Shown: positions 1 through 64,000 of the stretch, piece by piece | How positions within the stretch are numbered: position 1 is the stretch's first letter | How the letters are laid out: the number at the start of each line of letters is the position of its first letter | From: an uncultured Gemmatimonadales bacterium | GTDB taxonomy: Bacteria; Gemmatimonadota; Gemmatimonadetes; Longimicrobiales; RSA9 | Direction: 5' to 3' | Length of the DNA: 64,000 bases | Assembly (NCBI GenBank): GCA_963783305.1 | Contig: CAWAMW010000007.1 | Coordinates: 64,001-128,000 of the forward strand | Translations under genes and position numbers: made by a program | The notes under the pieces: model-generated | The model's input: only the letters and a program-made list of their open reading frames with translations | Told to the model about the DNA's origin: nothing | Database searches by the model: none

Positions 1-51
1 ATTCCTCGGGACCATCGACCATTGACGCGGGCTTTCCCGCTGGAGGCGCAT

Positions 52-1503
52 ATGACGTTCGTCCGAGACCTCGAGCCCCAGGCTCTCTGGAGCCACTTCG
101 ACCGCATCCTCGAAATCCCCCGCGGCTCCAAGGAAGAGGACGCCATGCGGGCGTACGTCGTGGAAGTGGCCGATCGAAACGGGCTGGACCACCAGGTGGA
201 CGGGGCCGGGAACGTCGTCGTGAAGAAACCCGCCGCCCCGGGGCACGAGGACGCCGCCGTCACCATCCTCCAGAGCCACTTGGACATGGTGAACGAGAAG
301 AATGCCGACGTGGATCACGACTTCGGCTCGGATCCCATCCGGCCCGATCGCGCGGGCGAATGGCTGAAGGCGCAGGGCACCACGCTCGGCGCTGACAACG
401 GCATCGGCGTTGCGGCCATGCTCGCCATCATGGAGGCGGACGACATCCAGCACGGCCCCCTCGAGCTCCTCTTCACCATCGACGAGGAGAGCGGGCTCAC
501 CGGCGCGGCGCAGCTGGACGGCTCGATCCTCGACGGCCGCCAGCTCCTCAACCTCGACACCGAGGAGGAGAACGCCGTCACCGTGGGTTGCGCGGGGGGC
601 GGGGACAGCCACCTGAAGCTCCCCGTCACCCGCACCGATCCACCCGCTGACGCGGCGGCCGTCACGCTCTCGCTCCGCGGCCTCAAGGGCGGCCACTCCG
701 GGATCGACATCAACCTCCAGCGCGGGAACGCCGTGCGACTCCTGGCGCGGATCCTCGAAATCGCGGGCCGCGGCGCCACGCTGCACCTGGCCGCTTTCGA
801 CGGCGGGGACAAGCACAACGCCATCCCACGCGAGTCGCGCGCTACGGTCGTCCTGCCGGCCGCGCAGGTGGAGGAGCTCCGGAAGTGCGCGCAGGACGAG
901 TTCAGCGCCATCCGGAGCGCGTTCGGGGCCGCGGAGCCGGACATGGAGATCGTCGTGGAGGAGGCCGCCGTTCCGGACGCGGTCCTGGACGAGGCCAGTA
1001 CGTGGACCGCGCTCCATCTGCTCACCGCGCTACCGCACGGCGTGGAGTCCATGAGCTACGACATCCCGGGGCTCGTGGAGACGAGCAACAACGTGGCCCG
1101 GGCCACTCTCGGGTTCGACACGCTCGAGATCCTGACCAGCACGCGCTCCTCCGTGTCCAGCGAGCTGGAGGCGCTCCGCGGCCGCATCCGCGCCATGGCC
1201 CACCTGGCCGGCGCCGACATCGAGGAGGCCGACGCCTACCCGGGCTGGAAGCCGGATCTGGGATCCCACGTCCTCCAGGTGCTCAAGGACGCGTTCGAGG
1301 AACAGCGTGGGACGGAGCCGCACGTCGAGGCGGTCCACGCGGGACTCGAAACCGGGATCATCGGCGAGAAGGTGCCCGGGATGGACATGGTCTCCTTCGG
1401 GCCCCAGATCGAGTCGCCCCACTCGCCGGACGAGCGGGTTCACATCGATTCCGTCGGACGCTTCTACACCCTCCTGCTCGGCACCCTGGAGCGGCTGGCG
1501 TAG
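52..1503 (+). CDS. pepD: Aminoacyl-histidine dipeptidase (peptidase D, M20C)
   Basis: Motifs LQSHLDMV, TTLGADNGIG, DEESG, GGHSG, HAGLE, HSPDE; GGAGG at 42-46 favours ATG 52 over ORF start 22. Confidence 0.93.
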   Translation: MTFVRDLEPQALWSHFDRILEIPRGSKEEDAMRAYVVEVADRNGLDHQVDGAGNVVVKKPAAPGHEDAAVTILQSHLDMVNEKNADVDHDFGSDPIRPDRAGEWLKAQGTTLGADNGIGVAAMLAIMEADDIQHGPLELLFTIDEESGLTGAAQLDGSILDGRQLLNLDTEEENAVTVGCAGGGDSHLKLPVTRTDPPADAAAVTLSLRGLKGGHSGIDINLQRGNAVRLLARILEIAGRGATLHLAAFDGGDKHNAIPRESRATVVLPAAQVEELRKCAQDEFSAIRSAFGAAEPDMEIVVEEAAVPDAVLDEASTWTALHLLTALPHGVESMSYDIPGLVETSNNVARATLGFDTLEILTSTRSSVSSELEALRGRIRAMAHLAGADIEEADAYPGWKPDLGSHVLQVLKDAFEEQRGTEPHVEAVHAGLETGIIGEKVPGMDMVSFGPQIESPHSPDERVHIDSVGRFYTLLLGTLERLA

Positions 1504-1511
1504 CGGGCGGG

Positions 1512-1543
1512 AAGCTGGACGGGCTGGCGGCCCGTCCAGCTTT
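1512..1543 (+). terminator. Intrinsic terminator-like hairpin after pepD
   Basis: 13-bp stem AAGCTGGACGGGC/GCCCGTCCAGCTT with only a short T tail. Confidence 0.6.
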
Positions 1544-1625
1544 CCACGACGGGAACGTTTGTTGCCAATGTTCCGGTGAGGCTGAAGGGGACCCGCCCCG
1601 GAGGCGCTGACCGTGAGCGCGTGGA

Positions 1626-4253
1626 ATGGAACTTCGGGAAAGCGTGGTCCGGTGGGGGTGGATCCTCCCATTGGTGGCGCTCGCGCTGCTGCTCGCGGGC
1701 ACGATCTACCTGGATCGGCAGAGTCATCAGCAGCTGGAGGCGCGGCGGTCCGCCGCATCGGCGGAGGCGGAGCGGGAGGCGGCGGCACTCGCGGAGGGGA
1801 TCGCCTCGGAGGTGTCCGGACGCGTGGGCGCCCTGGCAGCCGCCAAGCTCCAGTTCACCCAGGTCGAGGACTCGCTCTCGCAGCAGACGTTCGTCGAGGC
1901 CGTGGACAGCGTCATCGGACGGCTCCCCGGCCTGATGGCGGTGTCCATCGTCTATCCCAGCGGCTGGATCGTCTCGTCCCGCATGTCCGCGCTGGACCCG
2001 CGGAGCGATCCGCTCGCGCTCCCGGACCTGAAGGCCGCGTATGCGCGGGCGGCCGCGACCCGGCAGCCCGCCGCTACACCGGTACTCCCGCTCGGCGGAT
2101 ACCGTCGCGTAGTGCTGTTCGACCCCGTTGCACCCTCCGACACCGTCCCCATCCAGGCCATGCTCATGGCCGAGATCGAGCCGCTCCCCATCCTTCGCGC
2201 CGCCCTCGAGCAGGGCGGCAAGAAGCTGAGGCCGGCCTTCTACGACCTGTTCGACCCGTCGGGCCGCCGCATTACCACCGTTCCGGCCCCGGAGGGTTGG
2301 CCGTCCGTGCGCCACGACGTGAAGGTGGCGGACACCGAATGGAGCCTGTACGTGGCGCATCAGCCGGTGAGCGAGCGCTCCTTCCTCGCCACCATCACCG
2401 CGATCCGGGTGGCGGGCGGGCTCCTGGCGGTCGCGTTCTCCCTGCTCCTGCTCCTGCTCTGGCGGATGGTGACCGCCCAGCACGGCGAGATCCGGCTCCG
2501 GCGCGTGGCGGAGACGCAGGCGCGGGAGGTGAGCGATCAGCTTCGGGCCGCACAGGAGGCGTCGCTCCGTCTGTCCGGCGCCATGGACCCGGACCGTGTC
2601 ATCGAGGAGTTCCTCGGCGCGGTGGGGGTTGAGATCGGCGCGGACGTGGGGCGGATCTACGCCTTCGAGGAGAACGGGGACGTGCTCGTGGGCCGACGGC
2701 TGATTGTGCTGGACCCGGAGCTGTGGGAGGGCGCGGGGCCCAGCGAGCACGGCTTTCGGGATGTGCGCGTCCCCCTGGGCCTGATGCCCCACCTGGCTGA
2801 GCCCGTGGCAACGGGAGAGCCCTACCTGGCGGGCCCCGAAGCCAACATTACGCCGGGGTCGGAAGGTCGACCTTCCGCCAGCTCGACCCTGGTCGTGCCC
2901 CTGGCGCTGGGCGGGAACCTGGTGGGGCTCGCGGTCTGGGAGCGGCACCGGCCGGACGGTCGCTTCGAAGACCGCGCCATTCCGTTCGCGCAGGGCGTTG
3001 CCGCGCACGCCGCCGCCGCGCTCCAGGCCGCAGAGCTCATGGATGGCGTACGGCAGGCGCGCGAGAGGGCGCACAAGGAGGCCGTTCGGCTCGCCACCGT
3101 GCTGGACCAGATGGGCGATGGCGTCATCCTCTTCGATCAGGAGGGATATCCCGAGCGCGTGAACGCCGCCGCCGAGGCACTCCTCGGCCCCGCACTCTCC
3201 GATACGCACCTCGCCGACTGGCCGGGCGTGTTTCGGATCTCGAATACCGCTTCGGCCGGGTTCCCGCCGCTGCACGCCCTCGAGGGTCGGGCGGTAGAGG
3301 ACGTCCGGCTCACCATGCGGCACCACGGGCTCGAGCGGTACCTCGCCGTTTCCGCCGCGCCGATCCGTGGAGCGGAAGACTCCGTCCGCGGTGCCGCGCT
3401 CGTGTTCCGGGACGTCACCGCCGAGCACGAGTACGCGGAGATGCTGCGGTACACCAATCAGGAGCTGCGACAGCAGGCGACGTTGCTCGAGCGCACGAAC
3501 GATGAGCTACGCGCGGCCACCGCCGCCAAGGACCAGTTTCTCGCCATGATGAGCCACGAGCTGCGCACCCCCATCAACGCCATCATCGGCTACAGCGAGC
3601 TTCTGGCACTGGGGATCCATGGTGAGCTGGGCGAGCAGCAGCAGTGGATGCTCGGACGCGTACGCGACACGTCAGGACACCTTCTCGGGCTCATCGAGGA
3701 CGTGCTCGACCTGGCCAAGATCGGCGCGGGCCGCATCGACATGGAGATCCGCGAGGTCGAGCTCGCCCCGGTGCTGGAGCGGGCCAGCGCCCAGGTGCTC
3801 CCGCTCGCCGCGGAGAAGGGGCTCAGGATCGAACGCGCCGGCGCGGCCGGGATCCGCGTCATGGCCGACGAGATGCGGCTCCTCCAGATCCTGATCAATC
3901 TCGCCTCCAACGCCGTGAAGTTCACCGAGGAGGGCGGGGTCACCGTCCGGATCCGGGAATCCGACTACCACGCGTTGATCATCGTGGAGGACACCGGCCC
4001 GGGGATTCCACCCGACCAGCTGGAGCGCGTCTTCGACGAGTTCCATCAGGTGGACTCGGGACTCGCCAGGAAGGCCGGCGGGACCGGACTCGGCCTCACC
4101 ATCTCCCGGCGTCTCGCTCGCCTCATGGGCGGCGACCTCACTGTCGAGAGCACGGTCGGTTCGGGCACCGCATTCACCGCCCACGTGCCCCTCGTCCACA
4201 GACGCCCGACGGTCGTTGATGAACCAGCGGCACGGGGCAGGGACGCGGCCTAA
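1626..4253 (+). CDS. Membrane sensor histidine kinase (periplasmic sensor, GAF, PAS, HisKA, HATPase)
   Basis: Two TM segments, SHELRTP H-box, NLASNAVKFT N-box, DTGPGI, GGTGLGL; no receiver domain. Confidence 0.92.
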   Translation: MELRESVVRWGWILPLVALALLLAGTIYLDRQSHQQLEARRSAASAEAEREAAALAEGIASEVSGRVGALAAAKLQFTQVEDSLSQQTFVEAVDSVIGRLPGLMAVSIVYPSGWIVSSRMSALDPRSDPLALPDLKAAYARAAATRQPAATPVLPLGGYRRVVLFDPVAPSDTVPIQAMLMAEIEPLPILRAALEQGGKKLRPAFYDLFDPSGRRITTVPAPEGWPSVRHDVKVADTEWSLYVAHQPVSERSFLATITAIRVAGGLLAVAFSLLLLLLWRMVTAQHGEIRLRRVAETQAREVSDQLRAAQEASLRLSGAMDPDRVIEEFLGAVGVEIGADVGRIYAFEENGDVLVGRRLIVLDPELWEGAGPSEHGFRDVRVPLGLMPHLAEPVATGEPYLAGPEANITPGSEGRPSASSTLVVPLALGGNLVGLAVWERHRPDGRFEDRAIPFAQGVAAHAAAALQAAELMDGVRQARERAHKEAVRLATVLDQMGDGVILFDQEGYPERVNAAAEALLGPALSDTHLADWPGVFRISNTASAGFPPLHALEGRAVEDVRLTMRHHGLERYLAVSAAPIRGAEDSVRGAALVFRDVTAEHEYAEMLRYTNQELRQQATLLERTNDELRAATAAKDQFLAMMSHELRTPINAIIGYSELLALGIHGELGEQQQWMLGRVRDTSGHLLGLIEDVLDLAKIGAGRIDMEIREVELAPVLERASAQVLPLAAEKGLRIERAGAAGIRVMADEMRLLQILINLASNAVKFTEEGGVTVRIRESDYHALIIVEDTGPGIPPDQLERVFDEFHQVDSGLARKAGGTGLGLTISRRLARLMGGDLTVESTVGSGTAFTAHVPLVHRRPTVVDEPAARGRDAA

Positions 4254-5431
4254 CGCCGCCGACCCCGCAGTCGCACCAGCTCGTCCACCGAGAAGACCCG
4301 TCGACGGCCGTCCTCGCTCTCGTACAGGACCCGCGTCCACCCCTGCGTCCCCACCGGGACCCACCGTCGACCGTCCGCGACCAGCGGGCGCCGCGTGACG
4401 GCGTCCCGCATCGCCTGCTCGTACAGCGAACGGGGGATCGGGCGCCACAGGTCCGGCTCCCGCCATTCGCACAGACGTCCCACGTTTTCGTACGCCGCCG
4501 GCCGGTCCTCGAGGTCCAGTAGCGATGGGTGCTTGCCGAGGATGATCCGCTCCATCAGGTCCGCCGTGTCCGGCGCCGCCACCTCCCGGATTCGCGACCA
4601 CAGCCCGGCCACGGTCACCCGCGCGATCTCCCGGAGCGACACCCGCCGCCCGTCCCGCGTCGACCAGCGGTCCTCGTGCGGCGGGGTGGCGAACGGGTTC
4701 GCCTCGAAGCTCCCCGCCTGCGCCAACCAGCCCTTTCGCGATGTGTGCGGCACCGGCGTAAGCGTGCGGAGCCGCGGAAAGCCCCGCCGCTCCACCTCCT
4801 CCAGGTCGTGCCGGTCCCACGAAGCCACCTCCTGGACCGCCGCGACGATGAGCGCCGTTGCAGCGCTCATGAGCGCCGGGTCCGGTGTGAAGTCTACCGT
4901 CACCTCCATCCGGCCCGGCCGCGGGCGGAGACCCACGCCCGTGGAACGCCTGTTCGCGGCGAAGAGCATGACCGGGAACGGGAGCATGTGGACCAGCACC
5001 CACGCCATCTCCGAGAGCCGCGCGCCGTTCCGCAGCCGCGGGAGCGAGACGTTGTAGTGCGCGCTGAAGCCCACCAGCCGCGCAGCCCGCCCGTCGCCGT
5101 CCGTCCACCGATCCAGACCCTCCCGCACCGTCGCGATTCCCTCCCAGAGGGACCGCACCACCCGCGACGGCGCCCCGCTCTCCAGCTCGATCACAGGCGT
5201 GACCAGCTCGATCACACCGGTATCGAAATACACCGCACCCGCGGTGGGCAGGTGGTAGGACGTGCCGATCCGGTGCATTGCCTCGGCACCGATGAAGGTC
5301 CGCGGGTCACCGAACGCTTCCGCCGGGTCCACCGGCTCCTCGTCCAGCAGGCAGACGAACTCCGCCTCCAGACCCACCGCCGCCCGCTCCGGCTCCTCGC
5401 TTCCGCGCCCCGCTGCCTCGTGCTTCTTCAT
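4250..5431 (-). CDS. PafA/Dop-like (GS/GCS-fold) carboxylate-amine ligase
   Basis: GLEAEF (GxExE), LPTAGAVYFD..IELVTP, SAHYNVS, RPRPGRMEVTVD; ATGA overlap with the upstream gene. Confidence 0.6.
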   Translation of the reverse strand: MKKHEAAGRGSEEPERAAVGLEAEFVCLLDEEPVDPAEAFGDPRTFIGAEAMHRIGTSYHLPTAGAVYFDTGVIELVTPVIELESGAPSRVVRSLWEGIATVREGLDRWTDGDGRAARLVGFSAHYNVSLPRLRNGARLSEMAWVLVHMLPFPVMLFAANRRSTGVGLRPRPGRMEVTVDFTPDPALMSAATALIVAAVQEVASWDRHDLEEVERRGFPRLRTLTPVPHTSRKGWLAQAGSFEANPFATPPHEDRWSTRDGRRVSLREIARVTVAGLWSRIREVAAPDTADLMERIILGKHPSLLDLEDRPAAYENVGRLCEWREPDLWRPIPRSLYEQAMRDAVTRRPLVADGRRWVPVGTQGWTRVLYESEDGRRRVFSVDELVRLRGRRR

Positions 5432-6033
5432 TGTGGCTCTTCCATGTGCTCCGGCCGCGGCACCAGCGTCAGATACCCCAGGTCCAGGTGGAGGTGGTCG
5501 AACGAGCGGCCCGGGACGTCACCCGTCGGCCGCACCCACACGCCGGCGACCGCGTCCCGGGCGATCCGGGCGTACCGCTCGATCCGGTCCAGGTCGTCCA
5601 TGCTGTCATCGCCGATCCGGTAGATGTCCGCGGCCGCCCCCCACAGATGCGGGGAGGTGTCCACCGACAGCGCGTGCGCCGGAGACCGGTAGCCGCCGTT
5701 CGCCGCGATCCGAACAGGGACACCCACCACGTCGCGGAAACGGTCCATGGCCGCCGCGAACGCCACCACCGCGCACGGCAGGTAACGCGGGAAGTCCGAG
5801 AGCGGTTCCGCTTCCCTCAGGTCCGTGTCCAGGAACTCGAACGCCCCGAAGTGCCGTGAGACCCGCGTCTCCAGCGCCGACTCCCACGACGGGATCTCGT
5901 AGAAGTACCGCGGCAGCTGCACCATCCGCCCCGCGGGATGCTGCGCCACCTCGCCCGGCCGAAGCGCGCTACGATACGACGGACCAAGACGGAGCCCGTC
6001 CACGATCCGGAGTCGCGGTCCCACGTCAGCCAT
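5428..6033 (-). CDS. Peptidase M15-like Zn metallopeptidase (D-Ala-D-Ala peptidase fold)
   Basis: GGYRS, SPHLWGAAAD (SxHxxxxAxD), HLHLD; no signal peptide. Confidence 0.75.
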   Translation of the reverse strand: MADVGPRLRIVDGLRLGPSYRSALRPGEVAQHPAGRMVQLPRYFYEIPSWESALETRVSRHFGAFEFLDTDLREAEPLSDFPRYLPCAVVAFAAAMDRFRDVVGVPVRIAANGGYRSPAHALSVDTSPHLWGAAADIYRIGDDSMDDLDRIERYARIARDAVAGVWVRPTGDVPGRSFDHLHLDLGYLTLVPRPEHMEEPQ

Positions 6034-6868
6034 CCGCCGCCTCCAGCAGGTCGCTCAGCAGCATCCGCGACACGTCCGCAATCAGGCTCCGCCGCGGCCC
6101 CGCGTCTCCCTCCTCCGACCACTCCGACAGCACCACCAGCACATACGGACGCCGACCCTCCAGATACACGATGCCGGCATCGTGCGTTACGGTGGAGATC
6201 TCCCCCGTCTTGTTCGCCACCCGCGCGCCCCCCGGCGCTCCGGCCGGGATCCCGCTCACGTACTCCTGGTCGTGCAGGATCTCCAGCATCTCCCGCGACG
6301 CCGCCGCCGACACCGCTCGCTCCTCCGCCACCGACTCCAGCAGCGTCGCCAACCCGTTCGCCGTCACCCGATTGCTGATCCCCGCCGCCCACGCCCGTTC
6401 ATCCTCCACGCCCCGACGGAACTCGAATCCACCGACCCCGTGCCGCTCCAGTGTGCCCCGGATCCCTTCCGGGCCCAGCAGCTCCACCAGCACATTCGTC
6501 GCCAGGTTGCTGCTCGTCACGATCATGTGCCGCGCCAGGTCCCGCACCCGCATGGTACGACCCACATGCCGATGCACCGCCTGGTTCCCGTCCCGCGACG
6601 ACGCCACCCGGAAATACCGGCCGTCCGCCAGGCTCGTGAACTGGTTACGCACGTGCAGCCGCGAGTTCTCTCGCAGCGATTCCCGCTCGATCGCGTCGTA
6701 GAGCCCCAGCAGCACCGCCAGCTTCATCGTGCTCGCCGCGTGAAACCACCGGTCCCCGTCGATCGCTCCGGACTCCCCCGTCTCCAGGTCCCGGTACGAC
6801 ACCGCCACCGCCGTCGCCCCGGACTCCCGCGACCGCTCCCGTATCTCCCGCTCCCGTTCCTCGTTCAT
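6026..6868 (-). CDS. Class A beta-lactamase-fold serine hydrolase
   Basis: AASTMK (SxxK), TSSNLATN (SxN), NKTG; likely start ATG 6868; no signal peptide. Confidence 0.85.
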   Translation of the reverse strand: MNEEREREIRERSRESGATAVAVSYRDLETGESGAIDGDRWFHAASTMKLAVLLGLYDAIERESLRENSRLHVRNQFTSLADGRYFRVASSRDGNQAVHRHVGRTMRVRDLARHMIVTSSNLATNVLVELLGPEGIRGTLERHGVGGFEFRRGVEDERAWAAGISNRVTANGLATLLESVAEERAVSAAASREMLEILHDQEYVSGIPAGAPGGARVANKTGEISTVTHDAGIVYLEGRRPYVLVVLSEWSEEGDAGPRRSLIADVSRMLLSDLLEAADG

Positions 6869-6959
6869 GCCGGGCGAGGCTCGCAATTCCGAGGCCCAGC
6901 AGACGACGTCCCCGATGAACCCCCCGGCCCTCGGCCCTCGCCCCTCGATTTCCCCACTC

Positions 6960-7003
6960 TTGACAGCATCTCCAGTCTTATACATCCTTCTATCCGGATA
7001 TAT
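6960..7003 (+). promoter_or_regulatory. Sigma70-type promoter with an overlapping SahR-like palindromic operator
   Basis: TTGACA at 6960-6965, weak -10 CATCCT at 17-bp spacing; palindrome ATACATCC-N8-GGATATAT at 6980-7003 reaching the ATG. Confidence 0.6.
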
Positions 7004-7946
7004 GAATGAAGCCACGGTCTTCCACCGCCTCACGTCCCTCGCGGACGCCACCCGCGGCCGGCTGCTCCACGTCCTGGAGTCGCACGAGCTGACCGTGTCG
7101 GAGATCTGTGCGGTCGTGCAGATGCCACAGTCTACGGTGAGCCGCCACCTGCGGATCCTGTCGGACGAGGGGTGGGTGACGAGTCGGGCGGAGGGGACGA
7201 GCCGGTACTACCGCGGCGCGTCGCGCCTGGATCCGGGGGCGGAGCGGCTCTGGTCGGTGGTGCGGGAATCGCTGGCGGATAGCCTGGCGGCGGCGCAGGA
7301 CGCGGATCGGGCGGTGGAGGTGGTGGCGCGGCGCCGGACGCGGTCGCAGGAGTTCTTCCGGACGGCGGCGGGCCAGTGGGACAGCGTGCGGCGCGAGCTG
7401 TTCGGCGCGCACCCGGAGCACCCCGCGTTGCTGGCGCTGCTGGACCCCGAGTGGGTCGTGGGGGATCTGGGCTGCGGGACGGGACAGCTGGCGGAAATCG
7501 TGGCGCCGTACGTGGCGCGTGTGGTGGCGGTGGACGAGTCGCCGGATATGCTGGAAGCGGCGGGCCGGCGGCTGGGGGGCTCTGACGTGGAGGACCGGAT
7601 CGAGCGGCGGGAAGGCCGGCTCGAGGCGTTGCCCGTGTCGGACGGCGAGCTGGACGTCGCGCTGCTCTCGCTGGTGCTGCACTACGTGCCACACCCCGAG
7701 GCCGCGCTGTCGGAGGCGGCCCGGGCGCTGCGTCCCGGCGGTCGTCTGCTCGTGGTGGACATGGTCGCCCACGACCGTCAGGAATACGCCGAGGAGATGG
7801 GCCACCGCTGGAGCGGCTTTGCCGAGGACCAGCTCCGGCTCTGGCTGGACGAGTGCGGCTTCGACGCCGTGCGCTACCGCCACCTCCCCATGGACGAGGA
7901 AGCGAAAGGCCCCATGCTGTTCGTCGCGACCGCCAGGACCGCGTAG
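7002..7946 (+). CDS. sahR: SahR-type regulator (ArsR HTH plus SAM-dependent methyltransferase domain)
   Basis: ArsR motif PQSTVSRHLRIL; DLGCGTG; LRPGGRLLVVD; directly upstream of ahcY. Confidence 0.85.
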   Translation: MNEATVFHRLTSLADATRGRLLHVLESHELTVSEICAVVQMPQSTVSRHLRILSDEGWVTSRAEGTSRYYRGASRLDPGAERLWSVVRESLADSLAAAQDADRAVEVVARRRTRSQEFFRTAAGQWDSVRRELFGAHPEHPALLALLDPEWVVGDLGCGTGQLAEIVAPYVARVVAVDESPDMLEAAGRRLGGSDVEDRIERREGRLEALPVSDGELDVALLSLVLHYVPHPEAALSEAARALRPGGRLLVVDMVAHDRQEYAEEMGHRWSGFAEDQLRLWLDECGFDAVRYRHLPMDEEAKGPMLFVATARTA

Positions 7947-7995
7947 CGCCGCAGGCATGGAGCCCGACCAAGACAATGCCCGTGATCAGCGATTT

Positions 7996-9536
<1,541 letters not shown>

Positions 9537-9600
9537 GCGCAGCGGAGCACAGGTCGCGAGGCGCGGAGGGCCGGTCGCTCACCGTTCGGTGGGGCGGCCG

Positions 9601-9861
9601 GCCTTTTCCGTTAAGACGACGAGGCTGGCCGCGGCGACGTGGCGGCTGAAGCGGTGCGTCATTCCGTCGCTGGATTCACCGTACGCGTCGCTGAGAGCCG
9701 TTGCCGCTGAACGCCACGCTGTCCGCGGGTGGCGTTCAGCAGCCCCCACGGCTGGCATCGCCGTCACGACTGAATCCCACCCTCCGGAACCGCGCAAATT
9801 CAGCAGCGCCGCCTCACCCCTCGACCCAGCCGGGAACACGAGGGGCCTCACACGAAAAGGC
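9601..9861. other. ~260-nt imperfect palindrome (foldback); candidate structured RNA or MITE-like element
   Basis: Seven collinear complementary blocks, including a perfect 12-bp central stem (9706-9717/9729-9740). Confidence 0.65.
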
Positions 9862-9909
9862 GGACGTGGACGCGGACCCCGGGATCCCAACGGAAACGGG
9901 CTCCAGCGG

Positions 9910-9958
9910 ACCCCGGATCCCGAACCCCGAACCCCGAACCCTGAACCCTGAACCCCGC
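9910..9958. repeat. Heptamer tandem repeat, consensus ACCCCGA/ACCCTGA, 7 copies
   Basis: Read directly from the sequence, downstream of the GT4 stop codon. Confidence 0.9.
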
Positions 9959-9994
9959 ACCGGCCCCCCCGGCGCGGAGGAGTGTCAGCCCAAA

Positions 9995-11620
9995 TCAGAG
10001 CGCGTTCAGCTCCCGCGTCATGGTGTCGGCGATCCCGTGCCAGTCGTACTCTTCCACCGCCGCGTTCCGGAGCGCGTCGGCCACATCGGCGTCGGCGTCG
10101 AGGGCGGCGTTCACGTTGGCGACGATGTCGGCGGCGGTGTTCTCGGCCTCGGGCGCGAGTCGCATGAGCCGGGCGAGGTCGTCGGGGAGGCGGGGTGCGA
10201 GGCTCTGGAGGGAGTGGTGCATGCCGGCGAAATCGGTGCCCATGGGCAGGCACCCGCACGCGGCCGACTCCGGCACGACCAGCGGCGACGCCTCGGGCAC
10301 CGCGGACGGGAACACCGCCACGTCCGCCAGCGGGAACACGTGAGCCAGGAGCGAGTGGTCGAGGTAGCCGGTGAAGATCACGCGGTCGGGGGTCAGGCGC
10401 TCGGCGGCGGAGGTGGCGTAGTCGTCGTACTCCCCGCTGTCGCGCAATCGCTGGAGGTACGCGGACGCCGAGGGACGCGCCCCCTCCTGCTTCCGCTCCC
10501 CGGCCCAGTCGATGATCCGCGCGGCCAGCTCCCCGTGCCCGCGGGACAGCGCCAGTACGAACGCCTCCATGTACTCCCTCAGCCACCCGGCGCCCACCAG
10601 CACCACGCGCGCGTCCGGGTGTCGCTCCAGGATCCTGGGCAGGGCGACTACGATGGCCGCAACCCCCTTCGCCGGGATCAGCCGACCCACGAACGTCAGC
10701 ACCCGGTCCCGCTCCCAGTCCACCGAGCGCAGCTTCTCCTCCAGCCCCGCGTCGGGGTGGCCGGTGTCGTAGTCGAGGGCCGGCTCCAGCGCCCGCTGGA
10801 ACGCCTCGTGGTCGAGATCGTCCTCGGCGGCGGACTCCACGGCCCGGGCCAGCGCCTCCGAGTGCCCCGGCCCGTGTCCACGCTCCACCCCGGTCAACGC
10901 CGACGCCAGCCGCTCCACGCTCTCCGCCCGCTCGCTCCGCGCCACCGGTCGGAACCGCTCCGTGTCCACGCCCACCCGCACGGTCACCGTCTTCGGCTCG
11001 AGGTCCAGGTCGGGGAAGTAGTCCTTGAGACGGTCACGGATTTCCTGGTTCAGCGCGAACACCGCGTCGGCTGACTCCACGGCGCGCCGGGCGATGGGCT
11101 GCATCCGTTCGTCGTGGCGGACAATGTACTCGAGCGCGCTCCCGTGCGGCATGACCGCGTACGCCAGCCCGTCCTCCTCCTGGAGCCGCCGGAGCGCTTC
11201 CGACAGCAGGATGGTGTGATTCACGTGCCACGCCCGAATCCCGGAATCCGCGGCGATCCGGCGCAGCGCCGCCACGTTTCGCCGGAGGTATTCCTCGAGC
11301 GGTGCCATGTCCAGGTCGAGAATCGACCGCACGTAATCGGATTCCCGGTCCGGCCGCACGTACGTGGGCAGCACGTTCAGCTCGGGCTTGTGCAGGATGC
11401 AGCGGCCCGGGTAGTCGACCTCACGCGAGAACCGTTGCTCCGGCTCGTCGTTCTCCCGGTGGATCCACAGCTCCGAGACAAAGTCGAACCGGTCAGGATA
11501 GGGCTCCTGGCACATCAGGTGCACGGTCTCGCCGTTGTCGCACAGCGCGGCGACCGTCTCGCGGGTCCATAGATTGCTTCCGGCCCCCGCGAGGCCGTAT
11601 CCGTGCACCATACCGATCAT
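9995..11620 (-). CDS. Glycosyltransferase family 4 (GT-B)
   Basis: HGYGLAGAGSN, GVDTERF, FVGRLIPAKG, FPSAVPEASPLVVPESAACG; start ATG 11620 with GGGAG RBS. Confidence 0.85.
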   Translation of the reverse strand: MIGMVHGYGLAGAGSNLWTRETVAALCDNGETVHLMCQEPYPDRFDFVSELWIHRENDEPEQRFSREVDYPGRCILHKPELNVLPTYVRPDRESDYVRSILDLDMAPLEEYLRRNVAALRRIAADSGIRAWHVNHTILLSEALRRLQEEDGLAYAVMPHGSALEYIVRHDERMQPIARRAVESADAVFALNQEIRDRLKDYFPDLDLEPKTVTVRVGVDTERFRPVARSERAESVERLASALTGVERGHGPGHSEALARAVESAAEDDLDHEAFQRALEPALDYDTGHPDAGLEEKLRSVDWERDRVLTFVGRLIPAKGVAAIVVALPRILERHPDARVVLVGAGWLREYMEAFVLALSRGHGELAARIIDWAGERKQEGARPSASAYLQRLRDSGEYDDYATSAAERLTPDRVIFTGYLDHSLLAHVFPLADVAVFPSAVPEASPLVVPESAACGCLPMGTDFAGMHHSLQSLAPRLPDDLARLMRLAPEAENTAADIVANVNAALDADADVADALRNAAVEEYDWHGIADTMTRELNAL

Positions 11621-11720
11621 AGGGTTCGTGCTCCCATCTGCGATGATGCGAGCCGCACCCGCCGCCCGCTGCACGGGGCTACCGTTCAGACACCGTGCCA
11701 CAGGAAGGAAACCGACGCTC

Positions 11721-12431
11721 GTGGATGCCATGATTCTCGCCGCAGGACTCGGAACCCGACTCCGACCCCTCACCCACGAGGTGCCCAAGGCCCTCGTCGA
11801 CATCGGCGGCGAGCCGGTGCTCGACAAGGTCGCACGCCGCGTCGTCGCCGCCGGCGCCGACCGGATCGTGGTGAACGTATCTCCCCACGCAGACCGGATC
11901 CGCGAGCACATCGACGCCAGCGACGGGTGGGGCGTCGAGGTTCTCGTATCCGAAGAGCCCGACGGCCCGCTCGAGACCGGCGGTGGCCTCCTCAAGGCCG
12001 CGGACTTCTTCCGCCGCGACCGCCCCATCCTCATCCACAATGCCGACATCCTCACCGACGTGGACCTCGAGGCGCTCTACGCGGCCCACGACGACGCCTC
12101 CCTCGCGACCATGGCGGTCCGCGACGCCGACAGCGACCGCTACCTCCTCTTCGATGCCGAGGGCCTGGTCGGCTACGCGTATGGCGGCGAGGAGCACCGG
12201 GCGCGGGAGCCCGTGGGCGAGGAGCACCGTCGCGACTACCTGGGCGTCCAGGTCATCTCGCCCCGACTCCTCGATCGCTTCGAGGAGGAGGGGAAGTTCT
12301 CCATCTTCACCCCCTACATGCGGCTCATCCGCGAAGGTGAGCGCGTGGCCGCCTTCGAGGCGGGCGACGTCCGCTGGTCCGATATCGGCACGCACGAACA
12401 GCTGGAGGCTGCGCGCGAGGAGTGGGGCTGA
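11721..12431 (+). CDS. Sugar-phosphate nucleotidyltransferase (MurU-like)
   Basis: AMILAAGLGTRLRPLT..PKAL, LETGGGL, HNADI, WSDIGT; GTG start. Confidence 0.85.
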   Translation: MDAMILAAGLGTRLRPLTHEVPKALVDIGGEPVLDKVARRVVAAGADRIVVNVSPHADRIREHIDASDGWGVEVLVSEEPDGPLETGGGLLKAADFFRRDRPILIHNADILTDVDLEALYAAHDDASLATMAVRDADSDRYLLFDAEGLVGYAYGGEEHRAREPVGEEHRRDYLGVQVISPRLLDRFEEEGKFSIFTPYMRLIREGERVAAFEAGDVRWSDIGTHEQLEAAREEWG

Positions 12432-13291
12432 TGGCCGAGAAGATCCTGGTAACGGGTGCCACCGGGAAGGTGGGGCGAGAGCTGGTGAGGCGGCTGCTGG
12501 ACGACGGCCTGGAGGTGAAGGCCGGCACGCGCAGCCCCGTCCTCGCGGCGGACCTCTTCGGCCCTGGGGCGGAGGTCGTGGAGCTGGATTACGACGTCAC
12601 GGCCACGTGGGACGAGGCGGTGCAATGGGCGGACCGGGTGTTCCTGGTGCCCCCGGCGTTCGACCCCCACGGCGATGACCGCCTGGTCCCGTTCCTGGAC
12701 TGGGCCGTGCAATCCGGGGCCCGTCACCTGGTGCTGCTCTCCGCCATGGGCATCGAGGCGCGCCAGCGCCTGGCCCTCCGACGCATCGAGCAGCGCGTGG
12801 AGCAGACGGGTGTGGACTGGACCTTCCTGCGCCCCAACATCTACATGCAGAACTTCGCCCGCGGCTTCGTGTCCCGGTCCATACGCGACAATGGCGTGAT
12901 CCGGCTCCCTGTGGGCGACGCGCCCGTCAGCTTCGTCGATGGCCGCGACGTGGCCGCTGTCGCGGCTCGAGTGCTGCAGGAGGACCACCACTTCGGCCGC
13001 GCCTACACGTTGACGGGGCCGGAATCGCTGGACCACGGCGAGGTGGCGCGCCTGATCTCCGAGGCCGCCGGCCGCGACGTACGCTACGAGCACGTTCCCT
13101 CCGACGAGACCCGCGACTTCCTCGCCAGCGCCGGCTGGCCGGCCGAGCAGGCGGAGACCTTCGCCAGCCTCATGGCCGCCATCCGCGAGGGCCGTCGCTC
13201 CGATGTGACCGGAGATGTCGAGCAGGTGACGGGCTCCACGCCCACTCCGTTCACCCGCTTCGCCCGGGAGCACGCCGACGCCTGGAGCTAG
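12431..13291 (+). CDS. NmrA-like/atypical SDR NAD(P)H-binding oxidoreductase
   Basis: ILVTGATGKVG, WTFLRPNIYMQN, VDGRDVA, LTGPES; TGATG coupling to the upstream gene. Confidence 0.88.
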   Translation: MAEKILVTGATGKVGRELVRRLLDDGLEVKAGTRSPVLAADLFGPGAEVVELDYDVTATWDEAVQWADRVFLVPPAFDPHGDDRLVPFLDWAVQSGARHLVLLSAMGIEARQRLALRRIEQRVEQTGVDWTFLRPNIYMQNFARGFVSRSIRDNGVIRLPVGDAPVSFVDGRDVAAVAARVLQEDHHFGRAYTLTGPESLDHGEVARLISEAAGRDVRYEHVPSDETRDFLASAGWPAEQAETFASLMAAIREGRRSDVTGDVEQVTGSTPTPFTRFAREHADAWS

Positions 13292-13421
13292 AGCTCACGG
13301 TCGGGCCCACCCCACATGTCTGGCGGACCGTCGGCGGTGAAAATTCCGACGCCCTGGCGGGCGAGTCCGCGGCGCTGCTCGCGGAGACGGTCGCCGTGGT
13401 CGAATAGCCGCACCGGCCAAA

Positions 13422-13558
13422 ACCGGCAACTGGTGCACCGTCCGCTGCGGAATTGGCAGTTCCGTCGCCCGCCCGACCCCTGACCGGCCCCCGGACTCGC
13501 GACCCGCGGCTGGCGACCGGGACTGGGGACCGGGACTGGCGACCGGTGCACCGTCCGC
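13422..13558. repeat. 24-bp imperfect direct repeat flanking three 13-mers
   Basis: 13422-13445 vs 13535-13558 match at 21/24; GACTGGSGACCGG-like x3 at 13508-13546. Confidence 0.7.
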
Positions 13559-13600
13559 AGTACAGTGCACCCTCACCACCCCCGCAACCACGGAGAATCG

Positions 13601-14371
13601 ATGGCCGACGAGATCGAATACCGCGTGATCGGCGATGACATGCAGCTGGTGGAAGTCGCCCTGGACCCCGGTGAGGCGGTGCGTGCCGAGGCCGGCGCCA
13701 TGCTCTACCTCACCGATGACGTCGAGATCCAGACGTCCACCGGTGGCGGGGTTTTCAAGGGTCTGAAGCGCGTATTCACCGGTGAGACCTTCTTCATTAC
13801 GTCCTTCATATACACCGGGACGGGCAAGGGCGTGGCCGCCTTCGCGGCGCCGTATCCGGGCAAGATCATCCCGCTCGACCTCACCCAGTACGGCGGCAGC
13901 ATGCTCGTGCAGCGCGATGGCTTCCTGGCCGCGGCCGCGGGCATTGAGATCGAGGTCGCCTTCACCAAGCGTCTGGGCGCCGGCCTCTTCGGCGGCGAGG
14001 GCTTCATTCTCCAGCGACTCGAGGGTGACGGCCTCGCGTTCGTGCACGCCGGCGGCACCGTAGTGCGGCGCGACCTGGAGGCGGGCGAGTCGCTGCGTGT
14101 GGATACCGGCTGCCTCGTGGCCTTCCAGGAGTCCGTGGATTACGACATCCAGTTCATCGGCGGGGTTCGGAACGCACTCTTCGGCGGCGAGGGGCTCTTC
14201 CTGGCCACCGTGAAGGGGCCCGGGACGGTGTTCCTCCAGAGCCTGCCGTTCTCGCGCCTCGCCGACCGCGTGATGCAGGCGGCGCGTTTCGAGCAGAAGG
14301 GGGAGAAGAAGGGTGTGGGTGGCCTCGGGGGTAACCTGCTCGGAGGTCTCCTGCAGGGAGATCGCAGCTAG
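13601..14371 (+). CDS. AIM24 / TIGR00266 family protein
   Basis: GDDMQLVEVALDPGEAVRAEAGAM, FAAPYPGKI, GGEGFILQRLEG, LQSLPFSRLA. Confidence 0.9.
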   Translation: MADEIEYRVIGDDMQLVEVALDPGEAVRAEAGAMLYLTDDVEIQTSTGGGVFKGLKRVFTGETFFITSFIYTGTGKGVAAFAAPYPGKIIPLDLTQYGGSMLVQRDGFLAAAAGIEIEVAFTKRLGAGLFGGEGFILQRLEGDGLAFVHAGGTVVRRDLEAGESLRVDTGCLVAFQESVDYDIQFIGGVRNALFGGEGLFLATVKGPGTVFLQSLPFSRLADRVMQAARFEQKGEKKGVGGLGGNLLGGLLQGDRS

Positions 14372-14452
14372 CAACCGGAGCACCGCCAGGGGATCGGATC
14401 TTGCGCCGCTGAACGCGCGTCGTCCGCCGTCCGAATTCGTCGAGGGAGAGCC

Positions 14453-15580
14453 GTGTCGGAATCCGATCGATCGCAGGATGCGGTGGGCTACGCAGTCGTG
14501 GGGCTGGGCTGGATCAGTCAGGCCGCCATGCTCCCGGCGTTCGCCAACGCCCGTGACACCTCGCGGCTGGTGGCCCTGGTCTCCGGCAGCGAGGAAAAGA
14601 GACGGGTCCTGGCAGACCGCTATGGTCTCGATCCGGAGCGTGACACGTATGGGTACGATGACCTGGAATCGTGCCTGGAGCGCGACGACGTGGACGCCGT
14701 CTACATTGCCGTCCCCAACCACCTGCACCGGGAGTTCACCGAGCGCGCCGCGGCCATGGGTGTGCACGTGCTCTGCGAGAAGCCCATGGCCCCGAGCGTC
14801 GAGGACTGCCGCGCCATGATCGACGCGTGCGAAACGGCGGGCGTCCGGCTCATGATCGCGTACAGGCTGCACCTGGAGCCCGCCAACCTCCACGTGGTGG
14901 AGCGCGTCATGCGCGGCGACCTCGGCGACCTGCGGGTGTTCACCGCCACGTTCGCGCTCCAGGTCGCCGACGACGATATCCGCCTCGTCCCGCCCGAGCA
15001 GGGCGGTGGCCCGCTCTACGACATCGGCGTCTACTGCATCAACGCCGCACGCTATTTCTTCCGGGCGGAGCCCGAGGCGGTGTGGGCCACGCCAGCGGCG
15101 CGCGAGCAGCCGCGGTTCCACGAGATCGAGGAAGCGGTGAGCTGCGTGATGCGGTTCCCGGGCGAGCGCCTGGCCACGTTCACCTGCAGCTTTGGCGCCC
15201 ACGATGTCTCGTTCCTGACACTCGTGGGCGACGAGGGCTCGCTTCGCATGGACAACGCCTTCACGTTCCAGGGCGATCGGACGATGGAGCAGGAGGGCGG
15301 TCAGGGGCCCGGGAGCCGCATGTTCCCGGAGTCCGACCAGTTCGGCCCTCAGCTCGCTTACTTCTCCGGCTGCATCCGCGAAGAGCGCACCCCGGAGCCG
15401 GACGGCGAGGAGGGGCTGGTGGACGTGCGCATCATACGCGCACTATACGAGTCCGTGGAGACGGGACGGCCGGTCGATCTCGATCTCGAGCGCGAGCACC
15501 GGCCGGTCCCGGACATGGCCGTGCGGTACCCGGCCCTGGAATCACCCGGGATGGTGGACGTGAGCAGCTCGTCCGCCTGA
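14453..15580 (+). CDS. Gfo/Idh/MocA family oxidoreductase (glucose-fructose oxidoreductase-like)
   Basis: GYAVVGLG, HVLCEKPMA, MIAYR, GGGPLYDIGVYC. Confidence 0.9.
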   Translation: MSESDRSQDAVGYAVVGLGWISQAAMLPAFANARDTSRLVALVSGSEEKRRVLADRYGLDPERDTYGYDDLESCLERDDVDAVYIAVPNHLHREFTERAAAMGVHVLCEKPMAPSVEDCRAMIDACETAGVRLMIAYRLHLEPANLHVVERVMRGDLGDLRVFTATFALQVADDDIRLVPPEQGGGPLYDIGVYCINAARYFFRAEPEAVWATPAAREQPRFHEIEEAVSCVMRFPGERLATFTCSFGAHDVSFLTLVGDEGSLRMDNAFTFQGDRTMEQEGGQGPGSRMFPESDQFGPQLAYFSGCIREERTPEPDGEEGLVDVRIIRALYESVETGRPVDLDLEREHRPVPDMAVRYPALESPGMVDVSSSSA

Positions 15581-15614
15581 CCATACCTGTACAACAACAG
15601 AAGAGGAGAAACAC

Positions 15615-16046
15615 ATGGCGATACGCAAGGCGAACGCGACCTGGAACGGCACCCTGAAGGATGGCGATGGCAAAATGCGACTGGGCGGTGGCGCCTACGA
15701 GGGCGCCTATTCCTTTCAGTCCCGCTTCGAGGAAGGGGAGGGCACGAACCCGGAGGAGCTCATCGCCGCGGCGCATGCCGGCTGCTTCTCCATGGCGTTC
15801 TCGGCCGAGCTCGGCAAGGCCGGCCACGACCCCAAGCGCGTCTCCACAGAGGCCCGCGTCAGCCTCGTCAAGGGGGACGAGGGCTTCTACATGAACCGCA
15901 TCACGCTGGTGACCGAGGCGGAGGTGCCCGGGATCTCCGAAGACGAGTTCCAGAAGATCGGCGAGGCCGCGAAGAAGGGCTGCCCCGTCTCCCGCGCCCT
16001 GGCCGGGGGGCCGGAGATCAAGCTGGAGGCGACCCTCCGCAGCTGA
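15615..16046 (+). CDS. osmC: OsmC family peroxiredoxin
   Basis: [19 protein letters not shown] and [21 protein letters not shown]. Confidence 0.93.
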
Positions 16047-16115
16047 CCCGCGGGCGGCCGCTCCCTCTCGGGGGCTCGCTGGCCGCCATACGGCGGTCGC
16101 GTCGATCCGCGCGGT

Positions 16116-16238
16116 GAACCGGTCGGGGTGGAGCAGTCCGGCGAGGACCTCCACCCCGTCCACCACCCGCGGTCCCGACCGGTTTAAGTACGACGATCCA
16201 TCCACGATGAACGCCCGCCCGATTTCCACCGCGCGCGG
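16116..16238 (-). pseudogene. C-terminal remnant of a BtuF/iron-type ABC substrate-binding protein
   Basis: Minus strand reads PRAVEIGRAFIVDGSSYLNRSGPRVVDGVEVLAGLLHPDRF; rest of the gene is absent. Confidence 0.6.
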
Positions 16239-16295
16239 CGCCCCCTCGTACTGGCGCTCCACTTTCGGAATGGAACCTGCCGCGCTGGCGTCGCC

Positions 16296-17090
16296 ATGAG
16301 CCGATATCCGGATCGAAGGGACGAGAACAGGAGCGGCTGGGACGCGGTCTGGAACGCGATCTACACCCTGCTTCGGTTCATCGCGCGGCACGCTCGTGGC
16401 TTCTTCGGGGCGGTGTTCACCTACGTCTCGGTCAGCTTCATCGTGCTGGTTGGCGCCATCTGGGGCTTCGCCGAGATCTCGAGCGAGGTGCTGGCGGGGT
16501 CGACGCAAGCGCTGGATGAGTGGGTGCTGACCTATGTCGCCTCGCACCGATCGGATCTCCTGGATCACGTGGCGCTCGAGATCACTGCCCTCGGCAATTT
16601 CGCCACTCTGACCGTTCTCGTGCTCGTCGTGTCCGTCTTCCTCTGGGAAACGCGCCACCGGATCTCGGTAGCGCTGCTGTTCGCCGCCATGGCCGGCGGC
16701 GCCCTCCTCAATACGCTCCTCAAGGACATTTTCGATCGGCCGCGACCCACGGTGGTGGAGGCGAGCACCGAAGTCATGACGCAGTCGTTCCCCTCCGGTC
16801 ACGCCATGGGGGCGTTCATCGCATACGCGGGCGTCGCCTACCTGGCCGGCAGGCTCGGACCCACACGCACGCTCCGGGTCCTTACGTGGGCCTTCGCCGC
16901 CCTCCTCATCGTACTGGTGGGCGCAAGCCGCATCTACCTGGGCGTACACTACCCGAGCAATGTGCTCGCCGGCTACCTCGGTGGCCTCGCCTGGCTCGCG
17001 TTCGTCATGTCCGGCATCGCCGCCGCACGCTATTTCGCCCGACGCGAGCCGGCGGAGGCTGCCCGACACGAGCAGGACCTCGAGGCGTAG
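16296..17090 (+). CDS. PAP2 family membrane phosphatase
   Basis: KDIFDRPRP, SFPSGHA, SRIYLGVHYPSN. Confidence 0.92.
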   Translation: MSRYPDRRDENRSGWDAVWNAIYTLLRFIARHARGFFGAVFTYVSVSFIVLVGAIWGFAEISSEVLAGSTQALDEWVLTYVASHRSDLLDHVALEITALGNFATLTVLVLVVSVFLWETRHRISVALLFAAMAGGALLNTLLKDIFDRPRPTVVEASTEVMTQSFPSGHAMGAFIAYAGVAYLAGRLGPTRTLRVLTWAFAALLIVLVGASRIYLGVHYPSNVLAGYLGGLAWLAFVMSGIAAARYFARREPAEAARHEQDLEA

Positions 17091-17197
17091 ACGCCGAGAC
17101 TCGGACCCGGCGCAGAGCCGCGCGATCTCGCCTTGTTGTTCGGCGGCCGCCGTCGCAGATTCAGGCGACGATCGCCGTTTCTCCTGGAGGTTTCCAC

Positions 17198-19858
17198 GTG
17201 CGCCAGTTCCAGGGCACTGCCCTGATGCCGCGCGGCACCTTGCTGCTCGCGCTGCCAGCCCTCGCCATGACCCTCGCCTCGACCCTCGACCCAGCCCCAC
17301 TGGCCGCGCAGCAGAGTGCTGCGCTCACGGACCCCGGCGTTTCCCTCGATCTGGCTCGACACCGCGCCGCCACACTCTCTGACATCCGCTACGACGTCGC
17401 GTTCCGAATCCCCGCGGACCGGGACGCCGACGTGACTGGCACGGTCACCATTTCCTTCGATCGCGCCGGTGCCGACCCCCTGGTGCTCGATTTTGCGGAT
17501 CCTGCGAAGGTTCGAGAGGTTCGCGTGGGCAGCCGCGCCGTCGACCACGAGTCCATCCACGACCACCTCGTGATCCCGCCCGGCGACCTGCCGGCGGGGC
17601 GCGGCGCGGTGACCATCGACTTCGTGGCGGCCGACGCCCCGCTGAATCGGCGGGACGACTTCCTCTACACCCTCTTCGTACCGGACCGCGCCCACGAGGC
17701 GCTCCCGTCGTTCGACCAGCCGGACCTCAAGGGCCGGTTCCGCCTTCGGCTCACGGTTCCCGCGGAGTGGACAGCGGTGGCCAACGGAGCGGTGGAGGAG
17801 CAGGAGAGGCGTGGCGATGAGGTCGTCTATCGATTCACCGAGACGGAGCCGCTGCCGACCTACCTGTTCGCATTCGCAGCGGGTGAATTCGAGGTGGAGG
17901 AGGCCGAGCGGGACGGGCGCCGCCTCCGGCTGATTCACCGGGAGACCGATGGCGAAAAAGTGGCGCGAAACCGCGATGCCATCTTCGACCTCCACGCCAC
18001 CGCCCTTGCCTGGCTCGAGGACTACACCGCCATTCCATATCCGTTCGGAAAGTTCGATCTGGTGGCCATCCCGTCCTTCCAGTACAACGGCATGGAGCAC
18101 CCGGGCGCCATCCTGTATCGGGCGTCCACCCTCTTCCTCGATGAGAGCGCCACCCGCAACCAGGAACTGGGGCGCGCCAGCGTGATTGCGCACGAGACCG
18201 CCCACATGTGGTTCGGCGACCTCGTCACCATGCGCTGGTTCGATGACGTATGGATGAAGGAGGTGTTCGCCAACTTCATGGCGGCCAAGATCGTGAACCC
18301 CTCGTTCCCGGACCTCGACCACGAACTGCGCTTCCTCGTCGCCCACTATCCGTCCGCGTATGGAGTGGATCGCACCGCAGGCGCAAACCCGATCCGGCAG
18401 CCGCTCGAGAACCTCGACGATGCGGGTAGCCTCTACGGCGCCATCATCTATCAGAAGGCGCCCATCGTCATGCGACAGCTGGAGCGACTCACGGGGGAGG
18501 AGCCCTTTCGCGCCGCACTCCGCTCCTACCTCGACGCGCACCGTTTCGGTAACGCCGGCTGGCCCGCGCTCGTGGAGGAGCTGGACCGTGTGACCGACCT
18601 CGACGTAGGGGCCTGGAGCCGCGTCTGGATCGAGGAGGCGGGGCGGCCCGTCATCGACCTCGAGGTCCAGCGCGCCGACCCATCGCCGCGGATCGTCCTC
18701 CGGCCCCGCGACCCGGCGGGGCGGGGAAGGGTCTGGCCGCAGCGAAGCGTCGTCTCTACCCTCGGCCGCGATGCCGTCGAGCCTCCCCACGGCCTCGCCT
18801 CCACCGCCCCGCCCCTCCAACCGCGGCCGCTCTCGACCGAACCCGTGACCCTCGCCGCGGACACCGTCACGCTACCGGAACCGCCCGGGACCCATGTGGT
18901 CCTGCCGAACGCGGACGGCCTGGGATACGGGCTGTTCCGACTCGACCCGCGATCGCGTCATGGGCTGATCGACGGCCTCGAAGAGCTCCCGGAGCCCCTC
19001 GAGCGCGCCGTCGCGTGGCTGGACCTGTGGGAAATGATGCTGGAGGGGGAAGTGGCGCCCGCGGCGCTCATGGAGACGGGGCTCCGGGTCGTCGCTCGTG
19101 AGTCCGATGAGCTGGTGGCGCAGCAGGTCCTCGGGGATCTGACGGAGCTCTTCTGGCGCTACCTGGACCCCGGCGTTCAGCGCGCCCGTGCCGCCGAGCT
19201 CGACCGGCTGCTCTGGAACCGAATCGAGGCCGTCGAAGGGGCGTCGGCGAAAGCGGCGTATTTCAACGCGTGGCGGTCCACGGCCCTCACCCCGGCCGCC
19301 CTCCAGCGGATGCGCGAGGTGTGGAGCGGCGAGCGCGTCATGGACGGCCTCCCACTCTCCGAGCGCGACCGTACGGAGCTGGCCCTCCAGCTCGCTGTGC
19401 GCGATGTGGAGGGCGCCGAAGCGCTCCTCGATCGGCAGGAGTCCCAGATCGAGAACCCGGACCGGCGGGAGCGCTTCGCATTCATCCGCAGAGCCGCATC
19501 GCCGGACCCGGCCGTCCGCCGCGCCTTCTTCGAGTCGCTCTCCGACCCGGCGAACCGGGCGCGGGAGGAATGGGTGGTGAGCGCGCTATCGCTGCTCCAC
19601 CACCCGCTGCGCGCCGACCAGTCCCTCGAGTACCTTCGACCGGGATTGGACCTCCTCCTGGAGGTGAGGGCCACGGGCGACATCTTCTTCCCCACCCGCT
19701 GGCTCGCTGCCACACTCGCGGGGCACTCCTCCGCCGCGGCCGCGGCCGTCGTGCACGACTTCATCGACAGCCACCCGGACTACCCCCCGCGCCTCATGGG
19801 CAAGCTGCTCCAGGAAGCCGATCCGCTCTTCCGGTCCCAGACCCTGCGGCAGCCCTAG
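17198..19858 (+). CDS. Secreted M1 family aminopeptidase (PepN-like)
   Basis: GMEH, HETAHMWFGD..KE, IYQK; signal peptide; GTG 17198 after GGAGG (alternative ATG 17225). Confidence 0.9.
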   Translation: MRQFQGTALMPRGTLLLALPALAMTLASTLDPAPLAAQQSAALTDPGVSLDLARHRAATLSDIRYDVAFRIPADRDADVTGTVTISFDRAGADPLVLDFADPAKVREVRVGSRAVDHESIHDHLVIPPGDLPAGRGAVTIDFVAADAPLNRRDDFLYTLFVPDRAHEALPSFDQPDLKGRFRLRLTVPAEWTAVANGAVEEQERRGDEVVYRFTETEPLPTYLFAFAAGEFEVEEAERDGRRLRLIHRETDGEKVARNRDAIFDLHATALAWLEDYTAIPYPFGKFDLVAIPSFQYNGMEHPGAILYRASTLFLDESATRNQELGRASVIAHETAHMWFGDLVTMRWFDDVWMKEVFANFMAAKIVNPSFPDLDHELRFLVAHYPSAYGVDRTAGANPIRQPLENLDDAGSLYGAIIYQKAPIVMRQLERLTGEEPFRAALRSYLDAHRFGNAGWPALVEELDRVTDLDVGAWSRVWIEEAGRPVIDLEVQRADPSPRIVLRPRDPAGRGRVWPQRSVVSTLGRDAVEPPHGLASTAPPLQPRPLSTEPVTLAADTVTLPEPPGTHVVLPNADGLGYGLFRLDPRSRHGLIDGLEELPEPLERAVAWLDLWEMMLEGEVAPAALMETGLRVVARESDELVAQQVLGDLTELFWRYLDPGVQRARAAELDRLLWNRIEAVEGASAKAAYFNAWRSTALTPAALQRMREVWSGERVMDGLPLSERDRTELALQLAVRDVEGAEALLDRQESQIENPDRRERFAFIRRAASPDPAVRRAFFESLSDPANRAREEWVVSALSLLHHPLRADQSLEYLRPGLDLLLEVRATGDIFFPTRWLAATLAGHSSAAAAAVVHDFIDSHPDYPPRLMGKLLQEADPLFRSQTLRQP

Positions 19859-20916
19859 TCGCTGTACAGCGCCTCCAGCTCGTAGACCGAATCGGCCGGA
19901 CCGATCAGGATCATGGTCTCGCCCGGCTCGATCGTCCGCTGCGCCGCCGGTGTCAGGTCGAAGGAGCCATCCGGCCGACGGATCGCGAGGATCGATACGT
20001 TCCGCATCCGGCGGAGGTCGCAGCCCGCTATGGTCTGACCCGCGAAGGGGGAATCCCCGGCCACGGTGATCTGCCCCACATCCACGTCCGGGTCCGCACC
20101 GACCCGGAAGATCCGGCCGAAGAAGTCATGAACCGCGGGTCGGAGGAGCGCCAGGGCCAGGCGGTGGCCGCCGATGGAGGAGGGCGTCACGACCCGGTCC
20201 GCGCCGGCCCTGAGCAGCTTGCTCTCCAGCGTCTCGGTCCCCGAGCGGGCGATGATCAGGAGCCGCGGGTTCAACTCCCGGGCCGTAAGGACGGTCAGCA
20301 CGTTTTGCGCGTCACCGTCCAGCGCGGCGACCAGGCCGCGGGCGGTTTCGATCCGGGCCTGGCGCAGCGTTTCCTCGGAGGTAGCGTCCATCGAGAGGTG
20401 CGGGATGTTCCCCTCCAGCAGCTCTTCCTCCAGGCCCTCCTCCCAGTCCACGACCACGAAGGGCTCGCCTCGCGCCTCGAGGTCCCGCAGGATCTGCCGG
20501 CCGAGACGGCCATAGCCGCAGATGATGTAGTGCTCCCGCATGTCGCCGACCATGTCCCTGTTCCTCCTGCGCTGGACCGATACCCAGAATGTCTGGCCGA
20601 GCATGACCTCGGCGGCGTTGCTGATCGCCCACGCGGCCACGCCGACGCCGACGATGATGAGAAAGGTGGTGAAGAGCATCCCCGGCGCATCCAGCTCCAC
20701 CACCTCACGGAACCCCACCGTGGCCAGGGTGATGACCGTCATGTACAGCGCCTGAACGAAGGTCATGCCTTCGAGCAGGATATACCCGGCGGTGCCGAGC
20801 GCGATCAGGCCCAGGAGGAGGAGGAGGGAGAGCTGGAGCTGACGGATCGGCTCCGAGAGAGCCGATCGCAGACGCTGGACCAGTCTCGCCAGGGGGCTCG
20901 AGCGCGATCGACTCAT
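19855..20916 (-). CDS. Two-TM potassium channel with RCK (TrkA-N/C) domains
   Basis: Pore motif TLATVGFRE, ICGYGRLG, AGADRVV, RCK-C. Confidence 0.88.
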   Translation of the reverse strand: MSRSRSSPLARLVQRLRSALSEPIRQLQLSLLLLLGLIALGTAGYILLEGMTFVQALYMTVITLATVGFREVVELDAPGMLFTTFLIIVGVGVAAWAISNAAEVMLGQTFWVSVQRRRNRDMVGDMREHYIICGYGRLGRQILRDLEARGEPFVVVDWEEGLEEELLEGNIPHLSMDATSEETLRQARIETARGLVAALDGDAQNVLTVLTARELNPRLLIIARSGTETLESKLLRAGADRVVTPSSIGGHRLALALLRPAVHDFFGRIFRVGADPDVDVGQITVAGDSPFAGQTIAGCDLRRMRNVSILAIRRPDGSFDLTPAAQRTIEPGETMILIGPADSVYELEALYSD

Positions 20917-20947
20917 GCCCGGACCGCGCCGATCCGGTAGACGTCCC

Positions 20948-21349
20948 TCACTCGTGTTGCTGCGCGCGCTCTGCGTCACGAGCGGCCCGCGCCTGCTGCC
21001 GCGCGCGGTCTTCCAGCACCACGTGCCGCTGCGCGTGCTCGACCTGGAATCTCATCGAACCCACACCCTCCCGCAGAATCCGGCTCTTCGTCGACAGGGA
21101 TCCGCCGCGCCCGGCCGCGATCTCCATGGCGCCCGCGAGCTGCGACAGCGCGTCGAAGCCGGCCCCCATGAACTCGATCTTCAGCCGGCCGAACGCCCGC
21201 TTGAGCGGCATGGTGAGCATTTCCGCCTGCTTGGGGTTCCTGGTACCCGCATAGCGCTCGACCTGGCCGTAGAGGCTCTGGACCTTGGTGAGCATCGCGT
21301 CGAGGGCCGCGAGCTGCATCTGTGCCTGGGGACTGAGAAGACCGGCCAT
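20948..21349 (-). CDS. Hypothetical helical protein with an Hpt-like pattern lacking the phosphoacceptor His
   Basis: All-helical 133 aa; RAFGRLK...GFDALSQLAGAME. Confidence 0.6.
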   Translation of the reverse strand: MAGLLSPQAQMQLAALDAMLTKVQSLYGQVERYAGTRNPKQAEMLTMPLKRAFGRLKIEFMGAGFDALSQLAGAMEIAAGRGGSLSTKSRILREGVGSMRFQVEHAQRHVVLEDRARQQARAARDAERAQQHE

Positions 21350-21376
21350 CCGGCAACCTACGACCGCCGGGCGGCC

Positions 21377-21442
21377 GCGGCTACCGACCGGCCGGAGCCA
21401 CCGGGCGGTTGCGGCTACCGACCGGCCGGAGCCACCGGGCGG
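21377..21442. repeat. 32-bp perfect direct repeat x2 (34-bp period)
   Basis: GCGGCTACCGACCGGCCGGAGCCACCGGGCGG at 21377 and 21411. Confidence 0.9.
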
Positions 21443-22783
21443 CTACTCGCCCGTGCTCGGCAGCCTCAGCCTCGCCACCGCGCCGCTGCGGTCGCGCCTG
21501 TCATGGAGCGTGAGCTGCCCCCCGTGCGCCTCGGCGATCTGTCGGCTCAAAGCGAGACCGATACCCGACCCCTCCGGCTTCGTGGTGAAGAAGGGGACGA
21601 AGAGGTTGGTGCTGTCTCCGATTCCGGGGCCCGCATCCCGCACCAGCACCTCCACGGAGCCGCCATCCCGCCGCCACTGGATCTCCACACCGCCGCCCGT
21701 CTCGAGGGAGGCGTCCACGGCGTTCGTGACCAGGTTGATCAGGAGCTGGTCCAGCTGGTCGCCATCGGCGGCGATCACCATCTCCGGTCCTCCAAGCACG
21801 GCCACCGGCAGGCGCGTCTCGAGCTCCGCCACGCGCCGGATCCAGGGCCGCACCTCCATCGGCTCCCGGTCGGGCGCCGGCAGCCGGGCAAGGTGCGCGT
21901 AGGACGCCATGAAGCGGTTCAGAGCCTTTGCGCGACCCGCGATGACGCCCAGCCCCTGGCGCACGTCGTCCTCCGCGTCCGCCGGCCGCGGCTCCCGCTC
22001 CAAAATCCGCTGCAGGCTCTCCGTCAGCGACAGGATGGGCGCCAGCGAGTTGTTGATCTCGTGACCCAATACCCGGACGAGCCGTTTCCACGCCTGCCGC
22101 TCCTCTTCGCGAAGAGCCCGACTCAGGTCCGCCAGCACGACCAGGTGGTGCCGCAGCCCCTCCTGCCGGAACGTGGTCCGACGCAGTTCCCAGCGACCGG
22201 TGCCCCCGGGGTAGCGGGAGTCCAGCGTGCGGGGCGTCTCGCCCGTCAGCGTCTCGCCAAGCCCCAACTCGTCCGCGCTCCGCTCCAGCAGGCGGTCCGC
22301 CGGGCGGCCCAGGAGCCTCTCGCCCGCGCGGTTGACGAGCTTCAGTCGCCCGTCGCCATCGAACGCGAAGACCGCCACCTCGATCTCCGCCATGACTTTC
22401 CGGAGCAGGGTGCTGGCCTCTACGGCGCCCAGTCGCTGCTCGCGGAGCGTGTAGCCCAGCGAGTTGATCTCCAGCAGGGCGAGGCCGAGTGCGTTGTCCG
22501 GTTGCGCGTTGCGGGCGCGGATCGAGAAGTCGCCCTCGCGGAGCGCGCCCAGGAGGTTCGACAGCGTCTGGAGCGGGCGAGCCACGCGCTCGCGGAGGAT
22601 GGTGGCCGCGCCCAGCCACACGACGATGATCAGCGTGGAGAGGGTCCACTGAACCCGCGGTGCGAAGGCGCCCGTCCACAGGAGGACCAGCGCCGTGACG
22701 GAGCCGGGCAGGCCCGCGAAGAGCGCCAGGAGGAACACGCGGCGCTCATGGGAGAAGCGCCCCGCCGGCCGCTCCGTCTTCAC
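21443..22783 (-). CDS. NtrY-like sensor histidine kinase (HAMP, PAS)
   Basis: HEINNSLAP, NLVTNA, DAGPG, PFFTTKPEGSGIGL. Confidence 0.92.
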   Translation of the reverse strand: MKTERPAGRFSHERRVFLLALFAGLPGSVTALVLLWTGAFAPRVQWTLSTLIIVVWLGAATILRERVARPLQTLSNLLGALREGDFSIRARNAQPDNALGLALLEINSLGYTLREQRLGAVEASTLLRKVMAEIEVAVFAFDGDGRLKLVNRAGERLLGRPADRLLERSADELGLGETLTGETPRTLDSRYPGGTGRWELRRTTFRQEGLRHHLVVLADLSRALREEERQAWKRLVRVLGHEINNSLAPILSLTESLQRILEREPRPADAEDDVRQGLGVIAGRAKALNRFMASYAHLARLPAPDREPMEVRPWIRRVAELETRLPVAVLGGPEMVIAADGDQLDQLLINLVTNAVDASLETGGGVEIQWRRDGGSVEVLVRDAGPGIGDSTNLFVPFFTTKPEGSGIGLALSRQIAEAHGGQLTLHDRRDRSGAVARLRLPSTGE

Positions 22784-22856
22784 CGGTCGTGCCTCGCGAG
22801 CGGCACGCGCGCGCGTCGGCCCCGATCGCCGGTCCTCGAGTACCGCGTCCGGTCGC

Positions 22857-24206
22857 TCACAGGTCGTGCTTCTGGAGCCTCCGATAAAGAGCGCTCCGGC
22901 TGAGGCCCAGGGCCTCAGCCGCCCGGCTCACGTTGCCGTCGTAGCGGGTGATCGCCTTCTGGATGAGGACGCGCTCGGCATCATCGAGGGTCATCTTGTC
23001 GAGCCGGTCCAGCGTCTCGGCCGGCAGCCGCAGGTTGAGATCGGCCTCCTGGACCTGCCGCTCCCGCGCCATCAGCACCGCTCGCTCCACCACGTGCTCC
23101 AGCTCCCGCACGTTGCCAGGCCAGGGGTGGTCCAGCAGCGCCTGCATCGCAGGCTTCTCGAAACCGGTCAGCTCTTTCCCGTAGTGGTCCGTCTGCCGCT
23201 GGAGGAACCGCGCCGCCAGCACCGGGATGTCCTCCCGCCTGTCCCGCAACGGCGGGAGCCGGATCTCCACCGTGTTGAGCCGGTAGAGCAGGTCCTCCCG
23301 GAACTCGCCCGCCGCGATCGCCTTGTCGATGTCCGCGTTCGTGGCCGAGATCACCCGCACGTCCACGTTTCGCGCCTTCGACGAGCCCACCCGCTGCACC
23401 TCGCCGCTCTCCAGGACCCGCAGCAGCTTCGCCTGCTGCTTCGGCGTGATGTTCGCGATCTCGTCCAGGAAGAGCGTTCCGCGGTCCGCCAGCTCGAAGC
23501 AGCCCACGCGATCCGTCTTGGCGTCCGTGAAGGCACCCTTCACGTGCCCGAACAGCTCGCTCTCGAACAGCGTCTCGCTGAAACCGCCGGCATTCACCGC
23601 GATCAGTGGCCGATCGCTTCGCCGCGACGCCGCGTGCAGCCACCGCGCCACGACTTCCTTCCCCGTTCCGTGCTCGCCCGTGACCAGCACGTTCGCGTCC
23701 GACGGGCCCACCCGCTCCATCACCCGCAGGACCGGATGCATCGCCCGCGACGACGCCACGAAGTCGGGCAGGTTCTGCTTCCGCAGCCGCTTGTTCTCCC
23801 CCTCCAGCGTATGCTTCTCACGCACCGTCTTCGCCAGCTCGATCTGCGTGCGCAGCATGCTCAGCAGCCGCATGTTGTCCCACGGCTTCTCGATGTAGTC
23901 GCGGGCCCCCAGCCGCATCGCCTCCACCGCCCCCTCCACGCTCCCCCACGCCGTCATCACGATGATCGGCAGCGTGTGGTCCAGCGCCCGCAGCTTCGAC
24001 AGCACGTCGAGTCCCTCGCGCCCGGACGTCGTGTCCCGCGCGTAGTTCAGGTCCATCAGCACCGCGTCGAAGTCGCGCGCGGAAACCAGCTCGAGGATCT
24101 CCTCCGGCGAAGACGCCGTCTGGATCAGGAATCCCTCCCCCTTCAGCAGGAGGCGGAGCGCCTGGAGCACGTCGGGCTGGTCGTCGGCGATAAGGAGGTT
24201 CGGCAT
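22857..24206 (-). CDS. Sigma54-dependent response regulator (REC, AAA+, Fis HTH)
   Basis: LIADDQ, MDLNY, GEHGTGKE, GAFTDA, LFLDEI, WPGNVREL; start ATG 24206. Confidence 0.95.
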   Translation of the reverse strand: MPNLLIADDQPDVLQALRLLLKGEGFLIQTASSPEEILELVSARDFDAVLMDLNYARDTTSGREGLDVLSKLRALDHTLPIIVMTAWGSVEGAVEAMRLGARDYIEKPWDNMRLLSMLRTQIELAKTVREKHTLEGENKRLRKQNLPDFVASSRAMHPVLRVMERVGPSDANVLVTGEHGTGKEVVARWLHAASRRSDRPLIAVNAGGFSETLFESELFGHVKGAFTDAKTDRVGCFELADRGTLFLDEIANITPKQQAKLLRVLESGEVQRVGSSKARNVDVRVISATNADIDKAIAAGEFREDLLYRLNTVEIRLPPLRDRREDIPVLAARFLQRQTDHYGKELTGFEKPAMQALLDHPWPGNVRELEHVVERAVLMARERQVQEADLNLRLPAETLDRLDKMTLDDAERVLIQKAITRYDGNVSRAAEALGLSRSALYRRLQKHDL

Positions 24207-24208
24207 CG

Positions 24209-24226
24209 GTGTCCGATTACGGGATT
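24209..24226. promoter_or_regulatory. Putative activator binding site (autoregulatory)
   Basis: GTGTCCGATTACGGGATT shares its first 10 bp with the palindrome at 29453. Confidence 0.5.
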
Positions 24227-24292
24227 GATGAGTTAATCTACGGGCACGGCGCCGTGACGCGAGTGCCGCGGACCCAGAGAGAGCGATCCCGG

Positions 24293-24456
24293 ACCGCCCG
24301 AGCACACCGCCCGAGTACGCCGCCCAGGTCCGCCGTCCAGGTCCCCCGCCCGAGTCCGCCGCCCGAGTCCGCCGCCCAGGTCCGCCGCCCAGGTCCGCCG
24401 CCCAGGCCCGCCGCCCAGGCCCGCCGCCCAGGCCCGCCGCCCAGGCCCGCCGCCCA
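24293..24456. repeat. 13-mer tandem repeat, consensus GCCGCCCAGGYCC, ~12.5 copies
   Basis: Read directly; copies are homogeneous at the right end and diverged at the left. Confidence 0.93.
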
Positions 24457-24765
24457 TTCACTCCGCCTGGACCTCGATCGTTCGAGGCGAACCTTCGGCG
24501 CGCAGGTCGGAAGCCTGGCCGTCGAAACTCCTTCAGTCCGGGGTGGATTCGCCATTGGAGGGGGCTACCGGTGCGTTTCCCGTTATCCCCCGGATACCGG
24601 GGTCAACCCGGCGCCCCTCGTGCGAGACCTCATCCCCAGTCCATTATCCACCGAATACCGAGGGCGATTGCACAACGGGCTGGTGTGACGGTAGGAGCCG
24701 GGCCGGCGCTCGCTGTCGGGGTCCAAATAGGTTCCAGCGCCCCGCGGAGCGGGCGCATCATGCCG

Positions 24766-25458
24766 TCAGGTGGTTTCCGCCAGTTCCTGGCGCCCGGCGA
24801 TCCAGCCATCCAGGAGCTCGATGACGCGATCCCCGTAGGCCGCCATCTCGTTGGAGTGTGTGACCTGGATGATGGTCGTGCCCTCCTGGTTCAGACGGGT
24901 GAAGAGCTCCATGATCTCATGGCTCTGCTTCGAGTGCAGGTTCCCCGTGGGCTCGTCGGCGAGGATCAGCTTGGGGCTCGCGATGATCGCGCGGGCCACG
25001 CCCACCAGCTGCTGCTGCCCGCCCGACAGCTGGCTGGGGAAGAGGTCCTTCTTCGCCACGATGCCGAAACGGTCCAGAACGTCGGCCACCAGCGCCTGGC
25101 GCTCGGCGCGCTTTACGTTCCGGTAACTCAGCGGGATATCCAGGTTCTCCTCCACCGTCAGATCATCGATCAGGTGGTACTGCTGGAAGACGAACCCCAC
25201 GTGCCGTTTGTTCAGCTCCATGCGGGCGCGCGGCTTCAGCGCGTGGACCGGCTCACCCGCCAGCCAGTACTCGCCGTTCCAGTCGTGGTCCAGCATGCCG
25301 AGAATGCTGAGCAGCGTCGACTTGCCCGCGCCGGAAGGGCCCATCACGGTGATGAACTCGCCCTCCTCGACGTCCGCCGTGATCTGACGGAGCACATAGC
25401 TCCGCCCGGCCTTGGTCTCGAAGTGCCGTTCGACGTTCCTGAGCTGGATCAGCGCCAT
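24766..25458 (-). CDS. ABC ATPase (MacB/LolD type), second copy
   Basis: [28 protein letters not shown]. Confidence 0.92.
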
Positions 25459-25477
25459 CGGTTCTCCCTGTTCGTGC

Positions 25478-26212
25478 TCAGACCTCGAAGCCCGCTTCCT
25501 CCAGCTCGTGCGCCTCACGGCGATCCTCGTCCTCTACGATCCGGCCGTCGAACAGATGGATCGTGCGCTGCGCGTGCTGCGCGTACCGCGGGTCGTGCGT
25601 TACCATGCACACCGTCGCACCGCCCGCGTGCAGCTCCTCCATCAGGCTCATGACCGACTCGCCGTTGGCCGAGTCCAGGTTCCCCGTCGGCTCGTCCGCC
25701 AGCAGCATGAGCGGGTCGCCCACGATCGCCCGGGCCACGGCCACACGCTGCTGCTGACCGCCCGAGAGCTGCGACGGGTAGTGCTTCATCCGATGCGCCA
25801 TCCCCACCCGCTCCAGCGCCTCCTCCACCCGCTGCTTCCGCTCCTTCCCAGGCATGCCCCGGTACGTCAGCGGGAGCTCCACGTTCTCGTAGACGTTCAG
25901 GTCACCGATCAGGTTGAAGGCCTGGAAGATGAACCCGATGGCCCGGTTCCGAATGTGCGCCCGCTGACTCGCCGTCAGGTTCGCCACCGGCCGACCATCG
26001 AGGATGTACTCCCCGCTCGTAGGGGAGTCCAGCAGCCCCAGCAGGCTCAGGAGCGTCGTCTTGCCACACCCCGACGGGCCGGCGATCGCGACGTACTCGC
26101 CAGGCCGGATGTCCAGGTGCACGTCGTTCAGCGCGTGGGTCTCCACCTCCTCGGTGTAGAAGACCTTCGTCACGCCATCCAGCTTGATCATCGGCTCCAT
26201 CTGCGTTGCCAT
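25478..26212 (-). CDS. ABC ATPase (MacB/LolD type)
   Basis: [43 protein letters not shown]. Confidence 0.94.
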   Translation of the reverse strand: MATQMEPMIKLDGVTKVFYTEEVETHALNDVHLDIRPGEYVAIAGPSGCGKTTLLSLLGLLDSPTSGEYILDGRPVANLTASQRAHIRNRAIGFIFQAFNLIGDLNVYENVELPLTYRGMPGKERKQRVEEALERVGMAHRMKHYPSQLSGGQQQRVAVARAIVGDPLMLLADEPTGNLDSANGESVMSLMEELHAGGATVCMVTHDPRYAQHAQRTIHLFDGRIVEDEDRREAHELEEAGFEV

Positions 26213-26269
26213 CAGGGCTCCAGGATTGGGGGATCGAGATCGGGATCGGGTTGTGAACCGCGAAGCGCG

Positions 26270-26320
26270 ATCTGTTCTCTGTAATCTGTTCTCTGTAATC
26301 TGTTCTATGTAATCTGTTAT
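26270..26320. repeat. AT-rich 14-mer (paired heptamer) repeat ATCTGTT-CTCTGTA, ~3.5 copies
   Basis: Read directly; lies between the MFP and ATPase genes. Confidence 0.88.
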
Positions 26321-26405
26321 ATAAGACGCCACGACCGCCCGCGTGGTTGGCTCCGCCTCCACCCCCGCCGCGCGTCCGGGGCCAGTGAAGAGATCGTGTC
26401 CGTCC

Positions 26406-27719
26406 TCACTTCAATCGCACTCGGTCGTAGGTGTCCCAGTTGGACATGTCGGACAGGATCACGACATCGCCCTCCTGGAGGCCGCTACGCACTTCCACCT
26501 CGTTCACCGACGACTGCCCGAGCTGTACAGTGACGCGTACCGCCTCATCGCCGTCCACCAGCTTGAAGAGGCCCACCGAGCTGTTCGCGGAGCCAATGTG
26601 GGGGCGCGGCATGTGCAGCACCTCGTCCAGCCGCGCCACCTCCACCGTGCCGTCGACGCTCAGGTCCGGGCGGGCGCCGCGCGGCAGCTCCTCGACGTCG
26701 AGCGCCACGTCCACGGTCACCGAGCCGCCCTGCGCCGCCGGGTCGATCCGCGTCACGTGGCCGGGGATCACACCGCTGCGGATGTCGATGCTCGCCGGCT
26801 GACCCACGGTCACGTCCTTTGCCTGTACCTCTGGGATCCTGAGGACCGCTTTCAACCGCCCGGGCTGCACCACCTTCGCCAGCGTCGCCCCGGGCTGCAC
26901 CCACTGGCCCGGCTCGAAGTTCAGCTCCTGAACGACGCCATCGCTCCCGGCCACGACCTGCATGGAGCCGAGCCGCGCCCTCTGGAAGTCCACGATCTGC
27001 TGCAGTCGCTCCACCTGCGACTCCTGTACGGCCACCTGCCGGGTGATGTTTCGCTCCATGAGGTCCAGTCGCTGCCGCTCCAGGTCCAGCCGCTCCTCGA
27101 GTTCAGTCACCTGGTCGCTGGACTGCTGGAGCACGTTCTGAGCGATCAGGTCCTTCTCCGCCAGCTCCTGGTTCGACCGGTACGTGCGCTCCGCCTGCTG
27201 ATACTGAGAGCGGGTCTGCGCGACGATCCCCGCCTGGGTCAGACGCTGCGTCCGCAGGTTGGTCGCCACCTCCACCAGCCCCGCCTGCGCGGCCGCGAGC
27301 TGCCGCTCCGCCTCGAGAGCCTGCAGCTGCACGTCCGGATTCGACAGCTCCATGATCACGGTGCCGGCGCTCACCTCGGCCCCCGCCTCCACCAGCTTCT
27401 GCTCCACCCGGCCGGCTGTGACCGCCGAGACCCACCGGATCTGCTCCGGCACGAGCGTGCCCGGGCCGCGCACAGCCCGGATCATGGTGCCGTGCTCCAC
27501 CTGACCGGTGAAGATCACGTCCCTGTCCACACTGGGCGCGGCCGGCTCCAGCCGCGCCACGGCCACCGCCGCGAGGATCAGCAGAAGCGCCGCGGCACCG
27601 CCCAGGATCCACCGCTTGCGCGTACGCCCGCGGCTCTCACGCGGCACGTCCATCATGATCCGGTGGGTCCTGGGCTCCCCCTCGGTGGCCCGATCCGCCT
27701 TCTCTGCCGCCATGTTCAT
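26406..27719 (-). CDS. Periplasmic adaptor / membrane fusion protein (MacA/HlyD family)
   Basis: N-terminal TM, VRGPGTLVPE, coiled hairpin, ARPDLSVDG, GLQEGDVVILSD. Confidence 0.9.
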   Translation of the reverse strand: MNMAAEKADRATEGEPRTHRIMMDVPRESRGRTRKRWILGGAAALLLILAAVAVARLEPAAPSVDRDVIFTGQVEHGTMIRAVRGPGTLVPEQIRWVSAVTAGRVEQKLVEAGAEVSAGTVIMELSNPDVQLQALEAERQLAAAQAGLVEVATNLRTQRLTQAGIVAQTRSQYQQAERTYRSNQELAEKDLIAQNVLQQSSDQVTELEERLDLERQRLDLMERNITRQVAVQESQVERLQQIVDFQRARLGSMQVVAGSDGVVQELNFEPGQWVQPGATLAKVVQPGRLKAVLRIPEVQAKDVTVGQPASIDIRSGVIPGHVTRIDPAAQGGSVTVDVALDVEELPRGARPDLSVDGTVEVARLDEVLHMPRPHIGSANSSVGLFKLVDGDEAVRVTVQLGQSSVNEVEVRSGLQEGDVVILSDMSNWDTYDRVRLK

Positions 27720-29308
27720 CGAACGCTCTCATCTGGAGTACGGCTTTCGGCCCGCTCCGGCCGGAGCGGCCGTCCCACCGCCGCTTCGAGGTCGGCCAGC
27801 GCTTCGTGGAATGTATACACCGCCGCCAGGTACGACTGGTCCGCCTGCGACTTCAGCGTCGTGGCTTCCGTCAGGCTGACGAATGAGTCCAGGCCGACCC
27901 GGTACCGCTCGCGCGCCTGCTCCAGCTGGTCGGCCCCCAGCACGCGGTTCGTTCTCTCGATCTGGACCGCCTCGTAGGCCGCCTCCAACCGGAGCAGCGC
28001 CGCCCCCACATCCGCGGTAAGCCGCAGACGTTCGGCCCTCAGCCGATGCTCCGTGTCCTCGGCCGCCGCGTCCGCCTGCGCCACCTGCCGCTGCCGCGAG
28101 AACCCGGTGAAGACCGGCACCGAGACCGCCAGTGACACGGTCAGAGGCTGTTGCTGGAAGTCGAAGGGGAACGCGCGGTTGGTCATTCGCACCGTCGCCT
28201 CCAGCGAGTCCAGCCGCACGGGCGTCAGTTCGTACGTCGAACAGTCCTCCGCCGGGTATGGGTCCGCAAGGCGCGAGTTCAGGTCGTTCCACTCCTGGCA
28301 CGACTGCATCTGACTCTCGTACGCCTGCCGGCCCTGCGACAGGAGGTAGGCGTCATCCCCCACCTGCCGCGTGAAGCCGGAAAGCCCGGCCTGCGCGGTG
28401 ATGGTGGGGAGGTACGCCGACCAGGCCGTCCGTGCGGCCGCCCGCTGCGCCCGGGAGGCAGACTCCAGCGACCGCAGCGCCGGATGTGACGACAGCGCGA
28501 TCCCCAGCAGCCACTCCCTCGTCCACTGCGGCTCGAACACCTCGAGATCTGTCGTAAGACGGAGGTCCCGGTCCAGCTCCAGCCCGATCTGCTGCATCAG
28601 CCGCAGCCGCGACGCCTCATACTCGCTCCGCGCCGTCAGCGCCGCGACGCGCGCACGACCCCACTCCACCTCCGCCTGCTTCGCGTCCAGGGTGATGGCG
28701 ACACCCGCGGATGCGCGGGTCCGCGCGAGCGTCAACGTCTCTTCCGCGCTTTCCTGCTGCTGCCGCCTCAGCTCCACCTGGTCGCGCGCCCGCAGCACCG
28801 TGACGTAGGCCCGCTTCACCGCGTTCTGGAGCGTAGTTTCCACCGCCTCCACGTTTGCCCTCACCGCACGGCGGTTCGCCCGCTGCTCGGACAGCGTGAA
28901 CCACGTCTGCGGACTCAGGCTCCACCGGGCGCTCGCCGAGTAGCTCGAAAAGTAGTACGACGGCGTTTCCGTCACCCCGATGTCCGCCGCCGTGAAGCTG
29001 CCGAAGAGCGCCGAGCCCTGGTCCTCGTACCGCACTCCGCCCAGGACGCTCGCCTGCGGCATGAAGGCGCCATACGCCTCCCGCACACCCCAGTCGGCCG
29101 CCGACTCGTCGTTCCGGGTGGCCAGATACGACGGGTTGTGCCGGATCGCCAGCGCCAGCGCCTCGTCCAGCGTCAGCGCCACCGGCTTCGGACCCTCCGG
29201 TCCCTCTCGCTCCTGCGCCCACGCGCCAGCGGGCGACAGCCCGCATGCGAGCGCCGCACACACCAGCGCCGCTGGCCCCGCGCGGTGGATCCTGATCCTC
29301 GTCGACAA
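27716..29308 (-). CDS. TolC family outer membrane protein
   Basis: Signal peptide, LTLDEALALAIRHNP, duplicated OEP pattern; TTG start 5 nt after GAGGAG. Confidence 0.85.
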   Translation of the reverse strand: MSTRIRIHRAGPAALVCAALACGLSPAGAWAQEREGPEGPKPVALTLDEALALAIRHNPSYLATRNDESAADWGVREAYGAFMPQASVLGGVRYEDQGSALFGSFTAADIGVTETPSYYFSSYSASARWSLSPQTWFTLSEQRANRRAVRANVEAVETTLQNAVKRAYVTVLRARDQVELRRQQQESAEETLTLARTRASAGVAITLDAKQAEVEWGRARVAALTARSEYEASRLRLMQQIGLELDRDLRLTTDLEVFEPQWTREWLLGIALSSHPALRSLESASRAQRAAARTAWSAYLPTITAQAGLSGFTRQVGDDAYLLSQGRQAYESQMQSCQEWNDLNSRLADPYPAEDCSTYELTPVRLDSLEATVRMTNRAFPFDFQQQPLTVSLAVSVPVFTGFSRQRQVAQADAAAEDTEHRLRAERLRLTADVGAALLRLEAAYEAVQIERTNRVLGADQLEQARERYRVGLDSFVSLTEATTLKSQADQSYLAAVYTFHEALADLEAAVGRPLRPERAESRTPDESVR

Positions 29309-29352
29309 GACGGCTCCTCTTTCCGGGACTCCGTTTCCGCCCTTGTTCAAAG

Positions 29353-29367
29353 GCGAGTACCGTGCCG
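29353..29367 (-). promoter_or_regulatory. Sigma54 (-24/-12) promoter of the TolC-MFP-ATPase operon
   Basis: CGGCACG-GTAC-TCGC with exact GG-N10-GC spacing; IHF-like AATCAA-N4-TAA at 29374-29386. Confidence 0.6.
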
Positions 29368-29452
29368 GAGGTGAATCAACGCGTAAAGGGTTGTACCACA
29401 AGAGCATAGACATAATATACCGGACGGTGGCCGGTCGGTTTCGGGGCGGTTG

Positions 29453-29470
29453 GTGTCCGATTCCGAACAC
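29453..29470. promoter_or_regulatory. Upstream activator site palindrome GTGTCCG-N4-CGAACAC
   Basis: Near-perfect palindrome about 90 bp upstream of the sigma54 promoter. Confidence 0.6.
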
Positions 29471-29646
29471 TTGGCGGCGCGCCGCCGGGGATGGATCCAG
29501 CACCGCGCTGTGGCGCCGGCTCCGCCGGGCGACCCCGCGGCCAGCGTCAGGACCGCCAGGCCGCCGACCGATGTCGCTCGGCACTTGCACGGGTGGAGAG
29601 GGGTAGGGTAGATAGCGAAAGGGCGAATCCAACAGCGGAGGCGATC

Positions 29647-30198
29647 ATGATGAATCGGAGAGCCAGGCGCGGAGCGTCGGTCGGGAGCGGGATCCGGGTG
29701 CGACTCGGCCGGGGGCGGGTGCTGGCGGCGTCCGGTGTGCTCGGTGTCGCAATCGTGGCGGCCGTGGGGGGTGCATGGTCCACGTCCGGCCCCTCGGCGG
29801 CGGTCGTGGCCTCCCCGCAGGACCCGGCGGAAGCGGTGATGGTGGCTGCGGGCCAGTGGGCCCTCGAGCGGGTGGCGGGCGGCGAGACGCGCCTGGACCC
29901 CCATCGTTCGGGAGCGGGGAAGGATGCGGCGCGGGTGAGCAGCGTGGCGCGGTCGCTTGGGGCGGGGCTCGGCACGCTCGATGAGCTGCGTCAGTGCACG
30001 GACCCCCTGAATTCCGCGAGCTGCCGTCTCGGCGTGGATCGCCTGCTTGCCATCTCTGCACCGCAGGTGGACGGGGATGAGGCGCGAGTGAAGGTGTACG
30101 CTTGGTTCCGCTCGAGCTCGCCGCCCGTGGCGCAGCGGAGCTGGGATCTGGTGTTGCGCCGCGAAGGCGGGAGCTGGCGGGTAGTATCGGGAGGGTGA
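29647..30198 (+). CDS. Hypothetical exported protein
   Basis: GGAGG RBS, basic N-region plus hydrophobic segment, one Cys pair. Confidence 0.7.
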   Translation: MMNRRARRGASVGSGIRVRLGRGRVLAASGVLGVAIVAAVGGAWSTSGPSAAVVASPQDPAEAVMVAAGQWALERVAGGETRLDPHRSGAGKDAARVSSVARSLGAGLGTLDELRQCTDPLNSASCRLGVDRLLAISAPQVDGDEARVKVYAWFRSSSPPVAQRSWDLVLRREGGSWRVVSGG

Positions 30199-30293
30199 GG
30201 CGCACCGCCACACCGTGATCGCCGGATGGGAACGGGGAAGGGCGCCGACCCCGCTTCAGGCCGACGCCCCGTCCCCGTACTCGCCTGGCCCCA

Positions 30294-32378
30294 TCAGGCA
30301 GGCTGGAGCGGCATCTCCTCCGTCGGCTCCGGAGCCTCCCCAGTCTCCGCGGGCGGTACCCCCCGCAGGATCGGGAACAGCTTCACGATCACCAAGTATC
30401 CCATGATCTCCCCCGCCACCAGCCCGATCGTGACCGCCAGCTCGGGCAGCGCCGGTACGTACGACCACTCCGGCCCCGGGTTGAAGGCGAAGATATAGGT
30501 GGAGAAGCGGTAGAGCGCGCCCGCCAGGATCACCGCCGCGCCGATCCCCGCGAAGAACCGCGCCCCTGCCGTCTGCCGGAATCGGAGCAGGGCCAGCGCC
30601 GGGATCAGGAACAGCAGCATCTCCAGCTGGAAGAGCAGGCTGTAGCCGTCGAAGGCGAACGCGGCCCCGAGCTGTCCGCGGTGGTAAATGTCCACCGTCC
30701 GCAGCACCACGTACGCCAGGAGGACGTAGGCGATGGGCCGCCCGAGCGCCCGCAGCATCGGCGTCTCCTGCGGTCGGCGGAACATCTTCGCCGACAGCGT
30801 CGCCTCCAGCGCCACCGCCGCGTACCCCATCCCCACCACGCTCACCAGGAAGAGGGCAGGGAGGAGGGGTGTGTGCCAGAGCGGGTGCAGCTTGTGTCCC
30901 GCGATCAGCATCAGGCTCCCCAACGACGACTGGTGCATCGTGGGAAGCAGCAGGCCGAGCGCGATGAAGTACGGCATCGCCTTCTCCAGCTTGGGCGACA
31001 CGAACAGCGCCAGATTCCTCAGCCCGCTCGCGTCGCTCTCGCGCCACTTCTCCAGGAACGCCGGGGACAGCTCGATCCACAGCACCATCGTGTACAGCAT
31101 GATGCAGAGCGCGATCTCAAGAAGGACCGAGTTGAAGTTCCAGTTCGGGAAGAAGAAGATGATCTTGTAGAAGTTCCAGAAGCGGCCCAGGTCGATGAGG
31201 ACGCTCAATCCACCCAGCGTGTAGCCCAACGCGCTCGTGACGATGGCCGCCCGCACCAGCGGATGGTACTTCCCGCGATTCAGCAGATAGACCAGCAGCG
31301 CCACCGCGTAGCCGCCGCACGCCAGCGCTGTCCCCGTCACCACGTCGAAGGCGATCCAGATCCCCATGGGATAGCCGTCGCTCAGGTTGGTCGCGGCCCC
31401 GAGCCCCGCGGTGAACCGCAGCCCGACCGACACCAGGCCGCCCATCGCCAGGACGAACAGGGCAGCAAACGGCCACGTGAACAGCACGCCGCCCACAGGC
31501 TCCGAGTGCTCCACCGCGTGATGCGCCGCCTCCTCCTCGTGCAGCTTCTTCGCGTTGCGGTTCACCACCGCGGCGAAAACGCCGAACAGCGCCAGCGGGG
31601 CGATGAAGCCCTTGTAGAGCGTATGCTGGATGTTCTCCGTCAGAGAGGGCGCCGCCGTTTCGCCCAGATCCGGCAGGCCCATCGCCTCGAACGGCAGCCC
31701 CGCCTGCGTCAGATACAGCATCTGCGTCCCGCCAATGTCGTGCTCGCCGTACACCTTGGGGTTGTAGCGCTCCGGGGCGCGACGGATCCGACGGTGCGCC
31801 TCCGCCAGAATCTCCTCCCGTGTGCCGTACGTGAGCGCGCCCTCCGGACACGCCTCCACGCACGCCGGCTGCAGCCCCGCGGCGCGCCGCTCCGGGCACA
31901 ACTCGCACTTGTGCAGCTCCGGCGCGGGCGTGTCCCATTCGAAACGAGGCACGTTGAACGGGCAGGCGATCTCGCAGTACCGGCACCCCACGCACAGGTC
32001 CCCGTCCCACGTCACCGCCCCATCCTCCCGCTTCTGCAGGGCGCCCAGCATGCACGCGCTCGCACACGCCGGGTCCACACAGTGCATGCACTGCTCCTTG
32101 CGCAGCACACGCTCCCCCCAGAAGTCGTACTTCCTGATCACCGTCAGCGACGTCGGGCTCAGCTCGTTCTGCGTACCGAATCGCTCACTGCCAAAGTTCG
32201 ACGCCGCGCACCCCCGCACGCACTCCTTGCATCCGACGCAGCGTGTTGAGTCATAGAGAATCGAAACGGCGTCGGGTGAAGCCGCCTTCGCCTCCCGGGC
32301 CATCGCCCGGGCAGGCAAGGCCGCTGTCGCTCCCGCCGCCGCCAGTGTCTGAAGTGCAGCTCTACGCGTGATGCCCAT
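30294..32378 (-). CDS. Fused HybA-like (Tat signal, 4x[4Fe-4S]) and HybB/NrfD-like membrane subunit
   Basis: ITRRAAL twin-arginine; 16 Cys in four ferredoxin motifs; GIWIAFDVVTGTALACGG, KYHPLVR, DLGR, LPTMHQSSLG. Confidence 0.88.
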   Translation of the reverse strand: MGITRRAALQTLAAAGATAALPARAMAREAKAASPDAVSILYDSTRCVGCKECVRGCAASNFGSERFGTQNELSPTSLTVIRKYDFWGERVLRKEQCMHCVDPACASACMLGALQKREDGAVTWDGDLCVGCRYCEIACPFNVPRFEWDTPAPELHKCELCPERRAAGLQPACVEACPEGALTYGTREEILAEAHRRIRRAPERYNPKVYGEHDIGGTQMLYLTQAGLPFEAMGLPDLGETAAPSLTENIQHTLYKGFIAPLALFGVFAAVVNRNAKKLHEEEAAHHAVEHSEPVGGVLFTWPFAALFVLAMGGLVSVGLRFTAGLGAATNLSDGYPMGIWIAFDVVTGTALACGGYAVALLVYLLNRGKYHPLVRAAIVTSALGYTLGGLSVLIDLGRFWNFYKIIFFFPNWNFNSVLLEIALCIMLYTMVLWIELSPAFLEKWRESDASGLRNLALFVSPKLEKAMPYFIALGLLLPTMHQSSLGSLMLIAGHKLHPLWHTPLLPALFLVSVVGMGYAAVALEATLSAKMFRRPQETPMLRALGRPIAYVLLAYVVLRTVDIYHRGQLGAAFAFDGYSLLFQLEMLLFLIPALALLRFRQTAGARFFAGIGAAVILAGALYRFSTYIFAFNPGPEWSYVPALPELAVTIGLVAGEIMGYLVIVKLFPILRGVPPAETGEAPEPTEEMPLQPA

Positions 32379-32531
32379 TGTGTCCCACCCCTTGCTCGTC
32401 ACCGACCGCGTTCGTCACGGCGGCCTGCGCCGCACGCCCACGGTCCTGCCGTTCCGGTTTCCGAGAACCGAGCTCTCGTCGCTCGGTCAGCCCCTTCCCG
32501 CGATCTCTCTCCTGATTCCGCTGTCCAGGGC

Positions 32532-32642
32532 TCAGGTGCCCGGGCGATGCCCGGTCTCATGGTGATGCTCATGCCGCCACGCCAGCAGGCGGTCCACTCC
32601 CAGCATCCCGAAGAGAATCAGTATGAAGACGAAGAATGCCAT
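32532..32642 (-). CDS. 36-aa membrane micro-protein with His-rich tail (not in ORF track)
   Basis: MAFFVFILILFGMLGVDRLLAWRHEHHHETGHRPGT; strong RBS GAGGAGGGA. Confidence 0.7.
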   Translation of the reverse strand: MAFFVFILILFGMLGVDRLLAWRHEHHHETGHRPGT

Positions 32643-32794
32643 GGTTCCCTCCTCAGTGGCCTCTCCGGTCCCGTTCCGGTCCGGCAGGTGACTGCCTCGT
32701 CTGGCGATCCCGCTGCCCGTCGAGGCCGGCCCGGAGAGGCCTTTACTGTGGTATCGGGGACTACGATCTGCCGGACCGGATACCCGATTGACTT

Positions 32795-32809
32795 TTACCT
32801 ACAACAATA
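32795..32809 (-). promoter_or_regulatory. Putative MarR operator / -10 region TATTGTTG-N4-TAA
   Basis: Same motif occurs at 33367-33381. Confidence 0.45.
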
Positions 32810-32968
32810 ATTAACCTGATCAATCAAAAAAGCAAGAGGGGGGTCTGTGGGGAGGGAAGAAGGCGTCTCCTGGACCGCTCCGGCGACGGAAGAAGCGGGG
32901 GCAGGGGGAGGGCGGGCCTGGAGGACCGGGAGTGGGAGAGCGGGGGGTGGGGGAGGGGGCGCCGACGC

Positions 32969-33008
32969 AAGAAAATGGGCCGGACCCCCTCCAGGGAGCC
33001 CGGCCCGT
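32969..33008 (-). terminator. Intrinsic terminator
   Basis: GGGCCGG...CCGGCCC stem followed by ATTTTCTT on the minus strand. Confidence 0.7.
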
Positions 33009-33028
33009 GTGCGTGTTCGGAGCGTCGT

Positions 33029-33247
33029 TCAGGCGCTCCGCGCCAGATCCATAGATTCCGTGCGGCCGATCGCCGCCTGCAGGTCATCCATCACCGCGTA
33101 AAGGCCCACCAGCGCGCCTTCCTCCTCGCAGGGGAGGACATCCAGCTCATACAGGGCCTCTGTGAGGGCGTGACACAACTCCTCCCTCATCACATCGCAG
33201 CACCGGCAGCGGCCCGTCGGTTTCGCAGGTCCTGACCGCCGTCGCAT
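33029..33247 (-). CDS. 72-aa Cys-rich small protein
   Basis: GGGAGG RBS, CRCC..C..C, own terminator downstream. Confidence 0.6.
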   Translation of the reverse strand: MRRRSGPAKPTGRCRCCDVMREELCHALTEALYELDVLPCEEEGALVGLYAVMDDLQAAIGRTESMDLARSA

Positions 33248-33366
33248 CGTCGCCTCCCGTCGTGGGATTACTCCGTGCACGACCGGGCCCATAAACCCGG
33301 CCTTAGTCAATATTAAACCCCCGTTACAGAATCGCAAGTTTGGAAGAACAGGTATCGGGGGCTATA

Positions 33367-33381
33367 TATTGTTGCGGCTAA
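33367..33381 (+). promoter_or_regulatory. Putative MarR operator / -10 region TATTGTTG-N4-TAA
   Basis: AT-rich island upstream of marR; matches 32795-32809. Confidence 0.45.
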
Positions 33382-33438
33382 GTATTGTCCGTCGGCCGCC
33401 CCCCGGGGCCGGCGAATTCCAGCGAACAGGTGGAGCGA

Positions 33439-34056
33439 ATGCGGGACGGAGAGCGGATCGGTCTGATCCAGCAGGTCATGGGAGCATCGCACGTCTTCTG
33501 CACGACGGTGAACGAGATGCTGGAGCGCTCGCTGGAGGAGGCGAGTGAGGATCGGCTCGTGCTGTCGCAGGTGAAGCTGCTCCTTCTGATCGGGCGGCCG
33601 CACCAGCGTTTCAAGGTAACGGACGTGGCGGATTTCCTTGGCGTGACGAATGCGGCGGCGAGCCGGTCGATCGATCGGCTGGTGCAGCGCGGGCTCGTTG
33701 ATCGGACGGTGTCGAAGGAGGACCGGAGAGCGGTGGACCTGACGTTGACGGAGGAGAGCGAGGCGCTGCTGGATCGGTTCGAGGAGGTGCGGAATCGTGA
33801 GCTGCTCCGGGTGATGGGGGACTACCCGCCGGAGAAGATGCTTGAGGCGGTGTCGCTTCTGGACGAGCTGACGGTGCGTCTGGCGGAGCTGGAGACGGAG
33901 TCGGAGAAGCGGTGCCTGCGGTGCGGTGTCCATTTCCGGGACGGCTGTGTCATGCGTGACGTGCTGGACCGGGAGTGCGTGGTGGCGCGGGACATGTACG
34001 GTCCGCGGGAGGGGGGCGAGTCCGAAGAGGATACGCGGGTGGCGGAGGCCTCCTGA
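33439..34056 (+). CDS. MarR family regulator with C-terminal Cys4 motif
   Basis: ASRSIDRLVQRGLV..EDRRAVDLTLT; tail CLRC-x6-C-x9-C. Confidence 0.88.
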   Translation: MRDGERIGLIQQVMGASHVFCTTVNEMLERSLEEASEDRLVLSQVKLLLLIGRPHQRFKVTDVADFLGVTNAAASRSIDRLVQRGLVDRTVSKEDRRAVDLTLTEESEALLDRFEEVRNRELLRVMGDYPPEKMLEAVSLLDELTVRLAELETESEKRCLRCGVHFRDGCVMRDVLDRECVVARDMYGPREGGESEEDTRVAEAS

Positions 34057-35306
34057 GGCGGACTGTCGAAGGGGAGGCGGACGCACCCGCTCCCCCTGCG
34101 AGTCGCTGGGCGATCCTCGCGCTCCTGAGTGGGGCGGAGCTTCTGGGGATGTCGCTCTGGTTCACGGCGAGCGCGGTATCGCCGCAGCTCGGCGAGATGT
34201 GGGGCCTGAGCGCGGGCCAGGCCGGTTGGCTCACCACGGTGGTCCAGCTCGGGTTCGTCGCGGGCACCGCGGTGGCGGCCGTTCTGAACCTCGCTGACAT
34301 CCTCCCCGAGCGCCCGTATTTCGCGGCTTCCGCCGCGCTCGGCGCTCTCATGAACGCCGGGCTGATCGTCGCCACCGACTATCAGCACGCGCTCGTCCTC
34401 CGTTTCCTCACCGGCTTCTTCCTGGCCGGCGTGTATCCTCCCGCCATGAAGATGATTTCGACCTGGTTCCGGTCGTCGCGGGGACTGGCGATCGGAACGG
34501 TGGTGGGTGCGCTCACGGTAGGGAAGGCGGCGCCCTATCTCGTGAATGCGTTTGCCGAGGCGAGCATCGCCCTGGTGGTGGGGACGGCGTCGATCGGGGC
34601 GGTCGTGGCCGCGGCACTCGTCCTCGGTGGCTACCGGCCGGGCCCATTCGAGTTCCCGCGGCGGCCGTTCTCCTGGCGGCTGGTGGGGACCGTGCTGCGG
34701 CACGGGCCTACGCGGCTCGCCATTTACGGCTATCTGGGCCACCAGTGGGAGCTGTATGCCATGTGGACCCTCATTGCCCTCTTCTTCCACGACGCTTTTG
34801 CCGCCGCCGGACCGGCGGGGAGCCCGGCGGCGTTCGCGGGCGTCGCCGCGTTCGCGGTAATCGCCGCGGGTGGGGCCGGATCGGTGCTGGCCGGAGTCTG
34901 GGCGGATCGCCTGGGACGGGAGCGCGTCGCGATCTGGGCGATGGCCGTGAGCGGGGCGTGCTCCCTTGGTGTTGGCTGGCTGCTGGCGGCGCCGGTGTGG
35001 CTGCTGATCACGATCTGCCTCGTCTGGGGCTTCTCCATCGTGGCGGACTCGGCGCAGTTCAGCGCCATTGTGACCGAGGTGGCTCCGAACCACGCCGTGG
35101 GCACGGCCCTCACGCTGCAGACTTCACTCGGCTTCGCGCTGACCGCCGGGTCCATCTGGGTGGCGGTGGAGGTGTGGAGCCGCTGGGGGTGGGGGCCTGC
35201 GTTCAGCCTGCTGGCGATCGGACCGGCGTTCGGGATCGCGGCGATGATCCGGCTGAAACAGAGCCGTTCCGGTGCCGCTTCGAATCCTCGTACGATCCGT
35301 CGTTGA
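34053..35306 (+). CDS. MFS transporter
   Basis: About 12 TM; MSLWF, VQLGFVAG, YPPAMK, GHQWELYAMW, ADSAQFS; start uncertain (CTG 34053 proposed). Confidence 0.85.
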   Translation: MRRTVEGEADAPAPPASRWAILALLSGAELLGMSLWFTASAVSPQLGEMWGLSAGQAGWLTTVVQLGFVAGTAVAAVLNLADILPERPYFAASAALGALMNAGLIVATDYQHALVLRFLTGFFLAGVYPPAMKMISTWFRSSRGLAIGTVVGALTVGKAAPYLVNAFAEASIALVVGTASIGAVVAAALVLGGYRPGPFEFPRRPFSWRLVGTVLRHGPTRLAIYGYLGHQWELYAMWTLIALFFHDAFAAAGPAGSPAAFAGVAAFAVIAAGGAGSVLAGVWADRLGRERVAIWAMAVSGACSLGVGWLLAAPVWLLITICLVWGFSIVADSAQFSAIVTEVAPNHAVGTALTLQTSLGFALTAGSIWVAVEVWSRWGWGPAFSLLAIGPAFGIAAMIRLKQSRSGAASNPRTIRR

Positions 35307-35354
35307 CGAGCGTGCAATGCCTGCGGTCTGGGGTGCGGCCGAGGGCCCGAGTCG

Positions 35355-36578
35355 TCACGGGTCGAGTACGGTCTCGATCCGTACTCCCGCGCTCAGTGTT
35401 CGGTGCACGGGGCAGCGGTCGGCGATCTCCAGGAGCCGGGTTCGCTGCTCCTCGTCGAGCGGACCGACCAGGGTGATCTCCCGATCCAGGCGGTCCAGCC
35501 GGGCCTCGTCTGTCTCGCACCGCTCCTCGTCCTCGGCGTGGACCTTCGAGTGCTTCATCCGGACGACGGCCTCCTCGAGCGGCCACTCTTTCCGGTCCGC
35601 GTACATTCGAAGCGTCATGGTCGTGCAGGCGCCCAGCGCCGCGGCCAGCAGGTCGTACGGAGTGGGGCCCAGGTCCTCACCGCCCACGGTCTTCGGCTCA
35701 TCGGCGATCACGGAGTGGCCGCGGGCTAGAACCTCCGTCCGGAAGGCGCCCGCTGCGGTGCGCGCCACCACCCGGTTGTCCTTGCGGAGCTCTTCCACCG
35801 TTACCGGCGCGGGCGTATCCGGAAGGTATCTCCCGGCCCAGGCGGCGAGCACGGATCCCACGTAGAGGGAGTCGCCCTCCCGGAGCAGGAGGTGGTCGGC
35901 GTCGTCCAGCGAGACGAAGCTCTTGGGGTGCCGGGCTGCCTTGTAGATGAGCGCCGCGTTGTCGATGCCGACGGTGTCATCGACGGGCGAGTGGAAGATG
36001 AGGAGAGGTCGGCCGAGGGAGCCGATCACCTCTTCCATGTGACGGCCTTCCAGGTCGCGGACGAACTCGCGGCTCAGGGTGAAACGGCGGCCCGCCAGAG
36101 ACACGTCCGCCTTCCCGCGCTCCTCGATCTCATCGAGGGCGTCGACGAACAGGTTCTTCACGTGCGCCGGATCGAACGGCGCCCCGATGGTGGCGATGGC
36201 CCGCACCGACGGCATGCGCGCTGCGGCCTGGAGGACGGCGGCGCCGCCCAGCGAATGGCCCACCAGGATGGCTGGTGCCTCGTACCGTCGCTGCATGAAT
36301 TCGGCGGCCGCCACCAGGTCTTCGATGTTCGACGTGAAGTTGGTTTCGGAGAAGTCGCCGTCGCTCTCTCCCAGTCCGGTGAAGTCGAACCGCAAGACGG
36401 CGATCCCCCGCTGGGTCAGCGCCCGGCTGATGTTGACCACCGGCTTCAGATCCTTCGAGCAGGTGAAGCAGTGGGCGAACAGGGCGCACGCCCGGACGTC
36501 CCCATCCGGCGGGAGGCCGAGACGCGCGCTGAGGTCGACACCGTGAGCGCCGGGGAAGGTGATCCTCTCGTTTCTCAT
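35355..36578 (-). CDS. Bifunctional alpha/beta hydrolase-OsmC family protein
   Basis: AHCFTCSKD, GHSLGG, DDADHLL; GPTPYDLL..LGACT, CPVHRTL. Confidence 0.92.
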   Translation of the reverse strand: MRNERITFPGAHGVDLSARLGLPPDGDVRACALFAHCFTCSKDLKPVVNISRALTQRGIAVLRFDFTGLGESDGDFSETNFTSNIEDLVAAAEFMQRRYEAPAILVGHSLGGAAVLQAAARMPSVRAIATIGAPFDPAHVKNLFVDALDEIEERGKADVSLAGRRFTLSREFVRDLEGRHMEEVIGSLGRPLLIFHSPVDDTVGIDNAALIYKAARHPKSFVSLDDADHLLLREGDSLYVGSVLAAWAGRYLPDTPAPVTVEELRKDNRVVARTAAGAFRTEVLARGHSVIADEPKTVGGEDLGPTPYDLLAAALGACTTMTLRMYADRKEWPLEEAVVRMKHSKVHAEDEERCETDEARLDRLDREITLVGPLDEEQRTRLLEIADRCPVHRTLSAGVRIETVLDP

Positions 36579-36770
36579 GACTCGCCTCCGTGATCCTGAA
36601 GCCGCAAAAATAGACCCCTCACCGCCGTCTCCGGTCAACCTCGCAGGGCCCGTCGTATCACCGGTCACCGGGACCGCCGTCCGTCTCCTGCTCCGGGATC
36701 TTCTCGAACAGGCGGCGCCGGAGCGACGAGGGGCCCGGGAGCGCCCGGGCGACACTTCGATCCCGGGACC

Positions 36771-38669
36771 TCAGCCGGGGCGGGCGATCGGAAGCGTGAA
36801 GCGGAACGTGGCTCCGGCCCCCGGTTCACTCTCGACCTCGATCCGGCCCCCATGGGCCTCCACGATGGTCCGGGCGATCCAGAGACCCAGCCCGGCGCCG
36901 GAGCGCCGCCCGCCCTCCCCCTGCCAGTAGCGGTCGAAAACGTGCGGCAGATGAGCGGCGGAGATACCCGATCCGGTGTCCGCGACCCGGAACATGACCT
37001 CCCCGGTCAGCGCTTCGGCTTCCACGCGGATGGCGCCCCCGGCGGGCGTATGGGAGAGGGCGTTGGAGATTAGGTTGCTCAGGACCTGCTGGATACGCGC
37101 AGGGTCGGCCTGCACGGGGGTCTGGGGCGCACCCTCGTCCGCGAGCGCCACGGACTGAATGTCCGCCAGCGGCTTGAGTGCATCAATGGCCCTCCGGATC
37201 AGGGTGCGGGGCTCGCACGTCTTCGGGATGACCTTCAGACCATTTCGTCCTACGCGAGCGGCTTCCATCAGGTCCTCGACGAGCCGTTTCATCTGATCGA
37301 TCGCGCGATGCATGACGTCGACCTGCGTCCGCTTCTGCTCCGCGGTGATGTCCTCCAGCAGGAGCGAGCTGGCCATGGCCAGGATGCTGAGCGGGTTGCG
37401 CAGGTCATGGCTTACGACCGCCAACATGTGGTCGTGCTGTTGGAGAGCCAGGCGCGCCTCCTCGTACGCCTCCTCGAGCCGCCGCTGCGCCTCTTTCCGC
37501 TCCCGCAGGTCGATGCCGATCCCCACCCGCCGCTCGTCGGTGAGCTGGATGTTGGCCCAGCACGTCGCCACGAGGGACCCGTCCTTTGCCGTCATGTCGA
37601 GGTCGCGCCACCCCCCCTCCAGCGATTGCATGAACGAGCGGACCTCGGCCCGCTGCTCCGGGTCCGGGTAGCAGAGCTGCATCACGTCGTGCTCTCGGAG
37701 GTCGTCCTCGGTCCAGCCGAGGAGCCGCTCGAACTCGCGGTTCAAGCGGACGCTCTGAAGGGCCGGGTCGTACACCGAAACCATTACCGGGATGGCCTCG
37801 ATGAGCCGCTCCAGCAGCTCCCGTTCACGCCCCAGCAAACCCTCCGTACGCTCCTGCTCTCTGACCGCCGCGCTCAGCCGCCGGATCCGCGCGCTTCGCT
37901 CCGCTTCCGCTTCCGCCAGTTCCGCTCGTGCCTCGTCCAGGAATCGGGCGTGGGTGGCCGAGAGGTCCAGCTTCGACGCGAGCAGGTCGAACGTCGCTCC
38001 CACGGAACGGAGCGGTTGAGCCCGCGCAGCGATCTCCGCAGGGGCCGCGGGACGGGTGCCAGGCTCCGCGGCCAGGGCGAGCTCGATACCGCGGGCGAGC
38101 GACAGCGCCCATCCCCAGGCGTGGACGTGCGCGTGCTCGTTGGGCACGGACAGATCCAGGACGCCCGCGACCTCGCCATCGCCGCCATGGACAGGCACGC
38201 CGATGCACGTCCACTCCACGTAGCTGTCCTGGAAGTGCTCCGGGCCGATGAGGATCACCGCCTCCGCCTCCGCCAGGCACGTACCCACCCCGTTGCACCC
38301 AATGTGGCGCTCGTGCCAGGAAGCGCCCTCTACCAGATTGGTCCGTCGGAGCTCTTCCACGTCCAGCCCGGGGCCCGACAGCGCCCGCAGGATCACGCCC
38401 TCCCGGTCCGACAGCGCCACCACGTGCGCCTGATCGGCGAGCGCTTCATGGACCTGGGCCAGAAAGGGTTCGGCCGCCCGCATGAGGCCGCGGTTCCTGT
38501 TCTGCCCCCGTTGGAGACGGCCCTCGTCGATCTCCTGCGTATGGGTCTCCCGTGGATCGACCCCGTACGCCCGGGAGCGGGCCCAGGAGCGAAGCACAAG
38601 CGGCCGTACCGAGTCCGGAACGGCCTGTCCTGCGAGGTACGCTTCCCGCGCGGCCGCAAGGTCGGCCAT
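36771..38669 (-). CDS. Cytoplasmic histidine kinase with AcoR-type GAF and PAS
   Basis: [47 protein letters not shown]; start may be GTG 38708. Confidence 0.88.
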
Positions 38670-38954
38670 CGGCCGGGTCGGGACGCGTTGGGTGGGATCT
38701 CCTGGCACGTGCGAACCGCCTGAAAACGCGTGGTCGAGACCACTGCTCGAGCGACGACTAAGGATAGCCAAGGTGTGCCCGGCTGCGTCCAACGGCAAGC
38801 AGTACGCTACCGACCGAGCCCTGCCGGCTTTCACCGCCACGACCCGCAGCCCGCCCCGGGTGATGTACGTTCTATGAACGCTTCACCACCCCCGGCTCGT
38901 ACAGGCGGAGCCGTGCGTGGGGGAGGCGTACCGGCATTGCCTATCGCGCGCCGG

Positions 38955-39722
38955 TCAGCCGAACAGCATGAGGACTCCCAGCCCCAGCCCGATCAGCGCG
39001 ACCACCCAGCGGAGCCGGTCGGCATTGACCTTCTGGATCATGTGCCCGGCGACCCAGCCGCCGGAAATGGCGCCGGCGGCCATGAGGAGCGAACTCTCCC
39101 AGCGGGCGGCGCCGATGGCGATAAAGTATACGACGGCAGGCAGCTTGATCATGACGGCCATGAAGTTCTTGATGCCGTTGGCGTGCTGGAGGTCATCCAG
39201 GCCGAGGAGCCCGAGCGTAGCGAGGAGGATCAGTCCCATCCCGGCGCCGAAGTAGCCGCCGTACATGGCGAGCGCGAACATCGCCGCCAATCCGACCGGG
39301 AAGGCGCCGAGGGAGTGGGGCAGGCTAGCGGCCCCGATGGACCGCCGCACCAGGGGCTCTACCGCCACAGAAAGGGCGGCAGCCATGACGAGGAAGGGTG
39401 CCAGCGCCGCGAAATAGCTCGGCGGAAGCTCGATCAGGAGCCACGCGCCGAGCAGCCCTCCGGCCAGCGCGGGGGCGGCGAGCCACAGGGTGCGGGGCCG
39501 GATGCGGAGAATGCGTTTCCGATAGCTCCACGCCGCTGCGACGCTGCCCGGCCACAGGCCGACGGAATTGGTGGCATTCGCCGCCACCGGCGGGATGCCT
39601 ACGAAGACGAGCACCGGAAAGGAGATGGCGCTCCCACCTCCCGCTACGGCGTTGGCCGCGCCCGCCGCCAGTCCGGCGGCGAACACGGCCATCAGGTCCC
39701 ACATGTTCTCTGTGCCTGGCAT
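38955..39722 (-). CDS. TSUP (TauE/SafE) family permease
   Basis: NAVAGGGS, ANATN, YGGYFGAGMG; start may be 39704. Confidence 0.88.
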   Translation of the reverse strand: MPGTENMWDLMAVFAAGLAAGAANAVAGGGSAISFPVLVFVGIPPVAANATNSVGLWPGSVAAAWSYRKRILRIRPRTLWLAAPALAGGLLGAWLLIELPPSYFAALAPFLVMAAALSVAVEPLVRRSIGAASLPHSLGAFPVGLAAMFALAMYGGYFGAGMGLILLATLGLLGLDDLQHANGIKNFMAVMIKLPAVVYFIAIGAARWESSLLMAAGAISGGWVAGHMIQKVNADRLRWVVALIGLGLGVLMLFG

Positions 39723-39734
39723 CCCGCCAGGGTA

Positions 39735-40406
39735 CTACCGCCGCGGGACCAGCGCCACGTCCACCCTGCGGTCTCCGTTCAGGTCCGTCAGCTCGGCCAC
39801 GGGCAGAGACCCCGACCGGATCTGCAGCACTCGACCGCCGTTCTTCAGCTCCAGCCACCGCCCCTCCAGCGGCTGGCGCCCCCCGACGCGCGCCCGCTCG
39901 GCCTCGATCCGGCCGTACACCACGTCGCCCAGCACATCCATCAGGCCGCCGCGGTCGACCGCACCCCTGCGCCTGTCGCCGCCCCGCGGTGAGCCCAGGA
40001 TGATGTCGCCCCAGCTGCCTCGGTCCTCCCAGCGGCCCCCGATCCCGGTCCCGAGGCCGAACCCCTTGTCACGGCACCACTGTCGGCCGTGCACAGGGTG
40101 ACCCTCTCCGTTTCGGCAGAAGGGCGGACCCTTGCCAGCCTTGCTCCCCTTCTTCCCGCGCTCGCGCGCATTCTCACGCTCCCGCTCCCTTCGATCGTCC
40201 CGGTCGCTCCGGGCCCGGTCGTCGTCACGCCCCAGGATGATGTCTCCGATCGTCCGGTCGCCCCCGTTCCGGTCTCGGGCATCCGCCTTCAGCTCCTGGA
40301 GCGCCCAATTCCACCAGCCGTCGGTCGACTGCGCCTCCGCCTGCGCGGGTGCGCCGACCGCCAGCGCGGTGATGAGCGCCAGAATCACGTATCTCGATCG
40401 TGCCAT
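39735..40406 (-). CDS. Secreted hypothetical protein with Cys/His motif
   Basis: AAGGAGG RBS; signal peptide ending AEA; GPPFCRNGEGHPVHGRQWC; DLNGD. Confidence 0.75.
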   Translation of the reverse strand: MARSRYVILALITALAVGAPAQAEAQSTDGWWNWALQELKADARDRNGGDRTIGDIILGRDDDRARSDRDDRRERERENARERGKKGSKAGKGPPFCRNGEGHPVHGRQWCRDKGFGLGTGIGGRWEDRGSWGDIILGSPRGGDRRRGAVDRGGLMDVLGDVVYGRIEAERARVGGRQPLEGRWLELKNGGRVLQIRSGSLPVAELTDLNGDRRVDVALVPRR

Positions 40407-40618
40407 TCCTGCCTCCTTGCCTTGATGCCGGCATCTCCATGACCCGGTCATAGCAGGGGCAGGAGCCGTTCCGCGGACGTGCCTTGCGGCCATACACGTT
40501 GCGGCACAACGCGTCCAAGCGGTATAACGGGGGCGAGGGACCCATCCGAAGGTTCCGCGAATGTCCCCCATAGTGGACATTTTCGGCCCGGCCGGAGAGG
40601 ACACCGGGAAGGAGCGGC

Positions 40619-41341
40619 ATGTACGAGGCGGTGGTTGCAGTGGTGGCGGTGCTGGCGGGAGCCGTGGCTTCCGTCGCCGGGTTCGGCATCGGGTCGCTGC
40701 TGACGCCGGTGCTCTCCATTGAGCTGGGGACAAAGCTGGCCGTCGCGCTCATCTCCATCCCCCATTTCATCGGAACAGGGCTCCGGCTTTGGCGTCTGCG
40801 GGCGCACGTGAACCGCCGCGTGGTGCTGGGGTTCGGGATCGCGAGCGCCGCGGGCGGTGTGGTCGGTGCGCTCTTCCACGCGCAGGCGGGTAGTCCTCTG
40901 CTTGCGGGCGTGTTCGGGGTTCTGCTCGTCCTGGCGAGCACCACGGAATTGACGGGGCTCGCTCGGCGCGTGGAGCTCGCGGGCGTGGCGGCGTGGCTCG
41001 CCGGTGGTCTGTCCGGCCTGTTCGGCGGGATGGTGGGGAACCAGGGCGGGATCCGGTCGGCGGCGCTGCTGGGATTCCACCTCTCGCGGCATGCGTTTGT
41101 GGCCACCGCTACGGCCATCGCGCTCGCCGTGGATGTCGCCCGCATGCCGGTATACTTCGCCGTGGAGGGCGGGAACATCCTCCGGGAATGGCCGTTACTG
41201 GGGATTGCCGTGGCCGGAGTGGTCGTGGGCACCCTCGCGGGAGAGCGGATCCTGGGTCGGGTCCCGGAACGGATTTTCCGGACCCTGGTGGCGCTGCTGA
41301 TCCTGGCACTGGGTGTCTACATGCTGACCCGCGGATTCTGA
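40619..41341 (+). CDS. TSUP (TauE/SafE) family permease
   Basis: GFGIGSLLTP, GGMVGNQGGIRS, hydrophobic throughout; AAGGAG RBS. Confidence 0.85.
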   Translation: MYEAVVAVVAVLAGAVASVAGFGIGSLLTPVLSIELGTKLAVALISIPHFIGTGLRLWRLRAHVNRRVVLGFGIASAAGGVVGALFHAQAGSPLLAGVFGVLLVLASTTELTGLARRVELAGVAAWLAGGLSGLFGGMVGNQGGIRSAALLGFHLSRHAFVATATAIALAVDVARMPVYFAVEGGNILREWPLLGIAVAGVVVGTLAGERILGRVPERIFRTLVALLILALGVYMLTRGF

Positions 41342-42033
41342 TGCTCCCTCCCATCCCCCCCGGCTGGCCCCGACTGCAGGAAGAACGGGAGCGAGCGTAC
41401 TTCCGGGAGCTGGAGGCTTTCCTCGACGCGGAATACCGGGAGCGTACGGTCTACCCTCCGCGACCGGACGTCTTCCGCGCGCTCGAATGGACGTCGTTAC
41501 GGAGCGTGCGCGTCGTGCTGCTCGGACAGGACCCCTACCACGGCCCCGGCCAGGCCCACGGCCTCTCCTTCTCGGCTCCGCCGGGGATCGCGCCGCCTCC
41601 ATCGCTCCGCAACATGTTCCGAGAGCTCCACGACGACGTGGGCATCATGCCCCCGGACCACGGCACGCTCACCCCGTGGGCGCGACGTGGTGTGCTCCTG
41701 CTGAACGCGGTGCTCACCGTCAGGGAAGGCGAGGCGGGCTCGCACGCGGGCGCGGGCTGGGAGACCTTCACCGACGCGGTCCTCCAGCGTGTCGTCGCAA
41801 AGCAGAACCGGGTCGTCTTTCTCCTGCTCGGGAACCAGGCGCGGAGGAAGGCGAGCTCCGTGGACCTCTCCGGCCATGCGGTCGTGGAGGCGTCGCACCC
41901 ATCACCGCTCTCGGCGCACCGAGGGTTCTTCGGCAGCCGGGTCTTCTCACGGACCAATGCGCTGCTGGAGGAGGCGGGCCGGAAGCCGGTGGACTGGTCC
42001 CTTCCGTCCTACCCGTCTGTCCCGATTCCATAG
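41341..42033 (+). CDS. ung: Uracil-DNA glycosylase, family 1
   Basis: GQDPYHG, PPSLRN, GVLLLN, HPSPLS. Confidence 0.96.
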   Translation: MLPPIPPGWPRLQEERERAYFRELEAFLDAEYRERTVYPPRPDVFRALEWTSLRSVRVVLLGQDPYHGPGQAHGLSFSAPPGIAPPPSLRNMFRELHDDVGIMPPDHGTLTPWARRGVLLLNAVLTVREGEAGSHAGAGWETFTDAVLQRVVAKQNRVVFLLLGNQARRKASSVDLSGHAVVEASHPSPLSAHRGFFGSRVFSRTNALLEEAGRKPVDWSLPSYPSVPIP

Positions 42034-42210
42034 GAGCTCCCGCTCACGGCGCCCGCGTCGTTCCAGCCCTCACTCCACGAGGGCGGGAAGTCCTCGGAAC
42101 GCCCGCGCGGCGGAGCAACGCCCGGGATGCAGCGAGCCCGCCGAGTCCCGGCACCGCCACGAGGGGGTGATGGGAGCCCGCCGGGCCCACTCCATCGGTC
42201 CGGCGTCCGA

Positions 42211-42423
42211 TTACATTCCGCCGTCCATGGTGTCCATGTCCATCGTGTCCACCAGCATGGTGTCCATCATCATGGTGTCCATGGTCATGGTATCGGCGGG
42301 CATGGGAGCCGGGGCCGGCTCCTGCAGCTCGACGTCCGTGTCCATCTCGTCGAAGTCATCCTCACCATCATCGGCGCAGGCGGCGAGGCCGAGTATCAGA
42401 CCGAGCGTCAGCAGCTTTTTCAT
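42211..42423 (-). CDS. 70-aa lipoprotein with Asp/Thr/Met-rich repeats
   Basis: MKK plus lipobox LAAC; DTMxx pentapeptide repeats; GAGG RBS. Confidence 0.8.
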   Translation of the reverse strand: MKKLLTLGLILGLAACADDGEDDFDEMDTDVELQEPAPAPMPADTMTMDTMMMDTMLVDTMDMDTMDGGM

Positions 42424-42566
42424 GGTTTCCTCTTTCCCGGGTTGAAAAGGCGCCGCTGGCCCGTGCCGGACCGGTGGCGGGTCGAGAGTCGACTGGGTGC
42501 CGCAAGAAGTAGGCCCGAGCCGGAGATCGGGGGGGCGTCCCCGTGCCCTGCATGAGGGGGAGCGCG

Positions 42567-43595
42567 TCAGCGTGGCTCACTGGCCGGTCCGCTGGCGGGC
42601 CCCTCCGTTCGGTCTCCGGGCATGGTGCCCGGCTTGCCTTCGGCGGCGTTGTAGTAGTAGCGCATGGTGGGGTAGGCGAGATCGATGTCGTCGTGCTCGG
42701 CGAAACGGGTGAGCACGTCCTCCCAGATGGCCTGCGCGGTTCCACGCCGCCGGCGCGGGTGCGTGAGGTAGCGCATGGTCAGCATGACGCCGCTGTCCTT
42801 GACGGCGGTGTACACGGTGGGGGTGAGGGTGCTGTAGAAGATCATGAACTGGCGGCTGGCCTTGTGCATCTGCTGCTCCGCCTCCTCGACCACCTCGCGG
42901 GCGTGGGTTTCCACCACCTCCGTCAGGATCTCCTTGGCCCGTTTCCAGTTGCTCTCGAACGTGACCAGCACCCCGATCTCGTTCCAGATGTACTGCATGC
43001 CGCGGGTGTAGTTGGCCAGCGGCTCGCGGAAGATGAGGCCGTTCGGAATGTGGATGAGTCGCCCGGTGCTCTGGTCGGCGTCCACCCAGTTCCCGATCTC
43101 GAGCAGAATGAACTGGAAGACCCGCTGGTCGATGACATCACCTGCGTTGTCACCCAGCTGAACCCGGTCGCCGACGACGAACGGTCGGCGCCAGATGATG
43201 AAGAGCCAGCCCCCCAGGTTGACGATGGGGTCGCGCAGGGCGATGGCGAGCCCGGCCGTGAGGAGGCCGAAGAAGGTGGCGAGCTCGCCTACGCCTTCCG
43301 ACCAGACCCGGCCCACGAGAATGACGCCCACCACCACCGAGATGTAGGTGATGGTCTTTCGCCACTTGTAGCGCGACCGCACATCGTCGACCCGCGCCCT
43401 CAGGACCCGCAGCGCGAGTCCGCGCAGGACGATCACCGCTACAATGAGGACGACCGAAAGCAGGAAGTCGGTCTGCGTTTTCGGGCTGAGGCTGGTCCAC
43501 TGCTGGATCGCCGAGGTGACATCGGTGACCGCCGAGTCGGCGGCCTCCTGCGCCTGGCCCAGCGCGCTGGAATCCTGCGGCAGTGAGAAGAACAT
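42567..43595 (-). CDS. MscS family mechanosensitive channel
   Basis: GLAIALRDPIVN..GW, RPFVVGDRV, GDVID, IPN; alternative start GTG 43604. Confidence 0.9.
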   Translation of the reverse strand: MFFSLPQDSSALGQAQEAADSAVTDVTSAIQQWTSLSPKTQTDFLLSVVLIVAVIVLRGLALRVLRARVDDVRSRYKWRKTITYISVVVGVILVGRVWSEGVGELATFFGLLTAGLAIALRDPIVNLGGWLFIIWRRPFVVGDRVQLGDNAGDVIDQRVFQFILLEIGNWVDADQSTGRLIHIPNGLIFREPLANYTRGMQYIWNEIGVLVTFESNWKRAKEILTEVVETHAREVVEEAEQQMHKASRQFMIFYSTLTPTVYTAVKDSGVMLTMRYLTHPRRRRGTAQAIWEDVLTRFAEHDDIDLAYPTMRYYYNAAEGKPGTMPGDRTEGPASGPASEPR

Positions 43596-43600
43596 GGAGC

Positions 43601-44860
43601 TCACTGTCCCGCCGGGGCGGGGGCCCGGAGCAGGCTCTGCACCGCCTCGAGGCGTCCGTCGATGCCGGCGGCCGGCCGGACCCCGAGCAGCTCCGCCACC
43701 AGCGGGTGTACGTGGACGTTCTCGAAGGCGGGTACCGTGACGTTCGCCCGGAGTCGCGGCCCGCGGGCGAGAAAGATGCCGTGCATGGGCCGCCACGCCG
43801 GGTCCCAGCCGTGGGTCCCTCCGCCGCTCCATGCGCGCCCGTCGCGCCGTCGCAGAACCCAGCCCGGGTCGGCCACGACGACCAGGTCCCCGATCCTCGG
43901 CGACCCGCCGTATTGAAACCGGTCCGGCAGCTCGTGCGGCCTGTAGGCGGTGGTGTGCGCGAGGCCTCCGTTCACGGCCGCCTGGATCTCCATGGCGCGG
44001 GCCGTATCCCCTTCGAGGTAGAGGAAGGCCTGCGTCGTGTTGTTGACGAAGTGGACGTCCTCCAGATCGATGGCGTCATCGAGGTAGACCACGTGGTCGG
44101 TGGGCACCGCCGCCATACCGTGGTCGGAGACCAGAACGAGGTTCACCCGGGGCCCGATGGGAAGGTCGTCGACGCCCTCGACCAGCCGCCCCAGGATCGT
44201 GTCGAGCCGCGCCACCATGGAGTCTACCGCCACGCCGTCGGGTCCGCGCCCGTGGGCGATATGGTCGGGCTCATCGAAATAGAGCATGACGAGCCGGGGT
44301 CGCTCCGGGAGGGGGAGGGAGAGCCAGTGCAGGACCGTGTCCACGCGCGCCTCGTACGGGACCGACCCATCGTACGTCTTGTAGTAGGTGGGTCGGACGC
44401 CGTCGATCTCGGCCTCCGAGCCCACCCAGAAGTAGCTGGCGGTCCTCAGTCCCTGTCGTTCCGCGGTGACCCAGATGGGCTCCCCGCCGTACCACCGCCC
44501 GTCCCGCACCACCGTGGTGTCGCCCAGCCTGTAGGTGGCGTTCAGGGCCGGGTCGTAGAAGGCGTTGTCCACGATCCCGTGGTGCGCCGGGTAGAGCCCC
44601 GTGGCGAGCGAGTAGTGGTTCGGGAAGGTCTTGCTGGGATACCCGGGAATCAGGCCCTCCGCGCGCACGCCCCCACCCGCGATCCGGTCGAAGTACGGGG
44701 TCTCGGCGCGCTCCACCATGTCGTGACGCATGCCATCGAACGAGACCATGACCACGTATCGACCGGTGTCCTCCGGCTCGGAGGCGCGGCCAGGACCCTC
44801 CGTGCTAACGGGAGCGCAGGCCAGGACGAGGGCGATCAGGACGAAGGAAATGCGTGGCAC
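43601..44860 (-). CDS. Nucleotide pyrophosphatase/phosphodiesterase (ENPP family), probable lipoprotein
   Basis: SFDGMR, PSKTFPNHYSLATG, EPDHIAH, SDHGM, HGWD. Confidence 0.92.
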   Translation of the reverse strand: MPRISFVLIALVLACAPVSTEGPGRASEPEDTGRYVVMVSFDGMRHDMVERAETPYFDRIAGGGVRAEGLIPGYPSKTFPNHYSLATGLYPAHHGIVDNAFYDPALNATYRLGDTTVVRDGRWYGGEPIWVTAERQGLRTASYFWVGSEAEIDGVRPTYYKTYDGSVPYEARVDTVLHWLSLPLPERPRLVMLYFDEPDHIAHGRGPDGVAVDSMVARLDTILGRLVEGVDDLPIGPRVNLVLVSDHGMAAVPTDHVVYLDDAIDLEDVHFVNNTTQAFLYLEGDTARAMEIQAAVNGGLAHTTAYRPHELPDRFQYGGSPRIGDLVVVADPGWVLRRRDGRAWSGGGTHGWDPAWRPMHGIFLARGPRLRANVTVPAFENVHVHPLVAELLGVRPAAGIDGRLEAVQSLLRAPAPAGQ

Positions 44861-45092
44861 GTACGGCCTTCCGGTATCTCAGGGAAACGCGCGGGCGCCC
44901 CCGTCCGCCGGAGGGGGCGCCGACCGCAGCATCTGGTGGCTACGCTACGGCTCGGCGAGCCGGCACGCAACGCGCCTGCGCGGCGGTCGTGACCCGGGAA
45001 CGGGGCTTGCACGGGTGGTCAGGGTCGCGATGGCCCCGGGCTCCCAGGGTTGTCCGTCTCAATTATCAATGATCCCCTTAACGGGAGGCCGC

Positions 45093-45347
45093 ATGAACGC
45101 GCCAACACGTCGACCGGGCCTCGATCAGTTCTGGGAGAAGGCCGACCGCGCCGACTCCGGACAGCATCCTCTCGAGCGCGAGCTGGATGAGCGGGTCGAT
45201 GCCCTCGCCCGATACCGCCGCCTCATCGCCGAGGCCCAGCAGAACGGCCGCGACGAGGCCGTCGAGATTCTCATGCGGCAGCACGACCGCGAGGCCGCCG
45301 CCGTCGCGCGTCTCCGCGAAGCCCTCGACAACGAAGCCGCTGACTGA
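45093..45347 (+). CDS. 84-aa hypothetical helical protein
   Basis: GGGAGG RBS; two amphipathic helices. Confidence 0.7.
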   Translation: MNAPTRRPGLDQFWEKADRADSGQHPLERELDERVDALARYRRLIAEAQQNGRDEAVEILMRQHDREAAAVARLREALDNEAAD

Positions 45348-45490
45348 CCGGGCGCACGGCCGCCATCCTCTCTCGACGCCGACCAGCGAGTCGAGTCGAC
45401 CCACCCGTTCCATCTCGACCCCACTCGTTCCAGGTGCACTCAGCAGGATGCTCGCGCGGGCGACTTCATCGCGGCCGCAGCCAACGGATA

Positions 45491-45522
45491 AAGGCCGGGC
45501 CGTCGAGTGACGGCCCGGCCTT
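45491..45522. terminator. Perfect 14-bp hairpin between convergent genes
   Basis: AAGGCCGGGCCGTC-GAGT-GACGGCCCGGCCTT. Confidence 0.75.
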
Positions 45523-45552
45523 GGTCCCGCTCCCTTCCAGCTGGCCCGATGT

Positions 45553-46887
45553 CTACTTCGCCTTGACCACTTCCCTGGCCACCTGGGCGGCGATGGCATC
45601 CTTGCTGTCCGCGCGGCCGTCCGCGCCAGCCCGCGTGGCGAGGGCGCGGAAGAGGTCCTCCATATCGATGCCGTAGGTGCCGGCCAGGTTCTCCAGCATG
45701 CCCACGGCGCCCTTGACGCGCTGGTTCGCGGCGTTGGCGAGGCCGTGGCCGTCCCCGCCGTCCATGACCACCATGCGTTCCACGGCGATGCCGGCCACGG
45801 CGTCCGCGGTGACGCGCAGGAGCTCGGGGAGCTTCTGGGCCATGAAGACGCGGAACCCTTCGTCGCCGCCGCGGCTGATCTCCGCGAACAGCGCCTCGAG
45901 GGCGGCCGCCTGTGCGCGGCCCTGCTCGATGGTGGGCGCGGCCGCGCCCTTGGCGGCTTCCTCCGCGGCGTGCCGCGCGGCCTCGGCCGGTGCGATCACG
46001 TCGGCCTGGAGCCGGGCCCGCTCCGTCTCGGCGCGCCGGTCCTCGAGCGCTCTCCTGGCCTCGACCTCCGCCTGCTCCGCCGCCACCCGGGCCAGCCGCT
46101 CGGAGGTCTCGCCCTCGCGGTCCAGCTCGGCCTTGCGGACGCGCAGGCGGTTGCCGGCCTCCGCGATGGTGATCTCCGCCTCGGCCTCCGCCACCTCGGC
46201 CTCCCGCTTGTACTCCGCCTGGCGACGGCGCGTCTCGGCCGTGTTCTCCGCCTCGGCCACCTCCGCCTCCTTCTTCACCACCGCGTTCTTCTTCCGGCCG
46301 ATGCTCTCCAGATAGCCGACCTCGTCGGTGACGTTCTGGATCTTCAGGACGTCCAGCTTGAACCCCAGCTTCTTCAGGTCCTCGCCCGCCTCCTCCATGA
46401 GGCTCTCGGCGAACATGAGCCGGTCCTCGTTCACCTGCTCGGGCGTCATCGTGGCCAGCACACCCCGCAGGTTGCCCATGAGCGTCTCGTGGGCCAGCGC
46501 CGCGATCTCTTCGTGCGTCTTCCCCAGCAGGCGCTCCACCGCGTTGTTGAAGTCGGTCTCCGGCTCCGACGCGATCTTGACGTTGGCGATGGCCTGGACG
46601 TTCAGCGGGATGTTGCCCTTGGAGTACGCGTTGGAGACCGTGATCTCCAGCGGGATCGTCTCCAGCGACAGGTGGTCCACCTTCTCCACGATGGGGATCC
46701 GCAGCGTCCGCCCGCCGATGACGTTCCGGTAGCCCACGGCCTGCCCGCTCGACAACGCCCGTTTGCGGCCCGTGATCACCGCCGCCCGGTTCGGCGGAAC
46801 GATGATGATGAGCCGCGCGATGGTGGCGACGATGATCACCATCGCCACGAGTGTGATCAGACCGATGGTCGCGCCGGTTTCTATCAT
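45553..46887 (-). CDS. Flotillin / SPFH domain protein
   Basis: N-terminal TM, ANVKIAS, AVERLLG, LMGNLRGVLATMTPEQVNEDR, AEA-rich coiled coil. Confidence 0.9.
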   Translation of the reverse strand: MIETGATIGLITLVAMVIIVATIARLIIIVPPNRAAVITGRKRALSSGQAVGYRNVIGGRTLRIPIVEKVDHLSLETIPLEITVSNAYSKGNIPLNVQAIANVKIASEPETDFNNAVERLLGKTHEEIAALAHETLMGNLRGVLATMTPEQVNEDRLMFAESLMEEAGEDLKKLGFKLDVLKIQNVTDEVGYLESIGRKKNAVVKKEAEVAEAENTAETRRRQAEYKREAEVAEAEAEITIAEAGNRLRVRKAELDREGETSERLARVAAEQAEVEARRALEDRRAETERARLQADVIAPAEAARHAAEEAAKGAAAPTIEQGRAQAAALEALFAEISRGGDEGFRVFMAQKLPELLRVTADAVAGIAVERMVVMDGGDGHGLANAANQRVKGAVGMLENLAGTYGIDMEDLFRALATRAGADGRADSKDAIAAQVAREVVKAK

Positions 46888-46900
46888 GATTCCCCCTGCA

Positions 46901-47533
46901 TCAGTGGTCGGCCGGCGGGCTGTCCGCCGGTGTCAGTGCTTCCAGCGGCGAGACCCGCGCGGTCCCACCGTCCATCTCGATCACCAGCACGCTGCGCCAC
47001 TCCTCTGGCGACGGCGCGCTCCCGTCGAACGGCAGTGCCCTGAGCTCGTGCTCCCGGTCCTGCCGCCGGACCACGATCTGCCCGACCTTGCCGGGGCGCA
47101 GCGGCAGCACCACCCGTCCCTCGCAGCCCACGAAGCTGCTCTCTTCCGCCATGAACCCCGCGTCCGTCGCCTTCAGCCAGCCGAACGCCGCCATGGCCAA
47201 GGCCGCCGCCAGCGCGCCCGAACCCGTGGCCGCCGCCGTTACCAGCAGCAGCGGTAGCTCCGGACTCGTAGCCGTCAGGATCCAGCCCACCGCGCCGAAG
47301 CCGAACAGGAAGTAGGTCAGGTTCCGGATCGTAAAGACCTTGAACGCGCCCGCCACGTCCGTGTCGACGTCCGGGTCGGCGTCCACAGCCAGGTCGGTGT
47401 CCAGGTCCAGATCCAGGTCGGTGTCGAGGTCGACGTCCATATCCGCGTCGCCCGCGCCGAACAGGTCGCCCAGCAGCGACAGCGCCAGCAGGCCGCCGCC
47501 CACGATCAGCGAGAAGAGGAAAATCGATGTCAT
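46901..47533 (-). CDS. NfeD-like (YuaF-type) flotillin partner
   Basis: TM segments, acidic Dx repeat, FGFGAVG, C-terminal OB-fold pattern; GGAGGT RBS. Confidence 0.8.
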   Translation of the reverse strand: MTSIFLFSLIVGGGLLALSLLGDLFGAGDADMDVDLDTDLDLDLDTDLAVDADPDVDTDVAGAFKVFTIRNLTYFLFGFGAVGWILTATSPELPLLLVTAAATGSGALAAALAMAAFGWLKATDAGFMAEESSFVGCEGRVVLPLRPGKVGQIVVRRQDREHELRALPFDGSAPSPEEWRSVLVIEMDGGTARVSPLEALTPADSPPADH

Positions 47534-47836
47534 CGGTACCTCCGGTGGTCGTGACTCATGGAGGATACGCGGCCGCCAGGTGGGGGCTTCAAGGGTGCCG
47601 CTGACCAAACCTACATGGGAAACCGGCGTTCTGGCCAGTGCGATTCGTGGCGACGGGGGGTGGGAGTGGACGTTGGAGTCCCTCCGCGCAGCCACGTCGT
47701 CGAATCCGAGTAGGTGGTTGTCCCAACGGACCATTGGGGGACCTCGTACCCGGCCGTAGCTTGAGGTTACCTCCACCGGGCGGCCCGCTCCGGACGAACC
47801 GGGCCGGAACCGTTTTCACCCAAATCGTATTCCCAC

Positions 47837-49000
47837 ATGGCTCTTTCCAAGCGCGGGGTCGGCGTGGTGGTGGTGATCTTCGCGATCGCCGCACTGGGCG
47901 CCGGCGAGTACCTGCGGATCTCGAGCCATGGGGTGTCGGAGGTGGGAGGCTCCGGGGAGGACGGCGCTCCGGTGACGGCCGCGGCCTCGACCTTCTCCAC
48001 GGACGTGGCGATCGCCGTGGAGGGAGCCCCGGTCCAGCGGGGGACGCTGGTCCTGTGGGTCACGGCGTCGGGGCAGGCGGAGGCGTGGCGGCGGGCGGTG
48101 GTCACGGCGGAGGTGGCCGGTCGGGTGGATCGGGTGTCCGTGCGGGAGTCGGATCGCGTGGGCGGCGGGTCCGTCCTGGTGGCGCTGGCCGTGGTGGACA
48201 AGCAGTTGGCGCTGGACGAGGCGCGGGCGGCGCTGCGGGAGGCGGAGGGTCAGTACCGCGAGCAGCTTCTCTTCGATGGCGATCTGGCCGCGGATGTCCG
48301 CCGGGAGCGAGAGGCGGCGGCGCGTCTCAAGAGCGGGCTGGACCGGGCGGAGATCCAGCTGAGGCGGGCGGAGCTCGACCTGGAGCGGACGCGGATCCGG
48401 GCGCCGTTCGCAGGCCGCGTGGCCTCCATCGAGGTTCTGCCCGGGCAGCTGGTGGGGCAGGGGGCCGAGCTCATGACGGTGGTGGACCTGGACCCCATCA
48501 AGGTTCAGGTCCAGGTGCTGGAGGGCGAGCTTCCGCACCTCGAGCCGGGAGGCGCCGCCGAGATCCGGTTCTCAGCGTTCCCGGAGGAAGCGTTCGCCGC
48601 GACGATCGAGACGATCAACCCGCTGGTGGACGAACAGACCCGCACGGCCAGGGTCACCGCGCTGGTCCCGAACCCGGGCGGCCGCATCCTGCCGGGCATG
48701 TACGTGCGGGTGAAGCTCGAAGCGCAGCGTCTGACGGAGCGGGTGCTGGTGCCGCGCGAGGCGATTCTGGAGCGCGACCGTCGCACCATGCTCTTCGTCC
48801 ACGAGGACGGCCGCGCCAAGTGGCGCTATGTCACCACGGGGCTGGAGAACGAGGAGTACGTGGAGATCGTGGAGAGCCCCGAGACCGATATGCTGTCGCC
48901 CGGTGAGACCGTGCTCACGGGCGGTCACTTCACGCTCACGCACGACGCGCGGGTGCGCCTGGTCGAAGACCGCCGGGTCGAGGGCGGTAGGCCGCAGTGA
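47837..49000 (+). CDS. RND efflux periplasmic adaptor
   Basis: IRAPFAG, INPLVDEQTRT, ILPGMY, VPREAIL. Confidence 0.92.
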   Translation: MALSKRGVGVVVVIFAIAALGAGEYLRISSHGVSEVGGSGEDGAPVTAAASTFSTDVAIAVEGAPVQRGTLVLWVTASGQAEAWRRAVVTAEVAGRVDRVSVRESDRVGGGSVLVALAVVDKQLALDEARAALREAEGQYREQLLFDGDLAADVRREREAAARLKSGLDRAEIQLRRAELDLERTRIRAPFAGRVASIEVLPGQLVGQGAELMTVVDLDPIKVQVQVLEGELPHLEPGGAAEIRFSAFPEEAFAATIETINPLVDEQTRTARVTALVPNPGGRILPGMYVRVKLEAQRLTERVLVPREAILERDRRTMLFVHEDGRAKWRYVTTGLENEEYVEIVESPETDMLSPGETVLTGGHFTLTHDARVRLVEDRRVEGGRPQ

Positions 49001-50403
49001 GGCTGCCGCGTGGGGCGCCGACCCTCGCCGCACTCGCGCTCTCGCTCGGGCTGCTGCCGATGGGGCTCCTGTCGCTCACTACGGTCGTCCTCGGAGCGCA
49101 GGAGGCCAGTGCCGCCGAGGCGTTGACGTTCGAGCAGGCCGTGGCGGTGGCGCTGGAGCGCAACCCGGCGTATCTGCGGCAGGTGAACGCGGTGGAGGCG
49201 GCGGAGCACGGGGAGCGGCAGAGCGCGGGCGCGCTTCTGCCGAGCGTGTCGGCGAGCGTCGGGTACCGCGGTTACACATCGCGCAACAAGACGGCGTTCG
49301 ATGAGCTGGGCCGGCCGCTGGAGGAGCCGGATTTCGTGGAGACCACCACCAGCTCGGCGGGGCAGAGCGTGGGGGGTGGTGTGGACCTGCTGAACCTCCA
49401 GAACGTGAGGAGTTGGGGCGCCGCGCGGGCCCAGACGGAGGCGGTGGAGGCACGGGTGGGGCTGGAGGCGGCGCAGCTCCGCACGCAGGTGGGGCGCGCG
49501 TACTACGACGTGGTGCAGCGGGAGCAGCTGGTGGAGGTGGAGGAGCGGACGCTGCGAACCGCGCGGGAGCAGCTGGCGGCGATCCGGGAGCTGCTGCGCA
49601 TCGCCGCGAAGCAGCCCACCGACGTGCTGGGCGCCGAGCTGGACGTGGCGCGGGCCGAGCAGGCGCTCCAGCAGGCCCGGGGCGCCGCGCAGAAGGCGCA
49701 CCTGGCGCTGCGTCAGCGGATGGGCGTCGGGATGGAGCGGCCGTTCGACGTGGTGCGGGCGTTCGTGCCGGTGTTCGACCCGGCCGTGCTGGACGGCGCG
49801 GGGCTGAGCCGCATGGCGCTGGGCGAGAGCGCGCGGATGGCGGAGCAGCGGGCCACGGTGGCGGCGGCGGAGCAGTCGCTGTCGGCGGCGCGCGCGGCGC
49901 GGTACCCGACGCTGAGCGGCACGTACGGCTACAGCCGGGGCACGAGCGCCCGGGACTATGACGCCTTCGGGCAGCTGGACCTGCCGAACTCGAACTGGCA
50001 GTTCGGCCTCAGTGTGGAACTCCCGCTGTTCGATCGGTTCCAGACGTCGGCGGCCATCGGCCGGGCCGCGGTCGAAGCGGAGAACGCTCACGAGACGGAG
50101 CGCGAGGCGGCGCTGACGCTGGAGCAGGAGGTGCGCGCGGCGCTCATCGACCTGGAGAACGCCTACGCCGGCGTGCGGCTGGCGGAGCGGTCGGCGGAGA
50201 TCGCGAGGGAGCGGCTGCGGCAGGGACAGCAGCAGTACCGGCTCGGACGGCTGCAGGACTACACGGCGCTCCAACAGATGATCGACGCCGTGGCCCAGCA
50301 GGAGCGCACCGTTTCGGGCGCCTACTACAACTTCTCCGTAGCGCTGCTCACCCTCGAGGAAAAGGTGGGTGGGCCGGTGGCGGTGCCGGCGGTGGACGGA
50401 TGA
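48997..50403 (+). CDS. TolC family outer membrane protein
   Basis: Signal peptide, LTFEQAVAVALERNP, ARYPTLS, LPLFD. Confidence 0.88.
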   Translation: MRLPRGAPTLAALALSLGLLPMGLLSLTTVVLGAQEASAAEALTFEQAVAVALERNPAYLRQVNAVEAAEHGERQSAGALLPSVSASVGYRGYTSRNKTAFDELGRPLEEPDFVETTTSSAGQSVGGGVDLLNLQNVRSWGAARAQTEAVEARVGLEAAQLRTQVGRAYYDVVQREQLVEVEERTLRTAREQLAAIRELLRIAAKQPTDVLGAELDVARAEQALQQARGAAQKAHLALRQRMGVGMERPFDVVRAFVPVFDPAVLDGAGLSRMALGESARMAEQRATVAAAEQSLSAARAARYPTLSGTYGYSRGTSARDYDAFGQLDLPNSNWQFGLSVELPLFDRFQTSAAIGRAAVEAENAHETEREAALTLEQEVRAALIDLENAYAGVRLAERSAEIARERLRQGQQQYRLGRLQDYTALQQMIDAVAQQERTVSGAYYNFSVALLTLEEKVGGPVAVPAVDG

Positions 50404-53400
50404 GCCTGCCGCGGCGCTCCATAGGGCGGCCGGTGGCCGTCGCCATGGTCTTCCTGGCCGTGGCGTTCCTCGGGATGATCTCCTTCTCCCGTCTGCCCAT
50501 CGACCTGCTCCCGGACGTCTCCTACCCGCGTCTGGTGATCTATACGCAGTACACCGGCGTGGGCCCGGCGGAGGTGGAGCGTTTCGTCACCGCCCGCGTC
50601 GAGGAGCAGGTGGCGCGGGTCCCTGGCGTTCAGGAGGTGGAGAGTGTGAGCCGCGAGGGCGTCTCTCTGGTCACCGTCCGCTTCGTCTGGGGCACCAACA
50701 TGGAGTTCGCCGTGCTGAACGTGCGCGAGCGGCTCCAGACGCTGGACAACGTGCTCCCGGAGCAGTCCGACCGCCCGGTAGTCCTGCGCACCGACCCCCG
50801 GAGCGAACCCGTGATGGCCATCTCCGTGGCGGGTCAGAGTGACCTCCGAGGGCTGAAGGAGCTGGCGGAGTCGGTGTTCCGGCGGAGGCTGGAGCAGATC
50901 GATGGCGTCGCGCAGGTGGCGGTGACGGGCGGGCTGGAGCGGGAAATCCAGGTGGAGGTGGATCCGCGACGGCTGGAGTCGTTCGGCCTCACCATCGGGC
51001 AGATCGCCACCGCGCTGGAGGCGGCAAACTACAGCCTGCCCGGTGGCACGGTGCGGCGCGGCCGGTTCAGCTATCACCTCCGCACGCTGGGGGAGTTCGA
51101 GACGGTCCAGCAGATCGGCGACGTGGTGGTGGCTCGCCGGGGGGTTGCGGGCGGCGGATCCTCGGGCCCCGGCGGCGCCGGGGACACCAGCGGCAGCCCG
51201 GCGAGCGGCTCGGCGCTGGTCCTGCTGCGGGATGTAGCGACGGTGCGCGACGGGTTCGAGGACCGGGAAACAGTAGCGCGCTACAACCGGCAGGAGGCCG
51301 TGGGGCTGCTGCTGTTCAAGGAGTCGGACGCCAACACGGTTCGGGTGGCCGACGAGGTGGCGGGTGTGCTGGAGGAGCTTCGGGGCGAGTACGAGGAGCT
51401 CCACGTGGACGTGGCCATGAGCCAGGCGGGGTTCATCGCCGACGCCATCTCCAACGTGATTCAGGCGCTGGTGGTGGGGGGAATCCTCGCGTTCCTGGTG
51501 CTGTTCCTCTTCCTGCGGGACGCGCGCTATCCCGTGGCCATCGCGCTGGCGATCCCCATCTCCGTTGTGGGGACGTTCAGCCTGCTCGACCTGGCGGGCG
51601 TGTCGCTGAACATCATGAGCCTGGGCGGGCTGGCGCTGGGGGTCGGGATGCTGGTGGACAACAGCATCGTGGTGCTCGAGAACATCTTCCGCCACCGGCA
51701 GCTGCAGGCGGCCGGGGTCGAGGCGGGGTCGCTGGACGCGGCGGCGGTGGGCGCGGAGGAGGTGCAGGGGGCGATCACGGCCTCGACGCTCACCACCGTC
51801 AGTGTGTTCGGCCCCATCATCTACGTGGAGGGGGTGGCGGGGGAGCTATTCGGCGCGCTCTCCTTCGCGGTGGCGTTCTCGCTTCTGGCGAGCCTGCTGG
51901 TGGCGTTGACGCTGCTCCCCGCCATGGCGGCGCGGTGGGAGCGGGTGCCCTACGGACACGTGCCGTGGACGGCGCGCATCTTCCACACCGCGCGGCGCCG
52001 GGTGGGCAGCGGGTTCGCGCGGGTCTTCGGCCCCCCGCTGCGCGCGTTCGACCGGGCGTTCGACCGATTTGCCGCATGGTACCACGGAGTGCTGGCCGCC
52101 GCGCTCGTTCACCGCCGCCGGGTGGCGGTGGTGGCGGTCGTGCTCGTGGCGGGGACGCTCGGTCTGGGCGCCACGCTCGAGCGGAGCGTGCTCCCGGACG
52201 TGGATCAGGGATCGTTCCGCGTACGCGTGGAGCTGCCGAAGGGGACACCGCTGGACCGTACGGCGGACGTGACCGATCGGCTGGAGCAACTCTTCCTGGA
52301 GCAGCCCGGCGTGGACGCCGTGTTCAGCCAGATCGGCCGCCAGGTGGCGGTGGCGGGAATGGACGAGGACGAGACGGGCCAGCACACTGCCACGCTGGAG
52401 ATCCGACTGGAAGACCGCGTGGCCACGCGGGACGTGATCGAGGCGGTCCGGCCGAGGCTCCGCTCATTCCCGCCGGGCGCCGTGTCCGTGGAGAGGGGAC
52501 AGGCCACCGCTCTCGGCAGGATGATGGGCGGGAGCGACGCCGACATCGCCGTCCGGATCCGGGGCGATGATCTGGACGCCGCCCTCTCGTACGGTCAGAC
52601 GCTCCAATCGGTGCTGGGGGAGGTGCCGAGCCTCGCGAACGTGCGGCTGGGGGTCGAGCTCGGCCAGCCGGAGGTGCAGGTGGAGATCGATCGGGAGCGC
52701 GCCGCCGCGTACGGGATCGACCCGCGCCGGATCGCGGAGACGGTGGAGCGCTACATGCTCGGCGCGGAAGCCACGCAGTTCGTGGAGTTCGACCGCAAGA
52801 TCCCGGTGATGGTGCGGCTCCCGCAGGCCGACCGCCGATCGCTGACCACGCTCCGCGAGCTGCGCGTGGACGGCGTGCCGCTCCGGGAGCTGGTCCGGAC
52901 CCGGGAGGCGCTGGGTCCGAGCGAGATCCAGCGGCGCGAGCAGAGCCGGGTGGTGCCCGTGCTCGCCGACGTCGCGGGCGGTGGCCTGGCCGCCGCGGTG
53001 GCGGATGTCCGGACGGCGCTGGTCGGTCACCCGACCCCGCGCGGGCTCCGGGTGGAGATCGGCGGGGAGAACGAGGAGATGCGCAGGAGCTTCCGGGACC
53101 TGGGCTTCGCCTTCGCGCTGGCGCTTCTCCTGGTCTACATGATCCTCGCCGCGCAGTTCGAGTCGTTCGTCCACCCGTTCACCATCCTGCTGAGCGTACC
53201 GCTGGCGCTGGTGGGGGCGATCAGCGCGCTGTGGCTGGTGGGCGGCGGGCTCAACACCATGAGCCTGATCGGGATGGTGATCCTCGTGGGGATCGTGGTG
53301 AACGACGCCATCGTGAAGGTGGACTTCATCACGCAGGCGCGGGCCCGGGGCGCGTCGGTACAGGACGCGATCATGGAGGCCGGCTCCGCGCGGCTCCGGC

Positions 53401-53615
53401 CCATCATCATGACCACCGTCACCACCGTGCTGGGACTCACCCCCATGGCGCTCGGGATCGGCCGTGGCGCGGACCTGCGGGCGCCGCTGGCCGTGGCGGT
53501 CATCGGTGGACTCCTCACGGCCACGGCTCTGACCCTCATCGTGGTCCCCGTGGCGTACGACGTGGTGGAGTCGGCGCGTGCGCGTGTCCTCTCTCTGACG
53601 GGCGACGACGAGTGA
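50400..53615 (+). CDS. RND efflux permease (AcrB family), subunit 1
   Basis: LPIDLLPD, GMLVDNSIVVLENI, RLRPIIMT. Confidence 0.93.
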   Translation: MSLPRRSIGRPVAVAMVFLAVAFLGMISFSRLPIDLLPDVSYPRLVIYTQYTGVGPAEVERFVTARVEEQVARVPGVQEVESVSREGVSLVTVRFVWGTNMEFAVLNVRERLQTLDNVLPEQSDRPVVLRTDPRSEPVMAISVAGQSDLRGLKELAESVFRRRLEQIDGVAQVAVTGGLEREIQVEVDPRRLESFGLTIGQIATALEAANYSLPGGTVRRGRFSYHLRTLGEFETVQQIGDVVVARRGVAGGGSSGPGGAGDTSGSPASGSALVLLRDVATVRDGFEDRETVARYNRQEAVGLLLFKESDANTVRVADEVAGVLEELRGEYEELHVDVAMSQAGFIADAISNVIQALVVGGILAFLVLFLFLRDARYPVAIALAIPISVVGTFSLLDLAGVSLNIMSLGGLALGVGMLVDNSIVVLENIFRHRQLQAAGVEAGSLDAAAVGAEEVQGAITASTLTTVSVFGPIIYVEGVAGELFGALSFAVAFSLLASLLVALTLLPAMAARWERVPYGHVPWTARIFHTARRRVGSGFARVFGPPLRAFDRAFDRFAAWYHGVLAAALVHRRRVAVVAVVLVAGTLGLGATLERSVLPDVDQGSFRVRVELPKGTPLDRTADVTDRLEQLFLEQPGVDAVFSQIGRQVAVAGMDEDETGQHTATLEIRLEDRVATRDVIEAVRPRLRSFPPGAVSVERGQATALGRMMGGSDADIAVRIRGDDLDAALSYGQTLQSVLGEVPSLANVRLGVELGQPEVQVEIDRERAAAYGIDPRRIAETVERYMLGAEATQFVEFDRKIPVMVRLPQADRRSLTTLRELRVDGVPLRELVRTREALGPSEIQRREQSRVVPVLADVAGGGLAAAVADVRTALVGHPTPRGLRVEIGGENEEMRRSFRDLGFAFALALLLVYMILAAQFESFVHPFTILLSVPLALVGAISALWLVGGGLNTMSLIGMVILVGIVVNDAIVKVDFITQARARGASVQDAIMEAGSARLRPIIMTTVTTVLGLTPMALGIGRGADLRAPLAVAVIGGLLTATALTLIVVPVAYDVVESARARVLSLTGDDE

Positions 53616-56600
53616 TCCGACTCGCGATCCGGCGCCCCGTTGCCGTGACGATGGCGTACCTGGCCATCGCCGTGATGGGCTACGCGGCCTGGCGCAACAT
53701 CCCGCTGGAGCTGCTGCCCGAGACGAGTCTGCCGCAGTTGATCGTGCAGGCGCAGTGGCCGGGGTCCTCGCCCGAGGCCATGGAAGCGTTCGTCACTTCA
53801 CCGCTGGAAGGTGTGATCCAGCAGATCGCCGGCGTGGAGAAGGTCACCTCCACGTCGCAGGCCGGGTCGGCTTCGATTCAGGTCGAGTTCGGCCGGTCCA
53901 CCGATATGAATTTCGCGCGCCTCGAGCTGTCCGAGCGTCTGACCGGCCTGCAGGACGACCTGCCGGCGCGCGTGACGCCCACGATCATCCCGTACGTCCC
54001 CCGCGAGTTCCGGGAGCAGCAGCGCGCGTTCCTCGAGTACACCGTCACGGGGCCCTACACGCCGGAGGCGCTGCGCGCGCACGTCCAGGACGTGTTGAAG
54101 CCGGAGATCACGCAGGTGAGCGGCGTCAACGACGTGGAAGTCCACGGCGGGCGGGACCGGCTGCTGGAGATCGAGGTCGACCCCCGCCGCGCGGACGCCC
54201 TCGCACTCCCACCGCAGCAGATCCGCCAGCGGATCCTGGAGCTCGAGTACGTCAAGGAGGCGGGCTTCGTGGACGTTGGCGGGGCGCTCCGGACCGTGGC
54301 GGTGCGGCACCGGGCGGAGTCGGTGCAGGACATTCTGGACCTGCCCGTGCTCACGGACCGTGGCCGGATCGTCCGTCTCCGCGACGTGGCCGTGGTCCAT
54401 GACACCTACGAGGATGCGCGGCAGCTGTACCGCATCGACGGGTTCCCTGCCGTGAGCTTCACCGTGCACAAGGAGCTGGGTACCAACGTGGTGGCCGTGG
54501 CCGACGCGGTGAAGGCCCGGCTCGAGGAGGTCTCGGCGCTCCACCCGCCGGGCACCCGCCTCATCCTGGACGAGGACGAGAGCGAGGCCGTGAAGACCCA
54601 GCTCTCCGACCTGCGCACCCGCGCCGGCGTGGCGGCCGTGGCGATCTTCGCCGTGCTCCTCCTGTTCCTGGGCTCGCTCCGCTCCGCCGTGGTGGTGTTC
54701 GCCACCATCGCGTTCAGCGTGCTCATCACGGTCAACCTCATCTACTTCGGCGGCATGACGCTGAACGTGCTCACGCTCATGGGCATCGCCATGGGCTTCG
54801 GGCTCATCGTCGACAACGCCATCGTGGTGCTGGAGAACATCTACCGTCGGCGGAAGCTCGGGGACTCCCCGGAAGACGCCGCGGAGCGCGGCGCACGCGA
54901 AGTGGTCCTCCCGATCCTGGCCGCCACCCTCACCACCCTCGTCGTGCTCATCCCGTTCGTGTACCTCCAGGGCGAGCTCCAGGTCTACTACGTCCCGCTG
55001 GCCATCGTGGTGGGCTTCAGCCTGCTGGCCAGCCTCTTCGTGGCCTTCAGCTTCATACCGGGGCTGGCCAGCCGACTCCTCGGCAGCGTCCCTCCCGACC
55101 CACGCGGAGGCGCCATCCCCGAACTCGCCCGCCGCTACGCCGAAGAGCTGACCGCCCTCCGCGCCGCAGCCGCCCCCCGCGCCGCAGCCGCCCCCTGGTA
55201 CGTCCGCCTCTACGCCACCATGGTCGGCTTCACGCTGCTGCACCCCGTGGCCACGCTGGTAGTCGCGCTGGCCATGCTCGGCGGCTCCTACCACGTGTTC
55301 GACAGGTACGTGACGCGTGGGATCCTGTGGGGGAACTGGTGGGGGCAGGACAACCACATCGAAATCCAGGTCCGGATGCCACGGGGGGAGGAGCTGGAGC
55401 GGGTGGATGCGCTGACGCTCTACTTCGAGGACCGGCTCGAGCGGATCCCCGAGGTGGAGCGCTTCGTGACCCACGTCTACCCGTCGTTCAGCAGGATCCA
55501 GGTGACGTTCCCGGACTCGCTGGAAGCGACCCAGATACCGGCGGCGATCAAGGAGCAGATGCTGGCGTACAGCCACCAGTTCGGCGGCATGGACGTGCGG
55601 GTGTACGGGTACGGCCCGAGCTTCTACGGGGGTGGCAGCAGCCCGCCGAATTACACGATCCAGGTGTTCGGCTACAACTACGAGAAGGTGCGGGAGATCG
55701 CGGCGGACCTGGGCGATCGACTGACGCGGTTCAGCCGGATCCGCGAGGTGGACACGAACTCGGGCGGGCGCTTCACCCGGGACAAGGAGACGGAGCTGGT
55801 GCTGTCGCTGGACAGGGAGCGTCTGGCGCTGCACGGGCTGAGCGCGCGGGACGTGGTGTGGCAGGTGACGGCGGCGACGCAGAGCGGGGCGCAGAACCAG
55901 GAAGTGCGCCTCGCGGGAGAGGAGCTGCAGTTCGCGGTGAAGCTGGCCGGGAACCGGCAGCTGGACCTTCTCGGGCTCCAGGACCTGATGCTGCCGTCAC
56001 CCGCCGGGTCGGCGGTCCGGCTCGGGGACGTGGCGCGCCTGGATGAGCGCGCGGTGCTCGCCCGGATCGAGCGGGAGGACCAGAAGTACAGGCGCTTCGT
56101 CGCGTACGAGTTCCTGGGGCCCACCAGGCTGGGCGACCGCGTGCGGGAAGCGGTGATCGAGAACACCTTCCTCCCACCGGGCTACAGCATCGAGACGGGC
56201 AACGACTGGCGGTGGGACGAGGACGAGAAGCGGCAGATCTACGGCGTCCTGATCCTCTCCGTGGTGCTGGTATTCATGGTCACGGCGGCGCTGTTCGAGA
56301 GCCTGCGGCAGCCGCTCACCGTGCTCATGGCCGTGCCCATGGCGCTGATCGGCGTGTTCCTCATCTTCTTCTACACCGACGCGGGGTTCACCCGGGAGGC
56401 GTACGTAGGCGTGATCATGATGGGAGGGATCGTCGTGAACAACGCCATCCTCCTGGTGGACCACATCAATCACCTGCGGCGTGTGGAGGGAATGGCGCTG
56501 GAGCCGGCCACGCTGCGGGGCACGCTCGAGCGCGTTCGCCCCATCCTCATGACGAGCACGACAACGATCGCGGGGCTGCTCCCGCTCGTCCTCTTCAGCG

Positions 56601-56764
56601 AGACGGCCAATGAGAGCATCTGGAACGCTCTGGCGTACTCACTGATCGGCGGCCTGACGAGCTCGACCGTGCTGGTGCTGACCGTGACCCCCGCGCTCTA
56701 CCTGCTTCTCGAGCGGCCGGCAGCCAGAGCGCGTACAACCATTCTGGCAGGTCAGGCGTCGTAA
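53612..56764 (+). CDS. RND efflux permease (AcrB family), subunit 2
   Basis: GTGA overlap start; IPLELLPE, GLIVDNAIVVLENI, RVRPILMT. Confidence 0.93.
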   Translation: MIRLAIRRPVAVTMAYLAIAVMGYAAWRNIPLELLPETSLPQLIVQAQWPGSSPEAMEAFVTSPLEGVIQQIAGVEKVTSTSQAGSASIQVEFGRSTDMNFARLELSERLTGLQDDLPARVTPTIIPYVPREFREQQRAFLEYTVTGPYTPEALRAHVQDVLKPEITQVSGVNDVEVHGGRDRLLEIEVDPRRADALALPPQQIRQRILELEYVKEAGFVDVGGALRTVAVRHRAESVQDILDLPVLTDRGRIVRLRDVAVVHDTYEDARQLYRIDGFPAVSFTVHKELGTNVVAVADAVKARLEEVSALHPPGTRLILDEDESEAVKTQLSDLRTRAGVAAVAIFAVLLLFLGSLRSAVVVFATIAFSVLITVNLIYFGGMTLNVLTLMGIAMGFGLIVDNAIVVLENIYRRRKLGDSPEDAAERGAREVVLPILAATLTTLVVLIPFVYLQGELQVYYVPLAIVVGFSLLASLFVAFSFIPGLASRLLGSVPPDPRGGAIPELARRYAEELTALRAAAAPRAAAAPWYVRLYATMVGFTLLHPVATLVVALAMLGGSYHVFDRYVTRGILWGNWWGQDNHIEIQVRMPRGEELERVDALTLYFEDRLERIPEVERFVTHVYPSFSRIQVTFPDSLEATQIPAAIKEQMLAYSHQFGGMDVRVYGYGPSFYGGGSSPPNYTIQVFGYNYEKVREIAADLGDRLTRFSRIREVDTNSGGRFTRDKETELVLSLDRERLALHGLSARDVVWQVTAATQSGAQNQEVRLAGEELQFAVKLAGNRQLDLLGLQDLMLPSPAGSAVRLGDVARLDERAVLARIEREDQKYRRFVAYEFLGPTRLGDRVREAVIENTFLPPGYSIETGNDWRWDEDEKRQIYGVLILSVVLVFMVTAALFESLRQPLTVLMAVPMALIGVFLIFFYTDAGFTREAYVGVIMMGGIVVNNAILLVDHINHLRRVEGMALEPATLRGTLERVRPILMTSTTTIAGLLPLVLFSETANESIWNALAYSLIGGLTSSTVLVLTVTPALYLLLERPAARARTTILAGQAS

Positions 56765-56870
56765 AGGATAGTGTAGCTCGGACCGCCGCGGCATTTTACC
56801 CCCCGCCCGGCGGCCGGTGGTCTTCCCGCCGCGCGGCGGGCCCTGTTCAAACTCCAGAGGTGAAGAGCCC

Positions 56871-59444
56871 ATGATCCGGCAGATTCGGCTGGCGACCCTG
56901 TTGTTCCTGGCGACCGGCAGCGCTGCGTGCGCCACCGCGGGCGCAGCCACTCCCACGCCCCAGGCGGGCCCCGGGAGTGACGCGTCCGCGAAGGTGAAGT
57001 CCGTGGACGAGGTGACAAAGGACAGTCGCCGTATCGACGGGCTCTTCACCCTGTTCCAGGACACCCTGACCGGATCGACGCACGTGCTGGTGCGGCCGGA
57101 GCAGTTGGGGCAGGAGTTCATCTACTGGGCGCACACCGTGGACGGCGTCGTGGATGCCGGTCATTTCCGGGGCGCGTTCGGGGACAACCGTGTGCTGGCG
57201 GTCGAGCGAGATTTCGACCAGATCCGGTTCGTGGTCCAGCCCACGCAGTTCCACTTCGAGGAAGGCCGCGCACTCAGCAGGGCCGCGGACGCGAACGTGA
57301 GCCCGGCTGTCCTGGCCACGGAGAAGATCGTGGCGCGTGACACCGCGACGGGGGCGCTCCTGATCGAGGGGGACGGGATCTTCCTCACGGAGGCGCTGGC
57401 GCAGGTGAAGCCCTCGCAGCGGCCGGGCCCCCAACAGGGCTTCTCCCTCGGACAGCTGAGCAAGGGGAAAACGCGGTACGCCGAGCTCCACAACTATCCG
57501 GAGAACACCGCGGTGGTGGTGGACTACGTGTACGACAACCCGTCGCCCACCGCGGGCGGCTCCGACGGCGTCACGGACCCGCGCAGCGTGCGCATCCGGC
57601 TCCAGCACACGCTGATCGCCATGCCCGACAACGACTACTCTCCCCGGTTCGAGGACCCGCGGGTGGGGTACTTCACCGATCGTCAGACCGACATGCTGTC
57701 GACCAGCGCCACCCCCTACCGCGACCTGGTGAACCGCTGGAACCTGGTGAAGAAGGACCCGTCCGCGGCGGTGTCGGAGCCGGTGGAGCCCATCGTGTGG
57801 TGGATCGAGAACACCACCCCCGAGGTGTTCCGGCCCACGATCCGCGAAGCGCTCCTGCACTGGAACAAGGCGTTCGAGGAAGCCGGGTTCAGGAACGCCA
57901 TCGAGGTGCGCGTCCAGCCGGATGACGCGGAGTGGGACGCGGGTGACATCCGCTATAACGTGCTGCGCTGGACGGCGTCGCCCAACCCGCCGTTCGGTGG
58001 CTACGGCCCCAGCTTCACGAACCCGCGGACGGGGCAGATCCTGGGCGCTGACATCATGCTCGAGTACACGTTCGTGACCAACCGACTCCCCCTGGACCGG
58101 CTGTTCGAGACCACGGCCCTGGGCCTGGTCGCGCCGTTCGACGCGGAGGCCGTCACGAGGGCCGAGGCCGCCGGGGCGTGCACCGCGGGCATCCACCTCC
58201 ACAACGCGGCCCTTTTTGGGCTCCAGTCGCTGCGGGCGGCGGGGGTGAGCGAGGAGGAGATGAGCGATTTCATCAAGCAGAGCATCCACTACCTGGTGCT
58301 CCACGAGGTCGGCCATACCCTAGGGCTCAACCACAACATGAAGGGGACGCAGCTCTGGTCGCCCGAAGAGGCCCACGACGCGCGGCGCACCGCGGAGGAG
58401 GGGCTGTACGCCTCCGTCATGGACTACCCGGCCGTGAACCTCGCCCGGGCGGGTCAGACGCAGGGCGAATACTGGATCTCCACCGTCGGTCCGTACGACC
58501 GCTGGGCGATCCGGTTCGGCTACGACCCGATCCTGGACGACGAGGCGGCCATGGCCTCGCTGCTGGCCGAGTCCACCGACCCACGCCACGTCTTCGGCAA
58601 CGACGCGGATGACATGCGGTCGCCCGGCAAGGCCATCGACCCGCGCGTCAACATCTACGACATGAGTACGGACGCCATCGGGTACGCGTCGTGGCTCATG
58701 GAGCACGCCCGCGGCCTGCAGGACGGGCTGCTCGACCGGTACTCGAAAAAGGGGGAGTCGTACCACCAGCTGCGCAACGCCTACATGCTCCTGACTGGAC
58801 AGCAGGCGACCGCTGCCGGTGTGATCAGCCGGTATATCGGCGGGGTCTACGTGGATCGTGGGATGCACGGCCAGCCGGGCGCCACTCAACCGTTCACGCC
58901 CGTGAGTCGCGCCGACCAGAAGCGCGCCATGGACGCCCTGGCCCGGAACCTGTTCGCGCCGGACGCGTGGAGCGCCGACCCGGAGCTGCTCGCGCACCTG
59001 GCCATGCAGCGCCGCGGCTTTGACTTCTTCGCGGGCACCGAAGACCCCAAGATCCACGACCGGGCGCTCAACGCCCAGCGCGCGGTTCTGAACCACGTCC
59101 TTCACCCCGTCGTCCTGAAGCGGATCACCGACTCGCGCCTCTACGGCAACGGGTATCCGCTGGCCGAGATGCTGTCGGATCTCACCGACGCCGCTTTCGC
59201 TACGGACCGCGCCACCAACGTCAACACGTTCAGGCAAAACCTCCAGGTGGAGTACGTGGACCGGCTGGCGGAGATCGCCGTCGAGAGCGAGGAGAACCGC
59301 TACGACTTCGTCGCGCGCGGCGCCGCGCTGGCCAACCTCCAGCGCATCGACCGCATGCTCGCGGGGAAGGGCGGCAACGCTGAGACGCGGGCACATACCG
59401 CGCACGTTCGGCACCTGATCGCCCGCGCGCTGGACACCGACTGA
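56871..59444 (+). CDS. Metzincin Zn metalloprotease lipoprotein (DUF5117/DUF4953-like)
   Basis: Lipobox SAAC, DPRVGYF, HEVGHTLGLNH, SVMDY Met-turn. Confidence 0.9.
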   Translation: MIRQIRLATLLFLATGSAACATAGAATPTPQAGPGSDASAKVKSVDEVTKDSRRIDGLFTLFQDTLTGSTHVLVRPEQLGQEFIYWAHTVDGVVDAGHFRGAFGDNRVLAVERDFDQIRFVVQPTQFHFEEGRALSRAADANVSPAVLATEKIVARDTATGALLIEGDGIFLTEALAQVKPSQRPGPQQGFSLGQLSKGKTRYAELHNYPENTAVVVDYVYDNPSPTAGGSDGVTDPRSVRIRLQHTLIAMPDNDYSPRFEDPRVGYFTDRQTDMLSTSATPYRDLVNRWNLVKKDPSAAVSEPVEPIVWWIENTTPEVFRPTIREALLHWNKAFEEAGFRNAIEVRVQPDDAEWDAGDIRYNVLRWTASPNPPFGGYGPSFTNPRTGQILGADIMLEYTFVTNRLPLDRLFETTALGLVAPFDAEAVTRAEAAGACTAGIHLHNAALFGLQSLRAAGVSEEEMSDFIKQSIHYLVLHEVGHTLGLNHNMKGTQLWSPEEAHDARRTAEEGLYASVMDYPAVNLARAGQTQGEYWISTVGPYDRWAIRFGYDPILDDEAAMASLLAESTDPRHVFGNDADDMRSPGKAIDPRVNIYDMSTDAIGYASWLMEHARGLQDGLLDRYSKKGESYHQLRNAYMLLTGQQATAAGVISRYIGGVYVDRGMHGQPGATQPFTPVSRADQKRAMDALARNLFAPDAWSADPELLAHLAMQRRGFDFFAGTEDPKIHDRALNAQRAVLNHVLHPVVLKRITDSRLYGNGYPLAEMLSDLTDAAFATDRATNVNTFRQNLQVEYVDRLAEIAVESEENRYDFVARGAALANLQRIDRMLAGKGGNAETRAHTAHVRHLIARALDTD

Positions 59445-59452
59445 TGTCGGGA

Positions 59453-59480
59453 CGGGGGGCCGGACACGGCCGGCCCCCCG
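59453..59480 (+). terminator. GC-rich hairpin after the protease gene
   Basis: 11-bp stem CGGGGGGCCGG/CCGGCCCCCCG; no U tract. Confidence 0.45.
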
Positions 59481-59496
59481 CATCCTGACCGAGATC

Positions 59497-59856
59497 ATGC
59501 GCATCTGGGATGTAGCCCCTGCCACGCTCTGCCGGAGCCACCTTCTGGGCGAGCACCGGGAGTTGCACGGGCTGTGGAACATCCTCACCCGGGACCTCCG
59601 CGGCTACCGCTCACATCCGGAGACGCGGCGATGGGTGGGAAAGCTCGCGGCGCTGTATGCCCGGCACGAGGAGCTGGTGGTGGAGATGGCCCGTCGTGGG
59701 TACCGGCACGCGTCGCCGCTGGATTCCGCGCTCGCCACCGGCTCGAGCACGCAGACGGAGTTCATTGATCCGGTGGAGCGCCAGCGCGAGATCCTGCGCG
59801 AGAAGCCCTGCGAGTGTCCCCTCGCACGGACCGGAGAGGACCCGCATGTCGGATGA
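59497..59856 (+). CDS. Pyrimidine dimer DNA glycosylase / T4 endonuclease V-like protein
   Basis: MRIW..L...HLLGEHRE, GYRSHP, EMARRGY. Confidence 0.8.
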   Translation: MRIWDVAPATLCRSHLLGEHRELHGLWNILTRDLRGYRSHPETRRWVGKLAALYARHEELVVEMARRGYRHASPLDSALATGSSTQTEFIDPVERQREILREKPCECPLARTGEDPHVG

Positions 59857-59955
59857 GAAGCTCGACCAGCGGCTGAGCCTGATCACGCTGGGCGTCGAGG
59901 AGCCGGCTTCCCCATCGGCGCCGATGGGACCACCGAGATCGGCGATCCGGCCTGA
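59846..59955 (+). pseudogene. Internally deleted VOC/glyoxalase family gene
   Basis: RBS plus MSDEKLDQRLSLITLGVE joined out of frame to GFPIGADGTTEIGDPA-stop. Confidence 0.7.
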
Positions 59956-60029
59956 TCGCACCCCCGGGCGTGCCGTGGGCGACGTCCTGAACCGTGCGTC
60001 CGCTCGGCGCGTCCTCTATCTTTGGAGCC

Positions 60030-60770
60030 ATGACGTCTGAGCCCAGCAGCCTCCGCGGTTTCCGCGACCAGACCATCGACGACCTCTGCCGCCGGTTCGC
60101 GGCCGATGAGCTGTCCATGGCCGACCTCGAGCGCCGACTCGAAAAGGCGCGGGCGGCGCGGACACGAGCGGAGCTGAGCGCTCTGCTCGACGACCTCCGG
60201 CCTGCGCAGCCTGCCGTCTCCAGCACCGCACCGTCCCGGCCGCCGGCGCGCGCGCGGAAACAGCCGCCCAGCCGGCCGGGCTCCATTCCCGAGGCCGCCA
60301 CCTCGGCGCGTTCTTCGGTCCCCCGTGGGGCCCCGCAGCTCCGGCAGGCGAGCAGCCTGGCGTTTGCAGTCATGGGCGGCACCCGCCGGGCGGGTCGCTG
60401 GGTTCCCCCGTCCACGATGTCCGCCGTGGCCATCATGGGAGGGGTCGAGCTGGATTTCCGCAACGCGGTCTTCACGGGCGGTGTGGTGGAGATCAACTGC
60501 TTCGCGTTCTGGGGCGGCGTGGAAATCATCGTGCCGCCCGACGTGCACGTAGACACCCACGGCTTCGCCGTCCTGGGGGGATTCGACCAGACGGCGGCGC
60601 TGGATACGGCCCCGGCTCCGGACGCACCCACGATCCGGATCAACGGGTTCGCGCTCATGGGCGCGGTGGAGGTGAAGGTGGCGGTGCGGGAGGCGAGTGA
60701 TGGTAGCAGGGGTCGGGGCGCTGGGGGCGCGCGACTCGAGCGTGGCAGGTCCTGGGGACTCGAGGGCTGA
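60030..60770 (+). CDS. DUF1707 (SHOCT-like) plus LiaF-like C-terminal domain protein
   Basis: RDQTIDDL..FA...L...LERRL..A..ARTRAEL..LLDDL; MGGVELDFR, GGVEIIVP. Confidence 0.82.
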   Translation: MTSEPSSLRGFRDQTIDDLCRRFAADELSMADLERRLEKARAARTRAELSALLDDLRPAQPAVSSTAPSRPPARARKQPPSRPGSIPEAATSARSSVPRGAPQLRQASSLAFAVMGGTRRAGRWVPPSTMSAVAIMGGVELDFRNAVFTGGVVEINCFAFWGGVEIIVPPDVHVDTHGFAVLGGFDQTAALDTAPAPDAPTIRINGFALMGAVEVKVAVREASDGSRGRGAGGARLERGRSWGLEG

Positions 60771-61753
60771 TGCGGGGATACTTTAAGGGCGCGCTTCTGC
60801 TGACGACTCTCCTGCTGGCGCCAGTGGCGGCCCCTGCCCAGGAGGCGCTCCTGCTGGTGGTCAACAAGAGCGAGAGCTCTCTCTCGCTGATAGCTCCGGC
60901 GACCGGGGAGGAGGTCGGCCGCGTGAGCACGGCCTTCGCACCGCACGAGGTGGCGGTGTCGCGGGACGGCCGCTGGGCCTACGTGACCGACTACGGTACG
61001 GGGCCGCGCCCCGGCCGCACCGTGACCGTCATCGACGTCCCGGGCCGGCGGGTGGCGCGCACGCTGGACCTGGGTCGTCATACCCGGCCGCATGGCGTCG
61101 CGGTGGCTCCGGATGGAACGCTCTGGATCACGACGGAGGGCACGGCCCACGCGCTCCGCGTGGACCCGGAGACTGGCGCGATCCTGACGGAGGCGGAGAC
61201 GGGCGAGCGGGTCACGCACATGGTGGTGGTCTCCACCTCGGCGAATCGGCTGTACACCGCCAACATCGGGAGTGGCACCGTCACGGCCCTGGACGGGGAG
61301 ACGGGCGCCGTGATGGCGCAGATCGAGACGGGAGCGGGGACCGAGGGTCTGGCGCTGTCGCCGGACGGCTGGAAGGTGTACGCGAGCAACCGTGAAGCAG
61401 GGACGTTGAGCGAGATCGATGTCGAGACGAACCAAGTCGCCCGGACCCTCGACGTGGGGGCGTTCCCTATCCGGGTCGAGGTGCTCCCGGACGGCCGGCG
61501 AGCGCTGGTCTCGAATGCGCAGGCGGACGAGCTGGCGGTGGTGGATCTCGAGAAGTGGCGCGTGGAGCGCAGGATCCCGGTGGGCGCAGTGCCGGTCGGC
61601 ATACAGATCGCGCCGGACGGGAAGAGGGCGTACGTAGCGAACACACAGGCGGACAGGGTGAGCGTTGTGGATCTGACGAGCTGGCAAGTGGTGGGAAGCA
61701 TCGTTGCAGGACGGGAGCCGGACGGAATGGCCTGGGTCGAGGGGGCGCAGTGA
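60770..61753 (+). CDS. Secreted YncE/YVTN beta-propeller protein
   Basis: Signal peptide; repeated SPDG..YV.N....VSVID blades. Confidence 0.85.
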   Translation: MRGYFKGALLLTTLLLAPVAAPAQEALLLVVNKSESSLSLIAPATGEEVGRVSTAFAPHEVAVSRDGRWAYVTDYGTGPRPGRTVTVIDVPGRRVARTLDLGRHTRPHGVAVAPDGTLWITTEGTAHALRVDPETGAILTEAETGERVTHMVVVSTSANRLYTANIGSGTVTALDGETGAVMAQIETGAGTEGLALSPDGWKVYASNREAGTLSEIDVETNQVARTLDVGAFPIRVEVLPDGRRALVSNAQADELAVVDLEKWRVERRIPVGAVPVGIQIAPDGKRAYVANTQADRVSVVDLTSWQVVGSIVAGREPDGMAWVEGAQ

Positions 61754-63210
61754 GCGAGGTACGGGTTCGATTCGCACCGTCGCCCACGGGCTATCTCCAT
61801 GTGGGTGGCGCCCGCACAGCGCTCTTCAACTGGCTGTACGCGCGGCGGCACGGCGGCACCTTCATCCTGCGGATCGAGGACACGGACCGTGAGCGCTCCA
61901 GCGACGCAATGGTGCAGGCGATCCTGGACGGGATGTCCTGGCTGGGCATGGCGGCGGACGAGGGGCCGGTGCACCAGGCGGACGGGTTGAAACGGCACCG
62001 TCGCGACGCCCTCCGTCTGCTCGAGGATGGGAAGGCCTATCGCTGCTTCTGTACACCGGAAGAGCTGGACACCAAGCGCACGGACGCGGAGGCGGGAGGG
62101 GGCGGATATCGCTACGACCGCCACTGTTCGCTCCATGTCCCGCCCGCGGAGGCGGAGCAGAGGGCGGCGGCGGGCGAGCCGTTCACCGTCCGGTTCAGGG
62201 TGCCGGAGGGGGAGACCGCATGGGACGACATCGTCCACGACCGAACGCGCTTCGACAACGCCGACATCGAGGACTTCATCATCCTCCGAACGGACGGCAC
62301 CCCCATCTACAACCTGGCGGTGGTCAGCGACGACCGGGAGATGCGGGTCAGCCACGTCATCCGGGGCGATGACCACCTGTCGAACACGCCCAAGCAGATC
62401 ATGCTGTACGAGGCGCTGGGGTGGGAAACGCCCGCCTTCGCCCACCTGCCCATGATCCTGGGGAGCGATGGCAGGCGGCTGAGCAAGCGCCACGGCGCCA
62501 CCGCGGTCGGACAGTACCGGGAGGAAGGGATCCTGTCCGGAGCCATGGTCAACTTCCTGGCGCTCCTCGGCTGGTCGCCCGGGGACGATACGGAGGTGAT
62601 GGACCTGCCGGAGCTGGTGGACCGCTTCGAGCTGGAGCGGGTGAACAAGAAGAGCGCCGTGTTCGATACCGAGAAGCTGGAATGGCTGAACGGTCAGCAT
62701 CTGAATCGGATGGCCCCCGAGTCGCTGGAGCCGCTGGTGACGGACCTGCTGGTTCGTCGGGGAGCCGCGAGCGCCGAGGCACTGGTCACTGACCGTGAGC
62801 GTTACCTTCGTGTGATCTCGCTGCTCCGCGACAGGGCGCGTACCGTGGACGACATCGCGGACCGCGCCAACCCCTACCTGACCGATCAGATCGAGTACGA
62901 CCCGGCGGCCGTCGAGAAGCACTGGTCGAAAAAGCCCGAGGAAGTGGTGGAGCGGCTGCGCAGCATGCGGGAGGCGTACGGAGAAGTCGAGCGTTGGGAG
63001 GAGGGGCTGCTGGAGGAGGTGCTTCGCGCCCTGGCGGTGGAACTGGATGTGGGAGCGGGGAAGCTGATCCACCCGCTCCGCGTCGCGGTGACCGGCCAGG
63101 CGGTGTCCCCCGGCATTTTCGAGGTGCTGGTGGCCATGGGGAGGGAGCGGACGCTGGCCCGCCTGGATGCCGCCATCGGTCGCATTCAGACCGAGACTCA
63201 CGTCGGTTGA
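61750..63210 (+). CDS. gltX: Glutamate-tRNA ligase
   Basis: RFAPSPTGYLHVGG, RIEDTD, IRGDDH, LSKR; GTGA overlap start. Confidence 0.96.
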   Translation: MSEVRVRFAPSPTGYLHVGGARTALFNWLYARRHGGTFILRIEDTDRERSSDAMVQAILDGMSWLGMAADEGPVHQADGLKRHRRDALRLLEDGKAYRCFCTPEELDTKRTDAEAGGGGYRYDRHCSLHVPPAEAEQRAAAGEPFTVRFRVPEGETAWDDIVHDRTRFDNADIEDFIILRTDGTPIYNLAVVSDDREMRVSHVIRGDDHLSNTPKQIMLYEALGWETPAFAHLPMILGSDGRRLSKRHGATAVGQYREEGILSGAMVNFLALLGWSPGDDTEVMDLPELVDRFELERVNKKSAVFDTEKLEWLNGQHLNRMAPESLEPLVTDLLVRRGAASAEALVTDRERYLRVISLLRDRARTVDDIADRANPYLTDQIEYDPAAVEKHWSKKPEEVVERLRSMREAYGEVERWEEGLLEEVLRALAVELDVGAGKLIHPLRVAVTGQAVSPGIFEVLVAMGRERTLARLDAAIGRIQTETHVG

Positions 63211-63235
63211 CACGGCACCGGGCCGCCTTTACCCT
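63207..63235 (+). promoter_or_regulatory. Sigma70 promoter for tRNA-Gln and lexA-like gene
   Basis: TTGACA-N17-TACCCT overlapping the gltX stop codon. Confidence 0.7.
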
Positions 63236-63273
63236 GCCACGTGTGCGGGTCGCTGTTCGGCCGCTCGCCCGAA

Positions 63274-63346
63274 TGCCCCTTGGTGTAACTGGCAACACGT
63301 CTGATTCTGGATCAGAAGAGTCCTGGTTCGAGCCCAGGAGGGGCAA
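63274..63346 (+). tRNA. tRNA-Gln(CTG); CCA not encoded
   Basis: Acceptor TGCCCCT/AGGGGCA, anticodon stem TCTGA/TCAGA with CTG at 63307-63309, GGTTCGAGCC T-arm. Confidence 0.96.
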
Positions 63347-63348
63347 CT

Positions 63349-64000
63349 ATGCCTAATCCGCTGACGGACCTCGAACGGGATGTCCTCGACTACCTCGTCG
63401 ATTACGTCCGTACGAACACCTACCAGCCCTCGATCCGTGAGATTGGGGGCGAGTTCGGCATCAAGAGCACCAAGACCGTCTCGGAGGTGCTCCAGTCGCT
63501 GGCCGACAAGGGCTGGATCGAACGCAACTCCTCGCGCTCGCGCGGTGTTCGCCTCCTGGGCCTCGAACTGGGCGCCGACGTGGTGTCCGTCCCGCACATC
63601 GACGTCCACCTGAGCGATCCATCCCTCGACGAGCCCATCGACAGCCTCACGCTGGATCGGCGGATCGCAGGGTCGGCCGGCAGCTTCTTCGTGAGCATGG
63701 TCGGCGACGCGATGCGCGAGGAGGGGATCCGGGATGGCGACCTGGTGCTCGTGGAGCCGCTCCCGGAGGTGGCCCTCATCGACGGCGACCTGGTGCTCTG
63801 CAGGCTGGACGGAGAGGCCACCGTCCGGCGGCTGCGTCGACAGGACGGCCGCGTCCTGCTCGAGGCCGGCCGTCTCGCGCAGACGTCCGCGATGGTCGAC
63901 CCGCGGGGGTCCAACCACGTCCTCGGGCGCGTAGCCGCGGTGGTCCGGAGACTCCGCACCGACCGGCCGATGGGGCAGATGGCCACCGAGCCGCTGGACG
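63349..64000 (+). CDS. LexA-like repressor with degenerate S24 domain (runs off the window; not in ORF track)
   Basis: MPNPLTDLERDVLDYL..YQPSIREIG..FGIKS..TV..L..LADKGWIER...SRG; GDAM, GIRDGDLVLV, EATVRR. Confidence 0.88.
   Translation, partial: MPNPLTDLERDVLDYLVDYVRTNTYQPSIREIGGEFGIKSTKTVSEVLQSLADKGWIERNSSRSRGVRLLGLELGADVVSVPHIDVHLSDPSLDEPIDSLTLDRRIAGSAGSFFVSMVGDAMREEGIRDGDLVLVEPLPEVALIDGDLVLCRLDGEATVRRLRRQDGRVLLEAGRLAQTSAMVDPRGSNHVLGRVAAVVRRLRTDRPMGQMATEPLD

Follow-up and report, generated by a model that had tools for sequence, protein, structure and literature searches.

A three-gene cassette of two peptidase-fold proteins and a predicted PafA/Dop-like ligase that accompanies Mpl genes in Gemmatimonadota

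What might a predicted amide ligase do when it is encoded together with two peptidase-fold proteins, neither of which has a signal peptide? The locus that raises this question lies in a 64,000 nucleotide stretch of DNA (the window), where an earlier note had reported three overlapping genes. We found these to be minus-strand ORFs (referred to here as the trio) with the following features:

Gene 1: 6868-6026, minus strand, 280 residues; class A beta-lactamase-fold serine peptidase, PBP-A-like by sequence
Gene 2: 6033-5428, minus strand, 201 residues; M15A/LAS fold, preceded by an N-terminal extension that is conserved
Gene 3: 5431-4250, minus strand, 393 residues; predicted PafA/Dop-like carboxylate-amine ligase fold
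Gene 1/gene 2 stop/start overlap: 6026..6033, minus strand, 8 nt, ATGGCTGA, with GGAGG upstream
Gene 2/gene 3 overlap: 5428..5431, minus strand, 4 nt, ATGA
Short intergenic region: 6869..7001, no strand assigned; common to the gene 1 side and a divergent ArsR-methyltransferase gene (Pfam), presumed promoter region

The first junction is widely kept: genes 1 and 2 overlap by 4 nt or by 8 nt in 95 of the 121 complete loci, and the gene 2 start falls within -11..+10 of the gene 1 stop in 117 of them; the gene 3 start is this close to the gene 2 stop in just 40 of the 121 loci, so the ATGA coupling is not general. No sigma-70 consensus promoter was found at the trio. The PepD gene (22-1503) was considered as a further member and rejected, no match to it being present among the ORFs of 93 loci.

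As the earlier note had claimed, neither hydrolase appears to be exported: for gene 1 the best 11-residue hydropathy was 1.31, taken over the first 80 residues of its longest upstream frame; gene 2 gave 0.54, and four of four gene 1 paralogues gave 2.19-2.95. These windows revealed no hydrophobic signal stretch in gene 1 or gene 2, and no upstream start adds a signal peptide; signal peptides added by the true starts had been among the findings that the note named as refuting its proposal. The trio products likely work in the cytoplasm. An M15 enzyme in the cytoplasm is in itself nothing exceptional, VanX and DdpX being examples.

The trio is an obligate cassette. The identical 13 of 301 genomes of the phylum (Gemmatimonadota) hold gene 1, gene 2 and gene 3, a tally that overstates independence as the trio-bearing genomes are related to one another. 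Strong matches to gene 1 (E<1e-80) and gene 2 (E<1e-50) occur in these 13 genomes, the next best among the 301 being 5.8e-64 and 3.9e-5, respectively. Gene order is kept in 147 of 172 related loci, with one true split and most of the others stopping at a contig edge; the concern that the three genes might not co-occur elsewhere can thus be set aside. We found no match in plasmids or in viral contigs, and no published description of the trio in the literature searched; earlier amidoligase surveys may list the gene 3 family. This family is large and unannotated, with 4069 matches among 8000 candidates (clustered at 90%). One protein (P0391) holds gene 2 and gene 3 in a single frame and may be a read-through artefact; P0392, which looks like a frameshifted read-through, was set aside.

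Could the locus nevertheless be no more than a routine beta-lactamase and a DD-carboxypeptidase that happen to adjoin an unrelated gene of ligase fold? Gene 1 matches PF13354 (6.9e-48) and, weakly, class A models (96.5 bits to NF033103, under the NCBIfam cut-off of 200), and all of the class A motifs SxxK, SxN and KTG are present (S46-T-M-K49, S119-S-N121 and K220-T-G). However, in an omega-loop alignment Val154 aligns to the glutamate of RWEPELN, i.e., the Glu166 position, and S46, K49, S119, N121 and V154 are found in 87/87 aligned rows; the neighbouring Glu155 is conserved as well. Wild-type LRA-5 also has Val at this position, and PMC12777564 calls its activity biologically insignificant. 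Retaining the three motifs with Val in place of Glu166 marks gene 1, on sequence grounds, as PBP-A-like and not a routine beta-lactamase, which the earlier note had kept in reserve. Together with the strict co-occurrence and order, which contradict a chance arrangement, and the lack of signal peptides on the hydrolases, this makes the chance explanation extremely improbable. The class A-fold proteins PBP-A of Thermosynechococcus (2J7V), 4HES and 4EWF (both class A-like) share with gene 1 the SxxK, SxN and KTG motifs and hydrophobicity of the residue that takes the place of Glu166; unlike them, gene 1 has no signal peptide, carries a conserved HVRNxF insertion and belongs to an obligate operon. 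PBP-A acts as a DD-carboxy/endopeptidase (PMC11189452).

Gene 2 matches PF08291 at 6.7e-4 (20.2 bits, under the cut-off of 23.2), as do 35 of 51 of its relatives at E<=0.1. Its model (pLDDT 91) came closest to the M15A-type Zn D-Ala-D-Ala carboxypeptidase of Streptomyces albus G (1LBU), at Z 9.2 and rmsd 2.4 with 109 residues aligned. The next 14 structural matches were Hedgehog or M15 structures; 1LBU is also the best profile match. The NGGxRS...H-x6-D motif aligns between the two proteins, whereas gene 2 has another N-terminal region, no signal peptide and, in most relatives, Asn for the Asp ligand. The earlier note had described the motifs of both hydrolases as intact; this stands for gene 1 and for the source copy of gene 2, whose H-x6-D and H-x-H zinc site is complete (H129, D136 and H182, with D179 and H180 also present), but for gene 2 it is a minority state, the D136 position being Asn in 123, Asp in 13 and His in 3 of 139 relatives. 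In a tree of 40 rows the Asp turns up in six places, Gln sometimes stands for one or the other His of the HxH, and invariant surface-type residues are kept; it is possible that gene 2 acts as a binding partner and not as an active peptidase.

Gene 3 had no Pfam match at E<=1, including to PF03136 and PF04107, and neither its sequence nor its profiles found anything at E<=10 among PDB sequences. For its model (pLDDT 92), the first nine Foldseek rows were all Dop/PafA, with Dop on top, and in VIA it aligned with 4bjr_A at Z 18.9 (rmsd 4.1, 331 aligned) over residues 16-392. A local profile-profile alignment with PafA (85%, 6e-6; five shuffles gave E>=0.2) agreed with this. Residues E22, E24, D70, E75, H125, R169, R174, E176 and W365 occur in 93/93 rows, and all but E176 align to PafA motifs. 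Thus the predicted fold resembles PafA/Dop (PF03136; 4BJR, 7OYH) over the whole length including the C-terminal domain, with GhExE, YxD, E-x-x-T-P and H-x-N motifs, two arginines and a C-terminal Trp in common, and the note's label of amide ligase can be sharpened to that of a putative PafA/Dop-like enzyme that keeps the catalytic residues. The differences are considerable: identity is 11-13%, gene 3 is ~60 residues shorter (PafA insertions are absent), it has Glu176 in strand 6 where PafA has His and Ala66 where Dop has the nucleotide-binding Arg90, and it is encoded with two peptidase-fold genes. Its E22-to-D70 spacing of 48 equals that of PafA-type sequences (48 in three) and not of Dop-type ones (79 in three), meaning that the Dop loop before strand beta2 is missing; the use of this loop as a Dop criterion follows PMC8599861, in which loop deletion did not abolish Dop activity. 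The core of the model also resembles GCS2/YbdK (PF04107; 1TT4, 1R8G; Z 17.6, 260 aligned), which likewise has Glu in strand 6, but that alignment ends at residue 322, leaving the PafA-type C-terminal domain with Trp365 uncovered, and the GCS2 strand-6 motif Ex[RK]xxD is not in gene 3, where Thr178 (E176-V-T178) replaces the Ex[RK] arginine in 93/93 rows.

PafA and Dop are not known outside protein tagging of the Pup type, and tagging was among the roles that the earlier note had proposed. Tagging of the Pup type lost ground: PF03136 Pup ligase/Dop is found in 7 of the 301 genomes and in none of the 13 with the trio, and Pup (PF05639) was not found in the four trio genomes tested, the control genome being positive. 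Eight Pup-like ORFs from true Pup loci had no match in the source genome or trio loci, small G[EQ]-ending ORFs adjoin just 2 of 121 trios and these two are unlike each other, and inspection of the 6869..7001 sequence saw no room for a Pup-like gene. The idea that one of the trio proteins ends in a Glu or Gln that serves as the tag was also rejected, as the C-termini of all three proteins vary. Five trio genomes have one PF00227 match each; that of the source genome, its sole proteasome-family gene, is HslV and not a 20S proteasome subunit. Gene 3 could still be a tagging ligase whose tag is a stem peptide or a degenerate M15 carrier, removed by gene 1, given its resemblance to PafA through the C-terminal domain, a gene 2 that looks catalytically relaxed yet retains its invariant surface-type residues, and P0391, artefact or not. 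Set against the variable C-termini, the Pup and small-ORF searches, HslV and the absent PafA insertions, we regard this as distinctly unlikely, and its most specific form, a Pup-independent PafA-type ligase tying stem peptides via gamma-D-Glu to protein lysines or the M15 carrier, with gene 1 making the tag reversible, as more doubtful still.

Peptidoglycan, another setting the earlier note had suggested, gained support from Mpl. An Mpl or Mpl-like gene is present in 13/13 trio genomes versus 19 of 288 others, as tallied by a protein search at E<=1e-85 that excluded as MurC 13 genomes with best matches of 30-36% identity; kinship among the genomes makes this tally, too, look more independent than it is. 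Ten of the 13 passed the TIGR01081 cut-off; the other three are under it and score better on mpl than on murC. Within family f5, less five mpl-adjacent genomes, the trio occurs in three of five genomes with an Mpl-like gene and none of 59 without. The mpl gene is a neighbour of the trio in 44 of the 92 loci from genomes (39 downstream, 5 upstream) and in 25 of 35 loci with long flanks; in the source genome it is on a different contig. In a clade outside the phylum, mpl was seen in 0 of 34 loci, of which only 8 reach 4 kb downstream and 12 reach 5 kb upstream. All 13 trio genomes already have an LdcA-type S66 gene, on top of which the trio comes, and on this ground gene 2 was rejected as an LdcA replacement; this and the 19 Mpl-bearing genomes without the trio indicate that ordinary recycling can do without the trio. 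AmpG is found in only 6 of the 13. The Mpl-LdcA pathway handles stem peptides in the cytoplasm, the role we propose for the trio, and we know of no glutamine-synthetase-fold ligase that belongs to it. VanHAX/VanXY precursor-editing clusters do encode an amide ligase with cytoplasmic M15-fold peptidases, as the trio would; the Van D-Ala-D-X ligases are ATP-grasp enzymes, whereas gene 3 has a predicted glutamine synthetase fold, and the trio has no dehydrogenase or racemase.

The nearest characterised relatives of both hydrolases (PBP-A and 1LBU) act on stem peptides. We think it somewhat more probable than not that the trio does so too, in whichever direction. More tentatively, since the trio is obligate and Mpl or mpl adjacency goes with it, we suggest cytoplasmic salvage of stem peptides with a gamma-glutamyl ligase that supplies Mpl. 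The PafA spacing and catalytic pattern of gene 3 argue for the ligase direction on these substrates, which we hold to be possible but somewhat short of probable. No result points to the hydrolases reversing what the ligase makes, as the write/erase system of the earlier note would have it. Gene 1 would use its serine, like PBP-A, to cleave D-Ala-D-Ala ends and D-Ala cross-links in cell-wall peptides that have been imported, and gene 2, translationally coupled to it, would bind the end of the peptide or trim it. According to PMC2588565, PafA joins the gamma-carboxyl of a terminal Glu to an amine; gene 3 would spend ATP to activate the free gamma-carboxyl of a terminal D-Glu, for instance that of L-Ala-D-Glu, as an acyl phosphate and would then couple it to a diamino acid, yielding L-Ala-gamma-D-Glu-mDAP for Mpl to load on UDP-MurNAc.

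The same setting would accommodate a gene 3 that edits the amide on D-Glu, with gene 1 selecting the amidated form: a Dop-like removal from foreign D-isoglutamine peptides before Mpl reuse, or an addition without MurT/GatD. PBP-A prefers D-iGln peptides, a preference its Glu96 is predicted to decide (PMC11189452), and the invariant Asp93 of gene 1 lies within about one residue of that place in pairwise alignments, but Asp93 is also present in secreted paralogues. Dop heads the Foldseek list, though gene 3 is without the Dop loop, dispensable as that is for Dop activity; moreover, the D-iGln amide is on the alpha-carboxyl while PafA/Dop act on the gamma-carboxyl. MurT_C was found in none of the 32 genomes searched, including the 13 with the trio, and in 13 of the 34 outside-phylum loci gene 1 has a divergent neighbour with a class I glutamine amidotransferase fold (C26), but in one clade only. 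On balance amide editing seems unlikely.

A role outside the cell wall also deserves weighing, namely synthesis or turnover of a small gamma-glutamyl or D-amino-acid peptide in the manner of GCS2-type ligases. GCS2/YbdK scores only 1.3 Z under PafA, Glu176 is as in the strand-6 motif of glutamine synthetase and GCS (motif from PMC2588565), the genes around the outside-phylum trios are of a generic peptide-use kind (DUF885 in 19 of 34 loci, a POT transporter in 10 and the C26 gene), and one gene 1 paralogue is fused to an amidohydrolase in the source genome. This would leave the Mpl co-occurrence and adjacency unexplained, however, and the C-terminal domain of gene 3 falls outside GCS2 alignments; we consider it rather unlikely.

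If stem-peptide salvage is correct, the trio would represent new peptidoglycan-recycling chemistry, with either an amide editor or a gamma-D-glutamyl ligase that is UDP-independent. A whole PafA/Dop architecture that has no Pup, is tied to two cell-wall-peptidase folds and occurs where Mpl does would also bear on the origin of the Pup ligase from small-molecule ligases. Also in favour of this reading, genes of the Mpl group counted above lie no more than 250 nt from an S66 gene of LdcA type in 10 of the 17 non-trio genomes that hold both. At the trio itself, a gene for a peptide ABC permease stands ahead of gene 1, on its strand, in 29 of the 93 loci, which likewise speaks for salvage, though largely in one lineage.

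The three genes lie on the minus strand of the window and read in the following order:

6868-6026, minus strand: gene 1, PBP-A-like serine peptidase, 280 aa
6033-5428, minus strand: gene 2, predicted M15A-fold protein, 201 aa
5431-4250, minus strand: gene 3, predicted PafA/Dop-like ligase fold, 393 aa

As the earlier note had claimed, their stop and start codons overlap in the window sequence, by ATGGCTGA between genes 1 and 2 and by ATGA between genes 2 and 3. In 117 of 121 loci gene 2 begins at -11 to +10 relative to the stop codon of gene 1; gene 3 begins as close to that of gene 2 in 40 of them. The gene 3 stop also overlaps, at window 4250-4253, that of a convergent GAF/PAS histidine kinase gene (1626-4253), and no terminator was found between the two.

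The conservation of this neighbourhood, which the earlier note had proposed as a check, was borne out. Gene 3 was identified in 13 of 301 Gemmatimonadota genomes, and the same 13 held the strong matches to gene 2 (E-values below 1e-50, the next best being 3.9e-5) and to gene 1 (below 1e-80, the next being 5.8e-64); leaving out the unpublished genome G097, the trio count is 12 of 300. The trio was found in none of six other members of the family of the window's genome. We compared 172 loci: 12 came from phylum genomes, 80 were the best of 565 genome-contig loci, with titles nearly all of Gemmatimonadota, and 80 were the best of 523 metagenome matches. Genes 1, 2 and 3 adjoined in that order in 147 of them. 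The loci are not independent of one another, as the 121 complete loci collapse to 39 when identity is kept below 82%. The sequence stops before gene 1 in 13 loci with genes 2 and 3 and just short of gene 3 in nine; one locus (L162) has a fragment of gene 2 at its edge, and in another (L172) gene 1 is broken into three pieces. The sole true split was in L099 (467-8942), where 6.8 kb of unrelated genes separates genes 2 and 3 and gene 1 is absent from the locus. The trio is a unit. A separate, well-supported clade of trio loci has different neighbours; its nearest Atlas clusters are mostly of Verrucomicrobiota. An Acidobacteriota cluster and a Ramlibacter protein are also among the matches listed. 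One related protein (P0391, 733 aa) carries genes 2 and 3 in a single frame, a lone case that may be read-through.

Gene 1 matched PF13354 (E-value 6.9e-48) and did not reach the cut-off of the class A beta-lactamase model (96.5 bits against 200), its nearest solved relatives being 4HES, PBP-A and 4EWF. Where class A beta-lactamases have the omega-loop glutamate gene 1 has Val154, invariant in 87/87 and 40/40 rows. PBP-A is described as a DD-carboxypeptidase and endopeptidase with a preference for D-iGln peptides (PMC11189452), and the beta-lactamase activity of wild-type LRA-5, with Val at the same position, as biologically insignificant (PMC12777564).

The earlier note saw no signal peptide on either hydrolase, and hydropathy agrees: the best 11-residue value was 1.31 over the first 80 residues of gene 1, read in its longest upstream frame; gene 2 reached 0.54, and four gene 1 paralogues 2.19-2.95. 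Among relatives, N-terminal windows, which take in sequence 5' of the start, reached 1.6 in 2 of 73 for gene 1 and 6 of 89 for gene 2. Based on these low values relative to the gene 1 paralogues, both products are probably cytoplasmic. As the nearest gene 1 paralogues in the phylum (40-47% identity) have the RGVED loop in common with it, and the four examined carry signal peptides, gene 1 seems to represent a secreted family that has been redirected to the cytoplasm. In an 884-residue protein of the window's genome (L175:37-2691, G000:C13), a gene 1 paralogue forms the C-terminal part, behind a signal peptide and an amidohydrolase domain.

The match of gene 2 to PF08291 fell short of the cut-off; the structure closest to its model (pLDDT 91) was 1LBU, a Zn DD-peptidase (Z 9.2, rmsd 2.4, 109 aligned; Foldseek E-value 4e-3). 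All the motifs that the earlier note had called intact are present in this copy (in gene 2, H129, D136 and H182), but position 136 is Asn in 123 of 139 relatives, Asp in 13 and His in three; in a tree of 40 rows, the Asp copies fall in six different places. Gln replaces one His of the HxH in at least 11 of the 139; H120, H129, D179 and D184 are invariant. Gene 2 could encode an unusual metallopeptidase, or else a partner that binds peptides.

No sequence match to gene 3, the amide ligase of the earlier note, was found in Pfam, NCBIfam or PDB. The first nine Foldseek rows for the model (pLDDT 92) were Dop and PafA; VIA placed PafA on top (Z 18.9, rmsd 4.1, 331 aligned, residues 16-392), with Dop level (18.8) and GCS2 next (17.6, residues 10-322), and the Atlas model of a relative was nearer to Pup ligase (TM 0.67) than to GCS2 (TM 0.54). 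The profile matched the Pup-ligase family, represented by ten sequences, at 85% and an E-value of 6e-6 (five shuffles, at least 0.2). GLEAE, YFD, ELVTP, HYN, R169, RME and the C-terminal W365 align with PafA motifs, and none of them varies across 93 rows. E22 and D70 lie 48 positions apart, a spacing shared by three PafA-type proteins and unlike the 79 of three Dop-type proteins, labels that we assigned from spacing and gene order; PMC8599861 gives the Dop loop as what distinguishes Dop from PafA. Gene 3 departs from the pattern in having Glu176 for His, Ala66 for Arg and a much shorter alpha-loop region.

The fold would also suit protein tagging; however, as PF03136 occurs in none of the 13 trio genomes and Pup in none of the four tested, and the single proteasome-family gene of the window's genome is HslV, gene 3 is not a Pup ligase, and tagging is quite improbable. 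Gene 3 is predicted from its model to work like a PafA-type carboxylate-amine ligase. True Pup-ligase-family loci (L185-L196, PF03136), with Pup-like ORFs, occur in 7 of the 301 genomes, one of which (G190) has five matches. Distant gene 3 relatives (P0270, P0265, P0215) share 26-30% identity, P0270 being fused to NHL repeats; a gene 3 clade (P0127, P0128, P0130, P0133) has a long Arg/Pro-rich insertion ahead of the C-terminal domain, which shows this domain to be a separable module.

The commonest neighbour of the trio was mpl (TIGR01081, 444.7 bits), encoding the peptidoglycan recycling ligase. It adjoins 44 of the 92 genome loci, on the downstream side in 39 and upstream in five, always on the opposite strand, and 25 of the 35 with long flanks. 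By protein search, an Mpl or Mpl-like gene was present in 13/13 trio genomes versus 19/288 others; ten of the 13 pass the cut-off, and three score below it yet higher for mpl than for murC. Within one family (f5), with five mpl-adjacent genomes left out, the trio occurred in 3/5 genomes with an Mpl-like gene and 0/59 without. This speaks against simple hitch-hiking, although counts of this kind are inflated by kinship. Where both occur in genomes lacking the trio, mpl is within 250 nt of an S66 (LdcA-type) gene in 10 of 17, all ten of one genus and with the two genes directly adjacent (G061, G079, G124, G141, G143, G164, G199, G201, G253, G292). We tentatively propose a cytoplasmic stem-peptide module: gene 1 would open the DD bonds in stem peptides that the cell has imported, gene 2 would bind or trim these peptides, and gene 3 would join the gamma-carboxyl of a terminal D-Glu to a diamino acid, so rebuilding the Mpl substrate.

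Against the Mpl link, mpl lies on a different contig from the trio in the window's genome and in none of the 34 outside-phylum loci (chosen by GC and identity, most with short flanks), S66 occurs in 13/13 trio genomes, and AmpG in only 6/13. Amide editing on D-Glu and a metabolite unrelated to the cell wall are both rather unlikely alternatives. MurT_C was found in none of 32 genomes searched. The outside-phylum loci have C26 (13/34), DUF885 (19/34) and POT transporter (10/34) neighbours, all lineage-bound. So are two kinds of neighbour in the 93 loci: peptide ABC genes on the upstream side of the trio (in 29 and 24) and DUF1697 on the downstream side (in 31).

PafA and two further ligase families have been described with other neighbours by Iyer et al. 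2008 (PMC2588565), and our literature searches, including passages of PMC12419801, found no account of this three-gene cassette; the trio is a real, apparently undescribed system assembled from known folds. Two genes away, a PepD-type dipeptidase gene (22-1503, plus strand; TIGR01893, 525 bits) had no match among the ORFs of 93 related loci. At approximately 7997-8031, between an ArsR-methyltransferase gene and ahcY, a 7-nt unit is repeated in tandem about five times.

Follow-up and report, generated by a model that had tools for sequence, protein, structure and literature searches.

Bacterial tRNA genes and ribosome-binding sites are usually treated as separate elements, and the ribosome site of tufB is separate from the tRNA. 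The thrU-tyrU-glyT-thrT-tufB operon is a bacterial tRNA-mRNA co-transcript in which autoregulation of tufB acts through the start region of the coding sequence and Rho (PMC6134099, PMC6735719). In mitochondrial tRNA punctuation, excision of the tRNA by RNase P and RNase Z sets the 5' end of the mRNA, and mitochondrial mRNAs are leaderless by design. A further group comprises the leaders that sequester the Shine-Dalgarno sequence (SD), namely translational riboswitches, RNA thermometers, translational T-boxes and the tRNA-like thrS operator.

The junction between a tRNA-Gln gene and a lexA-like gene near the end of the window (the whole 64,000 nt stretch of DNA analysed, from an uncultured Gemmatimonadales bacterium, genome G000) resembles an SD-sequestering leader in its working and a tufB-type operon in its layout, and it comes close to mitochondrial punctuation, but on the features tested it belongs to none of these classes. 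As in the tufB-type operon, a tRNA and a protein gene lie under one promoter, which here is a predicted one; unlike in that operon, the SD and the tRNA stems are the same bases, and the tRNA and an SD-led mRNA are mutually exclusive. The resemblance to mitochondrial punctuation lies in a tRNA that is flush with the start codon and in the availability of RNase Z, but the genome here is SD-led and not reduced, and a perfect SD stands at normal spacing in the tRNA end. In common with the sequestering leaders, the SD is paired in a helix and output depends on folding (here predicted), whereas what sequesters the SD here is an intact tRNA that has another task to fulfil, and neither a ligand nor a conserved alternative fold was found. 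In the literature searched, which was available in part and lay mostly outside the subscription journals, we found neither an account of an SD that lies within a tRNA nor any mention of this LexA-like paralogue.

All features of the locus are on the plus strand. The glutamate-tRNA ligase gene gltX (61750–63210; TIGR00464 above cut-off) ends in a TGA stop that lies inside the -35 box of a predicted sigma-70 promoter, TTGACA-17 nt-TACCCT (63207–63235), which would serve both the tRNA and the lexA-like gene. The 38 nt between the -10 box and the tRNA (63236–63273), corresponding to a predicted 5' leader of approximately 32 nt, can be folded as a single hairpin. The tRNA-Gln(CTG) gene occupies 63274–63346, with A63346 as the discriminator and the CCA not encoded; the ARAGORN call spans 63274–63347, the match to Rfam RF00005 scores 61.6 bits, and the cloverleaf, the anticodon and the conserved stems are all present. 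No Rfam match besides the tRNA was found at the locus. The 2 nt junction CT (C63347 and T63348) is followed directly by the ATG at 63349–63351, so that the CCA position reads CTA and its final A is the A of the ATG, and an RNase Z cut behind the discriminator would leave these two bases as the entire leader. AGGAGG (63336–63341), 7 nt 5' of the ATG, straddles the 3' strands of the T-stem (63334–63338) and the acceptor stem (63339–63345) of the predicted cloverleaf, with AGG in each, and is the likely SD of the lexA-like gene, judging from its sequence, its duplex with the 16S 3' end and its retention in a relic locus described below. The gene itself encodes 223 aa, runs from 63349 through the end of the window at 64000 to G000:C7:128020, 20 nt outside it, and is followed by tadA. 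This geometry had been described in the initial annotation (tRNA end, CTA, position of AGGAGG, ATG at 63349), and the sequence agrees with it base for base. The ATG at 63349 is also the true start, as had been assumed, since the 73 orthologues collected begin at the homologous Met or a few codons away and the next in-frame start codon, codon 47, is inside the DNA-binding domain. Elsewhere in the window, ARAGORN reported a 90 nt tRNA-Ala(GGC) with a poor T-arm (40613–40702), which is probably a false call.

The protein shares its domain order with the LexA repressor (TIGR00498, PF01726 + PF00717), a winged-helix domain (PF01726, E 4.8e-17) preceding an S24-like domain (PF00717, E 1e-13), and its DNA-binding domain is conserved; the TIGR00498 score of 112.6 is just above the cut-off of 110.95. 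Unlike LexA, the paralogue has neither the Ala-Gly site nor the Ser/Lys pair. In G000 the Ala-Gly site is absent and GDAM and ATVRR stand at the catalytic Ser and Lys positions, and over the 73 aligned rows the LexA cleavage columns are unconserved (Ala in 22, Gly in 10, Ser in 29, Lys in 15). All four residues are kept in a canonical lexA on another contig, in front of trp genes (G000:C12:78761-79363). The term repressor, used for the product in the initial annotation, needs qualifying in view of the missing cleavage residues and the separate canonical lexA. In the tight loci, where the tRNA and the ATG are 2 nt apart, dN/dS in the N-terminal DNA-binding domain is approximately 0.1, indicating purifying selection and hence a protein that is made and used. 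The paralogue is a predicted regulator that RecA cannot turn off by cleavage, and the second LexA-like gene found between gltX and tadA across the order is likely mis-annotated as lexA or as the SOS repressor. Just downstream of tadA, a small ORF on the minus strand (L001:3503-4021), which we take to resemble the four-helix '23S rRNA IVS protein' elements, is flanked by 7 nt tandem repeats (approximately 3480–3600) that translate as ALCPVPC.

A single promoter preceding both genes had been proposed, and this is supported by the conservation of the predicted site, with TTGACN-16/18-TANNNT present upstream in 56 of the 73 orthologous loci, including loci that have no tRNA, and by the lack of any -10 hexamer between the promoter and the ATG. 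A strict promoter scan returned 0 sites in the region and missed TTGACA-17-TACCCT. The distance from the -10 box to the tRNA is 38–40 nt in five of the six assessable tight loci (a leader of approximately 32–34 nt) versus 8–18 nt in 19 of 21 loci with a spacer, a comparison that rests on related loci. L068 has the tight junction without a long leader, and leaders of 36–55 nt also occur in three of the eight further tRNA genes of G000 for which a promoter could be detected; the long leader of the tight loci is a lead only. The z-scores of the leader hairpin (+0.6 to -2.1) were unremarkable, and an RNAalifold alignment of six leaders gave 0 consensus pairs. The leader was also considered as an anti-tRNA switch, but pairing between the leader and the D-arm, seen in one G000 fold, was lost when the predicted start was used and was not common to the loci. 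The alternative folds of single sequences were unlike from locus to locus.

The 73 orthologous loci were gathered after removal of one duplicate, with matches in G049, G014, G019, G029 and G035 left out (the G049 spacer, outside the 73, is >100 nt by coordinates). A scan of GTDB proteins revealed nothing new beyond a duplicate of G068 and one unrelated match. The arrangement gltX-promoter-(tRNA)-paralogue-tadA recurs throughout the sampled order. Seven loci are tight, 24 have the tRNA and a spacer of 10–256 nt, 41 are without a tRNA and one is a relic. Conservation of the tRNA-ATG spacing in relatives, which the initial annotation had named as a check, was borne out by the 2 nt seen in seven of the 73 loci, to which the relic can be added. 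The tight loci are those of G000, G002 and G006 (genus g1), G086 (g46), G047 and G048 (g31) and the metagenome locus L068. The junction is CT in six and TT in one, with CC in the relic, and the start is ATG in all seven. Proteins from the eight tight and relic loci are 55–79 % identical and about half of their synonymous sites have changed, and the N-terminal codons have diverged (MPNP, MQAL, MARS) despite the exact 2 nt gap. The sole change in the stems of the seven tight tRNA copies is a paired U27-A43/C27-G43 swap. No tRNA-Gln(CTG) besides the linked copy was found in G086 (98 % complete), which suggests that the linked tRNA is really matured there. In the relic (L103, in G087), the tRNA body has gone and the final 15 nt are kept, giving CCCAGGAGGGGCAAC-C-ATG behind the same promoter. 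We read it as a relic because chance matches of 13–15 nt are limited to a handful across 401 genomes; it comes from a single genome, and a recent short-homology deletion may account for it. In the closest relative of the gene in the window (L004, G005:C448:150-200), the promoter and tRNA have been lost and the gene lies 7 nt after the gltX stop, which suggests translational coupling of the gene to gltX.

A phylogenetic tree of the LexA-like and TadA proteins, built from 20 of the 73 rows, placed the tight loci and the relic within one 12-member clade (support 100/99) that also contains three members with spacers of 10, 69 and 90 nt, each with a new SD-like word, and one without a tRNA. The eight tight and relic loci are not monophyletic (AU p 1.6e-6, 4–5 changes). 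Either the junction is ancestral and was abandoned some four times, or it originated more than once with an identical gap; ancestry is favoured by the strength of the ribosome sites. A strong SD of their own (duplex of -9 kcal/mol or stronger) was found in 44 of 61 loci outside the clade versus none of the four non-tight members within it (-4.3 to -6.6 kcal/mol), the pattern that would follow from loss of the old site early in the clade's history and later reappearance of weak ones.

To place the SD among its peers, 506 unambiguous starts from a simple gene caller were used as the G000 start set. An SD match of at least 4 nt preceded 290 of the 506 starts versus 133 of 506 control windows, and the gaps between GGAGG and ATG peak at 4–7 nt, with 7 nt at the lexA-like gene. 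Translation in G000 is SD-led. At 10 of 506 starts TANNNT lies 6 nt ahead of the ATG, a minor peak that suggests a few leaderless genes. The duplex of AGGAGG with the genome's own 16S 3' end has an energy of -10.8 kcal/mol, in the top 6 % of the 506 starts. The cost of opening the SD, 7.4–11.6 kcal/mol, falls in the 83rd–97th percentile and is about matched by that duplex. That the fold hides the SD, as initially proposed, was supported in so far as the SD is predicted to be paired in a stable helix and is more buried than average. The net initiation energy (footprint opening plus pairing) is ordinary, in the 24th–71st percentile, because the SD is very strong; tertiary structure and modifications do not enter into these energies, and both would hide the SD more deeply and tip the balance towards a leaderless route. 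By this modelling, capture of the SD would be possible on a nascent or unpacked precursor.

The reading we prefer, with a probability of roughly 0.58, is that the tRNA end has been co-opted as an SD that is read on the unprocessed precursor, and that maturation removes it, making tRNA and protein alternative fates of the transcript. An ancestor of the clade would have lost the spacer along with the GGAGGCGA ribosome site that the gene once had. GGAGGCGA-n-ATG, the site common among the outgroups, is similar to the tRNA end, GGAGGGGCAAC, so that deletion between these short homologies would create the junction. To initiate, the 30S subunit would open the T-stem and the acceptor stem, while a folded precursor would be cut by RNase P and then by RNase Z and the SD would be removed as part of the finished tRNA. 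Protein or tRNA, but not both, would come from each transcript, and the output of the regulator would thus be capped and passively tied to how fast the tRNA folds and matures. The leader of approximately 32 nt may widen the interval available for capture if long 5' extensions slow RNase Z as they do in other organisms; for the Bacillus subtilis enzyme this effect is seen with extensions of at least 33 nt (PMC7479834). The relic supports the SD reading because no tRNA is left to cut there while the SD and its spacing are intact. Against this reading, the 2 nt gap has a constrained element on either side and offers mutation little to hit, so its persistence needs little selection. The non-monophyly of the tight loci and the presence of spaced and tRNA-free members in the clade indicate that the arrangement is dispensable.

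The rival that survives best, which we nevertheless consider improbable, is a bacterial form of tRNA punctuation, in which RNase Z releases a 5'-phosphate CUAUG mRNA that is translated leaderless by 70S ribosomes, the SD is incidental and maturation is the on-switch. A product with a 2 nt leader had been anticipated and is to be expected, as RNase Z was found above cut-off in G000 and in five of five clade genomes tested; RNase J was not found, unlike RNase E/G, RNase PH and GlnRS. The few leaderless genes that appear to be present in G000 would also fit, and a mature-like fold should form ahead of ribosome arrival. The 5'-monophosphate RNA that this route generates is, however, a substrate of RNase E/G, so the product would be exposed to an enzyme that the genome has. 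RNase Z cleaves directly behind the discriminator (PMC7479834), and for leaderless initiation the RNA must have a 5' phosphate and an AUG close to its end (PMC6101614), which fits the ATG at 2 nt in all seven tight loci. Set against this, the relic has kept its SD and spacing without a tRNA that could be cut, and in G000 a conserved flush gene follows a single tRNA, namely the tRNA whose tail carries a 6 nt SD. A role for the gltX product (GluRS) in stabilising pre-tRNA-Gln was also considered and was weakened by the presence of GlnRS.

Somewhat less probable again is a tolerated compaction, in which the gene was joined to the tRNA by a deletion, a low-copy regulator makes do with a trickle of initiation that is SD-independent or relies on breathing, the gap persists because it is tiny, and the SD and maturation matter little. 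Much about the tRNA end is indeed ordinary. The 3' end CCAGGAGGGGCAA, which includes AGGAGG, is constant in 30 of 31 lexA-linked copies whatever the spacer, and an identical second tRNA-Gln(CTG) copy with no gene behind it (G000:C2:114714-114787) also holds AGGAGG, so that this motif is dictated by the tRNA. That copy is housed in an array (G000:C2:112817-115285, L033) of 19 tRNA genes in which CCA is never encoded. Among 48 canonical-looking tRNA genes, CCA is generally unencoded, the usual CT follows the end in 29 and CTA in three. The 216 of 506 starts in G000 that lack an SD match, and the several clade members that have left the arrangement, are likewise consistent with compaction. It accounts less well for an exact 2 nt gap maintained over deep divergence while the N-terminal codons changed, for the relic, or for the new SD-like word in each spaced clade member. 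A hidden promoter inside the tRNA, giving a separate short-leader mRNA with a free SD, is very unlikely, for although a 3' half beginning in the anticodon loop approximately halves the opening cost in two of six tight loci, the strict scan found 0 sites, the only TA between the -10 box and the ATG is in TAACTG and hence there is no TANNNT hexamer there, and the identical tRNA sequence stands in the array without a gene.

An ATG beside a tRNA-Gln end is often a matter of chance, and the geometry by itself proves nothing: at 62 metagenome loci an ATG lies at most 6 nt from the tRNA-Gln end, and only one of these opens a lexA-like gene. The feature that is above chance, judging from the sequences compared, is a junction conserved in front of a real gene. 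When other genes placed directly on the tRNA-Gln end were sought, 46 pattern matches were found in 43 of 401 genomes of the phylum; 30 loci were inspected and none was convincingly flush, and four of the inspected matches were chance matches of 13–15 nt. In one locus (L154, G219:C1, approximately 3052069–3052084, minus strand), the 14 nt word recurs by chance where an ABC ATPase gene ends, immediately ahead of a permease start codon (ATG), and it may act there as an ordinary ribosome site. A tRNA-Leu/tig junction was examined as a second case and rejected, the ATG being kept in none of five relatives. There, the discriminator A of tRNA-Leu(TAG) (G000:C15:223542-223626) and the following TG make an in-frame ATG before tig, probably by chance, and tig likely starts at a TTG/GTG ten codons further on. 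Many copies of tRNA-Gln(CTG) 3' halves, from the anticodon loop on and without the 5' half, were also observed (L035-L096, L152-L181), which suggests that mobile elements in the phylum often integrate at this tRNA gene. Insertion of such an element at a tight locus would part the gene from its promoter but leave the SD.

The initial annotation had suggested that synthesis of the repressor may be coupled to tRNA folding or maturation. A regulatory coupling of this kind was not supported, as the net energy is ordinary, no conserved alternative fold was found and four of the 12 clade members are without the overlap. We consider it improbable that the tRNA is a cis-acting translational switch, in effect a tRNA acting as its own riboswitch, either folded and matured with no protein made or caught by the ribosome, through which the non-cleavable LexA-like regulator and tadA would report the capacity for tRNA folding and maturation.

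One stretch of bases nonetheless appears to do the jobs of both a tRNA end and a ribosome-binding site, and it has been kept across three genera. The locus offers a compact natural test of whether a 30S subunit can win against a nascent structured RNA that is folding and being processed, or whether bacteria translate RNase Z products in the mitochondrial manner, for which the natural series of tight, relic, re-spaced and tRNA-free loci provides ready-made controls. Either outcome would be new for a bacterial genome of ordinary size.
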